The translations under genes were made by a program, and so were the position numbers. The notes under the pieces were generated by a model, which ran no database searches, was not told where the DNA came from, and was given only the letters and a program-made list of their open reading frames with translations. Positions 1-64,000 of a stretch of DNA of 64,000 nucleotides are shown here, in pieces. Source of the stretch: Candidatus Entotheonellaceae bacterium. GTDB lineage: Bacteria > Tectomicrobia > Entotheonellia > Entotheonellales > Entotheonellaceae. The stretch spans positions 64,001 to 128,000 of the forward strand of contig OZ250173.1 of assembly GCA_965238075.1 (NCBI GenBank), written 5' to 3'. Each line of letters opens with the position of its first letter. The first letter of the stretch is position 1.

Positions 1-713
1 ACCTGAACTACCAGTTCGCCAGCCCGTTTTCCGAACGCATGACGCACGTCATCTGGTTTGGGCTCTACAGCGGCGAAAATGGGACTGCCTTTCACGGCGG
101 GCAGCTTGACAAGCCGGTTTGGTTCACGCGGGCTGAGTTGTTCTACGAAGTGGCGCCGCGGGCAGGTCTGGAACTCGGCCTCAGTTTTGCTGCCGGGAAG
201 CGCTTCGAATGCTTTGAACCTGGTGCACCCTTGGAATGTTTTGAGGGCGATGACGGCGCCGAAATGCTCGCCGGGGAATTCGATACCATGCTCATGAACG
301 TCCACTTCGAGTTCGATTGGCGGCCGCCGTTGTACAGCTTGGAGCACAGTTTCGGCTTCTTGAGCGAAATTTTTTATTCCAGCGTGGAGCGCACGGACGG
401 CACGCTGAATCAGTGGGGTGGTTACGCACTGTTTCAGTACGGCATCAATGCCAATTTGGCCCTTGGCGCCCGTCTCGACGTGGCTGAATGCCCCGGATTT
501 TCTTCGTCGTTGTGCGTCGTCATGGAGAGCGACACACCCATCGAGGACCGCTCCGAGTGGGCCTTCTCACCCATCCTCACCTACAACCCGAGCCCCTTTC
601 TGACCCTGCGGGCGCAATACAAGCACACGCAGCGAAATTACGCCGAGGATTCCCAAGAAATCCTCCTCCAGGCCCTGTTCATCATCGGCTACGAGCGTTC
701 GGAACCGTTCTAG
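1..713 (+). CDS. Outer-membrane beta-barrel/porin-like protein, 5'-truncated by the window edge
   Basis: Frame is open from base 3; alternating aromatic beta-strand pattern (WAFSPILTYNPSPFLTLRAQYKH...LLQALFIIG) and terminal Phe; lies upstream of a metal SBP. Confidence 0.6.
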   Translation, partial: LNYQFASPFSERMTHVIWFGLYSGENGTAFHGGQLDKPVWFTRAELFYEVAPRAGLELGLSFAAGKRFECFEPGAPLECFEGDDGAEMLAGEFDTMLMNVHFEFDWRPPLYSLEHSFGFLSEIFYSSVERTDGTLNQWGGYALFQYGINANLALGARLDVAECPGFSSSLCVVMESDTPIEDRSEWAFSPILTYNPSPFLTLRAQYKHTQRNYAEDSQEILLQALFIIGYERSEPF

Positions 714-725
714 GAGGAAGTACCA

Positions 726-1688
726 GTGACCAGGTTTTCTGTAACTCTACGTTCGGCAGTGTTGGGGGTTCTGACCCTGGCATTCGTGTTGACCTCCGGC
801 GGTTGGGCCGCTGAGCACGGACAGTCCGCGTTCCTGGTTGGGAGCACCACCGACTTTACCGCCATTGCCAAGGAGATCGGTGGGGATCGGGTGCAGGTCT
901 ACGCGCCGCTGCCCGGGTACCAGGAGCCCGAGCTGTACATCGAAGAGGTGTTTCCGTCCTGGATCATCCAGGCGTCGCGGGCGGACGGCTATATCCGCAT
1001 CGGGCTTTTCGCCGACGTATGGGCGGATATCTTGGTTATCGATGCGCGCAATCCGCTCATCTATCCCGGCGCGCCCGGACACGTGGACGCCTCGCAAGGC
1101 ATCCACGTGCTGGAAGTCCCGACCGGCCCGCTGGACCGCTCCCGTGGCGAGATTCACCTGCAAGGCAACCCGCATTACCTGCTGGACCCGCTGAACGCCA
1201 AGATCGTTGCGGACAGCATCCTGCGGGCGCTGGTGGCTATGTCGCCCGAGGAGGCGGATTTCTTCACGGCCAACACCGAGGACTTCAAGCGCCGCATCGA
1301 CGAGGCCATGGAGCGCTGGCAGGACATGGCCGCGCCCTTGCGGGGCAAGAAGCTGGCGGCTTATCACCGCACCTGGACCTACCTGTTGCGGCGTTTCGGC
1401 CTGGATATCGTGGGTTACGTGGAGCCCAAGCCCGGCATTGCGCCGTCGCCGCTGGAAATCCGCAATCTGGTCAGGGCGATGGTGCGGGACAACGTTCGCC
1501 TGATCATCCACGCGCCGGTCTATCACCCGCGCACGCCGCGCGCCGTGGCTCGTCAGGTATTGGGTCGGATAGGCGAGCCCGTCACGGTGCTGAAGCTACC
1601 GGCGCACGTCGGCGGGGTGCCCGAAGCGGACAGTTATTTTGCCCTCTTCGATTACATCTTGACGACGTTGAACGAGGTCCTCAATTGA
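726..1688 (+). CDS. ZnuA/TroA-family (cluster A-I) metal ABC substrate-binding protein
   Basis: Signal peptide; EIGGDRVQV, GEIHLQGNPHY and YHRTWTY motifs; AGGAGG RBS. Confidence 0.85.
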   Translation: MTRFSVTLRSAVLGVLTLAFVLTSGGWAAEHGQSAFLVGSTTDFTAIAKEIGGDRVQVYAPLPGYQEPELYIEEVFPSWIIQASRADGYIRIGLFADVWADILVIDARNPLIYPGAPGHVDASQGIHVLEVPTGPLDRSRGEIHLQGNPHYLLDPLNAKIVADSILRALVAMSPEEADFFTANTEDFKRRIDEAMERWQDMAAPLRGKKLAAYHRTWTYLLRRFGLDIVGYVEPKPGIAPSPLEIRNLVRAMVRDNVRLIIHAPVYHPRTPRAVARQVLGRIGEPVTVLKLPAHVGGVPEADSYFALFDYILTTLNEVLN

Positions 1689-1774
1689 GGTAGGCTTGCC
1701 GCCGGCTGATCGACGAGGGTTCCTGTCGATCAGCCGGTCTACCATTATTTCAACCAACATTAGGAAGGCTAAAC

Positions 1775-2587
1775 ATGCGTATCACCGGACGGAGTCTCGT
1801 GCCGCTGGGCGCAGTCATCATGCTGCTGTTCTGCGCCGCCACGGCTGCCGCGCTCGAGGTCCGGCTCATCTATGTGGGCAGCACCGACGAGGCGGCATGG
1901 TTCGGCGTCTTGCAGGGTCAGCATGAGGCCAACATCCAGGGGCGTTTTCTCGACCAGACCTATACCGTGGAAGCGATGACGCCGGAGGCGTTGTCACAGG
2001 CGAATCAGCAAGCCGCTGCGATAATCGCAGCGGGCGACGCATCAGCGGCACAAAGCCTGAGCGAGGCGATGCCCGGCGTCGCCGTGTTTAACGTGACGGC
2101 TGACGACGACGCCCTGCGCCAGGCTTGCACCGCGAATCTGTTGCACGTTCCACCCAGCAACGCCATGAAGGCAGATGCGGTGGCGCAGTGGCTGCAGAAG
2201 AACCCCGACGCCAGCGTGGAGGCGCGTGCCTGGCATCCCAAATTCGTCAAGTATGCTGCTCGTGACCTGAACAAGCGCTTCCTGAAGGTTCAGGGCGTTG
2301 CGATGAACGACGACGCTTGGGCCGGCTGGGCTGCAGTGCGTATGGTCGCCGAGGCCGTCATACGGACGCAGTCGACGGACCCTTCTGCCCTGCTTTCCTT
2401 CGTGAAGACTGAGATTGCCTTCGACGGGCAAAAGGGCATCTCCCATACCTTCCGTGATACCGGTCAACTGCGGCAGCGGCTCCTCATTGTTGACGACGCT
2501 GGCAAGCTGACCGGCGAAGCCCCGGTGCGGGGTGTGGCCGACACGACGGACCTCGACAGTCTCGGCATACCCTCGTGCCAGCGGTGA
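1775..2587 (+). CDS. PQQ-catabolism-associated ABC substrate-binding protein (PedA1-like)
   Basis: Signal peptide; AWH...AARDLNKRF...AWAGWAAVR...FDGQKG...FR.TGQLRQ...DLDSLG....C C-terminus; PQQ context. Confidence 0.75.
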   Translation: MRITGRSLVPLGAVIMLLFCAATAAALEVRLIYVGSTDEAAWFGVLQGQHEANIQGRFLDQTYTVEAMTPEALSQANQQAAAIIAAGDASAAQSLSEAMPGVAVFNVTADDDALRQACTANLLHVPPSNAMKADAVAQWLQKNPDASVEARAWHPKFVKYAARDLNKRFLKVQGVAMNDDAWAGWAAVRMVAEAVIRTQSTDPSALLSFVKTEIAFDGQKGISHTFRDTGQLRQRLLIVDDAGKLTGEAPVRGVADTTDLDSLGIPSCQR

Positions 2588-2606
2588 AGGTTTCCCGGTT
2601 GGCAAG

Positions 2607-2687
2607 AGCCTGCCCTGGCCCCCGGATTAGGTCCGGGGCAGGCTTCGATCCGGGGTCAGTGGATTCCGGGTCAAGCCCGGAATGACG
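2607..2687. repeat. Palindromic intergenic REP/RPE-like element, copy 1
   Basis: Nested inverted repeats ending TGGATTCCGGGTCAAGCCCGGAATGACG; related copy at 29213-29308. Confidence 0.6.
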
Positions 2688-2746
2688 ATGACGGTTTTAC
2701 TGGCCACCAACCGCTACTGACTAATCACTACTTTCACGGGAAGGAC

Positions 2747-3712
2747 ATGACGTTTATGCGACCGATAGCTTTTGCAATGCTCGTGTTTCTCATCCTGGCC
2801 GTCGGGACTGCTGCAGCTGAGCCGACTTACCGCGTTTTTGTCACCAATGAGCGCGACGATTCCGTGTCGGTCATTGATAGCCGCACCAACGAGGTAGAGG
2901 CCACCATCGACGTTGGCGACCGCCCGCGTGGTATTGGCTTTTCTCCTGACCGGGCTTACGTTTATGTGGCGCTCGGCGAGGAAAACGCCATCGGCGTCAT
3001 CGATGCGCGCACCCTCGAGGTTGTCAAGAAGGTATCCGCGGGTTCCGACCCCGAGGCATTCGCCGTGCACCCGAACGGCAACATCTACCTGTCCAATGAA
3101 GACGCGAACCTCGCCACGGTCCTCAATCCGGTCTCTGGAGACATTCTGGCCGAAATCCCAGTCGGCATCGAGCCCGAAGGCGTGGGGGTGTCGCCGGACG
3201 GCTCACGGGTCATGGTGACCAGCGAGAGCACCTTCATGGTGCACGTCATTGCCGTGCCGGAGCACGAGGTAGTGGCCAACGTGTTAGTGGGTGCTCGCCC
3301 GCGAGAGGTGACGTTTTCGACAGATGGCAAATGGGCCTATGTGACCAGCGAGATCAGCGGCCAGGTGAGCAAGATCGACGTGGCGGCCAATGCCGTAGTG
3401 CTGCAGGTGCGGCTGGACGTTCCCAAGGCCAAGCCCAAGGGCGTAGTGGTCAGCCCGGATCAGAGAACCCTGTACGTCTCCACTGGCAGTGGCAACATGA
3501 TTGCGGCGTTGAACGCCGATACGCTTGAGCTGCTGGGCACCGTCAAGGTTGGCAAGCGGGTCTGGGGTATCGCACTGTCGCGGGACGGCTCCCGCCTGTA
3601 CACCTGCAATGGTGTCGATGACACGGTGTCAGTCGTGGATACCGCCAGCCTGACCGTCGTTGCCACCATTCAGGTAGGTACGGCGCCCTGGGGTGTGGTC
3701 ATTGATGATTGA
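2747..3712 (+). CDS. YVTN-type beta-propeller, PQQ-catabolism-associated (PedA2-like)
   Basis: Repeated V.VG..P.G...SPDG..YV blades; signal peptide. Confidence 0.85.
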   Translation: MTFMRPIAFAMLVFLILAVGTAAAEPTYRVFVTNERDDSVSVIDSRTNEVEATIDVGDRPRGIGFSPDRAYVYVALGEENAIGVIDARTLEVVKKVSAGSDPEAFAVHPNGNIYLSNEDANLATVLNPVSGDILAEIPVGIEPEGVGVSPDGSRVMVTSESTFMVHVIAVPEHEVVANVLVGARPREVTFSTDGKWAYVTSEISGQVSKIDVAANAVVLQVRLDVPKAKPKGVVVSPDQRTLYVSTGSGNMIAALNADTLELLGTVKVGKRVWGIALSRDGSRLYTCNGVDDTVSVVDTASLTVVATIQVGTAPWGVVIDD

Positions 3713-3737
3713 TTGAAGGGTTCCTTGGCCCAAACAA

Positions 3738-3786
3738 AAGCGGGGCAGCAGAGGAGGGATGACTCTGCTGCCCCGCTTCTGTGTTT
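3738..3786. terminator. Bidirectional rho-independent terminator
   Basis: 16-bp stem AAGCGGGGCAGCAGAG/CTCTGCTGCCCCGCTT between convergent genes, with A- and T-rich flanks. Confidence 0.75.
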
Positions 3787-3798
3787 ATGGCCCGACGA

Positions 3799-4257
3799 TT
3801 AAGAACTGTCGTGACGGGCGATCTTGGCCCGCAGCTCCTCGGCCAGGGTGGCGTCAAGTTCCTCCAGGATCACCAGATGTGACCTGGCCTCCGACACCTT
3901 GCCAACCGTCAACAGGGCTTCGCCCATGTACTCATGCGCCTCCGCCAAGTCCGGCTGCAGGTCGAGGGCCTTCCGGTACAGCTCGATGGCGCGTTCGAAC
4001 TGGCCCATGCGGCGGAACGAGTAGGCCATGTTCGTGTAGGCCATGGCATGGGTCGGGTCCGCGGCAATCACCTTCTCGAAAGCCTCGACGGCCTGGCGAA
4101 ATTTGCCAGCCTTAAGGAGGTCGTAACCCGTTTCGTAGTCCGTCGGCTGAGCCTGGGGCGCCAGCGCGCTGCCCTCGGTCATGCCCTCATCGGCAAGGGT
4201 CAATCCCGGGACCACGAGCAGAAAACCACACATCAGCGCAAGCCCTATCTGCCGCAT
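3799..4257 (-). CDS. Exported TPR-repeat protein
   Basis: Signal peptide; TPR consensus (AYTNMAYSFRRMG...AEAHEYMGE). Confidence 0.8.
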   Translation of the reverse strand: MRQIGLALMCGFLLVVPGLTLADEGMTEGSALAPQAQPTDYETGYDLLKAGKFRQAVEAFEKVIAADPTHAMAYTNMAYSFRRMGQFERAIELYRKALDLQPDLAEAHEYMGEALLTVGKVSEARSHLVILEELDATLAEELRAKIARHDSS

Positions 4258-4285
4258 GGATTTGCCTCCTCTTTTCCAAACTCCG

Positions 4286-5446
4286 TTAGGATCTATCCTC
4301 GCTCCAGGGCGGCGTGTACGAAACGCCGTATTGCGACATCAACTCGGAAACCTGCTGTTCTGCCGCCAGTTCGCTGAGAACGCCATTGAGGATTTCACGC
4401 AGGTCATAGTCATTCTTGCGCACCCCAATGGCGACGTTCCACAGCAGGTTCGGGTCTGATACATACCCATCCACCGGCTTTACGGTGCTATCGGGGCGGT
4501 TTTTGAGCCACCAATCCATTTCCAGTGCGGGCACCAGGGCCACCTCCATATCCCCCTTCTGCACGGCCTGCAGGGCGTCGTGGCTGGATGCAAACGGTCT
4601 GCAGGCGTAACCTGATTGGAGAAGGACCTTTTCCGCCTGTGACTTTAGCGGCACCGCCGTCGTCCTGTCGGCCAACTCCATCACGTCCTGCACCTCGGAT
4701 GCCTGCTCGCCGCGTACCAAGGTATAGCCGGTACCGAAATAGGGCTCCGTCAGGATAACACGGTCGATGGCCTCTTGTTGAACCGGCACGCCCATGAACA
4801 TATCGCAGCGTTTCTGGACCAGCGAGAGGCTCAGGGCGCCCAGCACGCCGCCGCGCCGCGACGTGGCCCAGAAATACTGTGTCTTCAGCCCCATGCGGCC
4901 AGCGATTTCCTCGGCGAGCGCAATGTCAAAGCCGCCTGGCGAACTCTTGTCGGAGGCGGGCAACTGATTCGGCATGGCACAAACCGTGAGGACCCCCTTC
5001 TCTCTGGCTTCGTAGAGAGCGCCCTTATATTCGGTGCGCAGGTAGGCAATGATGGACCAGATGTTCATGGGTTGAACACGGGCGCCAAAAGCCCCCATCG
5101 GCGTGCCCGGGCGGCCGGCGACGATGGTTGCAAAAATGTCGGTATCCGATCCGCCCCAGGTCCAGACTCCATCCTGCAGATTGGGCCCCTTGGCGCCCTT
5201 GCCGCGGGTGCCGTGGCAGATGGAGCAATAACGGTGGAACAGGTTGTATCCTTTTTTGATCGCTTCCGGGTGGCCGTGTAGGGGGTTGGTAATATCCTGC
5301 GCCTGAACGGACGCGGGTGTGGACAAGAACAGTCCAAGCATCCCCGCGCAAAGCAGAACGCCCAAGCTCCCCGCGGTGAGACCCCAACGCATGATCATGG
5401 ATGCCAGATGCCCCGGCCATCTCTTTCCAGAAACCCGCTGCCTCAT
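4286..5446 (-). CDS. Cytochrome c fused to a XoxJ/MxaJ-like periplasmic binding domain
   Basis: CSICH heme motif and GRPGTPM in the N-half; LTVCAMPNQLP.S, GFDIALA and RCDMFMG in the C-half; ATG 5446 preceded by AGGAGG. Confidence 0.8.
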   Translation of the reverse strand: MRQRVSGKRWPGHLASMIMRWGLTAGSLGVLLCAGMLGLFLSTPASVQAQDITNPLHGHPEAIKKGYNLFHRYCSICHGTRGKGAKGPNLQDGVWTWGGSDTDIFATIVAGRPGTPMGAFGARVQPMNIWSIIAYLRTEYKGALYEAREKGVLTVCAMPNQLPASDKSSPGGFDIALAEEIAGRMGLKTQYFWATSRRGGVLGALSLSLVQKRCDMFMGVPVQQEAIDRVILTEPYFGTGYTLVRGEQASEVQDVMELADRTTAVPLKSQAEKVLLQSGYACRPFASSHDALQAVQKGDMEVALVPALEMDWWLKNRPDSTVKPVDGYVSDPNLLWNVAIGVRKNDYDLREILNGVLSELAAEQQVSELMSQYGVSYTPPWSEDRS

Positions 5447-5577
5447 ATCCAGACTCCCTCCTGTGTACGTGGTCTTCGACGTTCCCGACTGTGGCATGTT
5501 GGCTCTGCCAAGGTTCCCCTGCGAGCCAGCGCCTTTTACAGGAGTCGGCCAAGGGTGTCAAGAGCCGACGCCGCGCG

Positions 5578-6180
5578 TCAGATCGTGCGTTTGAAGCCAA
5601 CTTTGCCGATGAACTTCCCTGCCACCATCAGAACGCCGTTGACCGTCTTGAGCGGCAGGATGGGAAGGCGCTTGGGCGTCGGCCCGCCGACCACCCTCGC
5701 CATGTTCGTCGGGTCATATTCCGAGTAGTGGCACGGGCACTTGACGGTTCGCGTCGCTTTCATCCACAGAGCCACCGGACAACCGGCATGCGTGCAGACT
5801 GCGGAATAAGCGACAATGCCGTCCGCCGAATGGGGTTGCGTGGACCCCGCGATTTCTTCGGGCTTGAAGCGCACTAGCATCACTTTGTTGAGGCGCGAGC
5901 CGTTACGCACCACCTTGTTGACCGGCTCGAACGGGTAAGCAAACACCTGGGGCCCGCCCAGCGGGATGTCCTCGGGCTTGACGACTTCACCCATGTTGTC
6001 GCCCTGCGCGAAAACAAACTGATCGTTCTCCTGCGGACGCATTTTCCGGGGCTCCTTGCTGCGCGCCGCGGCCAGTTTCCAGCCGCTCAAAGCAAATCCT
6101 GCACCCATCAGCATTTTCAGCAGTATCCGGCGTTCGAACAGTCGTTTTACCCATAAGCCGGTTCGGCGTATTTCTGCCAC
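5578..6180 (-). CDS. Rieske 2Fe-2S protein
   Basis: CTHAGC...CPCHYS motifs, GP.PKRLP; RR-containing N-terminal segment; GTG start with GAGGAG RBS. Confidence 0.9.
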   Translation of the reverse strand: MAEIRRTGLWVKRLFERRILLKMLMGAGFALSGWKLAAARSKEPRKMRPQENDQFVFAQGDNMGEVVKPEDIPLGGPQVFAYPFEPVNKVVRNGSRLNKVMLVRFKPEEIAGSTQPHSADGIVAYSAVCTHAGCPVALWMKATRTVKCPCHYSEYDPTNMARVVGGPTPKRLPILPLKTVNGVLMVAGKFIGKVGFKRTI

Positions 6181-6353
6181 GCGTGACTCCTCGACATTGT
6201 GTAGTTTAAGGTGACACCTTGAACAAGGCCCTCTGGCGCCACCAAAGGCGGCCCGAAACGCCATGGCTACAACAAACGAGCAATGACTGTCAAGACCAAA
6301 GTCCGCATGAAGGGAGACGTTTGGGGGCGTGTTTTAGCAACCCCATATTGCAT

Positions 6354-6382
6354 TTGACTCTACCTAAAACCATCCCTATGCT
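6354..6382 (+). promoter_or_regulatory. Sigma70-like promoter
   Basis: TTGACT-17 nt-TATGCT upstream of 6490. Confidence 0.55.
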
Positions 6383-6489
6383 ACGCTCCGCCAAAGGCGC
6401 TCGAAGCGCGATGGCTACTGTTGTTCCTGAGGCGATGTCATACGTTCTGCGTCTCACGATCCATGACACGGCAAGGAGGATGGCAGGTT

Positions 6490-7812
6490 ATGGAGTTCAA
6501 TATATTCGAGCATTTCAAAGGTATGGGCATCACGTCCAATGGGCCCACGAATCACTACGAGCAAGGGGCAAATTACTTCTCCAGCGGGCATCTCGGCGCT
6601 CGCGTTCGCGATCGGCTCGATAGCTTCGCGGAGCGGGTCAACATGCCGCGCCGCAGTTTCATGAAGACGGTCTGCGGCTTTACGGGCGCGATGCTGGCGG
6701 TGAACCAGGCGACCGGCATGCGCTTCTTTGACGTTTCCGAGGCCGAGGCCGTGGAACAAGCGGCGGCGCACGAGAAGAACGCGCTGCTGAAATCCCACCT
6801 CAACTACGTCGTCGACCAGCACACGCACATCTGCTGGCGCCGGGACGGCTTTGTGGCCGGCGTGAACACCTCCGAAAAGGGTATGTGGTTCGTCAATCTC
6901 CTGGACGGGCTGGGCAAGGCCATGGGCCTGGAGAAGGGCATCCAGGACATGACCGTGGAGAATTACGGCAAGCTCATCCTTGAAGAGAGCGACACCACGG
7001 TTGGCATCTTCAACCCGTTCGGCTTCCGCGAGGACTACGGCGGCCAGGATATGATCCCCATCGAGGAACAGGTAGAGGTTCGCAACCGCTGGCCCAACCG
7101 CACCATCATGATGGGCGGCGGCCTGACGCCCAACCAGGGACTGGAATTCACCCTCGACCGGCTGCAGATGTTCGTCGAGGACTACCAGATCTCCGGCCTC
7201 AAGCTCTACACGTTTGATTCCACCCCGCAACGCGGCTGGTGGTTCGACGATGTGAAGCTGGCCTATCCGATCTGGGAAAAGTGCCGTGAACTCGGGATCA
7301 AAAACATCGGCTGCCACAAGGGTATCCCCTTCGGGCAATTCATGGCGCGCTACGCCCACGCCGAGGATTTCGATGCCGTCGCCGATGATTTCACGGACAT
7401 GAACTGGATCGCGTTCCACTCCGCGTGGCCCTATCACGGCGAGTTGGCCGCGCTGAAGTCTTTCAAGCCGCAGCGCAACAATCTGTTCTGCGAACTGGGA
7501 TCGACGTTCGCGGCGACCGTCACCAGCCGTCCGCTGGACTGCGCTCACGTGCTCGGAACCCTGCTGCGCGACCTCGGTTCTGATGCCGTGCTGTGGGGCA
7601 CCGACTCCGTGCTGTGGGGCAACCCGCAGTGGCAGATCGAGGCCTTCCGGCGCTTCCGTATCCCCGATGAGTTGGTCGAAGGGTACGGTTACCCGCAGTT
7701 GACGGATGAGCTCAAGGCCAAGGTGTTGGGCACCAACGCCGCGCGCTTGTGGGGGCTCGAGACCGCTTCTAACACGCCTCCGGCCGAACCGTCCAGGATC
7801 GTAGCCGCGTAG
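6490..7812 (+). CDS. Amidohydrolase_2-family protein with an internal twin-arginine segment
   Basis: DQHTH, CHKG, FHSA and LWGTDS motifs; RRSFMK plus hydrophobic stretch near residue 54. Confidence 0.8.
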   Translation: MEFNIFEHFKGMGITSNGPTNHYEQGANYFSSGHLGARVRDRLDSFAERVNMPRRSFMKTVCGFTGAMLAVNQATGMRFFDVSEAEAVEQAAAHEKNALLKSHLNYVVDQHTHICWRRDGFVAGVNTSEKGMWFVNLLDGLGKAMGLEKGIQDMTVENYGKLILEESDTTVGIFNPFGFREDYGGQDMIPIEEQVEVRNRWPNRTIMMGGGLTPNQGLEFTLDRLQMFVEDYQISGLKLYTFDSTPQRGWWFDDVKLAYPIWEKCRELGIKNIGCHKGIPFGQFMARYAHAEDFDAVADDFTDMNWIAFHSAWPYHGELAALKSFKPQRNNLFCELGSTFAATVTSRPLDCAHVLGTLLRDLGSDAVLWGTDSVLWGNPQWQIEAFRRFRIPDELVEGYGYPQLTDELKAKVLGTNAARLWGLETASNTPPAEPSRIVAA

Positions 7813-7821
7813 GACAAACCG

Positions 7822-7861
7822 GGCCAGGGATGTTGGAACACGCATCCCTGGCCTTTGCTTT
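7822..7861 (+). terminator. Hairpin / terminator
   Basis: GGCCAGGGATG/CATCCCTGGCC 11-bp stem followed by TTTGCTTT. Confidence 0.6.
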
Positions 7862-7884
7862 GGCCTTTCGGCAGGAGTCCGGAT

Positions 7885-8172
7885 ATGCCTGTCTATGAAT
7901 ACGAATGCAGTCCGTGCTTGGTCATCTATCAAGTGTTGCAAGGGATGAACGACGAGCCTTTGCAGACGTGTCAGAAGTGTTCCGGCTCCGTGCGGCGCGT
8001 CATGTCGGCGGCAAATCTGAACACGCGCAACTACTCCAGCCCAACCGAGGCGAAGTACGCCAAGATGAGCCACACCGAGGAAATGGCGCGCGAGAAGGAA
8101 TTGCAGCGCGACTACGAAACCGTCTGGTTGCCGCCGCAGGTGAAGCACGATCCTTGGGATCACGATCACTAA
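7885..8172 (+). CDS. FmdB-family zinc-ribbon protein
   Basis: MPVYEYECSPC...CQKCSG..RRVMS signature; AGGAG RBS. Confidence 0.8.
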   Translation: MPVYEYECSPCLVIYQVLQGMNDEPLQTCQKCSGSVRRVMSAANLNTRNYSSPTEAKYAKMSHTEEMAREKELQRDYETVWLPPQVKHDPWDHDH

Positions 8173-8202
8173 GTCCATCCACATACGAAGGAGTTACGGT
8201 TC

Positions 8203-8574
8203 ATGGTACGCTTGGGCACCACCATCGCTCGCTGGAATGCAGGATATGTCGCGCTGGTGCTGTTCATGGGCTATGGTCTGTTCGGTTTGTCGTCAATGGT
8301 TGATGCCCAGGAATGCGGCAAGGTGCACGAGGTTATCGTGACGCACATATTTACGCCGAAGGATTTGGTCCTGGAGGCGGGCGACTGCGTGCGGTTCGTC
8401 AACATTCACGAGATCGAGCACAGCGCCGTTGCCAGAACGCGGACGTTCAACACCGGCACGCTGATGCCGAGGAGCAGTTCGCTGATTCGGTTCGACAAGC
8501 CGGGCGAGTTGCCCTACGTGTGCGGTTTGCATCCGCCGATGATTGGAACCATTACTGTCAAGTCGAAGCCGTAA
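8203..8574 (+). CDS. Periplasmic cupredoxin (amicyanin/plastocyanin-like)
   Basis: Type-1 Cu ligands H(SAV)...YVCGLHPPM; signal peptide. Confidence 0.85.
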   Translation: MVRLGTTIARWNAGYVALVLFMGYGLFGLSSMVDAQECGKVHEVIVTHIFTPKDLVLEAGDCVRFVNIHEIEHSAVARTRTFNTGTLMPRSSSLIRFDKPGELPYVCGLHPPMIGTITVKSKP

Positions 8575-8731
8575 CCGGCCTCCCGCCCCCTGCACGTGCC
8601 GGCACGTTTTTCCCGCCATCGAAGCCGGCACCGTATTTTTCTTGACTCGCCAATCTAAAGGGTGTTACCAACGCAAGCCTTGGTATGACAGCTTTTCACA
8701 ATCCAATGGCAACTGATAAAGGAGGGGTTCC

Positions 8732-10510
8732 ATGATCAGGCGCTCGCTATGGATCGCTGTTGCATTGATGTTGGTTGTGCCCTTTGGGGCGCAGGCAAAC
8801 GACGAACTTCTGGCTCTGCAGGATGACGCCGGGCAGTGGACCTTACCCGGCAAAAACTATTCCGCTAACCGCTACAGCACTCTCAACCAGATCACCAGTC
8901 GTAACGTCAAGAACCTGAAAGCCTCGTGGACGTTTTCGCTTGGCGTGCTGCGTGGGCAGGAAGGCGCCCCGCTGGTGGTCGGCACGACGATGTACGTGCA
9001 CACCGGGTTTCCCAACAACGTCTACGCGCTGGACTTGACCCGGGACGGCGCGCCCATCAAATGGGCCTATAAGCCCAACCAGAACCCCAACGTGCCCGCG
9101 GTAGCGTGTTGCGATACGGTGTACCGCGGCTTGGCCTATGCCGAGGGGAAGATCTTCCTGGCGCAATTGGACACCAACGTCGTTGCCTTGGACGCCGCGA
9201 CTGGCAGAGAAATCTGGAAGGTCACGCAGGGCGACCCGGCTCAGGGCATGACCATTACCGCCGCGCCGCTGGTTATCAAGGATAAGGTCATCACCGGTAT
9301 CAGCGGCGGTGAGTTCGGTGTGCGTGGCTTTGTAACCGCAAACAACATCAACACCGGTGAGCAGGTCTGGCGCGCCTACAGCGCCGGGCCGGATGCGGAC
9401 GTGCTGATCGGCGATGATTTCAGCTCGCCCTACGCCAGTCATCAGGGTGCCGACCTCGGCGTCAACACCTGGAAGGGTGATGAGTGGACCCGCGGTGGCG
9501 GTACCACCTGGGGCTGGTACACCTACGATCCCGAGCTCGACCTGTTGTACTACAGCACCGGCAACCCGGGGGCGTGGAATCCCACCCAGCGCCCCGGCGA
9601 CAACAAATGGTCGATGACCGTCTTCGCGCGTAATCCGGACACCGGCATGGCGCGTTGGGCCTACCAGATGACGCCGCACGACGAGTGGGATTACGACGGC
9701 GTCAACGAGAACATCCTGGCCGACCTGCCCATGAACGGGCAGACGCGCAAGGTGCTGGTGCACTTTGATCGCAACGGCTTCGGGTACACGATTGACCGGG
9801 CGACCGGCGAGGTGCTCGTGGCCGAGAAGTTCGGCGCTGTCAACTGGGCGACCGGCGTTGACCTGGAAACCGGCGTGCCCGTTCGGGTAGCCGAAAAAGG
9901 CACCCAGGCGGGCCGCAACAGCAAGGACATCTGTCCGGCGGCCATCGGCACCAAGGACCAGCAACCCGCTGCCTTCTCGCCGAAGACCGGCCTGTTCTAC
10001 GTTCCCACCAACAACATCTGTATGGATTACGAGGGCGTGCCGGTGAAGTACCAGGCCGGGCAGTGGTACGTCGGCGCGATCGTGCGCATGTATCCCGGAC
10101 CGGGCGGTAACCGCGGCGAGTTCATCGCCTGGGATGCCACCACCGGTGAGAAGAAGTGGGGCATCAAGGAAAACCTGGCTGCATACGGCGGCGCGCTGGT
10201 GACGGCCGGTGACGTTGTCTTCTACGGCACCATGGAAGGTTGGCTGAAAGCGGTGCACGCCAAGACCGGCAGGCTGTTGTGGCGGTTCAAGACGGGCTCC
10301 GGCATTATCGCCAATCCGATGACCTATCTGGCGCCCGACGGCAAGCAATACGTAGCCGTCATTTCGGGCGTTGGCGGCTGGGCTGGCGTCGCCGTGGCCC
10401 TGGACATCGGCCCCGAGGATCCCACCGCAGGGCTGGGCGCTCTCGGCGCCTTTGGCGATGCGGGGATGCACAGTACCAAGGGAGCCATGTTGTATGTCTT
10501 CGGACTTTAA
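8732..10510 (+). CDS. xoxF: Lanthanide-dependent PQQ methanol dehydrogenase XoxF
   Basis: ACCD vicinal disulfide, GGEFG, TGNP, HDEWDYDG (extra Ln-ligating Asp where MxaF has Ala); signal peptide; no mxaI nearby. Confidence 0.92.
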   Translation: MIRRSLWIAVALMLVVPFGAQANDELLALQDDAGQWTLPGKNYSANRYSTLNQITSRNVKNLKASWTFSLGVLRGQEGAPLVVGTTMYVHTGFPNNVYALDLTRDGAPIKWAYKPNQNPNVPAVACCDTVYRGLAYAEGKIFLAQLDTNVVALDAATGREIWKVTQGDPAQGMTITAAPLVIKDKVITGISGGEFGVRGFVTANNINTGEQVWRAYSAGPDADVLIGDDFSSPYASHQGADLGVNTWKGDEWTRGGGTTWGWYTYDPELDLLYYSTGNPGAWNPTQRPGDNKWSMTVFARNPDTGMARWAYQMTPHDEWDYDGVNENILADLPMNGQTRKVLVHFDRNGFGYTIDRATGEVLVAEKFGAVNWATGVDLETGVPVRVAEKGTQAGRNSKDICPAAIGTKDQQPAAFSPKTGLFYVPTNNICMDYEGVPVKYQAGQWYVGAIVRMYPGPGGNRGEFIAWDATTGEKKWGIKENLAAYGGALVTAGDVVFYGTMEGWLKAVHAKTGRLLWRFKTGSGIIANPMTYLAPDGKQYVAVISGVGGWAGVAVALDIGPEDPTAGLGALGAFGDAGMHSTKGAMLYVFGL

Positions 10511-10615
10511 TCGGCTGTAGGCCGCCGTCCGACGGCGGCAGGGGGATGTCGTGATGGCAGCCCTCTGTCGCCGGGCGGCCAAAGACCTTGGCGGATAGCA
10601 CGGGCAGGAGTCTTC

Positions 10616-11431
10616 ATGCATCGGCGAAAGCTTCTGTGGCTGATAGTGCTTGGGGTGATGACCGGTGCGGCCGTTGTCGGCGCACAGAGTGCGGAGCTAG
10701 AGGTTCTGCGCGTCTGTGCAGACCCGGATAACCTGCCGTTTTCGAATCGGCAAGAGGAAGGCTACGAAAACCGCATCGCTGCCTTGGCGGCGCAGGAGCT
10801 GGGCATTCCGCTGAGTTACACCTGGTGGCCGCAACGGCGCGGCTTCCTGCGTGGCACACTGAACGCCAGGCGTTGCGACGTTGTTATCGGCATGCCGACT
10901 GGGCACCCGCTGGTGCTGACAACGAGTGCTTATTATTCGTCGCCTTACGTCATTGTATCCCGGCGCCAGGACGGCCGGCAGATCGTTTCCCTCGATGACT
11001 CCCTCCTGAAGCAGCTTCGTATTGGGGTTTACCGAAACTCTCCGATTGACTTTGTACTCGGCCGCCGCGGCATTGTTGGGAACGTCATCGGTTACAGCAC
11101 GTTCTATGACGGCCGGACGAACTACCCGGGTAAAATTATCGAAGGGGTCGCCGCCGGGCGCATTGACGTGGCCATCGTATGGGGGCCAGCAGCCGGGTAC
11201 TTTGTCGGACAGCAGTCCGAGACGCTGAAGCTGGTGCCCATTGAAGTCCCGCGATTGCAGGGGAGAGATGAAGGCGAGCCCGAGGTGTTCGCCATGTCGA
11301 TGGGAGTCAGAAAGACCGACGAGCAGCTTCACGCCGTCCTGGAAACCGTGCTCAACGCCAAGAGCGTCGAGGTCAGGCGTATTTTGCAACGCTACGATGT
11401 ACCGCTGGATGCCCAGGCGCGGCGCCAATGA
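10616..11431 (+). CDS. xoxJ: XoxJ/MxaJ periplasmic binding protein
   Basis: LRVCADPDNLPFSN...GYEN, RRGFLR.TL....CD, VWGP motifs; directly after xoxF. Confidence 0.9.
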   Translation: MHRRKLLWLIVLGVMTGAAVVGAQSAELEVLRVCADPDNLPFSNRQEEGYENRIAALAAQELGIPLSYTWWPQRRGFLRGTLNARRCDVVIGMPTGHPLVLTTSAYYSSPYVIVSRRQDGRQIVSLDDSLLKQLRIGVYRNSPIDFVLGRRGIVGNVIGYSTFYDGRTNYPGKIIEGVAAGRIDVAIVWGPAAGYFVGQQSETLKLVPIEVPRLQGRDEGEPEVFAMSMGVRKTDEQLHAVLETVLNAKSVEVRRILQRYDVPLDAQARRQ

Positions 11432-11469
11432 CGGGTAGCATCTCGAGAACGTGAAGACAGGGAGTGAAC

Positions 11470-11895
11470 ATGCTGCAGCGATCCTCGATTTGTAGGCGGA
11501 ACCATGTCTCATACCGCCGTTTCCTCTTCCCTGTCATCCTGTCAATGGTTCTGTTCATTTTGTTGGGTGCCTTTCAGGGCATTCCGGAAGGCGAGGCCCA
11601 GGACGCTGCGCAGGTGTCGGAGGTCGTGATGAACGGTTGGCGCTGGTTTCACGTCTACTGTTTCCGCTGTCACGGCATGGACGCCGTCGGAAGCCAGATC
11701 GCGCCCAATTTGCGGGAATCCATCAAGGTTCTGCCGTACGACGAGTTCATCAAGGTCATTCGCGAGGGCAGACCCGAAAAAGCCATGCAGGCGTGGAACG
11801 TGTTGCTCGACGCATCGCAAATGGAAGACATCTACAAATACGTGATGGAGCGCAGCACCGGACGTTTGAAACCCGGCAGGCCCGACGAGCAATGA
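11470..11895 (+). CDS. xoxG: Cytochrome c, XoxG-like electron acceptor
   Basis: CFRCH motif, AP.L, distal Met; position after xoxFJ; start uncertain. Confidence 0.75.
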   Translation: MLQRSSICRRNHVSYRRFLFPVILSMVLFILLGAFQGIPEGEAQDAAQVSEVVMNGWRWFHVYCFRCHGMDAVGSQIAPNLRESIKVLPYDEFIKVIREGRPEKAMQAWNVLLDASQMEDIYKYVMERSTGRLKPGRPDEQ

Positions 11896-12401
11896 CGGGC
11901 ATGATTCCTGCCTTCAAACCGCTCATGATAGCCGCGGGGTTCCTCGTTCAAGTCTGTTTGACCCTGTGTGTCTGGGCAGACAGCCCTGGGACGCCGGTCA
12001 CGTTCGCAGTGCTGGAATTCTCGCTCAACCTCGACATTGCCAACCCGGACGACACCACCTACGACCGTTTGCCCGCCCAATTGGCCAGCCAAAGCCTGCG
12101 CCGTCTGGCTTCTCAGAGTGAACACTATGCGCTTGTCGATAGCCGTGGGGTGGTTTCCGATTCGCCCTGCGCTGACACTGACTGTGCCCTGGACATTGGC
12201 AAGGCCCTAGGGGTGCAGCGTGTCGTTTGGGGACGGGTCACGAAGGTCAGCGCCCTCATCTGGTTTGTGTCCGCGCAGCTTGTCGACGTCCCGACCGCAA
12301 CGATTCGGCATGCCGAGACCCTGCAATTCAGAGGCAACATGAGGGACGTCGTGCCTCGTCTGGCGGCGATTCTGTGGCGCCGCATGCATGAAGGCGATTG
12401 A
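11892..12401 (+). CDS. Exported protein (DUF3280/DUF2380-like)
   Basis: C..DCALDIGKALG....WG.V.KVS.LI pattern; ATGA overlap with xoxG. Confidence 0.6.
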   Translation: MTGMIPAFKPLMIAAGFLVQVCLTLCVWADSPGTPVTFAVLEFSLNLDIANPDDTTYDRLPAQLASQSLRRLASQSEHYALVDSRGVVSDSPCADTDCALDIGKALGVQRVVWGRVTKVSALIWFVSAQLVDVPTATIRHAETLQFRGNMRDVVPRLAAILWRRMHEGD

Positions 12402-12439
12402 ATGCCTTCTTCCGTGCAATAAGCCGGTACGGCGGCCTG

Positions 12440-12468
12440 TTGACACGATTTTGAGCCGCCGTTAGTAT
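12440..12468 (+). promoter_or_regulatory. Sigma70-like promoter for the pqq operon
   Basis: TTGACA-17 nt-TAGTAT; -35 bracketed by inverted repeat ACGGCGGC/GCCGCCGT. Confidence 0.6.
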
Positions 12469-12537
12469 TTGCGCGGCCCGGCACCCGGCTCCTGCAATGG
12501 CATGCGCCCATACACATCACGATTGGTTTACGGAGGA

Positions 12538-13455
12538 ATGATGCGGATACACGTCCTTGGATCGGCCGCTGGCGGCGGATTCCCGCAATGGAACTGCAAC
12601 TGCTCGAATTGCAGCCGGTTGCGCCAGGGGAATATCAAAGCCACGGCCCGTACGCAGTCCTCCATCGCCGTCAGCAGCGGCGGCGTCAGTTGGGTGCTCT
12701 TCAACGCCTCCCCTGACATCCGCACCCAGTTGGAGGCTTTCCCGGCCATGCAGCCAGCCCGAGCCCTGCGCGACACGGGTATCGTCGGCATCGTCCTCAT
12801 CGACAGCCAGATCGACCATACGACCGGGCTGCTGGTGTTGCGCGAAGGCCAGCCGCTCGACATCTACTGCACCGACATGGTGCACCAGGACCTCACCACC
12901 GGACACCCACTTTTCAACGTGTTGGGCCATTACTGCGGCGTCAACTGGCACTCGGTGCCATTGGAAGCCGGCGCCCACTTCACGATCGATGGCGTCGAGG
13001 ACCTACGCTTTACCGCAGTGCCCCTGAGCAGCAAAGCGCCGCCCTATTCTCCGCATCGCCACGACCCGCATATTGGCGACAACATCAGCGTGCGTGTGGA
13101 AGACCTGCGCAGCGGCAAAATGCTCTACTACGCGCCCGGCCTGGGCAAGATCGAGCCACATATCCTTCCCTATATGGAGGAAGCGGATTGCCTGATGGTG
13201 GACGGAACCTTCTGGCGCGACGACGAAATGGTGGTTGCCGGCTTGGGCAAAAAACTCGCCAGTGACATGGGGCACCTGCCGCAATCGGGCGACGACGGCA
13301 TGTTGAGTGTCCTCGCTTCGTTGCAGCGCCCGCGCAAAATTCTGATTCACATCAACAATTCGAATCCGATACTTGACGAGGAGTCCCCGGAGCGCGCCAT
13401 TGTCGACAAGGCGGGCGTTGAAGTTGCCTGCGATGGGATGGACATTACCCTGTAA
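12538..13455 (+). CDS. pqqB: PQQ biosynthesis protein B
   Basis: [29 protein letters not shown]. Confidence 0.97.
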
Positions 13456-13483
13456 ACGTGCCACGAAACGAAGGAGTTCCGGT

Positions 13484-14230
13484 ATGTGTGCTTCCGAATT
13501 GGCCCCCTGGAGTCGTGAGGAATTTCACGAGAAGCTGAAGGAGAAGGGAACCTCGTACCATGTCTACCATCCCTTCCAGGTCATGATGACCGAGGGCAAG
13601 CTGACTCGTTCGCAGATGCAGGGCTGGGTGGCCAACCGGTTTTATTATCAAAAGAATATCCCGTTGAAAGACGCCGCGGTCATGGCCAATTGCCCGGACC
13701 GGGAGGTGCGGCGTGAGTGGATTCTGCGCATGCTCGATCAGGACGGCACGGAAGGCGACGCGGGGGGCATCGAAGCGTGGCTGCGGCTGGGCGTCGCTTG
13801 TGGCTTGACGCGCGAGGAAGTCCTTAGTGAGGAGCACGTCCTGCCAGGCGTGCGCTTCGCGGTTGACGCCTACCGCAACTTTGCCCGTTCGCGCCCTTGG
13901 CAGGAGGCGGTGTGCTCGTCCCTTACGGAGCTTTTCGCTCCGGACGCGCACGCTTCGCGCATCGAGTCGTTTCCCAAGCATTATCCATGGATCGGCCCGG
14001 AGGGGCTGGACTATTTCCGCATGCGCTTGAGCGAGGCGCGCCGGGACGTGCAGCACGGCCTCCGTATTACCCTGGATTATTTCAAGACCCGCGCGCAGCA
14101 GGAGCGCGCCCTGGATATTCTGGAATTCAAGCTCGACGTGTTGTGGACGATGCTGGACGCCATGTACATGGCTTATATTTCCCAAGAAACCCTGCCGCCG
14201 CACAAGAAATACGCCCTGGTCGAACGTTGA
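13484..14230 (+). CDS. pqqC: PQQ synthase C
   Basis: [32 protein letters not shown]. Confidence 0.97.
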
Positions 14231-14256
14231 GGCGCGGCAATGGGAAGGAGGCCAAA

Positions 14257-14550
14257 ATGGCAGAACCAGCGGCCCTGAAAGCGGACGACATCATCAGTAT
14301 CACGCGCCACTTTCGCCTGCAGTGGGAAGAGGCGCAGCAGGCCCACGTGTTATTGTATCCCGAGGGCATGGTGACCCTCAACGGACCGGCCGCAGAAATC
14401 CTGACCCGTTGCCAGGAGGCCAAATCCGTCACTCAAGTGGTCGAGGAACTGCAACAGGCATTTCCACAAGACGACATCGCCGCGGACGTGCGCGAGTTTC
14501 TGGAGGACGCTTATGACAACGGCTGGATCTGCATCGAACGGGCAGACTAA
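14257..14550 (+). CDS. pqqD: PQQ peptide chaperone D
   Basis: [24 protein letters not shown]. Confidence 0.95.
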
Positions 14551-15652
14551 CCCCCTGTGGCTGCTGGCGGAATTGACCTACCGCTGCCCGCTGCAATGCC
14601 TTTATTGCTCCAACCCCATAGACTACGCCAAGTATCAGAACGAGTTGACCACCGAGGAATGGATACGGGTGCTTCAGGAAGGCCGCGCCATGGGCGCCAC
14701 GCAGCTCGGCTTCTCGGGCGGTGAGCCTCTGGTTCGCAAGGACCTCGTTGACTTGGCGCGCGAAGCCAGACGGCTGGGCTATTATTCCAACCTGATCACC
14801 TCCGGCATCGGCATGGACGAGCCCCGTATCGCGGCCCTGAAGGAAGCCGGACTGGACCACATCCAGTTGAGCTTCCAGGCCAATACACCGGAAGTGAACG
14901 ACTACATCGGCGGCGCCAAGACTTTTGAACGCAAGCTGGCCATGGCTCGACTGATCAAGCACTACGATTACCCGATGGTGATGAACGTTGTGTTACATCG
15001 GCAGAATATCGATCAGACCGAGCAAATCCTGCAACTGGCCGAGGAGTTGGAGGCTGATTACATCGAGTTGGCCAACACCCAGTATTACGGCTGGGCGAAG
15101 GTCAACCGTTCTCAACTGTTGCCGACCCGCGATCAGGTGGAGCGCGCCGAAGCCATCGCCCACGACTACCAGGAACGCTTCAAGGGGCGCATGAAGGTCT
15201 ACTACGTCGTGCCCGATTACTTCGAGGACCGTCCCAAACCGTGCATGGCCGGTTGGGGTTCCGTGTTCTTGAACGTGGCGCCCGACGGCACTGCCCTGCC
15301 CTGCCACGCGGCCCATCAATTGCCGGGCCTGGATTTCCCCAACGTGCGCGATGCGAGCCTGCATTGGATCTGGCACGAATCCCCGGCCTTCAATGCCTTT
15401 CGGGGCGAGGACTGGATGAAGGAGCCCTGCCGCACCTGCCCGGAGCGCACCAAGGACTTTGGCGGTTGCCGCTGCCAGGCCTACATGCTGACGGGCGATG
15501 CGGCCAATGCAGACCCGGTTTGCAGCCTGTCGCCGCAACACGACATCGTGCTCAAGGCCATCGACGAGGACCAGGTCGTTCCGGCTGCCGATCAACTCCC
15601 CATGTTCCGCAGCAACAAGAATTCGCGGCAGTTTGTCGAAGCTGGCGCCTAG
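14513..15652 (+). CDS. pqqE: Radical SAM PQQ biosynthesis protein E
   Basis: [24 protein letters not shown] cysteines; DFGGCRCQA. Confidence 0.97.
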
Positions 15653-15686
15653 CGGCCGCCAGACCCCGCGACGGCACCTAACTCGC

Positions 15687-16646
15687 ATGCAGGTCGACGC
15701 CTTGTCGCAGTCCAACGTCCCATTCGCCATCCAGACGAACAATCTGAGCAAGGTATACGGCGGGCTGCAAGCAGTTAATTGCCTGCAGCTTGCCATACCC
15801 GCGGGCCAATTCTTCGGCTTGCTTGGCCCCAACGGGTCCGGCAAAACCACGACCATTCACATGTTGACGACCTTGGCGCGTCCCACGGCGGGACAGGCGA
15901 GTGTGGCTGGGCACGACGTCCTCAGGGAGAGCGTCGCGGTGCGCCGAGAGGTTGGCCTGGTCTTTCAGGAGTCGGCGCTGGACCGCACGCTGACGGTTGA
16001 CGAAAACCTGCGTTTTGCCGGCATGCTACGCAATCTGTCCCGTGCCACCATTCGCCAGCGCAGCGACGAGCTGCTTGAACTGTTCAACCTGCGCGAACGG
16101 CGCCACATGAAGGTCGCGACCCTCTCCGGCGGTATGCGGCGGGCGCTCGATATTGCCCGCGGCGTGCTGCACCGCCCTCGTGTCTTGTTTCTTGACGAGC
16201 CCACGCTGGGGCTGGACGTTCCCAGCCGGCGCGGTATCTGGCGCTTTATCGAACAGTTGCGCCGCGAGGAAGTCATGACCGTTTTTCTCACCACGCACTA
16301 CCTCGAAGAGGCTGAAACCTGTGACCAGGTCGCCTTCCTGGCCTCGGGCAGGATCATCGGCGCCGGCCCGCCCGAAACCCTGGTCCGTCAATTCGGTCAT
16401 TACGTATTGGAAATTGACGGTACCGACCTTGATATGGTCGCTGCGCTGCTGTCACCACGGCTCGGCCCCTGTCTCAGGGAAGGCGGGACCGCGAGTTTTC
16501 GCGTCCTTGACGAACAGTTTTCGTTTGTTGAACTGCAGGCGGAGCTGAACGACGGCGTGCAGGCCGTGCGCTGGCGTCGGCCCAACCTCAACGACGTGTT
16601 CCTTTGGGTAAACGATCCGGCCCTGAGCGTGGGACTGGACCTATGA
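15687..16646 (+). CDS. ABC transporter ATP-binding protein (PedB-like)
   Basis: GPNGSGKT, LSGG, LDEPT. Confidence 0.9.
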   Translation: MQVDALSQSNVPFAIQTNNLSKVYGGLQAVNCLQLAIPAGQFFGLLGPNGSGKTTTIHMLTTLARPTAGQASVAGHDVLRESVAVRREVGLVFQESALDRTLTVDENLRFAGMLRNLSRATIRQRSDELLELFNLRERRHMKVATLSGGMRRALDIARGVLHRPRVLFLDEPTLGLDVPSRRGIWRFIEQLRREEVMTVFLTTHYLEEAETCDQVAFLASGRIIGAGPPETLVRQFGHYVLEIDGTDLDMVAALLSPRLGPCLREGGTASFRVLDEQFSFVELQAELNDGVQAVRWRRPNLNDVFLWVNDPALSVGLDL

Positions 16647-17437
16647 TGTGGCGACCGGTGTGGGCTTTGATCGAACGCGAAATAATGCGCATGGTGCGCC
16701 AGCGCGGCCGTCTGGTGAGCGCCCTGGTACGGCCGCTCATCTGGCTGCTGGTCATCGGCGCGGGGTTCGGCACCCTGTTGGGCGACGAGGCGTCCGGTGG
16801 CTATCAGCGCTTCCTGTCGCCTGGGCTGCTCGGCATGGTGATGCTGTTTGCGGCGATGCTGGTTTCGCTGTCCGTGGTATACGACAAAGAATTCGGCATC
16901 ATGCGCCTGCTGATCATTTCCCCCCTGCCCCACTACTGGGTGGTCATTGCCAAGACGATCAGTGGCATGGTCGTAGCCGTCGTGCAGGCTGGCGCCTTCG
17001 CCGTTCTGCTGGCCCTGATGGGATACATTGGGGGCGGCGTGTCGCTGCCGCTGCTGGTGCTCGGCCTGTTTGCCACGGCCCTGGCCTGCGCCAGCATGGG
17101 CATGCTGATCGCGGTGTGGAGTTCCACCCTGGACAACTTCGCGGTCATCATGAACTTCGTCATCTTTCCCGTGTTTTTCCTGAGCGGCGCCCTGTATCCG
17201 GTGCAGCAGTTGCCGGACATTTTAAAAATTGTCGCCGCCATCAATCCGTTCACCTACGGGGTTGACCTGCTCAAGCACGCCCTCGTCAGCGGCCTTGCCC
17301 CACCCCTCGGTCCCGACTTCCCGGTAGCTGTAGACATCACGGTTCTGCTGGGTTTCGCCGTCGTCGCCGTCTTTGTGGCCTGCCTTCGTTTTTCCCACGA
17401 ATCCGCCGCTGGCCTGCTGGACTTTCTGCGCGGCTAA
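16643..17437 (+). CDS. ABC-2 type permease (PedC-like)
   Basis: RGRL.SALVRPL.WL, YDKEFG, NFA..MNFVIFP.FFLSGALYP. Confidence 0.88.
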   Translation: MMWRPVWALIEREIMRMVRQRGRLVSALVRPLIWLLVIGAGFGTLLGDEASGGYQRFLSPGLLGMVMLFAAMLVSLSVVYDKEFGIMRLLIISPLPHYWVVIAKTISGMVVAVVQAGAFAVLLALMGYIGGGVSLPLLVLGLFATALACASMGMLIAVWSSTLDNFAVIMNFVIFPVFFLSGALYPVQQLPDILKIVAAINPFTYGVDLLKHALVSGLAPPLGPDFPVAVDITVLLGFAVVAVFVACLRFSHESAAGLLDFLRG

Positions 17438-17707
17438 TTCTGTTATAGCCCAACGGCACGGAACCTCGTCGCGTTGTTGTGCCAACTTGTTGGCGCGTGG
17501 TACGCTGTCGCCGTGATGGTGGTGCTCGTATCTAGCTAGGGCATTTTCTCCAGAGGTTTAACGAGTGTACGCCGCAATAGAGATGCCAGCCGTTCCGGAT
17601 TGTCCGCAATCGGAGCCCGTTCAGGTGGCGATCCAAACCCCATGTGCCTGGGCCATAACGTTCTCTGGACGTCTATAAGGCATTTGAATCTCTACAGGGA
17701 GGCTCAC

Positions 17708-18841
17708 ATGCAACATTCACTGAGACATCATCCCGTAAGAACCCTGATCGCCGCCGCTGTCACCATCCTGTTGAGCGTTTCCGCCTCAGCGTTCGCACAG
17801 GGCGGTTTACCTGGATTTGAGGTCGGCCAACAGGCCGAAGTCGAAGGTCTTCCACGGGTCATGCAGGAACTCGTCGCGCCGCCGTTTCTACCGCAGCACG
17901 ACCAGGTTGCCAAGGGGGGAGCGAAAATTGTCGAGGTTACGCTGGACGTCGTCGAAAAAGAGATGGAGATTGCGCCAGGGGTTTTTGTCCAGGCCATGAC
18001 CTTCAATGGCACGAATCCGGGGCCGATCATCGTCGTCCACGAGGGCGATTACGTCGAATTGACGCTCCGCAACCCCAAATCCAATACGATGCCCCATAAC
18101 ATCGATTTCCACGCCTCGACCGGCGCGATGGGGGGTGGGGCGCTCACGCTTGTCGGGCCTGGACAGCAGGTGAAATTGCGTTGGAAAGCGACCAAGGCCG
18201 GGACGTTCATCTACCACTGCGCGCCCGGTGGCGCGATGATTCCCTATCACGTTGTGGCGGGGATGAACGGGGCTGTTATGGTATTGCCGCGGGACGGTCT
18301 GACAAACGCCGAAGGTGAGTCGGTGCGCTATGACCGCGCTTATTATATCGGCGAGCAGGATTTCTACATTCCCAGAGACGGGGAGGGTAATTTCAAGCGT
18401 TACGCCAACCCGATGGCGGCGTTGAACGACACGATAGAATCCATGAAAACACTTCTTCCCACCCATATCACCTTCAACGGTAAAGTCGGCGGGCTCACCG
18501 GCGACCATGCCATGAAGGCGTCCGTAGGCGAGAGCGTGCTGTTTATCCATTCTCAGGCCAATCGTGATTCGCGGGTTCACATTATCGGCGGGCACGGTGA
18601 TCTGGTATGGCATGGCGGCTCATTCAGTGACGCGCCGGACACGAATCGGGAGACCTGGCCCGTGTTTGGCGGCGAGGCCGCTGCCGCGCTGTACACCTTC
18701 CGTCAGCCTGGCATTTATGCCTACGTCAACCACAACCTGATCGAAGCCGTTCTGCTTGGCGCAGTGGGTCATATTTCAGTGGATGGCCAATGGAACAATG
18801 ACCTGATGGAGCAAGTGGCGGCGCCGCATGCAATCGAGTAA
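17708..18841 (+). CDS. nirK: Copper-containing nitrite reductase
   Basis: HNIDFH, YHCAP...YHV..GM, HIIGGH, YVNHNL; signal peptide. Confidence 0.95.
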
Positions 18842-18969
18842 GCCGTCTTTCGGGGAAGCCGTAAGGCTGACACTCTGTTACAATGGTGTCGTTTGCAAGC
18901 CCCCACTGGGCTTGGAAGCCGAAGCGCTTCATGACCGCAACACCGAATGTCCGCAAAGGAGGTAGAACA

Positions 18970-19539
18970 ATGTCCAAACGCAAACGAGCAGGGCGTGCCT
19001 GGGTATGGCTCGGTCTGCTTTCGGCAACCCTTTTGGCGCTGCATCCCATGCACGCGGATGCGGCAGAAGGGCTGGCCCTTCCCCAGGGTATGCAGGCTCC
19101 GAGTCAACCCGCAACCCTTCCCGCCTTCGAGCTACCCGATCCCGGTGGCAACATCGTTCGTGCCGCCGACCTGCAAGGCAAGGTCGTGGTCGTACGGTTC
19201 TGGGCCACTTGGTGAGGGATCTGTCGCAGCGAGATGCCCTCCGTGCAGAGGGTACACGAAGCCTTCCCGAATGAAGATGTCGCCGTGGTTGCCATCTCCC
19301 TTGATGGCGGCGGTGTCCCGACGGTGCAGTCCTACCTGGCCAGACACGAGTACACCTTTCCCACGCCGGTCGATCAGAAGATGACGGTGGCCCGTGCGCT
19401 CGGCGCCCGGAGCGTTCCCTATACGCTTGTGATCAACCGCCAGGGCGTCGTCGTTGCCAGTGCCTCCGGACCTTTCGATTTAGACGGCGGCCCATTCCGG
19501 CAGTACCTTGCCGACCTGGCGGCCCAGCCGCGTAGCTAA
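18970..19539 (+). CDS. Exported TlpA/ResA-like thioredoxin, predicted selenoprotein (UxxC), 189 aa
   Basis: ORFs ending 19215 and starting 19234 share one frame; FWATW-TGA(19213-19215)-GICRSEMP replaces FWATWCxxC. Confidence 0.88.
19235..19254 (+). promoter_or_regulatory. Candidate bacterial SECIS hairpin
   Basis: TGCCCTC-CGTGCA-GAGGGTA, with a GT-containing loop 26 nt after the TGA. Confidence 0.5.
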
Positions 19540-19559
19540 CGTCATACAAGGAGATTCTT

Positions 19560-20135
19560 ATGCAGGCAATCCAACGACCCGGGCGGTTTGTAGCCGCCCT
19601 GCTGTTGGCGGCGGTGCTGGTCTGTGGCGGCCTTAGCTCTGCCTCGGCCCTCCAGGTCGGGGACAAGGCGCCCGACTTCGCCCTGGCCGCGACTACCGCC
19701 GATGAGGTGAAGCTATCCGACTTTATCGGCAAGAAGCACGTGGTCATATTCTTCTACGTGGGCGCCTTCACCGGCGTTTGAACGCAGGAAGCGCTGGCCT
19801 TCCAACTTGACTTGCCCAAGTTCGAGGCCGCCAATGCCCAGGTACTGGGTATCAGCGTCGATTTCAACGATGCCAACAAAGCATGGGCCGAAAAGCTCGG
19901 TCTCACCTATCCGCTCCTTAGCGACATGTTCCGCGGCATGTCGAAGGTCTATGGCACCCTTTTCGATGACCCTGCCCTGCTGGAACAGGAGGGCTTCGGG
20001 CCGGTCATTTACCGGCGTAACCAGCGGGCTTTCATGATCATCGACAAGGAAGGCGTGGTGCGTTACAACAAGATCACGCCGCCTCTGGAACTCGTTCCCA
20101 ACGATGAACTTCTGGCGGTACTCAAGGGCCTGTAG
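19560..20135 (+). CDS. Exported AhpC/TSA (AhpE/BCP-like) peroxiredoxin, predicted selenoprotein, 191 aa
   Basis: VGDKAPDF...[13 protein letters not shown](19779-19781)-TQEALAFQ reads in frame into LGISVD...YPLLSD...[10 protein letters not shown]. Confidence 0.88.
19796..19829 (+). promoter_or_regulatory. Candidate SECIS hairpin
   Basis: GGCCT..AACTTG-loop-CAAGTT..AGGCC; loop begins 28 nt after the TGA; alternative short stem GGAAG/CTTCC. Confidence 0.35.
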
Positions 20136-20208
20136 CGGCCTTGAATGACGCCATCCTCTTCCGTCCGGGGTTGGCAGGAACGGCTCGCGCCAGCCCCGGC
20201 GGTTGGAT

Positions 20209-21141
20209 TTACGCAGGGCGATGAAAGACCGGTAAGACATTCTCGATGTAAGCCTCAAACGCCTCCCAATCAATGGGCGCACGGAAGGCGATGTTCAATC
20301 CCTCAGCGCCCGCATCCATATACTCTCCGATACGATCAATGACTTCCTGCGCCGTGCCGGTAAGTGCGCCCTGACGGCGGTCGGGGGTCATTTTTTCCAG
20401 CCTTTCCCCTGCCCTTCTGGCGCCGGCCTCGTCGGCAGCCATGAGGAAATGCAAATTGACACTGCGTGAAATACCGGCGGGGTCCCGTCCAAGCCTGTCG
20501 CAGGCCAGCTCCAACTGTTCCATCCGTTCCCGGAATTCTGCCGGCGACACGTAAGGCAGGTTGAACCCGTCGGCATATTGTGCGGCCATGCGCGGCGTGC
20601 GTTTGGGCCCGCGGCCACCGATCCAGATGGGCAACTTGCCGTTAACGGGCTTGGGGCCACACACAGCGCCCTGCACGTTATAGTATTTCCCCGTGAAATT
20701 GGTCACCGGCTCTTCGAACAACGACTTGATAATCTGGACCGCTTCTTCCATCTGGTCCAGCCGCTCCTTGAGCGGCGGAAAGCCGTAGCCGAACTCGCGA
20801 AATTCTTCCTCGAACCAACCCCCGCCCAGGCCCAGCTCGCAGCGCCCGCCGCTGATGTGATCGACCGTAATGGCTGCCTTCGCCAACAGGCCCGGATTGC
20901 GAAACAACGTGCAGAACACCAGGCAACCGACCCGCGCCCGGGACGTCACAGCCGCCAACGTTGCCATGGCGGCGACGGCCTCGAAGCAGGTGTTTTCCCG
21001 ACGCTCGAGCGGGTTGGCATAGAAGTGATCCCACACGGAAATCCAATGAAATCCGGCTTCGTCGGCCTGTTTCCACAGGCGCTTCAGGTCGTCCATGGGC
21101 AAGTCCTGCGGTCCTGCGTGCACGCCCAGCTTGATGCTCAT
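20209..21141 (-). CDS. LLM-class (putatively F420-dependent) oxidoreductase
   Basis: ISVWDHF, R.PGLLAK...DHISGGR.ELGLG.GW, PIWIGG.G. Confidence 0.88.
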   Translation of the reverse strand: MSIKLGVHAGPQDLPMDDLKRLWKQADEAGFHWISVWDHFYANPLERRENTCFEAVAAMATLAAVTSRARVGCLVFCTLFRNPGLLAKAAITVDHISGGRCELGLGGGWFEEEFREFGYGFPPLKERLDQMEEAVQIIKSLFEEPVTNFTGKYYNVQGAVCGPKPVNGKLPIWIGGRGPKRTPRMAAQYADGFNLPYVSPAEFRERMEQLELACDRLGRDPAGISRSVNLHFLMAADEAGARRAGERLEKMTPDRRQGALTGTAQEVIDRIGEYMDAGAEGLNIAFRAPIDWEAFEAYIENVLPVFHRPA

Positions 21142-21371
21142 TTTGCTGCTCCTTTTGCATAGGCCCTGTGGGGAGGTGCTTGGACTTTGATTAGGTTGCG
21201 GTGCATGAGGCGGCGCAGTATAGCATGGGGTTTTTTGGGCTTGCGCCCGTTTGCAAAATGCCGGCTTCCTACCTATTCTGGGCACTTGTCGGCCAATATG
21301 TTCCGCGGCCAACGCAACCGGCGGTAAGCATCCCGCCACGAGAAAACGAAGCCTGAATCGGGGAGGTATGG

Positions 21372-22373
21372 GTGGCAACGTTCAAAGTCGTTACAGGGAA
21401 GATGTCGGGGTTCTTGGCGGATCTCGGCGGGGCGAATTATGAGATGGAGCGCGAGGCCCTTGAACCCATCGGTGCGGAAATCATCGTTTTGGATGCCTCG
21501 GACGAGGACGCCTTCATCGCGCAAGCCAAGGACGCGGACGCCATCATCGGCCGCGGCGTGCGCCTGACGCCGAAAATTCTGGCGGCGCTGCAGAAATGTA
21601 AGGTCATCGCGGGTTCAGGCGTCGGTTTCGACTACGTGGACGTTCCGGCCGCCACGCGGGCGGGCATTGTCGTCACCAACGTGCCGGACGTGTTCATCGA
21701 AGAAGTCGCCGACCATGCCATGACGCTGCTGCTTGGTTGTTGGCGGCGCCTCATCACGCAGGACCGTATCGTGCGTGAGGGCCGTTGGGGCGAAGGCCGT
21801 GAGGAGCTATCCAAGCACGCGCGCCTGCAGGGACAGACCCTCGGTTTCGTCTCCTTCGGCAATATCCCGCGCTTGATCACCAAGCGCGCCAAGGCGTTCG
21901 GCCTGCAAGTTATCGCCTTCGACCCTTTCATTCACGAGCACGTCATGCAGCAATACGAGGTCGGCGTCACGGGCAGTCTGCAAGAGTTGTTGCAAGCCTC
22001 CGACTTTGTTTCTATGCACGTGCCGTTGTCCCCCACCACCCAGGCCATGTTCACGGAGCCGCATTTCCGCGCCATGAAGCCGACGGCGATTTTCATCAAC
22101 ACCGGTCGAGGTCCGACGGTAGACGAAAAGGCCCTGATCAAGGCGCTTCAGGAAGGGTGGATTGCCGGAGCCGGCCTTGACGTGTTCGAACAAGAGCCTG
22201 TGAGCACCGATAACCCGCTGCTCAAAATGGACAACGTCATCGTGTCGGCGCATGTGGCTTCCGCCTCCTCGCGCATGATGCCCGAGGCGCGTCGGCGGGC
22301 CGGGCGTGAGATCGCCGCCGTCCTTCAGGGGCGTCGGCCCCTCTCCCCGATCAATCCGCAGGTGCTGACATAG
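21372..22373 (+). CDS. D-2-hydroxyacid dehydrogenase (CtBP/SerA-like)
   Basis: EEVADH, INTGRG, LDVFEQEP, SAH; atypical SFGNIP nucleotide loop. Confidence 0.85.
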   Translation: MATFKVVTGKMSGFLADLGGANYEMEREALEPIGAEIIVLDASDEDAFIAQAKDADAIIGRGVRLTPKILAALQKCKVIAGSGVGFDYVDVPAATRAGIVVTNVPDVFIEEVADHAMTLLLGCWRRLITQDRIVREGRWGEGREELSKHARLQGQTLGFVSFGNIPRLITKRAKAFGLQVIAFDPFIHEHVMQQYEVGVTGSLQELLQASDFVSMHVPLSPTTQAMFTEPHFRAMKPTAIFINTGRGPTVDEKALIKALQEGWIAGAGLDVFEQEPVSTDNPLLKMDNVIVSAHVASASSRMMPEARRRAGREIAAVLQGRRPLSPINPQVLT

Positions 22374-22384
22374 GCGTGTAAACT

Positions 22385-23023
22385 TTAAGACGTTGGTTCA
22401 TTCAGCGTTGCCGCGATGCGGGCCGTCACGACCTCTGGAGCGGTGTCGCCGTCGATGCGCCTCAGCAGACCCTGCTGACTGTAGAACGGAATGATGGGTA
22501 TCGTTTCGGCGTGGTACTTTTCCAGGCGGGGTACGCAGGCCGCCTCGGTGTCGTCCCTGCGCTGCACGATGCGATCGGCAATGTCGGCTGGCGGTGGCCT
22601 GAACTGGACGTGGTAGATGTCGCCAGTCTCAGGGTCCATGCGCCGGCCGGTGACGCGCTCCAGAATGCGGCTATCCGGCACCTCGATCAGCACCACGGCG
22701 TCAAGGGTCACACCGACCTTTTGCAAATCGACCGCCAGCGCCTCGGCCTGTAGCCGGGTGCGTGGAAAGCCGTCCAGTATGAAACCTTTCGCACAATCCG
22801 GCTGCGCCGTGCGCTCAACGATCATCGCAATGACCAATTCGTCGGGCACAAGCTGGCCGGCCTTCATGAAGCCGTCCGCCTGCTTGCCCAGCGCCGTGCC
22901 GGCGACCACCGCGGCGCGCAGCATGTCGCCGCTCGAAATGTGCGGAATCTGAAATCGTTCCACCAGGTATTCGGCTTGGGTTCCCTTGCCCGCTCCTGGC
23001 GGACCGATCAGGATCAAACGCAT
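22385..23023 (-). CDS. adk: Adenylate kinase
   Basis: GPPGAGKGTQA, HISSGDMLR, LDGFPRT, QRRDD. Confidence 0.97.
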   Translation of the reverse strand: MRLILIGPPGAGKGTQAEYLVERFQIPHISSGDMLRAAVVAGTALGKQADGFMKAGQLVPDELVIAMIVERTAQPDCAKGFILDGFPRTRLQAEALAVDLQKVGVTLDAVVLIEVPDSRILERVTGRRMDPETGDIYHVQFRPPPADIADRIVQRRDDTEAACVPRLEKYHAETIPIIPFYSQQGLLRRIDGDTAPEVVTARIAATLNEPTS

Positions 23024-23275
23024 GTCGTATGCTCACTATCAGTTGGCTGTTTAAGGTGGGTGAAGGACTTGCTAACGGGAGCCGGAACGGTTGCAATCCG
23101 CTGCCACGCCGCCCCAATATACATAGGGGCTCGCTGCCTTGCTAGACCTGTGGATTGCAAAGCGTGTAGAATTGCTTTACCTCAAGCCGATTCCCGAGGG
23201 CATGGCGGCGCGGTTCAGAACTGGTCTCGATAACCTGACCGGGCAGATTAACATCTCACGCGTAAGGAGAGCGTT

Positions 23276-24424
23276 TTGCAGTACAACCTTATTTCCGGCG
23301 ACAACCATATTGACTTGACGTACTGTCCACGCGATTTGTGGTCGGCCGATGCGCCGGCCAAGTGGAGACTGCTCGTTCCGCGGGTGGAGGAACTGGATGA
23401 CGGCCTGCACTGGTTTGTGGAAGGCCAGGATAAGGGCATGTGGAACGGTGTCGGACCCGGTTTTCTGAAATACCAGAAGGGCATGTTTGCCCGCATCGAC
23501 ACCATGAAGGACCTCGGTTTCGAGTGGGGGCACGACCGGAGCGCCAGCCCGCGCCCGACCACCCCTGAACTGAGAATCGAAGACCTCGACCGTGACGGCG
23601 TTGATGCCGAAATCGTGTACGGCTGCCTGTTGGTCAATGATCTCATTCCCGACGGCGACCGCCGCGCCTGGGCATACCGGCGGTACAACGACTGGGTAGC
23701 GGATTTCGCCAAACGCTCCGACCCGAATCGCGTCTTCCCACTGGCCGTTATTCCGAACAATGATCCGCAGGAAGGTGCGGCAGAAATCCGCCGTTGCGCC
23801 AAGATGGGCCTCAAGGGCGGCGACTTGCCCGTCAAGCGGATGAGCGTGCCCCTGTGGCATCACGATTGGTACCACGTATGGGAAGCCGCTGCCGAGTGCA
23901 ACTTCCCCATCTCCTTCCACTCCACTGGCTTCAAGGGTCTGCGGGCGCCTGACACGCCGGGGATGGAGGAGGAATACGCGGTCGAATGGCGCCTGTTGCG
24001 CTCGGCGCTGTTCCAGTTGGACGGTATGGAAGTCCTCGTGTCCCTTATTATTTCCGGGGCCTGCGAGAAGTACCCCAACCTCAAGTTCATCCTCGGCGAG
24101 TCCGGCGTCACCTGGATACCGTACGTCTTGGATCGCCTGGATACCGAGTATGAAGACCGCGCCCGCGAGCTGGGCTTCTCGATGAAACCGAGCGATTACT
24201 TCCGGCGCAATGGCTTCACCACTTACCAGCAGGACCAGTTCATCTCGACGATCATCCCGCTGGTGGGCGAGGACAACATCATCTGGGGCGCGGACTACCC
24301 GCATCCGGATTGCATCTGGCCTGATTCACGGCACCACCTTGAGGTCAACCTCAGCGACGTGTCGGCCAGCGTGCAGCGCAAGATCACCTGCGAAAACGTG
24401 GTCAAGTTGTACGATCTCGCGTAA
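23276..24424 (+). CDS. Amidohydrolase_2-family protein
   Basis: ISGDNH, D.DGVDAE, SFH, WGADYPH. Confidence 0.85.
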   Translation: MQYNLISGDNHIDLTYCPRDLWSADAPAKWRLLVPRVEELDDGLHWFVEGQDKGMWNGVGPGFLKYQKGMFARIDTMKDLGFEWGHDRSASPRPTTPELRIEDLDRDGVDAEIVYGCLLVNDLIPDGDRRAWAYRRYNDWVADFAKRSDPNRVFPLAVIPNNDPQEGAAEIRRCAKMGLKGGDLPVKRMSVPLWHHDWYHVWEAAAECNFPISFHSTGFKGLRAPDTPGMEEEYAVEWRLLRSALFQLDGMEVLVSLIISGACEKYPNLKFILGESGVTWIPYVLDRLDTEYEDRARELGFSMKPSDYFRRNGFTTYQQDQFISTIIPLVGEDNIIWGADYPHPDCIWPDSRHHLEVNLSDVSASVQRKITCENVVKLYDLA

Positions 24425-24477
24425 GGAAGCTGCCGAGTCCGAGCGTCCGTACCTTGAATGACAACTGCCCAGGGGTG

Positions 24478-25482
24478 CTAGCCTCTGGGCAGTTGGTGCC
24501 TTGGATTGGGGTGGGCGAGGACGTCTTTGTTCACCAGATTCTCGGGCATCTTGCCTTGCAAGACCGCGGCCACTTCCCCTGCCGCGCGTTCCTCCAGTTC
24601 CAGCACCGCTTCTTCCGAGAAAAACGCCACGTGCGGCGTAATGATGGCATTCTCCATGCCTAGCAACGGGTGGTCCGGCGCCGGGTGCGCATCGACCAGC
24701 ACGTCAAGTCCAGCCCCTCCGATGCGGTTGTTGTTCAGCGCGTCGTACAGAGCGTCCTCGTCGATCAACGGGCCGCGCGCGCAATTGATCAGGAAAGCGG
24801 TCGGCTTCATGAGGCCGAGTTCCGCGGGCCCGATCAGATTGCGCGTCTCGGGGATCAGTGGTGAGTGCAGGGTCACGAAGTCCGATTCCTTCAGCAGCGT
24901 TGGCATATCCACCATTTTGCCGCCCAGTTTCTCCACTGTTTCGGCGGGCACGAACGGGTCACAGGCCAGGACCTCAAGCCCAAACGCCAATGCTTTCCTG
25001 CACACCGCCTGGCCGATTCGGCCAAACCCGACGATGCCGAGCTTCTTGCCGCGCAGCCTCATGATCGGCATGGTCAGAGACAGGCTGCTCCAGCCGGAGG
25101 TTTTGACCAGCCGGTCGAAATACGCAATGCGCCGGTTCCAGGTCATCAGCAGCCCCATGACGTGGTCGGAGACCTCCTCGACGCAGTAGTCCGGCACGTA
25201 AGTGACCGCCATGCCCAATTCCGTTGCCGTGTTCACCGCGATGTTGTCCACCCCGACGCCATAGCGCCCGACCACGACACATTTCTCCGCCGCCCGCAGG
25301 ACGGTTTCGGTAACCTGCGCGAAGCACGTCAGAATGCCGTCAACGTCCCTCGCAAATTCTGCAAGGGTGGCCTCGCTGCCGTCCGGCGCCACCACGAGTT
25401 CGGCGCCGATCTGCGCCAGCACCGCCTTCTCTGGCTCCACAGAGGGCCACACATAATCCGTCACCAGCACTTTGTAAGCCAT
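24478..25482 (-). CDS. D-2-hydroxyacid dehydrogenase (CtBP/SerA-like)
   Basis: GVGVDN, PDYC.EEV, GFGRIG, INCARG, TPH. Confidence 0.88.
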   Translation of the reverse strand: MAYKVLVTDYVWPSVEPEKAVLAQIGAELVVAPDGSEATLAEFARDVDGILTCFAQVTETVLRAAEKCVVVGRYGVGVDNIAVNTATELGMAVTYVPDYCVEEVSDHVMGLLMTWNRRIAYFDRLVKTSGWSSLSLTMPIMRLRGKKLGIVGFGRIGQAVCRKALAFGLEVLACDPFVPAETVEKLGGKMVDMPTLLKESDFVTLHSPLIPETRNLIGPAELGLMKPTAFLINCARGPLIDEDALYDALNNNRIGGAGLDVLVDAHPAPDHPLLGMENAIITPHVAFFSEEAVLELEERAAGEVAAVLQGKMPENLVNKDVLAHPNPRHQLPRG

Positions 25483-25523
25483 GGATTTTTCCTCAGTTCA
25501 AATGCTCCTTGGAATTGTTACTG

Positions 25524-26003
25524 CTATTCGGTACCGCAAAGGTCTTTGTTCCGGAGCAGCTTCTTGTGTGTAGAGGTGAAATTCTTGTTAGGGTTCCTTT
25601 TCACGTCGGTTGAATAAACCCTGCCCGGCGGACCATCGATGAATTTCTGATTTCGGAAATCATCCATCAGATCCCTATCGTTGGAGTACAATAGCCGCGC
25701 TCCACTAACGAAGGCCAAGGCGATAACATGAGGATCGTCCGACTTGGCTGTCGACTCGATCTCGATTTGCTCTGTTTTTCTATCAACTTCGTTTTTGTCT
25801 ATTGTTCTCATTTTCCCGGCCTGCTGGACCTGCATTGCCCACTGTCTGAAATCGGAATGCCTTTCGAGTTCCTCCAACAACTTGCCACCAACCACTAGCC
25901 GCCCACTCCCTTTGTTGAGCCAAGCAAAAAACCGCTCTCCTGCTGGCGGTAAACTGGGGCCGAATACCTCGTGGATGACGTTTGCGTCGACAATCGCGCA
26001 CAT
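25524..26003 (-). CDS. PIN-domain protein (putative RNase)
   Basis: IVDANV...E...DDPHVIALA...LYSND acidic PIN residues. Confidence 0.75.
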   Translation of the reverse strand: MCAIVDANVIHEVFGPSLPPAGERFFAWLNKGSGRLVVGGKLLEELERHSDFRQWAMQVQQAGKMRTIDKNEVDRKTEQIEIESTAKSDDPHVIALAFVSGARLLYSNDRDLMDDFRNQKFIDGPPGRVYSTDVKRNPNKNFTSTHKKLLRNKDLCGTE

Positions 26004-26006
26004 TCT

Positions 26007-27389
26007 TCAGGTCCTTATAGATTGTCTCTTCCATAGTGACCTCGCCGTTTCTTCCAGGAAAAAACTTCGATAGCCATCGGGGGCGCCTAAGATGTTTCCT
26101 TCTTCGTCGATTCGGAGCGAGTGAATACGAACGTCCAGATCGCCACGTTCAAAGAAGAGAATGGATACGTCATCGGGCTTCAACCCGGTCGTACCGTCGC
26201 GGACGTCCATCCGTATCCGGTCGAGCAAATGGTCGCTATGGGTTTCGACAATCAACTGGCGGTCTGGGCTGGCAACCTGACAGAACAGGGTTCCAAGAGC
26301 TGCCTGCGCGCTCGGATGAAGATGTACCTCCGGCTGCTGTAGCAGGAACATTGATGGGGCGTCTGGTCGCAGCAATTCGGTTATCAACGGCAGAACCTGG
26401 CTGACACCGTATCCCATGTCGATGAGGTTGCGCTGTGGTCCTCTCAAACGCTTTCCGAATCTTCTGACTTGTAGTTGGAAGGGTTCACTTTCTCTGTTAC
26501 CGAGCGGACGGATGGATATTTCATCAAAGAGACCCGCCGCCTTTCCGAATTCCTCCAGTTGTTTTTTGAGAGCCCCCCACACCTTCTTGTTTTGGAAAAA
26601 CATATTGGCAAGAAACATGGGAACATATTCGCCTTCCGGGTCAGGTATGGAACGTGATGGATCATAAGTTCGACGCGGTTTCGAGCGGACAGGCGCGCTT
26701 GCGAAAGACAACGTTCTGAAAGACCGGAATCCGGAGAACATGAGCCTTCTGCCCATTTCTTCGTCCTCGGAACTAAGCGGGGGGGAGCCCGAAAGCGGTA
26801 CGAATTCCGAAAGTCCTGCCCGCTGAGCCTCCGAAAACAATAGCCTTGGGGCAAAATACATCATAAATGACCGGCCCACGTCGGTCTCGAAATCAAACGT
26901 GCCACTGACGTCGACAGGTAGTTTCCTCCTCTCCCAACTCCCCCTGGAGGTCCCAAAACGAAGGATGAAAGGCTGACCCGATTCAAAATGTTCGTCAGTC
27001 CAGATGTCCCCCATTGCTTGTTGTCTTCTAATCGGGGTCGGCGTCGTTCCCATTTTTCCAAACGTGACACTAAAATGGCGTGGAATGTTCTCCGCGGAGT
27101 CATCTCCCAGATTCGGTTCCATAACGCTAAAACCTGCTTTGAAAGTGTCAGCCCTGCCGCCTTTAGTGCCTCGGTGATGGGCGATTTCGTCGAAGCTTCC
27201 CAAATCATAAGGATCTTCCTTAAAATCTGGATTCCGAAAGTCGATAGCGATGTCTAGAAGAGCTTTAATCATGGCGAGAAACGACGTTTTGCCAGTGCTG
27301 TTTTCCCCCACAAGCAGAGTCAAGGGCGCTAGGCGAGCAGTCTGCTCATCGCGGAAGCATCGGAAGTTTTCGAGGATGATTTCGTACAT
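26007..27389 (-). CDS. ABC-fold AAA ATPase (AAA_15/AAA_21, DUF3696-like C-terminus)
   Basis: LENFRCF, GENSTGKT, MGYGVSQ, LLQQPEVHLHP, VETHS; ATG 27389 with GGAGG RBS. Confidence 0.85.
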   Translation of the reverse strand: MYEIILENFRCFRDEQTARLAPLTLLVGENSTGKTSFLAMIKALLDIAIDFRNPDFKEDPYDLGSFDEIAHHRGTKGGRADTFKAGFSVMEPNLGDDSAENIPRHFSVTFGKMGTTPTPIRRQQAMGDIWTDEHFESGQPFILRFGTSRGSWERRKLPVDVSGTFDFETDVGRSFMMYFAPRLLFSEAQRAGLSEFVPLSGSPPLSSEDEEMGRRLMFSGFRSFRTLSFASAPVRSKPRRTYDPSRSIPDPEGEYVPMFLANMFFQNKKVWGALKKQLEEFGKAAGLFDEISIRPLGNRESEPFQLQVRRFGKRLRGPQRNLIDMGYGVSQVLPLITELLRPDAPSMFLLQQPEVHLHPSAQAALGTLFCQVASPDRQLIVETHSDHLLDRIRMDVRDGTTGLKPDDVSILFFERGDLDVRIHSLRIDEEGNILGAPDGYRSFFLEETARSLWKRQSIRT

Positions 27390-27545
27390 GTCAGTAAACC
27401 CTCCATGACCGCGGTACAGCGAGCACGGCACGTAGCAGGCACTTTCCCCAAACGCATGCGAACACAGAGTCCCATATGCGGACGAGTCACACGAAGTACG
27501 AGCTACTATTTCCACAGTCCAAAGAGTTTGGGGCCCCAATGGGCT

Positions 27546-29171
27546 TTACAGGCCAAGTGGTTCGCCCATAGGATTGAACATACAGCCCTCGACAAAGATG
27601 TCGAAGAAATCCGGAGTGGTTTCCAACTCGATGTGTTCGATCTGAGGCGCCAGGGCTTCCATGCGTTGCCGCAGGTCGCTGTTACTCAGCATAAGGGTCG
27701 CGCCTTCCAGGGAGGCGTTACCGACTTTGGCGATGCGTTCGGTGGGCATGTTGGCGATGAAGCCAATGTCGATGGCATTCTCGACGTTGATGTAGTTGGC
27801 GAAGCCACCGGCCAGATACAGCTTTCGGATCTCGCCCAGCGGCACCCCGTAGCGCCGCAGCGCGATGTACTGACCCGAGAAGTTGGCCGACTTGGCCTGC
27901 GCCAGGGCGCTGATGTCGGCGCGCGACAACGACATGCCGCTGTCCGGCACGAAGACGAAGGCCTGCTCACCACTCTCGTAAACGCCGAGTTCGTTCATTT
28001 TGCCGCTGCGCCGCAGTTCTGCCAGCAGGTCGACGAGGCCGGAGCCGCAGATACCCTGAGCCGGCGTCCCGCCGATCGTCTTGCAGGTGACACCGTCGTC
28101 GCCGATGGTCACGGACTCGACGGCGCCGTTGTAACCGGGCATGCCGTACGTTACCTCCCCGCCCTCGAAGGCCGGACCCGCCGGGCACGACGCCGCGATC
28201 ATACGGTGACGGTTACCGACAACGACTTCCGTATTGGTCCCGACGTCCACCAGCAGAACAACGTCGTCTTCCTGGTCCAGACCCACGGCGAGCAGATCGG
28301 CCGCTACGTCGGCGCCGACGTGTGAGCTGATGAGCGGTCCGCCGTAGACGTTGGCACGTGGAAAAATTCGTAGCCCCAACTCCTTGGCTTTGACGTTCAG
28401 CGCGGTGGTCGCCCGCTGACCCGCCAGCATTTCCAGTTCGGTAACGGACTTGTAGGGTTTCTCGCCGATCGGCTGGACGTCGAATCCGAAGAACAGGTCC
28501 CGCATGGTGGCATTGCCGACGATGACCATCTCGTATATTCGCCGCGCTCGCACCTTGAGGCGCCGGCACATATCCCTTATCTCAAAGTTGATGCCGGACA
28601 AAATGGCCTGTTGCAGCTCACCCCGGAACGGCCCGCCGTCGTAGGATATGCGGTGCATGATATCGCTGCCGCCAAAGCGTTGCGGGTTTTCGAACGAGCC
28701 TGTGTACAGGATGTCGCCGCTTTCCAGGTCGACCAGATTCAGCGCGACCGTCGTGGTGCCGAGGTCCACCGCTAACCCGCAAATCTGACCCCGGTAGTCG
28801 TCGAGGCGCTCGGCACCGAAATACACGCCGTCGTCCCTGCGAATGGACAACGGCGCCAGCGGCACTTGGCGCCGGATACCATGCGTCAGAATCTTCGGTT
28901 GGCGCCGCAACACGGCAAATTCGATATCGGCATCGGGCTCGGCGATCAAGGCTTGGCAGGCAAGGCGGTACGGCTGGCGCAGGAAGCTTTCCGCCTGGGT
29001 CGGGGAATTGAGCGCTGGCATGCCGCGTTTGATTTCGACAATGCACTCGTGGCACTGACCGGTTCTGCCGCACGAGGTGGGCACGCGGACTTTCAAGGTG
29101 TCGGCGTAGTCGAAAACGGACTTGCCGGCAACGGCATCGAGCCGGTGGGAGTCGTGATACATGGGTGCCAT
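27546..29171 (-). CDS. ASKHA reductive activator of corrinoid proteins (RACE/RamA-like) with an N-terminal 2Fe-2S domain
   Basis: CGRTGQCHEC...LAC; DLGTTT, NPQRFGGSD, DVGTNTE, AGPAFEG, GICGSG. Confidence 0.9.
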   Translation of the reverse strand: MAPMYHDSHRLDAVAGKSVFDYADTLKVRVPTSCGRTGQCHECIVEIKRGMPALNSPTQAESFLRQPYRLACQALIAEPDADIEFAVLRRQPKILTHGIRRQVPLAPLSIRRDDGVYFGAERLDDYRGQICGLAVDLGTTTVALNLVDLESGDILYTGSFENPQRFGGSDIMHRISYDGGPFRGELQQAILSGINFEIRDMCRRLKVRARRIYEMVIVGNATMRDLFFGFDVQPIGEKPYKSVTELEMLAGQRATTALNVKAKELGLRIFPRANVYGGPLISSHVGADVAADLLAVGLDQEDDVVLLVDVGTNTEVVVGNRHRMIAASCPAGPAFEGGEVTYGMPGYNGAVESVTIGDDGVTCKTIGGTPAQGICGSGLVDLLAELRRSGKMNELGVYESGEQAFVFVPDSGMSLSRADISALAQAKSANFSGQYIALRRYGVPLGEIRKLYLAGGFANYINVENAIDIGFIANMPTERIAKVGNASLEGATLMLSNSDLRQRMEALAPQIEHIELETTPDFFDIFVEGCMFNPMGEPLGL

Positions 29172-29212
29172 GCAGGCGTCTTCCTATGGAAGGTCTGTTA
29201 AGTCCGCCTGCA

Positions 29213-29308
29213 CGTCATGCCGGGTTTGACCCTGGACCAAGGCCGGGACAGGCTTCGCCATCCAGCCCTGATCGGTATCACTGGAATCCGGCTGGCGCCG
29301 GGATGGCG
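29213..29308. repeat. Palindromic intergenic REP/RPE-like element, copy 2 (degenerate)
   Basis: CGTCATGCCGGGTTTGACCC is the near reverse complement of GGGTCAAGCCCGGAATGACG in copy 1; shares CAGGCTTCG. Confidence 0.5.
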
Positions 29309-29363
29309 GTTTGGGGGTAGTGGGGCAGGACATTTTCATGGTATGGGGTGATTCAGACTTTGC

Positions 29364-29606
29364 CTACGTTTCCCAGGCACTCCGGTAGTCGAGTTTGTCA
29401 TCGCTCAGGCAGATGAACAGTTCGCCTTTTGCGACGCTGCGGTCTTGGTTGCGGCAGCCGAAGCCGGCGGTGCAGCGGTCCTCGGCGTTCTTGTATGGGC
29501 AGCGCCAGGTTGACACCTCGCTGGCAGTGTTCGACATGTCCCGGAAGATCGCTTCCAGACGGGCCAGGCTCGCGCGGTACTGCGCTTTGTCTATCTGCTG
29601 TGTCAT
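29364..29606 (-). CDS. Small Cys-rich hypothetical protein (80 aa)
   Basis: RCPYK....CTAGFGCRNQ........C; GGAG RBS; inside the corrinoid operon. Confidence 0.7.
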   Translation of the reverse strand: MTQQIDKAQYRASLARLEAIFRDMSNTASEVSTWRCPYKNAEDRCTAGFGCRNQDRSVAKGELFICLSDDKLDYRSAWET

Positions 29607-29628
29607 GGCGTTCTCCGACCGGGGCTGT

Positions 29629-30378
29629 CTATGAAGCTTCCGGCATGGCCCCTTCGGCGATGAATGCCTTGGCGAGATCGACGCACGCAATGGCGTTGCC
29701 GCCGTAGGCGTCGGCCCCCATGTCGTCGGCGAATTCCTGCGTCAGCGGCGCGCCGCCCAGCATGATTTTCACCGTGTCGCGGAGCCCTGCTTCCTCGAAA
29801 GCCTCGATCGTCTTGCCCATATTCGGCATGGTGGTGGTCAGCAACGCCGACATGCCGAGGATTTCGGCGCCGTGCTCCATGACGGCATCGATGAACTCAT
29901 CGGGTTTGGTGTCCACTCCCAGGTCGTGAACCACAAATCCGGAGCCGCGCAGCATCATGATGCAGAGATTCTTGCCGATGTCGTGCAGGTCACCCTTGAC
30001 CGTGCCCATGATGATCGTGCCCATCGGCTCGATGCCCGACGCCGACAGGATTGGCTCCAGATGGGTCATGCCGGCCTTCATGGCGCGCGCCGCCACCAGC
30101 ACCTCGGGCACAAAGATGATGTTGTCGCGGAATTTGATGCCCACGATGGCCATCCCGGCAATGAGGCCATCGTCCAGGATGGTGTTGGCTTGGAACCCAT
30201 CGTCCAGCGCCTGCTTGGTCAGCCGGTTTACCTCGTTGTGCTTACCGGTGATCAGGTTGTAGGCGATGTCGTGCATGATGGGGGCCGATTTCTCGAACAG
30301 GCTCTGGATGTGATTGATTTCTGCCGGCTTGGCGACGTGGGCGAATTCCTTCTCCAAGCCTTGGTTATGTATCTGCAT
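29629..30378 (-). CDS. Corrinoid (B12-binding) methyl-carrier protein
   Basis: GTVKGDLHDIGKNL, MSALLTTT, GGAP. Confidence 0.95.
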   Translation of the reverse strand: MQIHNQGLEKEFAHVAKPAEINHIQSLFEKSAPIMHDIAYNLITGKHNEVNRLTKQALDDGFQANTILDDGLIAGMAIVGIKFRDNIIFVPEVLVAARAMKAGMTHLEPILSASGIEPMGTIIMGTVKGDLHDIGKNLCIMMLRGSGFVVHDLGVDTKPDEFIDAVMEHGAEILGMSALLTTTMPNMGKTIEAFEEAGLRDTVKIMLGGAPLTQEFADDMGADAYGGNAIACVDLAKAFIAEGAMPEAS

Positions 30379-30473
30379 GCCTCATGCTCCTTGGCGCAAA
30401 TCCCACCTTGGGGTGTATAGGAACCGACGCGGCGATTGTATCAGGGGGAACGTTGGCGTTCTACCCGGCGTCC

Positions 30474-31511
30474 TCAGGCAGCGTGCTCATGCGTCCAATC
30501 CCGCACGGCCTTCGGGATCTCCAGCAGGTTTTCCAGCTTGGTGGCCAGGGGGATGGCGCACTCGGGGGCAATCAGGTTTACCCCGGCGTCCAGGCAGCGA
30601 TAGACCTCCTGGCGCACCTCCTCGGGTCCGCGGGCGTAAAGCGTTTCGGGATTGTTGATGTTGCCCACCAGGGCGATGCGGCCATCGACGATGTCCATCG
30701 CCTGCTGCGGGTCGTTCTTGGAATCGAAGTGAAAGGCCGCCATGCCGGTGCGGGCGATGTAGTCCATGCGATCCAGGGTGTTGCCGCAGATGTGCAGGAT
30801 CAGCGGTACTTTCAGGCGCTCGACCATTTCCTGGTGAAGCTCCAGCAGGAAGCGTTCGTAATACTCACCGCTTACCAAGTCGCCGGTGGCGTGATCGGGA
30901 AAGGTCAGCGCGTCGGCACCGGCTTCGATTTGCGCCTCCCCGAACAGCACCGATATTTCTTTCAACTTGTGCAGGCAGAGCATGGTCGCGTCCGGATCGT
31001 CAACGGTCATCAGCAAAAAATGCTCGACTCCAAACACGTGGTAGGCCAGCGTCCACGGCCCCATGGTCTTGCCGATGATGGCCACCTCGTCGCCGAATTC
31101 CTGCTTGAGCATGCGAAGTGATCCCGTGATGGCGACGTTGTCACGGTGGTTCAGAAATCCGGCGGGCACGCGAATGTCGTCCAGACCCTTCCAGACGGGA
31201 TTGCTCATGCGCACGGTGGGCCAGTTGTCCTTCTCCTCCCACTGCATCTCGCAACCAAGGGCCGACGACTCCTGGATGATGGTGAAATACGGCATGATGG
31301 AGTCGAAGCCCAGCTCCGTGTAACCGGTGGCCGCCAGGCGAGCCGCCAGTTCCGGGTCGCGGCACGCTTCGGGAAACGGCGCGTCCATCATGTCCATCAA
31401 CTCCACCGTCGCCACATTGGTGGGATTGGAAACCGGCGTGCGGTCAACGGGTTTACCGTTCAGGGCGTTCATCACCCGCTCACGGGGAGTCATGGTCTCT
31501 TGGAATGGCAT
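30474..31511 (-). CDS. MtaA/CmuA-family (URO-D fold) methylcobalamin methyltransferase
   Basis: GP.TLA, ILHICG and APEC Zn ligands. Confidence 0.9.
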   Translation of the reverse strand: MPFQETMTPRERVMNALNGKPVDRTPVSNPTNVATVELMDMMDAPFPEACRDPELAARLAATGYTELGFDSIMPYFTIIQESSALGCEMQWEEKDNWPTVRMSNPVWKGLDDIRVPAGFLNHRDNVAITGSLRMLKQEFGDEVAIIGKTMGPWTLAYHVFGVEHFLLMTVDDPDATMLCLHKLKEISVLFGEAQIEAGADALTFPDHATGDLVSGEYYERFLLELHQEMVERLKVPLILHICGNTLDRMDYIARTGMAAFHFDSKNDPQQAMDIVDGRIALVGNINNPETLYARGPEEVRQEVYRCLDAGVNLIAPECAIPLATKLENLLEIPKAVRDWTHEHAA

Positions 31512-31556
31512 GTCGGCGCCTCCTCTGGGCAGGGAATCGAGTGCGGGAAAAAGTAA

Positions 31557-32237
31557 CTACGTGGCCGAAAAGCCAAGAGTTCCGGTGGTCATCTGGCCGC
31601 GCAGGGCCTCGGCGGCCATCATGCCCTCAACGCTGGATATGTTACGGGAATACGGCAACAGCAACCGGGCCAACTCGTCGTGGCGTGCGCCGCAGGGGAA
31701 CATGACCTGCGTGTCGCTGACCTTGTTCATCCCGCCGTAGCGCATGAAACCGGCGACCACCATGCGCAGCCGCACCATCGGGTTCGGCGCCTCGCCCTCA
31801 CCGGAAACCCCGTACAGCCACTTGCCGTCCTGCTCCTCACCGGCAATCTTGAGCAGCAGCGGCGATTTCGAGTCCTTGATCGACATCTCGCCCTGCGGCG
31901 GCGCGAAATCCGGCGCCTTGCCAACCGCCTGGTTGAGCAAGAACCTGACCGGCCTGATGTGCAACTGGCCGCATGACGGTATGGCCTGGTTGTAGGTGCT
32001 CTCAACTGGCTTCATGCCGCCGAGGACGACGAACTGATCGCGGATTTTCTCGATGCGCGCCTCCACGCCGGGCTTGCGGCTGAAAGTCCAGATGGTGAAG
32101 ACGCCATCCTTGACGTACAAGCCGACGCTGATGTCGCCGAAATTCGGGTCCATCGGGACGAGTTCCAGGCATTTGCCGTATTGTTCAAGAACGTCGGCAA
32201 CGCGCGGTTTCGACGCAGCCTTAGCTTCAGCCATCAT
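31557..32237 (-). CDS. Hypothetical protein in the corrinoid operon
   Basis: ATGA overlap with the upstream gene; two repeated PxCGxxH motifs (PSCGQLH, FPCGARH). Confidence 0.7.
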   Translation of the reverse strand: MMAEAKAASKPRVADVLEQYGKCLELVPMDPNFGDISVGLYVKDGVFTIWTFSRKPGVEARIEKIRDQFVVLGGMKPVESTYNQAIPSCGQLHIRPVRFLLNQAVGKAPDFAPPQGEMSIKDSKSPLLLKIAGEEQDGKWLYGVSGEGEAPNPMVRLRMVVAGFMRYGGMNKVSDTQVMFPCGARHDELARLLLPYSRNISSVEGMMAAEALRGQMTTGTLGFSAT

Positions 32238-33142
32238 GTCTTCCTTCTGAGAGTCTCAACGAGCGTGCGGATATGATCGGGGGCCGTGCCGCAGCAGCCG
32301 CCTACGATGTTGACCCCCACGTCACGCACCAGCGCTGCAAAGCGTTCGGCCATGTAAGTCGGGGTTTCGGGATAGACGATCTGGCCGCCCTTGATCGCCG
32401 GGATGCCGGCGTTGGAATGGATGAGCAGATAGCCGTCGGTGGCCGCCCGCAACTCGCGTGCCAACTCGACCATCACGTCAATACCGTTGCCGCAATTGGC
32501 CCCGACGATGTCGGCACCGGCGCCTTCCAGTTCTTTGACCCCCCGCTCCGGCGACACCCCCATCATGGTGAAAAAGCCGCGCGGCCCTTTGTCGAACGTC
32601 ATAGTGGCAATCACGGTGAGGTTGGTATGCTCACGCGCGGCCCTGATGGCCAGGGCAGATTCCTCCACGGCAGTCATGGTCTCGATGACGACGCCGTCGG
32701 CCCCACCCTCATCCAAGGCGGTGATCTGCTCGACGAAGGCGTCGTACATTTCTGCCTCGCTGACCTCGCCAAGCGGCTCCAGGAACTCACCGGTCGGCCC
32801 CACGGAGCCGATCACGTAGCATCCCGCCGGCGTTTGGCTGCGGGCGTGTTCTGCCGCCAAGCGGTCAAACTCGCGGACGCGGTCGCCGAAACCGTATTTC
32901 TTCTGCATGAACTTGCTGCCGCCGAAAGAGTTGGTCAGCACCATGTCGGAGCCGGCATCGAAGTACGCCTTCGCCATGCCCTTGACGACATCCGGATGCG
33001 TGGCGTTGAACGCCTCCGGGCAACCGCCCGGCTCCAGCCCGTGTTGCTGCAGGTAGGTCCCGGTGGCGCCGTCCGAAATAAGGAAACCACCCTGCGCCAA
33101 GCGTTCCGGGATGGTTAGCGGTGCGGTGTCGGTTTCAGGCAT
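32234..33142 (-). CDS. Homocysteine S-methyltransferase family (stand-alone MetH N-terminal domain)
   Basis: DGATGT, TNSFG, GSVGPTG, IETM, GANC, NAG.P, GGCCGT; start is 33142 or 33157. Confidence 0.92.
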   Translation of the reverse strand: MPETDTAPLTIPERLAQGGFLISDGATGTYLQQHGLEPGGCPEAFNATHPDVVKGMAKAYFDAGSDMVLTNSFGGSKFMQKKYGFGDRVREFDRLAAEHARSQTPAGCYVIGSVGPTGEFLEPLGEVSEAEMYDAFVEQITALDEGGADGVVIETMTAVEESALAIRAAREHTNLTVIATMTFDKGPRGFFTMMGVSPERGVKELEGAGADIVGANCGNGIDVMVELARELRAATDGYLLIHSNAGIPAIKGGQIVYPETPTYMAERFAALVRDVGVNIVGGCCGTAPDHIRTLVETLRRKT

Positions 33143-33163
33143 ATCCAAGCTCTCCACAAGCTC

Positions 33164-33502
33164 CTATTCAATCCAGTGGTCGGCGGTGCCCGGACGCGGG
33201 TCGCGCTGGCCGGCTGCGTGCAGGTCGCGTATCCGGGCCGCAAAATCGTGGGGGAAACCGTTGTTGTAACGCTTCGCTACCGCTGCGGCAGCCTCTTCCG
33301 CGCTGCCTTCCACTTCCGTCTCGCCGCCCCACTCCCAGGCCATCAGGTAGTCGTCGCTGCCACTGCTGCCGTCGAACATCGAAATGGCGTCGACGCCCTG
33401 CTGAAAGCGCTCGTGCAGCGGTTTGGAGACCTGGCCGTCGTCGTCTTCGGCCTGGACCTGCACTGGGACTTCTTTCCAATACATCACACGCACGGTTGCC
33501 AC
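33164..33502 (-). CDS. Small 'virulence factor'-domain protein typical of split methionine-synthase clusters
   Basis: YWKEVPVQV...L.ERFQ..VD..M...SDDYL..W pattern. Confidence 0.7.
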   Translation of the reverse strand: MATVRVMYWKEVPVQVQAEDDDGQVSKPLHERFQQGVDAISMFDGSSGSDDYLMAWEWGGETEVEGSAEEAAAAVAKRYNNGFPHDFAARIRDLHAAGQRDPRPGTADHWIE

Positions 33503-33927
33503 GGACCCCTCACGTTTCCCTGTTGTTCAAGCGGCGCCTAGAATACATGATAACCGGCAGCCTGCAAAGCCCCGCCGTGTGTGTGGTAGTGTGTCAGTTC
33601 GTAATTACCGGCTCATAATCCCCTGGTAGGGGGAAGGGAAAAGGGGTTGCTCCCTTTCGTTTGGAGGGGGACGGCGGAGGTAAGGGGGGAATTGGAGTGA
33701 GACTCTGTCAGGGCAAGGAGCCTGCTGGATAATCATGATTTCGGATTCATTCCCGTTCCCCCGCCATCTTCCACAAACCATCACGCGGCCCGGCGGTAGC
33801 GGTAAAGGATAGATACGCGAAGCGGTGGCGGATGGCTTCCCGTGCGTCGGATCACCGGATTGACCGATTCGGGGCGTTGGATAAAATTCTTTGGCATATT
33901 TCAAGCAGACTGTATGGACGTGTGAGA

Positions 33928-35103
33928 TCACGACAGAAATTGCTGCATCAGCGCAGTCTGCCAATGCAGCGCCAGACCCGTCAATCCCGCCGTTAACACC
34001 AGACTTACCACGACAATCACGCCGAGTTCCGCCGCCACCAGTTCCACCATTTTGAGGCGGCTGCAGCCGAGTTTGTACATGGTCTCGATTTCGGACTGAC
34101 GCAAGCGCAGGGAGAGCGCGATGATCAGGATGATCGTCAGCAGCATGGCAACGCTGACCACGGCGAAAATGATATTGAGCACCCGTTGAATCTTGAAGAT
34201 GTTCTGCAGCAGCGCCTTCACCACGCCGAGGGGTTTGATCAACAGGAACGTACTGGTTTCGGGAAGATAGCGGCCCATGAGTAGGGTGGCGGATTTGTCG
34301 TCGTGCGGCACCGCAATGACCGAGGTGAGCGGGAACTGGCCCGTGTCGCCGTGAAAGTGAAACGAATCCATATTCTCCTGCGTGATTTCGGTGTACTGCA
34401 CGATTTTGGCGCTGGCGACGAGCTTGCCGTCTTCCTCTCTCAGCACCACTTGCGGATCGCGGGTCGCCGCCACGTCCTCATGCCCGTGTCCGAGTCCTTC
34501 GATGACCCAGGCGGTTCTGACATCGACGAACACCGCCCGGTCATCCGGCGTATAACGGGCCTTGAGTACCCCCACCACCTGCATTTTGAGCGGATACACA
34601 CCGGCCAAGTCAAACGGGTTCTCCGGCGTGGATATGAGTGCGTCGCCGGGGCCAAGGCCGAGCTGGTCCGCCACCGCCGCGCCCAAGACGCACTCGCCCA
34701 GAACGGCCAGCATGCGCCCGGAGGCGACCTCAAGCCGTCGGAAGCTCATGTAGTCCAGCGTGGTGCCGACAATCGGAAAGCCTCGGGCCGTGTACCGGTT
34801 GTAAATGGGAATGGCGAAAGCAAAGCCGGTCTCGTCAATGCGGTCAGCTTCGTCCATGCTGATGGTTTCGGGCGGCTTTGAGGCGAAATACAGCGTGTTC
34901 ATCACCAAGTCCAGGGCGCTGCCCTTTTGCCCCAGGATCAACGGCGTGGCCTGGGAGCGGTCGAGCATTTGCACCTCGCTGGCGCGCACCAGGATGTGCA
35001 CGGCGAGCGGCAGATAGGTAATCAAGGTGAGCGCAGCGATGAGCACGGCGGCTTTGACTTTGTGAAACCGCAGATACTGCCACGCCACGTACAGACTGTG
35101 CAT
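33928..35103 (-). CDS. MacB/FtsX-like ABC permease
   Basis: G.KGS.LDL, PIVGT, SLRLRQ.E; TM helices. Confidence 0.8.
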   Translation of the reverse strand: MHSLYVAWQYLRFHKVKAAVLIAALTLITYLPLAVHILVRASEVQMLDRSQATPLILGQKGSALDLVMNTLYFASKPPETISMDEADRIDETGFAFAIPIYNRYTARGFPIVGTTLDYMSFRRLEVASGRMLAVLGECVLGAAVADQLGLGPGDALISTPENPFDLAGVYPLKMQVVGVLKARYTPDDRAVFVDVRTAWVIEGLGHGHEDVAATRDPQVVLREEDGKLVASAKIVQYTEITQENMDSFHFHGDTGQFPLTSVIAVPHDDKSATLLMGRYLPETSTFLLIKPLGVVKALLQNIFKIQRVLNIIFAVVSVAMLLTIILIIALSLRLRQSEIETMYKLGCSRLKMVELVAAELGVIVVVSLVLTAGLTGLALHWQTALMQQFLS

Positions 35104-35105
35104 GA

Positions 35106-35795
35106 TTATGCTCGCTGCGGGCGATCAAAGGCTTGAAAGTCGACAACCCGGTCGAAGCCGCTGAGTAGGCCGTGGTCGTGGGTGACCGCCACGAGCGTCG
35201 CCCCGGCCTCATCGACGTATTGAAAGAGGTGCTGCAGAATGTGCGACTTGTTGGCCGGGTCCAGATTGCCGGTGGGCTCATCGGCGAGGAGCAAAGGCGG
35301 GCGCGTCACCAGAGCCCGGCAAATGGCGGCGCGCTGCTTTTCCCCCTGGGACAGATGGTGGACGTGACGCTTGAGCTTGTCCGCGATGCCCATGATGTCC
35401 GCCAGGTGGACGGCATAGTCGCGCACCTGCGGCGTCAGGTTGAGGGCACGATTGATCCGGTAGGGATGCAGGATGTTGTCGAGAATGGTCAGGTAATCCA
35501 GCAGCGCAAAGTCCTGGAACACAAAGCCGATGTTGGCAATGCGAAAACGCCGCCGCTCGGCATCGCCGAGCTGATCCAGCGACGCGCCATGCACCCTGAT
35601 CTGGCCGCTGACGGCCGGCACAATGCCGGCCAGCAAATTGATGAGGGTCGTCTTGCCCGACCCGCTGGGTCCAATGACGGCCGCTTTCGTCCCGGCGTCG
35701 ATGCAGAGGTCAGGAATGTGGAGATAGAAATCGCCCTCCGGGTACTGAAAGGTCAACCGCTCAATGGCGATGAAGGGAGGCTGCGCATCAGTCAT
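35106..35795 (-). CDS. ABC ATP-binding protein (LolD-like)
   Basis: [26 protein letters not shown]. Confidence 0.9.
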
Positions 35796-37534
35796 GGCAG
35801 GCGGCGTTCTTCGATGACGTCCAGAGCGACGATTTTCCAGTTCTGCTCGATGGGCTGGATGGTGATCATGGCGTCGTATCGATTGCGGCGCTGGTGGGTG
35901 TGCCCCCAGTGGTTCACCGTACCCGTGATACGCCAGGCGCATTGGAACGTCAGGCGCTGCCGCTTGCCTGGAGGGCCGACCTGAACGGCGTCCAGGAGCT
36001 GAACGTCTTGCACCTTGGCGCGTGCGCCGCCCTGCTCTTCCATCACCAGGCGTTGGCGGCTTTGCAAATAGATGTCCGTGATTAAATCGCCCGCGGCGCT
36101 GACCGCCAGTTTGTCGTAGACGTCGTTTTCGGCGCGAAAATCAAAGGCGCGATAGGTGTTTTGCAAGAGCCCTTGGAGAATCAACAACGACTCGACCTCG
36201 GGTAGCTGATAGGGCGCCGCAAATGGGTTGCGAACCGCAATCCGTCCAAACGACCCCACCCCTACGGCCACGACGAAAATCAAGGCAACCGCGGTGATCC
36301 GATAGACACCGTTGAGCGCCAGAAAACCGCCAAAGCCAGCGAGTAGTGCCGCGGCGAGGCAAAGCAGGACGCTTGCCAAAGGAATTTCGAGCCGGTTGGC
36401 AGCCTGTGCGGCAATCGCGTCAATGGTGGCGACCTGGTAGTTGTATTCGTCCAGCATATTGGTCCAACGCAACGTGGGCTGCGCCGGTGTCACGTCGTAA
36501 GGCAATTGACTGACAGGGTCGATGACCGTGGACGGAATCGAGGTGATCTGGTCGTCAAAATGCGTCCAGTCCACCGTCACCTCTTGCGGTGGTCCGGGGG
36601 TGACGTAGGCAAGAATAACGCCCACCAATGCGGTGTGAAACGTCAGCCGCTCAGCCGTGTCAAGTGTCTGGATGCCCTGCGGGGTGACCCTGACAAATTC
36701 GACGCGGTCGAGCAGCGGGCGGGACTTCACGCCATCGATCCGCACTTGGCTTTGTTGCAAAAGAAATTGGCCGATCTGTTCGCGCAGCCGCGCCTGCTGC
36801 TCTGGCTCGATCGGCTTCTCAATCGGCACGTCCAGTGACATCCACGACGCCAACGCTTTCAATCGGATGAGAATTTCAAACCGCACCTCGTACGGCTCGA
36901 CGTAGAGAAACGTCATGAGCGGCGCGCTGTGATGCCGTTTCAGATCGGCGTTTTCGAAGGCGGAGTACCAGGGGTCGTCCCAGTCCAACCGCAGGGTCTC
37001 CGGGCGCACCAAGTATTGGAAGTCGATGACCGGAATGGTTTCGTGATACACGATAAAGCCGATTTCGGCCGCCGCCTCATCACTCCCGATTCGCAGTGGC
37101 GGTGTCAGCGTCAGCGTCGCAGGAAGCACTGCCAGGTTATAAACTACCTCGACATAGGTCACCTCGGGGCTGCCCGATATCTGGACGGCGGTCGATTGGG
37201 ACGCCGTGGAGCGGTCCGTGCGCGGCCGACGCTCGATGACCTTCACCTCCCCCGCCAGCGGCGTACCATCATCGCCGGTCAATATCAGATCCAAAGGAAC
37301 CTCATTTTGTGTGGAGGCTTCGTCATCGAGCAAATCGGCAAATGTCTCCTGATCCAGGTCGCCGATCTCCAGCCGCAGCGTGATGCGCTCTCCATCAATC
37401 CATATCTCGGCCACCGTGGAGCTGTGTTCGGCGCCCGTGTACTTCGTCAAGTGGGCCTGCGCTGTCCGTGCAAGCGCCAACAGGCTCAGCATCAGACACA
37501 ACAAGCAGATTACTGGCCATGACCTGATGATCAC
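35792..37534 (-). CDS. Exported/membrane hypothetical protein
   Basis: Signal peptide ending AQAH; two TM helices; C-terminal HWGH.H.R.N.Y motif; overlaps the downstream ATPase gene. Confidence 0.7.
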   Translation of the reverse strand: MIIRSWPVICLLCLMLSLLALARTAQAHLTKYTGAEHSSTVAEIWIDGERITLRLEIGDLDQETFADLLDDEASTQNEVPLDLILTGDDGTPLAGEVKVIERRPRTDRSTASQSTAVQISGSPEVTYVEVVYNLAVLPATLTLTPPLRIGSDEAAAEIGFIVYHETIPVIDFQYLVRPETLRLDWDDPWYSAFENADLKRHHSAPLMTFLYVEPYEVRFEILIRLKALASWMSLDVPIEKPIEPEQQARLREQIGQFLLQQSQVRIDGVKSRPLLDRVEFVRVTPQGIQTLDTAERLTFHTALVGVILAYVTPGPPQEVTVDWTHFDDQITSIPSTVIDPVSQLPYDVTPAQPTLRWTNMLDEYNYQVATIDAIAAQAANRLEIPLASVLLCLAAALLAGFGGFLALNGVYRITAVALIFVVAVGVGSFGRIAVRNPFAAPYQLPEVESLLILQGLLQNTYRAFDFRAENDVYDKLAVSAAGDLITDIYLQSRQRLVMEEQGGARAKVQDVQLLDAVQVGPPGKRQRLTFQCAWRITGTVNHWGHTHQRRNRYDAMITIQPIEQNWKIVALDVIEERRLP

Positions 37535-37598
37535 AGTTGATGTCCCAATGGCTTGAGGGTGCTACGGGAACGGTCGACGTGCCCCGACTGACTGTGCC

Positions 37599-38429
37599 TC
37601 ATGGTCCTGCCGGCAGTTCGAAGGTTAGAGACGCCCAATAGCTGCGCCAATCCTCTGTGGCTTGCACCGCAGCAGGAATCATGTGCACCGCCTTCACCAA
37701 CCACAGGCCGCTGCGGCGCAAATTGAACTCGGCGCGTCCATCCGAGCCGCTTTGGGCTCGCTGCACCTCGTTCGGCGCGCTCTGGTTCAGCGCCATGACT
37801 AGCGCGCCGCTCACGGGCTGGCCCTCGTACAGCAGTTGCACCGTCAATGGTGCCGGGGCTTTCATGTGGTACGGGTTCGTTTCGGGAAGGAGTTCCAGGG
37901 TCAGGCCGACCGGCTTGTTGTGGCGGGACGAGTCGCCCTCGGTTGATCCGCCGCCGACCCATAAAAGCGATTTGGCACAACGCGAGTAGGCTTCCTTGCC
38001 GGGTTGGTCACTCGCCCCGGCTTCGTGACGGGCTTCTAATATCGCTTCAAGCCCCTCGGCCCGCAGGTATCTGTTGAACCGCTCGGCTGGGAGTTCAAGA
38101 TAGGTGGGCATGTTCTCAAAGCTCACCACCTGCAAGCCGCTCTCCATCAGCCGGGCCATGCCGGCCGGGTCGCGCTGCAACGGCAGCACCTCGAACCGAC
38201 GGGTGGCACTATCAATGTGAAAGCGTTTCACCCGCGCGATGGAAAATGTCGCCGGCTCGCCGTTGAAATTCTCGCCGACCCGCAGATAGAACAATACCCT
38301 GCCCTCCGGCTTGAGCTGAAAACTCGAGGGCTCAATCCAATAGTCGTGCGCCGCCGCGAACGGCACGGAGAACAGCACCAGCATCAGGCACAGCCAAGCG
38401 TAGGGCATCCTTGGCTTCTCGGTGGACAT
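37599..38429 (-). CDS. DUF4198 / NikM-like periplasmic metal-binding protein
   Basis: Mature N-terminus AH-DYWI; E.YSR.AK; GL.LELLP..NPY; WASLTF. Confidence 0.8.
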   Translation of the reverse strand: MSTEKPRMPYAWLCLMLVLFSVPFAAAHDYWIEPSSFQLKPEGRVLFYLRVGENFNGEPATFSIARVKRFHIDSATRRFEVLPLQRDPAGMARLMESGLQVVSFENMPTYLELPAERFNRYLRAEGLEAILEARHEAGASDQPGKEAYSRCAKSLLWVGGGSTEGDSSRHNKPVGLTLELLPETNPYHMKAPAPLTVQLLYEGQPVSGALVMALNQSAPNEVQRAQSGSDGRAEFNLRRSGLWLVKAVHMIPAAVQATEDWRSYWASLTFELPAGP

Positions 38430-38563
38430 TTTTTCCTGCCTTCCTTGTTGTCGGGAGCGGACGAAACCCCTGAGCGTACGATGGCAATAGTTACAGCGTT
38501 AAGGTACTTGCGACAACCGCCCTTCGTCAATGAGAGACCCGGCGGCGAACCGCCGCCGTACGG

Positions 38564-39496
38564 CTATTGGAACGCTTGCTGGAGACGCGCCACATTCTGC
38601 TGCATGACGCTCAGAAAATCGCCTTGCTCCGGCGTATTCCCACACGGATCGAAGACCAGGCTCTTGACTCCGAGCGCCTGCAGTTTGTCTGCGGAGGTCG
38701 GCAAGGGGTCACCTTCCCATAACATCCAGGCGGCCGCATGCCCCTGCAGAATGGACTTCAACCTCTGCCACTCCTCGTCATCCGGCATCGCCTCGGGCTC
38801 CCACAAGACGCTTTGAAGATTCAAGCGGTAGCGTTTGGCCAGGTACTGATAGACCGGGTGGGAGGCAAGCAAGGGTTGCGTGCGCTGCCGGGCCGCAATC
38901 GTGTCGAGGCGCTCATCCAGAGCCAGCAGGTCTTGTTCGAGCTCGGCGTAACGCCGCTCAAAAATGTCTTTATGCTCCGGGAGCATGCGACTCAGCCCCT
39001 CCGTGACCGCTTGGGCCTGGTGCACAGCTTGGCGAAAGTCGAGCCAAGTGGTAAACGCCGTGCCGGCGTGCGAGTGTTCCCCGGTCGGACCGTGGCTGTG
39101 CGTATCCGTGTCTTGAATCTCGATATAGTCCGCTTTGAAACGCCTGGACGTATCGATCATTTTCGACTTCGGTAACGAGGCGGTTTTCAACCACCTGGCA
39201 TAGGCGGCGCCGTTGATGAGGATCAAATCCGCCGCTTGAAACGCCGCAATCGTTTCCACATCCGGTTTCCAGAAGGCCGGATCCTCGTCAGCCGGAGCCG
39301 GGAACACCACGTGCACCTGTTCGGCCCCGATCCGCTCGGCAAAATACTGCAACGGATAGTTCACGACGTACACCGTCGCCCGGGCCTGGCTCTCCGTCCA
39401 CGCCATCAAGGTGATGCTGATTCCCAACCATGCGAGTATCCCTGAACGCATCAGAGACATCCTGAACCTCCAGTGGCTTTGTTGTTGCGCGATCAC
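38564..39496 (-). CDS. ZnuA-like metal ABC substrate-binding protein
   Basis: YPLQYFAERIG, ADLILING, HSHG..GEHSH loop; start uncertain. Confidence 0.8.
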   Translation of the reverse strand: MIAQQQSHWRFRMSLMRSGILAWLGISITLMAWTESQARATVYVVNYPLQYFAERIGAEQVHVVFPAPADEDPAFWKPDVETIAAFQAADLILINGAAYARWLKTASLPKSKMIDTSRRFKADYIEIQDTDTHSHGPTGEHSHAGTAFTTWLDFRQAVHQAQAVTEGLSRMLPEHKDIFERRYAELEQDLLALDERLDTIAARQRTQPLLASHPVYQYLAKRYRLNLQSVLWEPEAMPDDEEWQRLKSILQGHAAAWMLWEGDPLPTSADKLQALGVKSLVFDPCGNTPEQGDFLSVMQQNVARLQQAFQ

Positions 39497-39678
39497 AGAC
39501 CGCAGATTGGCGAATTGCCGGAACCGCTTTGAACCCTTGCTGGCAAAATTCAGTGACGGCGAACTCTATCCTGCTGCACGTCGCCTTGACCCACCCCGGC
39601 CGCTTCCATAGAATGCGACGACCTGATCCCCGCACCCGAATCTCCCCGGCCCCGAACAACCCAATGGAGAGGTCCCAA

Positions 39679-41112
39679 ATGGCAGCAGCACCCTTGCATT
39701 GGCAGACGATCCGTCAGTTATCGGAACAAATTCACAGTGGTCAATTATCGCCCGTCGAGTTGATGGAACATCTTCTCGACCGCGTCGAGGCGCTCGATGA
39801 CCGCCTGCACGCTTTCCGTCTGGTGCCGCGCGAACGCGCCGCCGCAGGCGCCCAGGCTGCCGAGTTGGCGCTGCGGGCCGGGCGAGACACCGGGCCGCTG
39901 CATGGGATTCCATACGCCGCCAAGGACATCATCGACGTGCAGGGCCTGCCCACCACCGCCGGATCGCCCTTGCTGGAAAACGCCATCGCCGACACCGACG
40001 CCACCGTAGTGCGCCGTCTCAACCAGGCCGGCATGGTGCTGCTGGGCAAAACCCACACGGTGCAGTTTGCGCTCGGTGCGCCGGGTGTCAACCACGATCA
40101 CGGCACGCCGCACAACCCCTGGCACGCCACCCACCACGTCCCCGGCGGCTCCAGCAGCGGTTCGGGCGTTGCGGTGGGGGCCGGTCTTGTGCCCGCCGCC
40201 TTGGGCACCGACACCGGCGGCTCCGTGCGCATTCCGGCGGCCCTGTGCGGTACCGTCGGCCTCAAGACCACCGTCGGCCAGGTCAGCCGGCACGGCGTGT
40301 TTCCCTTGAGTTGGACGTTGGATTCGGTTGGCCCCCTGGTGCGCTCGGTAGAAGACGCCGCGTTTCTCTATCAGGCCATGCGCGGCCCGGACCCGTTCGA
40401 TTCCACCACCCACGACGCCCCGCCCCAGGACGTGCTTACCGGCCTGCACGACGGGGTGCGCGGCCTGCGCATCGCTTTTGTCGAAAACGTCTTCTGGGAG
40501 GATACCGACCCCGAAATCACTAGCGCCGTGCGTGCTTGCGGCGAGGTGTTTGCCAATCAGGGGGCGCACGTGGATAGCCGCCCGTTGCCCGAAGCCGATG
40601 CCTCCCAGGAAGCCAATCAGAGCGGCGTCATCAGTGCCACCGAAGCCTACTTCGCCCATTTGCAGCGCATGGGCGAGCACTTCGAGGAATACGATCCGGT
40701 CGTCGCCTACCGCATTCTCCCGGCCAAAGACTTTTCTGCCGCCGATTACCTGCGCGCCCTGCACGCCTGCACCACCCTGCAGGCCAACATCGCCCGCGCC
40801 CTGCAGGACATTGACGTATTTCTCGCTCCAACCACGATGATCCCCACCGCGCCGTTGGGCGAGGTGGATGCATCGCTGGACGCCTACACGCCCTTCAATC
40901 TGCGGTATTCGCGCAATACCCGCGTGGCCAACGTGCTCGGACTCTGTGCCCTCACCGTGCCCTGCGGCTTCACCAGCGAGGGGCTGCCTATCGGCCTCAT
41001 GATCCACGGCAAGCCGCGCGACGAGGCCATGGTGTTGCGCGTCGGCCAAGCATTCGAGCAGGCTACCGACTGGCATCAGCGAACCCCTGACCTGCAGTGG
41101 ACCGAGCGGTAA
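39679..41112 (+). CDS. Amidase-signature enzyme (GatA-like)
   Basis: GPLHGIP.A.KD, GGSSSGS, GTDTGGSVRIP. Confidence 0.92.
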   Translation: MAAAPLHWQTIRQLSEQIHSGQLSPVELMEHLLDRVEALDDRLHAFRLVPRERAAAGAQAAELALRAGRDTGPLHGIPYAAKDIIDVQGLPTTAGSPLLENAIADTDATVVRRLNQAGMVLLGKTHTVQFALGAPGVNHDHGTPHNPWHATHHVPGGSSSGSGVAVGAGLVPAALGTDTGGSVRIPAALCGTVGLKTTVGQVSRHGVFPLSWTLDSVGPLVRSVEDAAFLYQAMRGPDPFDSTTHDAPPQDVLTGLHDGVRGLRIAFVENVFWEDTDPEITSAVRACGEVFANQGAHVDSRPLPEADASQEANQSGVISATEAYFAHLQRMGEHFEEYDPVVAYRILPAKDFSAADYLRALHACTTLQANIARALQDIDVFLAPTTMIPTAPLGEVDASLDAYTPFNLRYSRNTRVANVLGLCALTVPCGFTSEGLPIGLMIHGKPRDEAMVLRVGQAFEQATDWHQRTPDLQWTER

Positions 41113-41157
41113 GGAGCAGACAGACGATCCATCATCAACCAGGAAGGAACATCACAC

Positions 41158-42261
41158 ATGAAAGCTGCCGTCCTTTCGGAAGTGGGCGGACACCTGCAAA
41201 TCGAGGCCATTCCCCGCCCGCAACCCAAGGCCGGCGAGGTGCTGGTGCGGGTGGCGGCCTGCGGCGTCTGTCACACCGACCTGCACGTCGTCAAGGGCGA
41301 GGTCAACTTTCCGATGCCGTGCGTGTTGGGTCATGAGGTGTCCGGCACCGTGGAAGAAGTGGCGCCCGACGTATCCACCGTGCGCCCGGGCGATGCCGTG
41401 GTGTGCGCCTTCATCATGCCGTGCGGTTTCTGCGACCACTGCGCACGCGGCCGCGACGAACTGTGCACCACCTTCTTTGCCATGAATCGCTTGCAGGGCG
41501 TCCTGTACGACGGCGAGAGCCGCCTGCGGCGGCCCGACGGCTCCAAGCTGGCGATGTACAGCATGGGCGGCTTGGCGGAATACGCCGTGGTGCCCGCTAC
41601 CGGTGTGTTTGCAGCGCCCGCCGGCGTAGCGTTGTCCGACGCCTGCATTATCGGCTGCGCCATGATGACGGCGTACGGCGCCGTCAAAAACCAGGCGCAG
41701 GTGCAGCCGCGTGATACCGTGGCGGTGGTGGGCGCCGGCGGTGTGGGTTCCAACGTCATCCAGGTCGCCCGCGCCTTCGGCGCCGGACAGATCATCGCCG
41801 TGGACGTCCGGGACGACAAGCTGGAAGCAGCGCGCGGCCTCGGCGCCACGCACACGGTGAACGCCGCGCAGGACGACCCGGTTGCCGGGGTGGCGGCGCT
41901 TACTGACGGCCAGGGGGTCGATATCGCCATCGAGGTGCTCGGGCGTCCGGAAACCGTGCAGAACGCCTTTATGATGACCCGCGACGGCGGCCGCACGGTG
42001 ATTATCGGCGTCGCGCCGGGCACTACCACCGCGGCCATCGAGATCACCCGGCTGGTGCGGCGTGGCATCCAGGTCCTCGGCTCATACGGCAGCCGCGTGC
42101 GCACCGACTTGCCGGAAGTCATTGCCATGGCGGCGCGCGGCCAGTTGAGCGTCTCGCAGCCCATCACGCGCCGCTACACCCTCGACCAGACAGACGAAGC
42201 CTATGCCACCCTGAACCGCGGCGACATTATCGGGCGCGCCATTATCACCATGGATGCGTGA
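41158..42261 (+). CDS. Zn-dependent alcohol dehydrogenase (MDR family)
   Basis: CHTD, GHE, CGFCDHC...C, GAGGVG. Confidence 0.92.
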   Translation: MKAAVLSEVGGHLQIEAIPRPQPKAGEVLVRVAACGVCHTDLHVVKGEVNFPMPCVLGHEVSGTVEEVAPDVSTVRPGDAVVCAFIMPCGFCDHCARGRDELCTTFFAMNRLQGVLYDGESRLRRPDGSKLAMYSMGGLAEYAVVPATGVFAAPAGVALSDACIIGCAMMTAYGAVKNQAQVQPRDTVAVVGAGGVGSNVIQVARAFGAGQIIAVDVRDDKLEAARGLGATHTVNAAQDDPVAGVAALTDGQGVDIAIEVLGRPETVQNAFMMTRDGGRTVIIGVAPGTTTAAIEITRLVRRGIQVLGSYGSRVRTDLPEVIAMAARGQLSVSQPITRRYTLDQTDEAYATLNRGDIIGRAIITMDA

Positions 42262-42280
42262 TGCTTCGGGCGATGTCCCT

Positions 42281-43072
42281 TCACGTCACCAGCCGCCGTT
42301 TCAGCAGGCGAATCGCAATCGGCAAAATGACAGCCGTGAGACCCATCATGTACAGCGCTGACCACAGGTGTGTCAGCGCCAGTTGGCCTCTTGCGAACCC
42401 CTGCGCGATGTGCACGCCTGGCGTCAACGGCAGCACCCAGGCCAGGGGTTCCAGAACGTCGGGCAGCACGGCGATCGGGAAGAACGAACCGCTGAAAAAA
42501 TAGAGTGGCGTTGCCACCACGGTGAATACCAGGGAAAGCGTGTGCGTGTTCGGTGACAGCGCCGCGAAGATCAATCCGATAGCGCCGATCTCCATGCCAA
42601 CCAGTATGGCCGCCAGCAGCATGCCGACCGCCCACGGCGACGTGATCCAGCCGAACGCGGCGGCCACTAGGCCCACCGAAACCGTCGTCAACAGCGCGCG
42701 GGTCATCGCCCATGCCACGTCCCCCAGGGCGAGCTCGGTGACGGTGACAGGCGCGGTCAGCACGGTCTCGTAGAACCCGCCGGTGATGCGGTAGAAGACC
42801 CCCCACGAACACTCAAATATAGCGTGGATCATGGCCGAGGCCATGATGATGCCGGGGGCTACGAACACGGAATAGCGCATGCCGTCCTCGACTTCCTCCA
42901 CTAGGCGGCCGATGCCAAACCCCACCGCCACCAATGCGAATGCCGGTTCAACAAGGTACCAGGTCGTCGCCACCTTCCAGATGCGCTTGAGCGCCACGGC
43001 ATGCCGCAGCCACAGCGCCTGCACGCTGCGCCACCGCACGCCGACAATCATGCGTGTTCCTGGTGTCCTCAT
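42281..43072 (-). CDS. ABC-2 permease (NodJ-like)
   Basis: EP..., F.APG, FFSGSFFP, LPLT. Confidence 0.82.
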   Translation of the reverse strand: MRTPGTRMIVGVRWRSVQALWLRHAVALKRIWKVATTWYLVEPAFALVAVGFGIGRLVEEVEDGMRYSVFVAPGIIMASAMIHAIFECSWGVFYRITGGFYETVLTAPVTVTELALGDVAWAMTRALLTTVSVGLVAAAFGWITSPWAVGMLLAAILVGMEIGAIGLIFAALSPNTHTLSLVFTVVATPLYFFSGSFFPIAVLPDVLEPLAWVLPLTPGVHIAQGFARGQLALTHLWSALYMMGLTAVILPIAIRLLKRRLVT

Positions 43073-44061
43073 TCGCCTCCGAGCCCTCTGCCCGCCACCG
43101 CCAGAAACACGTCCTCCAGGTTGCCGGGTCGATAAATGACGCGCGTGCCTTGCAGTGGCGGTATCTGCGGCCGTTGGCCGTTGCGGCCCGCAACGTGAAT
43201 TACCGCGCCGGCCTCGCGCCAGGCGTAGCCGGCCGCGGTCAGCCTGGCCCGGACCTCAGCCCGCGCATCCGTCGTTACGCGTAGCTGCGCCACCTCGTTG
43301 CTGGCGTGCCGCGCGATCAACTCGTCCGGCGTGCCCTCATCCAGAATGCGGCCCAGATGCATGATAGCGATGCGGTCGCACAAGGCCGCTGCTTCCTCCA
43401 TGTAGTGTGTGGACATCAGAATCGTGACGCCCGATGCCTTCAGGGCGGCCAACTTATCCCACACAAGGTTACGGCCCTGCGGGTCCAATCCGGTGGTTGG
43501 CTCGTCGAGGATGATGACGTCCGGTTCCATCATGAAAGCGCGGGCAATCGCCAATCGGCGCTTCATGCCGCCTGACAAGTGATCGATGTCGTCGTTGGCC
43601 CGGTCGCTCAATCCGAAGAACGCCAGCACCTCGGCAGCCCGCCGGCTCGACTCGCGGCGCGACAGGCCCGAGAAGTAACCGTACGTTTCCAGGTTCTGCC
43701 GTACCGTCAGATCGGTATCGAGGCCGTCCTGCTGCGTCACCACGCCGAGCCGCTCGCGCACCGCCCGGCCCTGGCGCGTGACGTCAAGCCCCGCCACTAC
43801 AAGCTCGCCGCTGCTCAGCGGCGACAGGGCGCTCAGCAGGCGCATCAGCGTGGTCTTGCCGGCACCGTTCGGTCCCAGCAGGCCGTAGGTCTCACCCTTC
43901 ATGACGTCGAACGTTACGCCGTCCACGGCCGTCGTGTGGCCAAAACGCTTCACGATATCGCGCCCCCGGATCATCACCTGCGGCTCTGGTCTGAGGGCCG
44001 GTCCAATTGAAATGTCGGTCAATGGATAATCTCGACGGAGTTCAGGGAAGAGATACGTCAT
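43069..44061 (-). CDS. ABC ATP-binding protein (NodI-like)
   Basis: GPNGAGKT, LSGGMKRR, LDEPTTGLD; start uncertain. Confidence 0.88.
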   Translation of the reverse strand: MTYLFPELRRDYPLTDISIGPALRPEPQVMIRGRDIVKRFGHTTAVDGVTFDVMKGETYGLLGPNGAGKTTLMRLLSALSPLSSGELVVAGLDVTRQGRAVRERLGVVTQQDGLDTDLTVRQNLETYGYFSGLSRRESSRRAAEVLAFFGLSDRANDDIDHLSGGMKRRLAIARAFMMEPDVIILDEPTTGLDPQGRNLVWDKLAALKASGVTILMSTHYMEEAAALCDRIAIMHLGRILDEGTPDELIARHASNEVAQLRVTTDARAEVRARLTAAGYAWREAGAVIHVAGRNGQRPQIPPLQGTRVIYRPGNLEDVFLAVAGRGLGGE

Positions 44062-44973
44062 CTGCTTGTCGGGAGGCAGCACGGAGAACTGTATTTTTGC
44101 TCTTCGGGTTTGTCAAATTCCCATGTGAATCTTGAACGTCGCGCCCTCGCCGCGTATGATGCCCCCAAATTTCGCGATTCAGAAAATACGCCAACTCCCC
44201 AGCGTTATTTTTCAATTGGAAACTTCATCATTATGCCTTTTTTGCTGCCACCCCTCTCTCGGCATGGATCGGATTCGGCGTCAGTCTTGCCGTCTGTGGC
44301 CTGATCGTGCTGACCAAGGGCTTGCATGGCTCTTTCACGTTCGATACGGAGGTCGGACCGCAGAAGTTTCATGAGAAAGCCACCCCACGCATCGGCGGCG
44401 CGGCGTTATTGCTCGGCTTCTGGGCGGCCGCCCTATTCACCCCACCGCCCACGCGGCAATTGCTGAGCCTCCTCGGCCTGTGTGGTGCCATAGCATTCCT
44501 GGTTGGTTTCGGTGAGGACCTTTGGAAAAAGACTTGGCCTGTTGTGCGCCTGGGGGCGACTGCCGGAGCCGCCTTGTCGTTTTGCCTCCTCACGGGTTAC
44601 CGCGTGACGCGTCTTGAACTCCCGATTGCTGATGAACTGCTGGTGTTCCCGTTTATCTCCATCGCCTTTACGGTCTTTGCCATTGCCGGGTTGATGAATG
44701 CCGTCAACATCATTGACGGATTCCACGGCCTGGCATCGGGCTCCGTCATTCTCATGACGGGCGCTTTCGGCGTTGTTGCCGCGGTCGTCGGGGACACCCA
44801 ACTCTTTCTGGTCGCGGTCATAGTCCTGGCCGTCTTGTTGGTATTCTTGATGTTTAATTTCCCGTTCGGCTACCTTTTCTTGGGAGACGGCGGCGCCTAT
44901 CTATCCGGATTTTGGCTGGCCTGCCTGGCAGTCATGCTGCCGGAACGCAATCCTGAGGTGTCGGCTTGTCTTA

Positions 44974-45899
44974 GAACTTATCCTTAAATAGAAATAATCT
45001 TCCTGTACGTGATGATAGCAGCGGCCAATTGCAGCAGGGCGACATGGGTCGCATGGTATTTCTCGAACCGAACCAGGAGCTTGCGAAACCGGTTGAACCA
45101 TGAATGGCTCACTTCAACAATCCATCTCCTGGCCTTATAGCCAGGATTGGCTTTTTTCTCCCGAATCTCTTCACCCCGTTGCTTCACGTACGGCACGTAG
45201 CCATGCGAGACGATAATCCCTAAGGCCGCTTTACCACTGTAACCTTTGTCCGCACACAAGTGCTGTTCAAGACCCTGGGGTCGAACCATGACGATTGCTT
45301 CCAAGACCCTTTCGAGTTGGCTGACATCATGCCGGTTCGCTCCAGTTACGACGAGCGATAGCGGGGCGCCACGACCGTCGACCAACAAGTGACGCTTGCT
45401 ACCTTTTTTTCCCCCTGTCGGTGGGGTTTCGACCCACGCTTTGCTGGGCCAGTGGGGCTTTGACCATGGCGCCGTCTATGCTTTGCCATCGCCAGGCGAT
45501 GCCTTCCATGTCGTCGTATTCGGCTAGCCCGGCTCGCCACAAAGACAAGAAGAACCCCGCTTCGGTCCAGCGCATAAAATGGGCATGGATGGCACTGGGG
45601 CTGCCATATGTTTCCTTGGGCAGGGCTTTCCATTGACAGCCGGTGCGCAAGACATAGACGATGGCCTCGAAGACACGTCGTGGCGCTATGGGTTTTCTAC
45701 CGGCGCCGGGTTTGCGCTTGTAGGTCTTGTTCGGGTCGCGTTTGGGGAGTGGTATGAGGGGCTCGACTTTAGCCCAGAAGGAATCCGATACTTCCCACGA
45801 GTGTAGGGTTGCCATAGAGTCTCCATGCGCTCCGGGTTGAACGTGAAGACGAAGACAGGATAGGACATACCAAATACCATGCTATTTAAGGATAGGTTC
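44974..45899 (-). mobile_element. IS5-family insertion sequence, 926 bp
   Basis: 18-bp terminal IRs GAACTTATCCTTAAATAG/CTATTTAAGGATAGGTTC (1 mismatch); TTA target duplication at 44971-73 and 45900-02; DDE transposase. Confidence 0.93.
44984..45815 (-). CDS. IS5-family transposase in two ORFs joined at a G5A7 slippery site
   Basis: OrfA: YVLRTGCQW..LP, SIDG, PTDRGKK; OrfB: GSKRHLLVDG, ADKGY, RW.VE; A7 run at 45404-45410. Confidence 0.9.
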
Positions 45900-46362
45900 T
45901 TAGTCTCCTCATCGTTATCTATCCGGTGATTGAAACGATGTATTCGATTTTTCGCAAGATCGTTCGCCAAAGGCGTAGTCCACTGCAGCCAGTTGGGTTG
46001 CACCTGCACATGCTCGTGCACCGCAGTTTCGCCAAGTCGATAGGTCAAGCCTCGCGTCGTCCCCAGTTGATCAACCCATCGACTAGCGCCCTGCTTGGTG
46101 CCTCTGCCTGCCGGGGCTGCTGATCGCCATTGCCGCGCCGCACCAACAACTGTGGCTGATCGCCGGCATTGCCCTGCAAATTGCGCTGTATTCGGCGGTT
46201 TACCGCGGGGCCTTGGCTTTCCGTTCCTTCCGCTTGGTGCAGTCCACCACCAACGGGCAATATCCCGTGCTATCAGGCAAGGCATCCAAGACGTCACAGC
46301 AAGCTGATTGAGTGCGTAGTGCCGCCTGCTGTTCCTTTCGAAACCCTCATTTAGGAGAACCA

Positions 46363-47505
46363 ATGGGACCGCTCAAGGGGGTGAAAATCATTGAATTCGG
46401 TGGCATCGGACCGGCGCCCATGTGCGCGATGCTGCTCGCCGATATGGGCGCAGAGATTCTGCGCATCGACCGCCTGCAGCCGTCCAACCTGGGCATTCCG
46501 GTGCCGCCGCGTTATGCGGTGATGGAACGCAGCCGCCGCTCGATTGCCGTCGATCTCAAGAATCCCCAGGGGCTGGAGGCCGTGCGGCGCCTGCTGGATC
46601 AGGCGGATGCGTTGATCGAAGGCTTTCGGCCCGGCGTGATGGAGCGGCTGGGACTCGGCCCCGAAACGTGCCTGGCGCGCAACCCGCGTCTCGTTTTTGG
46701 CCGCGTGACCGGGTGGGGACAGGAAGGCCCGCTGGCGCAGGCGGCCGGGCACGATATCAACTACATCAGCCTGACCGGCGCTGCGCACGCCATTGGCAGA
46801 CCGGGACAGCCACCGCCGCCGCCTCTCAATCTGATTGGCGATTTCGGCGGTGGGGCGCTGTATCTGGCGTTGGGCATCGTCGCGGCGCTTCTGGAAACGC
46901 GTAGCTCGGGCAAGGGCCAGGTGGTGGACGCCGCCATGGTGGATGGCGCCGCGTCGCTGATGGCCTCGACCTACGGCATGTACGCCGCCGGCCGGATTGA
47001 CAACCGCCGGGGTGAGAACCTCCTGGACGGTGGCGCCCACTTCTACGATGCCTACGAAACCGCCGACGGCAAGTACATTTCCATCGCCGCAATTGAGGCC
47101 AAGTTCTACGCCGACCTGCTGAACCGCCTCGGCTTGTCCGACGAGGACCTGCCGCCTCAGATGGAGCGCGACCGCTGGCCCGAACTCAAGGAGCGTCTGG
47201 CGAAACTCTTCCGCGCCAAGACCCGCCAGCAGTGGTGCGACATCCTGGAAGGCACGGACGTCTGCTTTGCGCCGGTTCTCGACCTCGACGAGGCGCCTCG
47301 GCATCCCCACAACGTCGTTCGCCAGACGTTCGTCGAAATCGAGGGCGTCAAACAGCCGGCTCCCGCCCCGCGCTTCAGCCGCACCCCGGCGCGCATCCAA
47401 AGCGCACCGGCGGCCCCGGGCCAACACACCGAGGAAGGTCTCCGGGATTGGGGATTTTCTCAGGAAGAGGTGGCCCATTTACGCGCCGCCGAAGCCATCG
47501 CATAG
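46363..47505 (+). CDS. CaiB/BaiF CoA-transferase / alpha-methylacyl-CoA racemase
   Basis: [33 protein letters not shown]. Confidence 0.92.
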
Positions 47506-47535
47506 GCAAAACGCAAAACGCAAAACGCAAAACGC
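47506..47535 (+). repeat. Heptamer tandem repeat (GCAAAAC)x4
   Basis: Four perfect copies plus GC immediately after the stop codon. Confidence 0.9.
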
Positions 47536-47558
47536 GACATATCAAAAGGAGAGTCAGA

Positions 47559-47984
47559 ATGGATTTTCCCCAGGCCCGCCCGTTTCTCGAACATCATCAC
47601 TGGGGCATCGTGACCACCCATCAGCGCAACGGCGCCGCTCAAAACAGCATTGTTTACTGCGGCGCGTACCAGGATCAGGCTGTGTTCGTGGCGGTGTACG
47701 GAAAGTCCGCCAAGGTGCGCAACTTACGTCGTGACCCGCGCTGCACCGTGCTTGCCGTATCCAAGGACTGGCGCAGTTGGGTGACCGTGGAAGGCGAAGT
47801 GGAACTGTTTGATTATGCCAACATGGAAGCCGAGAAAATGCGGGTTTTGTTCCGCGAGATGTTTCGCGCCTGCGGCGACCACGAGCATCCCGATTGGGAA
47901 GATTACGACCGTGCCATGGTGGACCAGGGGGCCGTGGGCGTGTTGGTTCGCCCGCAGCGGGTGTACGGCCTGCTTCGCAACTGA
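47559..47984 (+). CDS. PPOX-class (putatively F420-dependent) oxidoreductase
   Basis: AKVRNLRRDPR, GDHEHPDWEDY..AM. Confidence 0.82.
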   Translation: MDFPQARPFLEHHHWGIVTTHQRNGAAQNSIVYCGAYQDQAVFVAVYGKSAKVRNLRRDPRCTVLAVSKDWRSWVTVEGEVELFDYANMEAEKMRVLFREMFRACGDHEHPDWEDYDRAMVDQGAVGVLVRPQRVYGLLRN

Positions 47985-47992
47985 CCCTCGCC

Positions 47993-48811
47993 TCATGCCT
48001 GCGCGACGATAAACAATCGGCGGAAGGGATACAGGGTTTGCCCCCCCGGTCGTTGCGGATACGCGTCGCGCAGCGCCCGCTGGTACGCGTCAAGAAATAC
48101 CCGCCTGTCGGCCTCCCTGAGGCCGTTCAAAATGGGGCGCAAGCCGGTGCCTTTGACCCACTCCAGCACCGGGTTCTGGCCTGTCAAAACCTGAAGATAC
48201 TCTGTTTCCCAAATGTCGAGCCGTTTGCCAAGCGGCGACAGCAGGTCGTAGTAGACCTCGGCGTCCTCGACCCACTTGCGCCGCACCGCGGCCAGCACGG
48301 TTGCATCGCCCACCGGCGTACCGTTGGGTCCGCCGTGTTCGAGGGTATGCCGCATCAAGCGGTGCGACGGTATATCCCAGCTCAGCGGCATCTGCACGGC
48401 CAGGCAGCCGCCAGGGTTGACGCAGCCCATTAGGCGTGGAAACAGGTCGCGATGGCCGTCGAGCCACTGCAGGGTAGCGTTGGAATAAATCAAGTCGGGA
48501 GCCTGGCGCGGCACCCAGTCGCGGATATCGGCCTCCAGCCAGTGTACCGGCGACGGCTCGGCGGCGGCCTGGGCTAGCATTTCCGGTGATTGGTCGAGGC
48601 CGTACACGGTAGCTGAGGGCCACTGTTGCGACATCAGACGTGCGATGTGCCCGGAACCGCAGCCCAGGTCATAGATCACGCACGGCGCGGCAAGGGGCAC
48701 CCGGCCCAGCAGTTCCAGCCCCGGGCGCAGGCGGTGGTCGGCGAACTTCAGGTATTGATTCGGATCCCAGTGCGTCCCGGCCACTTCACCCTGGTGCGGC
48801 CTGCCCGACAT
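47993..48811 (-). CDS. tam: Trans-aconitate 2-methyltransferase
   Basis: WDP.QYLKF...R.RP, DLGCG.G, SNATLQW, GTGLRP, FRRLF. Confidence 0.88.
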   Translation of the reverse strand: MSGRPHQGEVAGTHWDPNQYLKFADHRLRPGLELLGRVPLAAPCVIYDLGCGSGHIARLMSQQWPSATVYGLDQSPEMLAQAAAEPSPVHWLEADIRDWVPRQAPDLIYSNATLQWLDGHRDLFPRLMGCVNPGGCLAVQMPLSWDIPSHRLMRHTLEHGGPNGTPVGDATVLAAVRRKWVEDAEVYYDLLSPLGKRLDIWETEYLQVLTGQNPVLEWVKGTGLRPILNGLREADRRVFLDAYQRALRDAYPQRPGGQTLYPFRRLFIVAQA

Positions 48812-48925
48812 GCTTTCTCCTCTCTCGTACTGTGCCTTGACACGATTTAACGGGGCTGTGATAGTTGCTCCCCGCATTTTGGTTTTCGACCTCTCGACCC
48901 CACCGTGGAAACAGGAGCGCATCTT

Positions 48926-49348
48926 ATGCAGGACTCCAAGCCATCCCGGAGCCGCGGCATTGGCTTCGTCATTGTCTGTATCGTCGTGCTCGGCACTGGC
49001 GTTTACCTGAACGTCGGGTTCAACGGCAAGATCGCCGACTTGCAAGCCGACCTCCATGAGCGTTTCAAAGCGCTGTCAGAGGAAACCACCGGCGTCAAAC
49101 CCGAAATCCAGACGAACCGGGGCGCCTTGACACGGCTTGATGACGGTCTCATCTCTCTCGAATCCCGGGTCAAAAGCGTCTCGGCACTCGCCACGCAGAC
49201 GCACGACATGCTGTTCCAACAAATCGGCATGCAGAAGGAGCGGGACGCCACCCTCAGTGCTCTGGTTGAAACCAACCGCGAATTGCAACGTCAGATCGAC
49301 ACCCTGCTCGGTATTACGCAAGCACAGCAAGAGCAGGCGTCCGAGTAG
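48926..49348 (+). CDS. Membrane-anchored coiled-coil hypothetical protein
   Basis: N-terminal TM helix followed by heptad-rich sequence; AGGAG RBS. Confidence 0.6.
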   Translation: MQDSKPSRSRGIGFVIVCIVVLGTGVYLNVGFNGKIADLQADLHERFKALSEETTGVKPEIQTNRGALTRLDDGLISLESRVKSVSALATQTHDMLFQQIGMQKERDATLSALVETNRELQRQIDTLLGITQAQQEQASE

Positions 49349-49384
49349 TGCGACGGTCAATTCGTTTGCGCTTCAGGGCTTCCG

Positions 49385-50737
49385 TCATCCGTTCCTGGCG
49401 TGCCGGCGGTAGATTCTCTTGATCTGCGTCTCCGCCTTTTTCGCTGCCTGCTCCGCCGTCATGCGGCCCGTTGCGTGTGCCGCTGCGACGTCCGGGATGA
49501 TGAACTGATTCGCCACGGCCTGTGCCGCCGCGGTCGGTACGCCGGGCCATCCTATCGCATGAACATAGCTGGACATGTACGGCGCGAAGTAGAACTTGGG
49601 ATTGGAGGCATAGATCGGGTGCATCGAGAATGCCTTCAGGAACGGCTGGTTGTATCCGAGGCTGGCGGTGAGGAATTTCTCCTGCTGTTCCTTCTCGAAG
49701 TGCCATTCGAAAAATTCCTTAGCGAGCTCTTGCACTTTCGACCACTTCCAGATGCCGATGCCGATATGCCCCGCCGGCCCGTGCCGCCCCGCCGGTCCCT
49801 TGGGCGGCATGATGTGGTTGATAACCGTGTGGATGGGGCGCTCGGTACCCGGAATCATGGCGTTGTCCTGCCGTGCCGAGTTGTAGGCGCTGATCGGATT
49901 GAGAATCATGCTGCACCTGCCGGAATTGAGGCACACGTTGTTGTTGCGGTCGTCCCAGGCGAGCACCTCTTCTTCCATGCAGTCCTGATAGAGCGCCTTG
50001 ATAAATTTCAACGCCTCGATGGTCTCCTTGGAATTGATGGCCACCGTCTTGCTGTCGTCCTCGACGAGCTTGCCGCCCCAACTCCAGATGATGGCACGCA
50101 TCGAGCCGTTGGCGTCGGCGCCGTGAGATAACGGAAATCCAACGGGATGGCCCTTGGCCTTCAGCTTTTTGCCGATGCGGTGTACGTCCTCCCAAGTGTC
50201 CGGCAGGTTCTCGCCGATCTCTGCGATCAGGTCCGTTCGTAGTGCCAGCGGGCCGGTGATGAAGTACCACGGCAAGGCGCGGTAATGGCCGTCGCGGCCC
50301 TTGCCGACGATGGTGTTGCTATAACCGCCGGCGCGGCGGCCGATTTTGTCGTGCAGGTCGTCGAGATTGACCAGGTGTTTGGAGTACAAATGCGGGTTGG
50401 CATCGGCGGCAATCGTGATGTCGTGGCCCTTCTGCCCCTGCACCTCACTCGCCATGATGGCGGGCAACTGCAGGTGGGCCACGCGGTCCATGCGCACCTT
50501 GACACCCGTCATCGCGCCGAACTCCTCGAGTTGCCGCTTCAGTTCGGCGTCCGAAGTCGGCACGAAGTGGGACCACGTCAGCAATTTCAGTTCCCGCTCC
50601 TGCGCCATCAAGGGGGCTGTCTTGGCCAGCAGCATACCGGCGAGGCCGGCCGTCGCTGCCGTCGAGGCGCGCAGAAACGCCCGCCGCTTGAGGGAATTGT
50701 CATCGGATCGGACCGTGTGGGACGTTTCGGGTAGCAT
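49385..50737 (-). CDS. Tat-exported carbohydrate-type ABC substrate-binding protein
   Basis: RRAFLR signal; WSHFVP..D, P.TWED, WDD..NN, P.GP.G. Confidence 0.85.
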   Translation of the reverse strand: MLPETSHTVRSDDNSLKRRAFLRASTAATAGLAGMLLAKTAPLMAQERELKLLTWSHFVPTSDAELKRQLEEFGAMTGVKVRMDRVAHLQLPAIMASEVQGQKGHDITIAADANPHLYSKHLVNLDDLHDKIGRRAGGYSNTIVGKGRDGHYRALPWYFITGPLALRTDLIAEIGENLPDTWEDVHRIGKKLKAKGHPVGFPLSHGADANGSMRAIIWSWGGKLVEDDSKTVAINSKETIEALKFIKALYQDCMEEEVLAWDDRNNNVCLNSGRCSMILNPISAYNSARQDNAMIPGTERPIHTVINHIMPPKGPAGRHGPAGHIGIGIWKWSKVQELAKEFFEWHFEKEQQEKFLTASLGYNQPFLKAFSMHPIYASNPKFYFAPYMSSYVHAIGWPGVPTAAAQAVANQFIIPDVAAAHATGRMTAEQAAKKAETQIKRIYRRHARNG

Positions 50738-50887
50738 GCGCCACCTCCATGTAAAGACTGTTTACGCTGTTACCCGCAGCGCGGCGTTGTTGGCCGGCCG
50801 GCTGAATGGCCCGCGGCTTGAGGGCGCATATTGTAGCACCATATACCGCTGCGGCTGGCTTGAACCGAACAGCCACATAAGAGGCGC

Positions 50888-50916
50888 TTGACACGGCCAG
50901 AAAATTTGGCTACGTT
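50888..50916 (+). promoter_or_regulatory. Sigma70-like promoter
   Basis: TTGACA-17 nt-TACGTT. Confidence 0.6.
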
Positions 50917-50977
50917 ACCGCCCGCAAGTCACTCGTAACGAGATTTGTTCACATTTCGCAATTGCAAGAGGGAGACA

Positions 50978-51217
50978 ATGGTGAAGAAGGTACTGACTCT
51001 CATCCTGGCGTTGGGCCTGTTGGTGGCCTTTTCGAGTGTTGCGGTTGCCGGCATATGCGGCGGGCCGAAGATTACCCTGACGCAAGCCAATGCTGACCCC
51101 ACCAACACGCAGCAAAACGACCAGATCGTCGTGGCTCAGGCGGAAATGACGCAAGACACCTCCCCCGTCGAGGGTACCGACGACGAGAAAACGGACGACG
51201 AGAATACCAGCAACTAA
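50978..51217 (+). CDS. Small secreted acidic protein (79 aa)
   Basis: GAGGGAG RBS; signal peptide ending AVA; own promoter and terminator. Confidence 0.75.
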   Translation: MVKKVLTLILALGLLVAFSSVAVAGICGGPKITLTQANADPTNTQQNDQIVVAQAEMTQDTSPVEGTDDEKTDDENTSN

Positions 51218-51234
51218 CCGTCCCACCGTTTTTG

Positions 51235-51272
51235 CAGGCCCTAGGCGGCTCCCGCTGCCGGGGCCTGTTTTC
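51235..51272 (+). terminator. Rho-independent terminator
   Basis: CAGGCCC..GGCGGC/GCTGCC.GGGCCTG stem followed by TTTTT. Confidence 0.65.
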
Positions 51273-51385
51273 GGTTTGATTTCCTTCAGCACGTCAATGA
51301 ATCGCAAGCCAATCCGATATTCCCCGGCGTTTTTCCTTTGCACACTTGACACTGCCAGCCTGCAAATTCTTACCCATTTGCCGCG

Positions 51386-52813
51386 ATGAAACCATCGAAC
51401 ACGTTTGTCCCGAACCGGTTCGAAGCCGATGCGCTGGCGCCTCGACTTCACGCTCTTGTGGAAGCGGGGGGTATCGAAGCCGCCCGCCACCGGTGTTCGC
51501 TTCTGGTCAGCATGACCTTCGAATGCCCCCCGGTTTTGCCGTTATCCATTTTTCGTCAGGCGCAACCGCCACGCCTCCTTTGGCACCAACCCGATGAGGG
51601 TATGGCCATGGCGGGGGTTGGGTTTGCCGTTTCGCTTATGGGGTCCGGCGAGGGTCGATTCACGCAAGTAAATGCGGCGTACCGCCGATTGGTTTCGGAA
51701 GCACAGATCGATACCTGTCCATCCTATCCGTTGTCGGCCCCCGTGGCCCTCGGCGGTTTCGCGTTCGATCCCTCGGCGCCAGCCAACCCCGTCTGGGAAG
51801 CGTACCCGGACGCCCTTCTGATCGTCCCGCGATTCTTTTTCATGTCTGCTGAACATGCCGCCTGGTGTACGATCAATCTGCAGGTTTCGGCGGGCTGTGA
51901 TCCCGATGCTGTGACTGACGATATCGTATGCGAGTTTGCGGCGTTGATGCCGGTCGATGCCGATCCTGTCGCCGATCGGCAGCCCGCGATGTGGGCGCCG
52001 ATGAACGACCCGTTCGGCGCGTGGGAACAGCAGGTGCACGACATCGTGCAGGCCATTCAACGGGGCGCCGTGCAGAAAGTCGTGCTGGCGCGGGAGTTGC
52101 ACCTTCGGGCGCAAGCCGATTTTGACGTAGACATAGCGCTGCGACGATTGGCAGCGGCGGATAGGCATTGCACCCTCTTTGCCCTGGACACCGGTTCTGG
52201 CTGCATGATAGGCGCAACCCCGGAGCGCCTGGTCCGCCTGCAGGGCCGGACCGTGCAGGTGGATTGCCTGGCGGGCTCCACGGCGCGGGGTGACACCGAG
52301 CACGCGGACCGCCTGCTTGGGGAAGCCTTGCTTCACAGTGACAAGGATCGCCGCGAACATGGCCTGGTTGTGCGCACACTTCACGAGGCCCTGTCGTCGT
52401 ACTGCCTGTCCCTGCAGGTTCCCGATGCGCCTCGGCTACTCCGACTACCCGAGGTTCAGCACCTGCACACGCCGTTGCAAGGTACCCTGCCCGCTGGTTC
52501 CAGTATCCTGGATTTGGTGGCGCAACTGCATCCGACGGCTGGCGTTGGCGGTGTACCCCGCCCAGAGGCGCTCGACCTGATCCGGGAGCAGGAGCGCCTG
52601 GGCCGGGGCTGGTATGCAGGGCCGGTCGGCTGGATCGACGCGCACGGCGGTGAGTTCGTGGTTGGCATCCGGTCGGCTTTGGTCCGCGGCAGCGAGGCTT
52701 GGCTGTACGCCGGCTGCGGTATTGTGAAGGGTTCGGATCCTCGCAGCGAATACGAGGAATCCTGTCTGAAACTGCGCCCCATGCTGGCCGCGCTCAGCGA
52801 GACGGCATCATGA
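51386..52813 (+). CDS. menF: Isochorismate synthase
   Basis: KVVLAR, GATPERL, LAGS, HPT.GVGG, RGWYAGP, AGCGIV. Confidence 0.9.
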   Translation: MKPSNTFVPNRFEADALAPRLHALVEAGGIEAARHRCSLLVSMTFECPPVLPLSIFRQAQPPRLLWHQPDEGMAMAGVGFAVSLMGSGEGRFTQVNAAYRRLVSEAQIDTCPSYPLSAPVALGGFAFDPSAPANPVWEAYPDALLIVPRFFFMSAEHAAWCTINLQVSAGCDPDAVTDDIVCEFAALMPVDADPVADRQPAMWAPMNDPFGAWEQQVHDIVQAIQRGAVQKVVLARELHLRAQADFDVDIALRRLAAADRHCTLFALDTGSGCMIGATPERLVRLQGRTVQVDCLAGSTARGDTEHADRLLGEALLHSDKDRREHGLVVRTLHEALSSYCLSLQVPDAPRLLRLPEVQHLHTPLQGTLPAGSSILDLVAQLHPTAGVGGVPRPEALDLIREQERLGRGWYAGPVGWIDAHGGEFVVGIRSALVRGSEAWLYAGCGIVKGSDPRSEYEESCLKLRPMLAALSETAS

Positions 52814-54594
52814 CCCAGGCCAGTGCCCTGCGCACCTTTGTTGATGCCTTTGTCGATGAATTGGCCCGCTGTGGTCTGCAACACGCCTGTATCTGCCCCG
52901 GCTCCCGCTCCACCCCTCTGGCGGTCCTGCTGCACCAACATCCCGGTATCAAAGTCTGGATGCATCTCGACGAGCGTGCGGCGGCATATTTTGCCTTGGG
53001 CCAGGCGAAGGCTTCTCGGCAACCCGTGGCAGTACTGGGCACGTCGGGCACTGCCACGCTCAACTTCGCGCCGGCGGTTGCGGAGGCGTTCTACGCCCAC
53101 GTGCCGCTGCTGGTTCTCACCGCTGATCGTCCGCCGGAATTGCAAGAGGTCGGCGCTCCGCAAACCATTGACCAATCACGGCTTTATGGACGCCATGTGA
53201 AAAGGTGCGTCGAGATGCCGCTGCCGGAAGGCGGTCTGGTTGCGGTGCGCTACGTCCGCACCACCGCCAGCCGAGCGATGGCGGACTGTCGCGCCGAACG
53301 TCCCGGACCGGTGCACGTCAATTTCCCGTTTCGCGAGCCATTGATCCCCATTGGGCAAGATGATGCGACGACCCAACGCGGCACGGCGCCTTATGTGACT
53401 GTCACTCAGGGGCTGCAGGCACTCCGCCCCCCCGAGGTCACAATGCTGGCCGCCCAACTGCGTGGCGTGCAACGCGGCCTGATCGTTTGCGGTCCGCAAG
53501 ACGACCCCGACTTTCCCGGAGCGGTTGTGCAGTTGTCGAAGGAGCTACAGTTTCCCCTGCTGGCAGACGTGTTGTCCCAGGTGCGCCGCGGCACGCACGA
53601 CACGTCCTATGTTATCGACAGTTACGACGCCTTTTTGCGGGACTCGCAAACCGCGCGCGATCTGGTCCCGGAGCTCATACTGCGATTTGGCGCCACGCCG
53701 GTTTCCAAGCCGCTGCAGTTGTATCTGCAATGCTTGACGGCCAGCCGCCAAATGCTGATCGCGCCGGCAGATGACTGGCACGACCCGGCGCTGGTCGCAA
53801 CCGACAGGTTGCAAGTTGCTCCCCATGCTCTCTGCGAGTCATTGCTGCCGATCTTGGAGAAAACACCTCGTCAAGGCATCACCGCCAGCGCTTGGCGCCG
53901 CGAGTGGGAGCGGCTGAACGCTCAAACACGCGCCGCCCTGAAAGAATGCCTGAGCGAGAATCCCGCCTTGAGCGAACCGAAGGTCTTCGCCGATCTGGAC
54001 GCGGTGCTGCCGCCGAACGCTACCCTTTTCGCCGGTAATAGCATGCCGGTGCGTGACCTCGATTCCTTTTTCGCCGCGGGCGCCCGACCGGCCCGCTTCC
54101 TGGCCAACCGAGGCGCCAGCGGCATCGACGGTGTGGTGTCAACCGCCCTAGGCGTCAGTTCCGTGAGTTCAGGTCCCTGCGTGCTGGTCATTGGCGATCT
54201 GTCCCTCTACCACGACATGAACGGTCTGCTGGCAGCCAAACAGCACCGTCTTCAGGCGACGATCGTGCTGCTGCACAACGACGGCGGCGGCATCTTCTCG
54301 TTCTTGCCGCAAGCCGAGGCCGTAGAGTCGTTCGAAGACCTGTTCGGCACCCCGCACGGCCTGGATTTTCGCCACGCGGCACAACTCTACGACCTGGACT
54401 ATTGCGAACCCGGGGACAGCCAGGCGTTTCGCACGGCCCTCGAAAAATCCTTCCACACCTCGGGCGTCACGATGATCGCCGTCCATACCAACCGGGACGC
54501 CAACGCCCGCCTGCATCGGAACATCTGGCAGATCGTGTCGCAACGGTTACACTCGACCACTCCACCAGAGCCAGCGTCATGCGCCTCACCGTGA
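52810..54594 (+). CDS. menD: SEPHCHC synthase
   Basis: PGSRSTPL, DERAA, TSGTA, NRGASGIDG, GDLS..HD. Confidence 0.96.
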   Translation: MTQASALRTFVDAFVDELARCGLQHACICPGSRSTPLAVLLHQHPGIKVWMHLDERAAAYFALGQAKASRQPVAVLGTSGTATLNFAPAVAEAFYAHVPLLVLTADRPPELQEVGAPQTIDQSRLYGRHVKRCVEMPLPEGGLVAVRYVRTTASRAMADCRAERPGPVHVNFPFREPLIPIGQDDATTQRGTAPYVTVTQGLQALRPPEVTMLAAQLRGVQRGLIVCGPQDDPDFPGAVVQLSKELQFPLLADVLSQVRRGTHDTSYVIDSYDAFLRDSQTARDLVPELILRFGATPVSKPLQLYLQCLTASRQMLIAPADDWHDPALVATDRLQVAPHALCESLLPILEKTPRQGITASAWRREWERLNAQTRAALKECLSENPALSEPKVFADLDAVLPPNATLFAGNSMPVRDLDSFFAAGARPARFLANRGASGIDGVVSTALGVSSVSSGPCVLVIGDLSLYHDMNGLLAAKQHRLQATIVLLHNDGGGIFSFLPQAEAVESFEDLFGTPHGLDFRHAAQLYDLDYCEPGDSQAFRTALEKSFHTSGVTMIAVHTNRDANARLHRNIWQIVSQRLHSTTPPEPASCASP

Positions 54595-55412
54595 ATCGCG
54601 TGACCTATCACGTTGAGATGCAAGGAAGCGGCCCTGCGGTCTTCTTCCTGCACGGTTTTACTGGTAGTAGCGAGAACTGGACGCCGCATCTGGCGGCCCT
54701 GAGGGCGTTTACGACCGTTCGCGTCGACTTCTTGGGGCATGGCCGCTCCGACGCACCGGCCGCCATGCATCGCTATGGCATGGAAGCTTGCGTTGACGAT
54801 GTCCTGGCGATCCAGGATCACTTGGGCATACAGTGCTGCGCCATCGTGGGCTATTCGATGGGCGGCCGGGTCGCCATGCGAGTCGCCCTGCAGGCACCTG
54901 AACGCCTGTGGGCGTTGGTGCTGGAAAGCGCGTCCCCCGGCATTGCGAATCCGACCGACAGGAAGGAGCGGGTGATTCAGGACGCGAGGCTGGCGGAACA
55001 AATCAGAAAGGAAGGCGTGGCGGCCTTCGCGGATTACTGGCAGGCGCTGCCACTTTTCGCCAGCCAGTCGCGTCTGCCGGAGACGGCCCGGCAGGTATTG
55101 CGGGACCAACGCCTGCAACACACCGCAGAGGGCCTTGCCAATAGCCTGGAGGGTCTCGGCGCCGGTATGCAGGAGCCGGTGCTGCAGCGTTTGCGGGGCC
55201 TGCGCCTGCCCGTCCTGTTGTTGGCGGGGGCGCTGGATGGCAAATACTGCGGCTTGGCCAATGAGATGGCGAACAGGCTGCCGTGTAGCCGCGTGCACAT
55301 CGTGGCGGACGCCGGCCACGCCGTACATCTGGAGCGGCCCGCGGCATTCGATGCCGCCGTGCGAGACTTTCTGCAGGCGCATGCCCCAATCCCATCCGAG
55401 CCCTTGCCATGA
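54579..55412 (+). CDS. menH: SHCHC synthase
   Basis: LHGFTGS, GYSMGGR, LESASPG, AGH. Confidence 0.92.
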   Translation: MRLTVNRVTYHVEMQGSGPAVFFLHGFTGSSENWTPHLAALRAFTTVRVDFLGHGRSDAPAAMHRYGMEACVDDVLAIQDHLGIQCCAIVGYSMGGRVAMRVALQAPERLWALVLESASPGIANPTDRKERVIQDARLAEQIRKEGVAAFADYWQALPLFASQSRLPETARQVLRDQRLQHTAEGLANSLEGLGAGMQEPVLQRLRGLRLPVLLLAGALDGKYCGLANEMANRLPCSRVHIVADAGHAVHLERPAAFDAAVRDFLQAHAPIPSEPLP

Positions 55413-56518
55413 GAGTGGCCAGACTCGCTTGCACGCCGTATTGCATACCGTTTCGCCGGCCGTTTGCCACCGCGCACGGCATCCAGACCGAGCGTCGCGG
55501 CGTCCTGCTTCAACTGCATACGGATAATGGCCTGGTTGGCCTAGGCGAAGCGGCGCCGATACCGGGCAGCGCTTCTCGGGCGTGGTCCGATGTGGCAACG
55601 CTTCTTGAGGCTGTGCAGGTATCGTTGCCCGGCAAACGGTTGGAAGAAATGATGGACGTTATGAGGCCGGTGGGCCATCTGCATCCCGCTGCCGTCGCTG
55701 CCGTGCGTTGTGGTCTCGACACGGCAGCCTGCGACGTGCTGGCGCAGGCTGCGGGCACGCCGGTGGCGTTGTGGCTGCAGAGGGAATCCTCCGAGACGGT
55801 GCCGGTGAACGCCACCATCGCGCTTCCCAACGCGGCGTCAGCGGCCGATGCGGCGGCAAAGGCACGGGCGTCGGGCTTCCCATGCGTCAAGTTGAAGGTC
55901 GGTATGGCGGCGGGTGTGGAGGCGGAACGTCAACGCGTCGCGGCAGTCAGGAAGGCTATCGGGAATCGGTTGAAATTGCGCCTCGACGCCAATGGCGCGT
56001 GGGATGTGGAACAGGCCATTTGTACGATTCAGGCCCTGGAACCGTACGACATCGAACTCGTTGAGCAGCCGGTGGCCTGCGGGGATGTTCAGGCGCTGCG
56101 GCAGGTGCTGGCGGCCGTGGGTACACCCATTGCCGCCGATGAGGACGTCGATAGTGTTGCGGCGGCAGAGCGTGTGCTGGGAGCCGGTGCGGCTCAGGTG
56201 CTGGTCATCAAGCCGATGGTGGTTGGGGGATTACGGCCGGCCCGCCAGATCATCGAACGCGCTCAGTCCCAAGGGGTCTCGTGCATCGTGACCACAACGC
56301 TCGATGCCGGCATTGGCACCGCCGCGGCACTGCACCTCGCGGCCACCCTGCCCACCACCGGCTTGGCCTGCGGCCTGGCGACCGGCGCCCTTCTGACGAC
56401 CGACCTGCTAACGACGCCTCTGACCGTCCGTGATGGCGGCATGCAACGGCCCAGCGCCGCCGGGGTCGGCGTGCGGCTCGACGAGGAAGCCGTTGAACGC
56501 CACCGCCAACCGTTATGA
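55409..56518 (+). CDS. menC: o-succinylbenzoate synthase
   Basis: KLKVG, RLDANG, EQP, ADE, IKP; enolase superfamily in a men operon. Confidence 0.9.
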   Translation: MRVARLACTPYCIPFRRPFATAHGIQTERRGVLLQLHTDNGLVGLGEAAPIPGSASRAWSDVATLLEAVQVSLPGKRLEEMMDVMRPVGHLHPAAVAAVRCGLDTAACDVLAQAAGTPVALWLQRESSETVPVNATIALPNAASAADAAAKARASGFPCVKLKVGMAAGVEAERQRVAAVRKAIGNRLKLRLDANGAWDVEQAICTIQALEPYDIELVEQPVACGDVQALRQVLAAVGTPIAADEDVDSVAAAERVLGAGAAQVLVIKPMVVGGLRPARQIIERAQSQGVSCIVTTTLDAGIGTAAALHLAATLPTTGLACGLATGALLTTDLLTTPLTVRDGGMQRPSAAGVGVRLDEEAVERHRQPL

Positions 56519-57811
56519 CACCTGTGCCACCTGTGCCATGGCGGCGTCGAATACCTTTGCCGTTTCGGCCAGGTCCGCATCGCTGTGCACCAGCGAGGCG
56601 TAGCCCTTGGCTGACGGCTTCAGTACGCCGTTCGCCATCAACGCATCGTGAAAAACCCGATTCTTGTTGGCGTCGCCTGTCAGGCTGTCTCGGTAGCTTC
56701 GTACGGGTTGATCCGTAAACATCAAATGAAAGACGGGCCCCTCGCCCAACACCTGCCCGGGCACGTCGTGCTCCCGCAGCGTGGCCTGAAGTTGATCCCG
56801 CAGCCGCTGACCGACCTCGTGCAGGCGTTCATACGAGCCGGGGCGCCGCAAGATTTTCAATGTCGCCAGACCGGCAGCCGCGGCGACCGGGTTGCCGTTC
56901 AGCGTGCCGACCTGGGCAATCGGCAGGCCGCGCGCATCGGGCTGCGAAAAATGCGACATCATTTCCGTTTTACCCATCACCGCAGCTAATGGATAGCCGC
57001 CGCCGATGATCTTGCCCATAGCGGCCAGATCTGGCACCACGCCGTAGTACTCCTGCGCCCCGCCGTAGGCGAAACGGAATCCCGTCACCACCTCGTCGAA
57101 GATCAGCGGAATGCCGTACTGCGCCGTTGCCTCGCGCAGCCCTTGGAGGAATCCGGGCAGCGGCGACAAGGCGCGCTGAAACGGCTCGATGATCACCGCG
57201 CCCAAGTCGTCGTGATGGCCTTCGATGATCGCCGTGGTGCGTTCGAGGTCGTTGAACGGTGCAATCAATACTTCCTGCTCCAGGCATTCGGGAATGCCCG
57301 ACGAGCCGCGCACGCCGTACGGACCCTCCGATACGGCCTGCCCCTCGGTGCTCATGACGGCATAGTCGTGGTTACCGTGATAGCCGCCCTCGAACTTGAG
57401 AATTTTGTCGCGCCCACGGAACGCGCGCGCCGCCCGCAGCGCGAAGAAGGTGGCCTCAGAACCGGTGGAGGTGAAACGAATCTGATCGGCGCAAGCCACC
57501 GCGTCGATGATTTCGCCGGCCAGTTCGATGGCCTTGTCCGTCAGGTTGAAAAACGTCGAGCCGTTGTCGAGCTGCTCCCGCACCGCGGCGTTGACCTCGG
57601 GATGCGCATGGCCGACGATCATCGGGCCGGAGCCCAGCAGGTAATCGATCCAGCGGCGGCCATCCGGGTCATAAACGTGCGCCCCCTGCCCGCCGGCAAT
57701 CACAAAGCTGTGTTCTCCCGACAATGCCGCGTTACCGTTGGAAGCGCCGGGAAAATACTGCTGCGCCCGCGCCATCAGGGCCTCGTGGTCCGCTGACCGA
57801 GCCAATGCCAT
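56513..57811 (-). CDS. Class III aminotransferase (GSA-aminomutase-like)
   Basis: FEGGYHG, FDEVVTGFR, GKIIGGG, GTLNGNP. Confidence 0.88.
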   Translation of the reverse strand: MALARSADHEALMARAQQYFPGASNGNAALSGEHSFVIAGGQGAHVYDPDGRRWIDYLLGSGPMIVGHAHPEVNAAVREQLDNGSTFFNLTDKAIELAGEIIDAVACADQIRFTSTGSEATFFALRAARAFRGRDKILKFEGGYHGNHDYAVMSTEGQAVSEGPYGVRGSSGIPECLEQEVLIAPFNDLERTTAIIEGHHDDLGAVIIEPFQRALSPLPGFLQGLREATAQYGIPLIFDEVVTGFRFAYGGAQEYYGVVPDLAAMGKIIGGGYPLAAVMGKTEMMSHFSQPDARGLPIAQVGTLNGNPVAAAAGLATLKILRRPGSYERLHEVGQRLRDQLQATLREHDVPGQVLGEGPVFHLMFTDQPVRSYRDSLTGDANKNRVFHDALMANGVLKPSAKGYASLVHSDADLAETAKVFDAAMAQVAQVS

Positions 57812-57857
57812 GCCTGCTCTCCTTCTGTCCGTGTAAGAGTTGGAGCGGTCCACTCAG

Positions 57858-58388
57858 CTAGGTCGGCAGGCTGGTACGAATCGGCTCGCTGCCGTCCCAC
57901 GTACGTGCCGCTTCGGCGATGCTTGCGAACACTTCCTCGCGCCCACTGCTCATATCAAACAGCTCCACCAGCGTCCCGGGATGGCTCTCGGTCAGGAGAT
58001 ACACGAACGCTCCGCGTCCGCCCACGCTGCCGGAATGGCCGATTTCGTACCCGGCCTCGACATAGCGTGCGACGTCGGCGTCGAACTGATGCGTGCCGTA
58101 GCCGACGTGTTGCAGGCCCTCATGCCCGGCGGCGATGAAGTCGCGGTACAACGACGGGGCGTCGTTGCGCTGCTGGATCAGCTCCACCTGGAAATTGCCC
58201 GAATTGGCAAGGGCGAGCGATACGTCCACCGGCGACGGCTCGCCCTTGTAACGAAAATCGACGAACGGGATGCGCTTGAAGTAGAACCACGGCCCGACCT
58301 CAAGCACCTCAATCCAGTGGCGCATGGCGGCTTCGATGTCGCGCACCACGAACCCGTTCTGCAGAATGCTGCCAAATAGACGACTCAT
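57858..58388 (-). CDS. VOC/glyoxalase-family protein
   Basis: Q.GFVV.D, QVELIQ, GLQHV, VEL. Confidence 0.82.
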   Translation of the reverse strand: MSRLFGSILQNGFVVRDIEAAMRHWIEVLEVGPWFYFKRIPFVDFRYKGEPSPVDVSLALANSGNFQVELIQQRNDAPSLYRDFIAAGHEGLQHVGYGTHQFDADVARYVEAGYEIGHSGSVGGRGAFVYLLTESHPGTLVELFDMSSGREEVFASIAEAARTWDGSEPIRTSLPT

Positions 58389-58411
58389 GGATGTTCTCCT
58401 TGTTCAACCGT

Positions 58412-59611
58412 TCAGACCCCGCAACCGGGCGTGGCGGCGACGTTGCCGAGGCGCTCCACCACGGCCAGGCCGCCATTCACACCCCGCGCGACCATCACCT
58501 GCATGGCAGCGTGCTGCGTGCCGGCGTCGATGGTGACCGGACCGGTCGGCGACACAAAGCCCAGTCCGCGCAAATTGTTCATGGCCGCCGCCGCGCCGAG
58601 GTCGCCGGCCTGATTCCAGGCCGCCTGCAGGGCCTTCACGGCGTTGTAGTGCGTGAGCGCCATGTAGCTGACCGGTACCTCAGAACCGTGCAGCCGCCGG
58701 ACGCCCGCCACAAAGGCCGGCACGCCACCCTCGGTGTCGCTGGCAACAAACGGCGTGGTGGTCGCAATACGCGCCAACTCGTCGGCCCCCAGGCCGTCGG
58801 CCAGGGTCTCGTTAAAGCCGATCCAGCCGATCGTCACTTGCTCCAGCAAGCCCATCTCGCGTGCCTGGTGAATGAACTCGCGGCCATGGTAGCGGGTCAC
58901 GCAAAACATCACGATCTCCGCGCCGCTCTCCCGAATCCAGCGGATGACGGGGCGGAAGTCGCGTTCGCCGGTATCGGTCAACGCCTGCCCCTGCACGTGC
59001 CCGCCGAGCGGTCCGATGGTGAAGCGCAGGCGCCGGAACATACTGTTTTGCCAGCTTGGATACGAGCCCAGCAGGAAATACTTCTTGCCGGCCCCGGACG
59101 CATCCAGGTAACGCACCAGCGGCTGGCTGTCGTGGGCCATGGTCGGCCCCAAGGAGAACAACGCCGGATTGCAAAACCCGCCTTCGTGGTTGGTGGCGTT
59201 CAGGAGCGGCACGTTGAACTTTGCCAGTGTCCGGGCGGCGTAGCGGCGCCCGGCCGCCGCCCACGGGCCGATGATGGCGGCGGCGCCCCAATCCGTCACG
59301 AGTTCCCGGCAATGGCCGGGCAGGACGTTGGGGGTGGTTTCCGAATCGCGGTACGCCGTTTCGAGCGGTCGGCCAAGCACGCCGCCGGCCTCGTTGATTT
59401 CCGCCACTGCGGTTTCGATGCCCATCCGCATCTGACGGGCATAACTGTCGACGTCGCCGGTAAGCGGCAGCAGCACGCCGATGCGCACCGCTTCATGGGT
59501 TTGCGCCAGGACCGAAAAGCCCCGTCCCAGCGATGCCGCCGCGCCAAATGCCGTCAGGCCCGTCAGCAAACTGCGCCGGGTGATCGGTCGTCGCACGTAT
59601 GCGTTGTTCAT
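58412..59611 (-). CDS. Tat-exported urea/amide-type (AmiC/UrtA-like) substrate-binding protein
   Basis: TRRSLL signal; EINEAGGVLGR, EGG. Confidence 0.8.
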   Translation of the reverse strand: MNNAYVRRPITRRSLLTGLTAFGAAASLGRGFSVLAQTHEAVRIGVLLPLTGDVDSYARQMRMGIETAVAEINEAGGVLGRPLETAYRDSETTPNVLPGHCRELVTDWGAAAIIGPWAAAGRRYAARTLAKFNVPLLNATNHEGGFCNPALFSLGPTMAHDSQPLVRYLDASGAGKKYFLLGSYPSWQNSMFRRLRFTIGPLGGHVQGQALTDTGERDFRPVIRWIRESGAEIVMFCVTRYHGREFIHQAREMGLLEQVTIGWIGFNETLADGLGADELARIATTTPFVASDTEGGVPAFVAGVRRLHGSEVPVSYMALTHYNAVKALQAAWNQAGDLGAAAAMNNLRGLGFVSPTGPVTIDAGTQHAAMQVMVARGVNGGLAVVERLGNVAATPGCGV

Positions 59612-59686
59612 TTTGTCTCCTTACAGCGGGGTGGATTGAGCACCAGGGACCGACAGGTGGGCAAACGTGTGCATCGCCTGGGGGAT

Positions 59687-60637
59687 TTACTGTCGGGCTT
59701 GCGCCCGTAATTCGTCATACGCCTCACGAATCACCGTCAGATGCCGCTCTTCCTCCTCGGCGAATTGCTCGAAGATGGCCCGGCCTTGCGGCTTGTCGAC
59801 CTGGTTGGCGTAGTGGCGGAAAAATTCGTATGACCGGCGCTCAGCGTCCATGGCCGCCTGCAGGGCTTCGGTGGGGCCGGCCGAGAGTACCATTTGCCGG
59901 ATGTGCTCACGGCCTTTCGGGAAGATGCTTTCGAGACGTTCGTAATCGAACTGCAACAACGCCGGTTCGTCGTCCAGCCAGGCGTGGCTCTGCCGCAGGG
60001 CGTCAAACTCTGCCTGCAATACTTCCAGGTGCTCTCTCTCCTCAACGGCCAGGCGCGAAAAAACCTCCCGCGTCATCGCGTCACCCGTGGCCTCCAGGGC
60101 ATGGTTGTAAAAATGCAAGCCCTGCTGCTCATTGGTAATAGCCATTTCCAGAGCGTCACGGGCGAGGATGACTTCCAATTCCCTGCCCGTGCCGTGGCGG
60201 CTGGACGGCGGCGCCACCTTCTTGCAGTCCGTGCACACGCTGAGGATACGCACCGCGTGGGACTGCGGCGTGAAATCGTGCTGCTGCTGCGCCTGACGGA
60301 GCAGGGATTCCAACTCCGGGCTGAGAAACTCGACGGTGCGGTTGCAGGAGGAGCAGATGATGTGGTGATGCTCGAAGCGGTTGGGTTCGTAGCGTTGGGT
60401 GCCGTCGCCGTAGTCCATGGAACGCGCCAGGCCGCAGCCCTCAAGAAGCCGCAGGGTGCGGTAGACGGTGGCGAAGCCAACGCGCGGGCTCTTCTGGCGA
60501 ACCTGCTCGTGCAGTTCCTGGGCGGAGAAGTGCCCCTTGGAGGCGAGAAACACCTCCAGAATGTCGCTGCGGGGTTTGGAATGTTTGAGGTTCTGGCTGC
60601 GGAGATAGTCTTCGAAAATCTCGAATTCATCAGGCAT
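59687..60637 (-). CDS. Fur-family regulator fused to a rubrerythrin/ferritin-like domain
   Basis: ATVYRTL, HHHIICSSC, CTDC; C-terminal E...EEREH...E...EEERH diiron pattern. Confidence 0.88.
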   Translation of the reverse strand: MPDEFEIFEDYLRSQNLKHSKPRSDILEVFLASKGHFSAQELHEQVRQKSPRVGFATVYRTLRLLEGCGLARSMDYGDGTQRYEPNRFEHHHIICSSCNRTVEFLSPELESLLRQAQQQHDFTPQSHAVRILSVCTDCKKVAPPSSRHGTGRELEVILARDALEMAITNEQQGLHFYNHALEATGDAMTREVFSRLAVEEREHLEVLQAEFDALRQSHAWLDDEPALLQFDYERLESIFPKGREHIRQMVLSAGPTEALQAAMDAERRSYEFFRHYANQVDKPQGRAIFEQFAEEEERHLTVIREAYDELRAQARQ

Positions 60638-60797
60638 GAGGATACCTTTTTGGCGGGGTAGACGTCGTTGTTTGACCGTTCCCAACACGCGACGCGGAAG
60701 GCGCTATTGTACTTAAGGCGGTTGAAACGGGTCAAGCAAGGGCCCGGACGGCTCAGCCCGTTCAGCTGCCTGGCGCAGAACACGCCCTGTTTTGTTC

Positions 60798-60814
60798 TTG
60801 AAAACGGTTCTCAA
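60798..60814. promoter_or_regulatory. Fur-box-like palindrome
   Basis: TTGAAAA-CGG-TTCTCAA (7-3-7, 1 mismatch) between the fur fusion and the iron SBP gene. Confidence 0.65.
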
Positions 60815-60880
60815 CATCATAATAATACCCCCAATGCGCACCTACCCGTTTATCCCACTCTGTGGAGGGAGTCGAAACCC

Positions 60881-61942
60881 ATGCCTGATAGAAGAGCGGC
60901 CCATTTTGCTCGTGAAACTGCAGCGGCGCGGCGCGGCGCTCTGCTGCGGGGCCTGATCGCTCTGACCCTGCTGGCGCTCATCGGCTGGCCGGTGATCGCC
61001 CTGTCACAAACGCTGATCGTCTATTCCGGTCGGGGAGAGAGATTCACCAAGCCCGTGTTGGAGGCTTTTACGAAGCAGACAGGTATCGCCGTGCAGGTGC
61101 AAACGGGTGCCTCCGGCGCGTTGCTGGCCAAGCTGCAGGTGGAAGGCGAGCGTAGCCCGGCGGATGTCTTCATTACCAATTACGTTGGTGTGCTGGAGGA
61201 GGCGCGGCGGCATGGCTTGCTAGCGCCGGTGATCGCACCGACGCTGACGCAGATCGCCCCCGAGTTTCGCGCTGTGGATGATACCTGGCTGGCATTCTCG
61301 GCGCGCCTGCGGGTCATCGTGTACAACACCGGCATGATCCAGCCCGGCGCCATCACCTCGCTGCTGGAGCTTGCCGATCCCAAATGGCAGGGTCAGGTGG
61401 GCACGGTGACGAGCGGCAACCAGTCGTTTATCGGCGGCCTCAGCGCCATCTATGCGCTGCAGGGCGAGGCGGCCACCGAGGCGTTCCTGCGCGGCCTCAA
61501 GGCTAACTCGGAGGGCCGGGTGCTGCCGAAGCACACGCCGGTGGTTTCGGCCGTGGCGGCTGGGCAGTTTCCCCTGGGCTACGTGAATCATTATTACTAC
61601 TACCGTCATAAAGCCAAGGAACCGGACGCGCCGCTGGACATCCTGATACCGGACCAGCAGGACGGCCAAATGGGCGCCGTGGTCACGGTTGCTGGCGCCG
61701 CCGTTCTTAAGGCAGCCAAGAACCCGGAGGCGGCTCAGGAATTTATGGCTTTCCTGATTTCTCCCGCCGGCCAACAGATATTTGCGGCGGTCAACTACGA
61801 GTACCCCGTCAACCCGAGCGTTCCTGCCCATGAGGCCGTCGTTCCGCGCGACCGCATCAAGATCGCGCCGGTCAATCTGTCGATGGCGCACGCCAGCCGA
61901 GACAAGGCGATTGGGTTGATCGACAAGGTTGGGTTGGACTAA
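60881..61942 (+). CDS. Fe3+ ABC substrate-binding protein (FbpA/FutA-like)
   Basis: YSGR, EG.RSPADVF, R.RVIVYN, NHYY tyrosine ligands, NYEYP. Confidence 0.9.
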   Translation: MPDRRAAHFARETAAARRGALLRGLIALTLLALIGWPVIALSQTLIVYSGRGERFTKPVLEAFTKQTGIAVQVQTGASGALLAKLQVEGERSPADVFITNYVGVLEEARRHGLLAPVIAPTLTQIAPEFRAVDDTWLAFSARLRVIVYNTGMIQPGAITSLLELADPKWQGQVGTVTSGNQSFIGGLSAIYALQGEAATEAFLRGLKANSEGRVLPKHTPVVSAVAAGQFPLGYVNHYYYYRHKAKEPDAPLDILIPDQQDGQMGAVVTVAGAAVLKAAKNPEAAQEFMAFLISPAGQQIFAAVNYEYPVNPSVPAHEAVVPRDRIKIAPVNLSMAHASRDKAIGLIDKVGLD

Positions 61943-61945
61943 ACC

Positions 61946-63574
61946 GTGCACGGGCTTGCTACCGCCCAGGTTTCATGGCCGCGCCATGCCGGCCCTTGGC
62001 ATCTCAAGCCGCTGAGCCTGATCGCGTTGGTCGTGGCACTGCTCACCGTTATGCCGCTGGCCTACGTGGTGGGCAATGCTCTGCTGGTGTCGGGCGACGT
62101 GTGGGTGCAGCTATGGCAGGGTCGGGTGCCGGAACTATTGTTCAACACGCTGCGTTTGGCGGCGGGGGTGGCCGCGGTGACTCTGGTATCGGGGGTTGGT
62201 CTGGCATGGTTGGTGGTGCGCTACGACTTTCCCGGACGCGGGGTGTGGACCTGGCTGCTGGCGGCGCCGCTCGGCATCCCGCCCTACATCATGGCCTATG
62301 TGTATACGGAGATGTTCGCCTATTGGGGTCCCTTGCGGCCCCTTGTGCAGGGCGTCCTGGGAGCCGACGCTCAGCTGCCGGCTCTGTACGATTCATTTCC
62401 GGGCGCTGTGCTGATCCTCAGCCTCGCCACCTATCCTTACGTTTATTTGTTGAGTCGCGCCGCCTTTCTGCGGACCAACGTGGCCTACGAGGAGGCCGCA
62501 CGGCTGTCCGGTGCGGGGCGCTGGCGCGCCTGGCTGCGGGTGGTGCTGCCGATGCAACGGCCAGCGGTTGCGGCGGGATTATTTCTCGTCTGCCTGTACG
62601 TCATGGCGGACTTCGGCGCCGTGTCGATTCTGCGCTACTCGACGTTCACGCGGGCGGTGTACGTGCAGATGACCGGGCGCTACGACCTGACGGGCGCCGC
62701 CGCCCTGAGCCTGATGCTGGTGGTGCTAAGCCTCGCCTTCTTTGCGGCTGAGCGCCATTTTCGCCGCCGTAGCCGGTTCTTTCAGACTACCGCGGGATAT
62801 CGTCCCGGCAGCCGCGCGGCGCTGACGCGCTGGCATGCCGCCTTGGCATGCTGCGCCTGTACGGCTGTGCTCGGGCTGGCCTTCGGCGTCCCGGTGGCAT
62901 ACCTGGGCGTGGAGGCCGCGACCCACATCAGCGAGGGCGCTCTGGACGGCGCCTTCTGGGGCTACGCGCGCAACAGCTTCCTGGGCGCGGCCGCGGCCGC
63001 TACGGTTGCCGTCGCCTGCGCCGTGCCGATGGCCTACGTCGCCCTGCGCCGTCCGAGTCGCGGCCACAGCCTGTTACTGCATGCCGCCTACGCCGGCTAC
63101 GTGTTGCCGGGACCGATCGTCGCCTTGGGTCTGATCTTCTGCACGGCGCACCTGATGTCCCCGATCTACGGGACCGTGGCGGTCGTCGTGCTGGCCTACA
63201 TGGTGCGTTTCTTTCCGCAGTGTTTGCAGGCCGGGGAGGCGGCGCTGCACCAGATCACCCCCGCGCTTGAGGAAGCCGGGCGCTGCGCGGGAGCTCCCCT
63301 CTGGCGGGTGTTGTGGCGGGTCACGCTGCCGCTCATGCGCCCGGGATTGATCACCGGCTGGGTTCTGGTCTTCGTCAACGCGATGAAGGAACTTCCTGCC
63401 ACGCTGTTGCTTCGTCCTGTCGGTTTTGACACCCTGGCGGTCCGTATCTGGATCGAAACCAGCGAGGAATTTTACGCCCAGGCGGCGCCGGCGGCGTTGC
63501 TGCTGATTTTGGTAACGCTTCCCCTCTTGGCCTTCGCGCTGTCTTACGGCAGTGTGGAAAGGAGCACGGCATGA
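61946..63574 (+). CDS. Fe3+ ABC permease (FbpB-like)
   Basis: Two EAA loops; YPYVYL, DFG, KELPATL.LRP.GF.TLA. Confidence 0.92.
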   Translation: MHGLATAQVSWPRHAGPWHLKPLSLIALVVALLTVMPLAYVVGNALLVSGDVWVQLWQGRVPELLFNTLRLAAGVAAVTLVSGVGLAWLVVRYDFPGRGVWTWLLAAPLGIPPYIMAYVYTEMFAYWGPLRPLVQGVLGADAQLPALYDSFPGAVLILSLATYPYVYLLSRAAFLRTNVAYEEAARLSGAGRWRAWLRVVLPMQRPAVAAGLFLVCLYVMADFGAVSILRYSTFTRAVYVQMTGRYDLTGAAALSLMLVVLSLAFFAAERHFRRRSRFFQTTAGYRPGSRAALTRWHAALACCACTAVLGLAFGVPVAYLGVEAATHISEGALDGAFWGYARNSFLGAAAAATVAVACAVPMAYVALRRPSRGHSLLLHAAYAGYVLPGPIVALGLIFCTAHLMSPIYGTVAVVVLAYMVRFFPQCLQAGEAALHQITPALEEAGRCAGAPLWRVLWRVTLPLMRPGLITGWVLVFVNAMKELPATLLLRPVGFDTLAVRIWIETSEEFYAQAAPAALLLILVTLPLLAFALSYGSVERSTA

Positions 63575-64000
63575 CTCCGGTATTATCGCTGCAGGCAATC
63601 GGCAAGGCGTTCGAGCCTGGCATGCCGGTGCTGCAGGACGTCTCGCTGCGCATCGAGCCCGGTGCCATGGTCTGTCTGCTTGGTCCCAGCGGCTGCGGCA
63701 AGACCACGCTGCTGCGCCTGGTCGCGGGATTCGAGGAGCCCGACGCCGGTGCAATTCACTTGGGGGGCCAACTGGTCAGCCGTCCCGGCCACGTGGTGGC
63801 GCCGGAAAAACGCCACATAGGCATGGTTTTTCAAGACTACGCCCTCTTCCCACATATGACGGTGGCCCAGAACATTGTGTTTGGCCTGTTTCGCCGCCCG
63901 GCTACCCACCGCGACCGCCGCCTTGCCGACCTGCTGCAACTGGTGGGTCTGCAGGACATGGCCAAACGTTATCCGCACGAGCTCTCCGGCGGCCAGCAGC
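63571..64000 (+). CDS. Fe3+ ABC ATP-binding protein (FbpC-like), 3'-truncated by the window edge
   Basis: GPSGCGKTT, VFQDYALFPH, YPHELSGGQQ; absent from the ORF track. Confidence 0.9.
   Translation, partial: MTPVLSLQAIGKAFEPGMPVLQDVSLRIEPGAMVCLLGPSGCGKTTLLRLVAGFEEPDAGAIHLGGQLVSRPGHVVAPEKRHIGMVFQDYALFPHMTVAQNIVFGLFRRPATHRDRRLADLLQLVGLQDMAKRYPHELSGGQQ

Follow-up and report, generated by a model that had tools for sequence, protein, structure and literature searches.

Organization of the locus

The window analysed here, a stretch of 64,000 nucleotides from a Candidatus Entotheonellaceae bacterium, contains two tandem genes on the forward strand, each of which forms one reading frame that is broken by a single in-frame TGA and is otherwise free of stop codons and frameshifts. 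The first gene (18970..19539; 189 codons, then TAA) encodes a TlpA/ResA-like protein of the thioredoxin fold. Its ribosome-binding site AAGGAGG, read directly from the letters, occupies 18956..18962, 7 nt 5′ of the ATG, and its TGA (19213..19215), when read as selenocysteine, yields U82 at the first position of a UxxC motif. The second gene (19560..20135; 191 codons, then TAG) encodes a peroxiredoxin of the AhpC/TSA family, in which the TGA at 19779..19781 corresponds to U74 at the peroxidatic position. SECIS-like hairpins are located at 19235..19254 in the TlpA-like gene and at 19795..19830 in the peroxiredoxin gene, both on the forward strand. The two genes are 20 nt apart, and the ribosome-binding site of the peroxiredoxin gene (AAGGAG, 19548..19553) lies inside this spacer, 5′ of the ATG; in all 12 orthologues the spacer measures 13–26 nt and bears a ribosome-binding site. 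Outside the module, the copper-containing nitrite reductase gene nirK is the upstream neighbour (17600..18841, forward strand; these are the limits of the listed open reading frame, the real start of which is probably further in), and a convergent gene for an F420-dependent LLM-class oxidoreductase (20209..21378, reverse strand), kept in this place within the genus only, is found downstream.

Under translation table 11, the pair appears as four open reading frame fragments (18883/18970-19215, 19234-19539, 19560-19781, and 19812-20135), and all four have been entered in a public collection as distinct small proteins, some of them misleadingly named. Since every gene caller splits both genes, the pair is invisible in annotation, as the original prediction had anticipated. 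Its reading of the region as two genes with one TGA each proved exact in coordinates and in motifs (FWATW-U-GIC and AFTGV-U-TQE), and the tight tandem arrangement with ribosome-binding sites and the absence of other decay, which it had also claimed, are equally evident.

Probable decoding of the TGA codons as selenocysteine

The selenocysteine machinery, for which a search had been proposed along with the prediction, was found in the genome: selA (607 bits) and selB (358 bits), which are adjacent to one another, and selD (319 bits) all score above curated cut-offs, and a tRNA-SeC with the anticodon tca is present. Use of TGA as a sense codon throughout the genome was considered and rejected because 8 of the 22 Pfam-supported open reading frames in the window stop at TGA; the stop codon of the TlpA-like gene is itself TGA in 4 of 12 orthologues. 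For each of the two genes, the internal TGA occupies the identical alignment column in all 12 family orthologues. A wide scan, covering one genome per species, returned 80 peroxiredoxin loci (74 of them with upstream DNA), and the catalytic codon of the peroxiredoxin is TGA in all 80, a count obtained with two seed peptides of which one, AFQLDLPK, is encoded within the hairpin region, so that the scan may favour selenocysteine forms and miss cysteine orthologues. This recurrence of the same column in the orthologues of both genes and in every peroxiredoxin locus argues that the placement of the TGA is not due to chance. The pairing of TGA with cysteine codons in homologues, another check suggested at the outset, is also observed. 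In profile alignments to solved structures, U82 aligns to the first Cys of FWATWCPPC in 3kcm and U74 to the peroxidatic Cys of AAFTQVCTKE in 2ywn. A cysteine paralogue of the peroxiredoxin in the same genome (..PFAFTGVCTNE) likewise aligns its Cys to U74, and among the 72 TlpA-like partners found upstream of peroxiredoxin genes, 66 have TGA and six TGC or TGT as the catalytic codon.

The hairpins lie within the coding sequences. In the TlpA-like gene, a 7-bp stem (19235-41 with 19248-54) closed by the loop CGUGCA begins 19 nt past the TGA; in the peroxiredoxin gene, a stem of 13 pairs (19795-809 with 19817-830), which includes an internal pyrimidine mismatch and a bulge and is capped by a 7-nt loop, begins 13 nt past the TGA. 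Bacterial SECIS elements as a rule have a G in their apical loop. Across 65 sequences, 99.1% of the cells of the TlpA hairpin are paired, with compensatory changes in two pairs (C-G to U-A in 11 sequences and U-A to G-C in two); its covariation score was reached by none of 500 shuffles, and slid controls were paired in 30–70% of cells. The peroxiredoxin hairpin is paired in 95.7% of cells across 71 distinct sequences and displays compensatory change in three pairs (21 cells; 0 of 500 shuffles), figures that for both hairpins are to be read in the light of a large overlap with conserved amino acids and of the relatedness of the sequences, which are not independent. Synonymous sites are frozen just past the TGA in 5 of 8 columns of the TlpA-like gene, against 0 of 31, and in 4 of 12 columns of the peroxiredoxin gene, against 3 of 60. 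The folding energies of the single sequences are unremarkable (z of −0.93 and −1.30); support for the hairpins comes from the alignments. An Rfam scan of 18800-20300 with E values up to 10 gave no match; Rfam may hold no bacterial SECIS model.

That the TGAs are true stops, whether in pseudogenes, through assembly errors, or in deliberately truncated products, has a probability close to nil. The four fragments yielded by gene callers fit such a reading; however, the same TGA recurs across all 80 independent assemblies, and the frame 3′ of it is intact and strongly conserved, with 29 of the 45 invariant columns of the TlpA-like alignment and 52 of the 73 invariant columns of the peroxiredoxin alignment falling 3′ of the TGA. 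The presence of the selenocysteine machinery and the conserved hairpins with compensatory changes that both TGAs precede also speak against it. Judged from sequence comparison, both genes very probably undergo genuine selenocysteine recoding at the catalytic position, as originally predicted.

Features of the two predicted selenoproteins

The TlpA-like protein has the thioredoxin fold with the W-C/U-x-x-C motif, represented here by W-U82-G-I-C85 in the context RFWATW-U-GIC, and in all 72 loci this U/C-xx-C is its sole pair of Cys/Sec residues. Among solved structures, 3kcm, a thioredoxin-family protein from Geobacter, is the nearest relative (E 7e-40). The best Pfam matches are AhpC-TSA and Redoxin, with a weak Pfam-level score for SCO1/SenC, and the protein falls under the NCBIfam cut-offs for ResA (84 vs 170), TlpA (75 vs 230), and WAxxUGC_long (78 vs 300). 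A putative signal or anchor segment covers approximately residues 1-31; cleaved and anchored forms are indistinguishable by the heuristic employed.

The peroxiredoxin reaches 111.9 bits with Pfam AhpC-TSA (PF00578; gathering score 26), and its best solved relatives are true peroxiredoxins (E 1e-33). Its active site consists of V-G-A-F-T71-G-V-U74, in the context GAFTGV-U-TQE, plus Arg156; all 12 orthologues share T71, U74, and R156, which also align with 2ywn, and in the wide scan Gly replaces the Thr in 3 of 80 loci. The Pro expected seven residues before the peroxidatic residue, which the cysteine paralogue of this genome has, is absent, its place being taken by I, V, F, or T in all 80 loci. 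Because the Pro of PxxxTxxC is missing throughout, the protein may not be a classical peroxidase. With the NCBIfam model PrxU (NF040737), it scores 59.1 bits against a cut-off of 270. Apart from the selenocysteine position, the mature protein is devoid of any Cys in 79 of 80 loci, this gene included. The predicted signal peptide covers approximately residues 1-30, ending in ..ASA before LQVGD. As had been claimed for both proteins, export seems likely: N-termini in which two to five K/R are accompanied by a hydrophobic 12-mer and small-x-small sites, classed as signal-like by a heuristic of the author's own, occur in all 12 orthologues of either protein.

Conservation of the pair across genomes

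Of the 74 loci for which upstream DNA is available, 72 have a TlpA-like gene directly 5′ of the peroxiredoxin gene, at a distance of 535–647 nt. In these loci, which belong to several phyla, the two genes stay adjacent with the same order and spacing, while all other neighbours vary. Two Nitrospinota loci encode a selenocysteine peroxiredoxin with no TlpA-like gene inside 3 kb. Closer to the organism studied here, the pair occurs in all five congeners and in 11 of 13 family genomes; one genome, G015, has the two genes on separate contigs. Carriers of the pair amount to at least about 70 uncultured species, chiefly Burkholderiales and Tectimicrobiota known from metagenome-assembled genomes. A Pfam scan of the 56 flank open reading frames (of 109) nearest the pair, taken from 20 diverse loci of the 80, revealed no conserved third gene; the neighbours at these loci are mutually unrelated and include TctC, ABC transporters, CoA-transferases, and others.

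Relation to known systems

Both protein classes to which the original prediction had assigned the genes are catalogued, as seen in the accessible portions of PMC9312934 and PMC13188914. The class “Peroxiredoxin (Prx), TxxU” has as its prototype PrxU of Eubacterium acidaminophilum, and a conserved PxxxTxxU motif is given for selenocysteine peroxiredoxins in the 2026 review (PMC13188914). The peroxiredoxin described here resembles this class in its AhpC/TSA fold (PF00578, 112 bits) and in a selenocysteine that follows Thr-x-x at the peroxidatic position but differs in its predicted export, in lacking both the Pro at −7 and a second redox residue, and in its low PrxU score (59 vs 270 bits). UxxC proteins are catalogued in the same portions as Prx-like thiol:disulfide oxidoreductases (PF00578) and as Thiol-disulfide isomerase-like / TlpA-like proteins (cd02966). 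The TlpA-like protein shares with both classes the W-U-x-x-C motif and the AhpC-TSA/Redoxin matches, whereas both classes are entered there as individual genes, with no selenocysteine peroxiredoxin as a partner. Operons of selenoprotein genes have been published as well; the examples in the available text of PMC13188914 comprise grdA-grdB, prdB-prdC, frhA-frhD-hdrA, Prx with SelW-like, Prx-like with AhpD-like, SAO, and Tso. The pair resembles these in that two neighbouring selenoprotein genes are presumed to serve the same pathway, and a combination of a TlpA-like UxxC protein with a TxxU peroxiredoxin is absent from those examples.

A cysteine-based counterpart is the ScsB > TlpA > PprX pathway of cell-envelope peroxide reduction in Caulobacter crescentus (Cho et al. 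2012, PMC3322552, as far as its accessible text goes). Common to both systems are a TlpA-type protein and a peroxiredoxin that are exported (by prediction in the present case) and the expected supply of electrons by a DsbD-family protein. Despite this likeness, selenocysteine replaces cysteine in both soluble partners here, the genes are kept in a constant tandem arrangement, and electron transfer from TlpA to Prx is predicted from gene linkage. PprX, moreover, is of the PrxQ type and possesses the Pro of PxxxTxxC, described in the same text as absolutely conserved, as well as a resolving Cys, both of which are missing from the peroxiredoxin described here. Beyond entries in the accessible review tables, no literature connecting selenocysteine with TlpA was found, and none was found on Entotheonella selenoproteins or on metagenomic Prx-like selenoproteins bearing signal peptides; subscription journals and the supplements of selenoproteome surveys may list the pair. 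The suggestion of an undescribed context holds at most for the conserved TlpA-Prx pairing, which seems not to have been described before, since the protein classes are catalogued and the cysteine-based TlpA-PprX pathway is published.

A proposed relay and its alternatives

As a whole, the pair is probably best explained as a compact cassette of two exported selenoproteins for relay-type reduction of peroxide. Its likeliest function, we infer, would be to act as a selenium-based form of the Caulobacter DsbD/ScsB > TlpA > PprX relay in the cell envelope. The conservation of the pairing (72 of 74 loci) makes the relay from TlpA to Prx put forward originally plausible; there is a reasonable likelihood that the TlpA-like protein is the reductant of the peroxiredoxin, and a peroxide is the somewhat favoured substrate. 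In the proposed mechanism, each mRNA would present a single UGA and, 13–19 nt downstream within the coding region, a conserved stem-loop that SelB would use together with Sec-tRNA(Sec) for selenocysteine insertion, and the N-terminal signal or anchor sequences would direct both products across the inner membrane. Sec74, the only redox residue of the peroxiredoxin-fold enzyme, would attack a hydroperoxide (H2O2, an organic peroxide, or peroxynitrite) and thereby be converted to a selenenic acid. Because the peroxiredoxin lacks a resolving Cys, Sec82 of the TlpA-like protein is proposed to attack this selenenic acid directly, forming a mixed Se-Se link. Cys85 would then resolve this link with formation of an internal Se-S bond in the TlpA-like protein. 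Re-reduction would fall to the single three-domain DsbD of the genome (659 aa; DsbD_N, DsbD_TM, and Thioredoxin_7), encoded ~2.8 Mb from the pair, with electrons from cytoplasmic thioredoxin; no gene for DsbD, CcdA, or ScsB lies beside the pair here or at the 20 loci examined. In its strictest form, the proposal would be an obligate extracytoplasmic Se-to-Se relay, in which a Cys-free, Pro-less one-Sec peroxiredoxin is recycled via an intermolecular diselenide with its UxxC TlpA-like partner, a chemistry that would withstand over-oxidation in the oxidizing envelope, the two genes being a fixed unit; this can be offered only tentatively and is rather doubtful.

The exported selenoproteins might instead constitute a thiol/selenol-disulfide reductase system for clients in the envelope, with a “peroxiredoxin” that is no peroxidase. 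Such a system could reduce Cys ligands ahead of the insertion of copper or haem (compare TlpA acting on ScoI/CoxB) or repair oxidized envelope proteins. The absence of the otherwise invariant active-site Pro from all 80 loci points in this direction, as do the weak SCO1/SenC score of the TlpA-like protein, the label of SCO1/SenC-type copper insertion factor that a public source gives to the N-terminal fragment of the peroxiredoxin, the copper enzyme nirK upstream in this genome, and the existence in Caulobacter of PrxL, a periplasmic peroxiredoxin-like protein of unknown function according to the accessible text of PMC3322552. However, the label is based on a fragment of 73 residues, the adjacency to nirK is not conserved, the peroxidatic-site residues Thr71, Sec74, and Arg156 are retained, and the top solved relatives are true peroxiredoxins, so that a reductase system is considered unlikely. 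It is far less probable still that adjacency reflects merely shared regulation or selenium supply, with separate partners for the two proteins and a peroxiredoxin for which DsbD or a small molecule serves as reductant. While the two Nitrospinota loci and the genes on different contigs in G015 would agree with such independence, the fixed arrangement amid changing neighbours across several phyla and the lack of a resolving Cys in the peroxiredoxin argue for a functional partnership.

The immediate surroundings of the pair had also led to the proposal that it is devoted to peroxynitrite and other NO-derived oxidants arising from the neighbouring nitrite reductase and has a functional link to a cluster encoding a PQQ-dependent dehydrogenase, termed a lanthanide-MDH cluster at the time. 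Indeed, nirK (TIGR02376, 474 bits vs a cut-off of 296) is on the same strand and ends 128 nt 5′ of the pair, and a PQQ dehydrogenase of the methanol/ethanol family together with pqqB, pqqC, and pqqE is encoded 8–10 kb upstream. A scan for terminators and promoters around the pair detected nothing above shuffle expectation, the spacer between nirK and the pair included, which has no terminator-like site. RNA libraries X8 and X9 each contain one contig that covers 18482-20300 at ~96% identity, extending from within nirK across both genes, and short contigs of a library from a second study (X18) span both genes; contigs of this kind prove neither transcription nor a single transcript, and their listed differences from the window extend to 19209, short of both TGA positions. 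In tblastn searches, G005 was the one congener of five in which nirK is again found 5′ of the pair, and none of the other loci searched has it there; the unrelated neighbours at the 20 diverse loci argue against a tie to the dehydrogenase cluster. Neither functional tie is upheld by these comparisons, and a pair dedicated to nitrite-derived oxidants is quite improbable.

Implications

If the relay is true, the cassette would represent a cell-envelope peroxide defence with selenium in the peroxidase and in its reductant alike. Its peroxiredoxin would break two textbook rules, as it has neither the conserved Pro nor a resolving Cys, and the pair would offer a natural system in which the advantage of selenocysteine over cysteine in an oxidizing compartment, and diselenide exchange between proteins, could be studied. 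Because public collections hold the fragments of both genes as unconnected small proteins, the use of selenium and the capacity to meet oxidative stress are under-counted in the lineages that carry the pair, which are mainly represented by metagenome-assembled genomes of Burkholderiales and Tectimicrobiota.

The gene pair and its decoding

The locus comprises two tandem forward-strand genes, each of which forms a single frame once its TGA is translated as selenocysteine (Sec, U). A TlpA-like thioredoxin-fold gene (18970–19539, 189 codons) carries its only in-frame TGA at 19213–15, placing U82 in RFWATW-U-GICR, and an AhpC/TSA peroxiredoxin (Prx) gene (19560–20135, 191 codons) carries its only one at 19779–81, placing U74 in GAFTGV-U-TQE. 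A 20-nt gap separates the genes, an AAGGAG(G) ribosome-binding site (RBS) precedes each of them, and no further stops or frameshifts occur in either gene when both frames are read through; coordinates and translation thus agree with the original prediction of two otherwise intact frames broken at the catalytic Cys. Both proteins match AhpC-TSA/Redoxin in Pfam, and neither reaches the curated NCBIfam cut-offs (score/cut-off: ResA 84/170; TlpA 75/230; WAxxUGC_long 78/300; Bcp 62/140; PrxU 59/270). Gene callers do miss the pair, as expected: public records carry the locus as four fragments of 81, 101, 73, and 107 residues (in clusters of 2, 33, 7, and 74 members, respectively). Rather than being set aside as pseudogenes, these are filed as separate proteins—some named 'peroxiredoxin' or 'SCO1/SenC'—and some are misnamed.

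The Sec machinery that this reading presupposes is encoded in the same genome (3.35 Mb, a single contig), which holds adjoining selA and selB as well as selD, all above curated cut-offs, plus a tRNA-SeC (anticodon tca). TGA otherwise behaves as a normal stop codon: it ends 8 of the 22 Pfam-supported ORFs in the window, and terminates the TlpA-like gene itself in 4 of 12 orthologues. In profile searches against solved structures, U74 aligns with the peroxidatic Cys of the Sulfolobus peroxiredoxin 2ywn (..AAFTQVCTKE.., E 1e-33) and U82 with the first Cys of FWATWCPPC in the Geobacter thioredoxin-family protein 3kcm (E 7e-40). A Cys paralogue of Prx in the same genome, 45% identical, matches the U74 site (..PFAFTGVCTNE..), and the proposed pairing of both TGAs with catalytic Cys is thereby borne out. 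A third AhpC/TSA gene whose frame contains one TGA (..HIFDFTGG-U-TEQ..) lies outside the window at 2601053–2601430 (reverse strand) of contig C1; its active-site Pro is absent and no obvious signal peptide is seen. TGA is carried by three of the eight AhpC-TSA matches in this genome.

The pair, with one TGA per gene, is present in all 5 congeners and in 11 of 13 same-family genomes, the two without it being 62% and 82% complete. Across the 12 extracted pairs, U occupies one and the same alignment column in 12 of 12 for each gene, and the spacer spans 13–26 nt with the RBS inside. The protein 3′ of the TGA is strongly conserved in both genes, as 52 of 73 invariant Prx columns fall 3′ of U74 and 29 of 45 invariant TlpA-like columns fall 3′ of U82 (12 orthologues each). 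That the selenoprotein pair is real, with both TGAs decoded as Sec, is well supported. The congener G005 holds a second Sec TlpA-like copy far from the pair (G005:C1:109277–109843; 72% identical, TGA kept). Single-TGA thioredoxin-fold matches are numerous in the family, the class, and some distant genomes (G006–G016, G022, G031, and G038), which suggests selenoprotein-rich lineages.

SECIS-like hairpins

A hairpin lies 3′ of the TGA in both genes. In the TlpA-like gene, the stem (19235–41 with 19248–54, + strand; loop CGUGCA) is nucleotide-identical together with its loop in 12 of 12 family orthologues, at protein identities as low as 46%. Over 65 sequences, 99.1% of cells are paired, with compensatory change in two pairs (C-G to U-A in 11 sequences, U-A to G-C in 2); the covariation score is reached by 0 of 500 shuffles, and slid controls pair 30–70% of cells. 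Across 71 distinct sequences, the Prx helix (13 pairs, 19795–809 with 19817–830, + strand) pairs in 95.7% of its cells and shows compensatory change in three pairs (21 cells), its score likewise being reached by 0 of 500 shuffles; the changes are mostly at synonymous third positions on both sides of the helix. Of the columns whose amino acid is invariant and whose codon is degenerate, those using a single codon (frozen) number 5 of 8 within 17 codons 3′ of the TlpA-like TGA versus 0 of 31 elsewhere, and 4 of 12 near the Prx TGA versus 3 of 60 elsewhere; since kin are not independent, these statistics are descriptive. Two points weigh against the hairpins: their single-sequence folding energies are unremarkable (z −0.93 and −1.30), and an Rfam scan returned no match to either.

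A second conserved hairpin (19834–19852; columns 62–80 of alignment A2) lies just 3′ of the Prx helix, with compensatory change at two pairs in the 12-sequence alignment. The internal Prx mismatch 19802/19823, both synonymous positions of Phe codons, switches jointly from C/C to U/U in four of the 12 family orthologues; one-sided changes occur in some sequences of the wider set.

Distribution and novelty of the pair

A scan covering 185,579 species, each represented by a single genome, used the peptides SVDFNDAN and AFQLDLPK as seeds and gave 82 confirmed relatives. The 80 kept are all titled metagenome-assembled genomes: 54 Betaproteobacteria (mostly Burkholderiales), 9 Tectimicrobiota (the lineage of the window), 4 Myxococcota, and remaining phyla with one or two entries each, some probably mislabelled bins. 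All 80 loci have TGA as the Prx catalytic codon; the scan may favour Sec forms, because the hairpin region encodes one of its seed peptides. Upstream DNA is absent at 6 loci; at 72 of the other 74, a TlpA-like gene lies directly upstream, its redox codon 535–647 nt 5′ of the Prx TGA (566 nt in the window). The two loci without it come from one Nitrospinota bin. The TlpA-like redox codon is TGA at 66 loci and TGC/TGT at 6, which form a single clade (L098, L099, L105, L108, L109, and L110; Myxococcota/Rokubacteria/Methylomirabilia by title) combining a Sec-Prx (GAFTPT-U-TREV) with SFGATW-C-xx-C and a Prx hairpin displaced by one register.

Reviews list 'Peroxiredoxin (TxxU)', 'Prx-like thiol:disulfide oxidoreductase (PF00578, UxxC)', and 'Thiol-disulfide isomerase-like (cd02966, UxxC)' as selenoprotein classes (PMC9312934, PMC13188914), so each gene belongs to a known kind. 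The selenoprotein operons named in the available text of the 2026 review are grdAB, prdBC, frhA-frhD-hdrA, Prx + SelW-like, Prx-like + AhpD-like, SAO, and Tso (PMC13188914), and the TlpA-like/Prx pair is absent from among them. Nor did literature searches pairing selenocysteine with TlpA or with Entotheonella return it. The suggested novelty therefore does not extend to the protein classes; it is the conserved pairing that appears undescribed.

Genomic context

The gene upstream of the pair, nirK (TIGR02376), encodes a genuine copper nitrite reductase; a dehydrogenase of the PQQ methanol/ethanol family, accompanied by pqqB, pqqC, and pqqE, lies further upstream. Among the relatives' loci compared, nirK lies 5′ of the pair in this genome and in G005 alone, so its adjacency probably reflects local history outside the system, and the functional tie once proposed to nirK and the dehydrogenase cluster is not supported. 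One contig from each of two metatranscriptome runs of the same study spans 18482–20300 at ~96% identity, and short contigs from a second-study run cover both genes; these contigs show presence in RNA libraries, not a transcript. Public runs X6, X18, and X19, which hold 17600–20300, are labelled 'sponge metagenome' in their records.

A few kb away from the PQQ dehydrogenase (8732–10510), a reverse-strand ORF (4286–5497) joins a cytochrome c domain to a family-3 solute-binding domain and might serve that enzyme as a fusion of electron acceptor and accessory protein. At 27546–31511, a reverse-strand cluster contains a RACo-type corrinoid activase together with a B12-binding protein and a URO-D-family methyltransferase-like gene, a set that resembles components of a corrinoid-dependent methyl-transfer system.

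Predicted export and a proposed peroxide relay

Both proteins extend N-terminally beyond their structure-aligned parts, which start at about residue 31 (Prx) and 49 (TlpA-like). In all 12 orthologues of both proteins, the extension runs from 2–5 Lys/Arg through a hydrophobic 12-residue window (mean Kyte-Doolittle 1.8–3.2) to small-x-small sites (e.g., ASA|LQVGD). The predicted signal peptides thus stand as signal-like N-termini, identified by an in-house heuristic that does not separate cleaved signals from anchors.

The mature Prx keeps Thr71, Sec74, and Arg156 and contains no further Cys at 79 of the 80 loci. A peroxiredoxin with one Sec depends on a resolving nucleophile from outside the protein. 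At all 72 loci with a TlpA-like gene, its product has exactly one U/C-xx-C pair, and across 20 diverse loci the UxxC redoxin is the sole gene travelling with Prx, the other neighbours being mutually unrelated and including neither CcdA nor DsbD. The genome itself encodes one three-domain DsbD, adjoining ccmH, ~2.8 Mb from the pair. At all 80 loci, the Pro site of PxxxTxxC is occupied by I, V, F, or T; this Pro has been termed absolutely conserved (PMC3322552), and PxxxTxxU is described as conserved among Sec-peroxiredoxins (PMC13188914). A published precedent is the Caulobacter envelope peroxide pathway (PMC3322552). From the missing resolving Cys, the constant UxxC neighbour, and this precedent, we infer the catalytic steps of a relay in which electrons would pass from DsbD to the Sec-TlpA-like protein, on to Sec-Prx, and finally to peroxide, with a transient Se–Se link presumably forming between the two selenoproteins. 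Compared with the Caulobacter pathway, the pair would represent a selenium-based variant with an atypical Prx active site.
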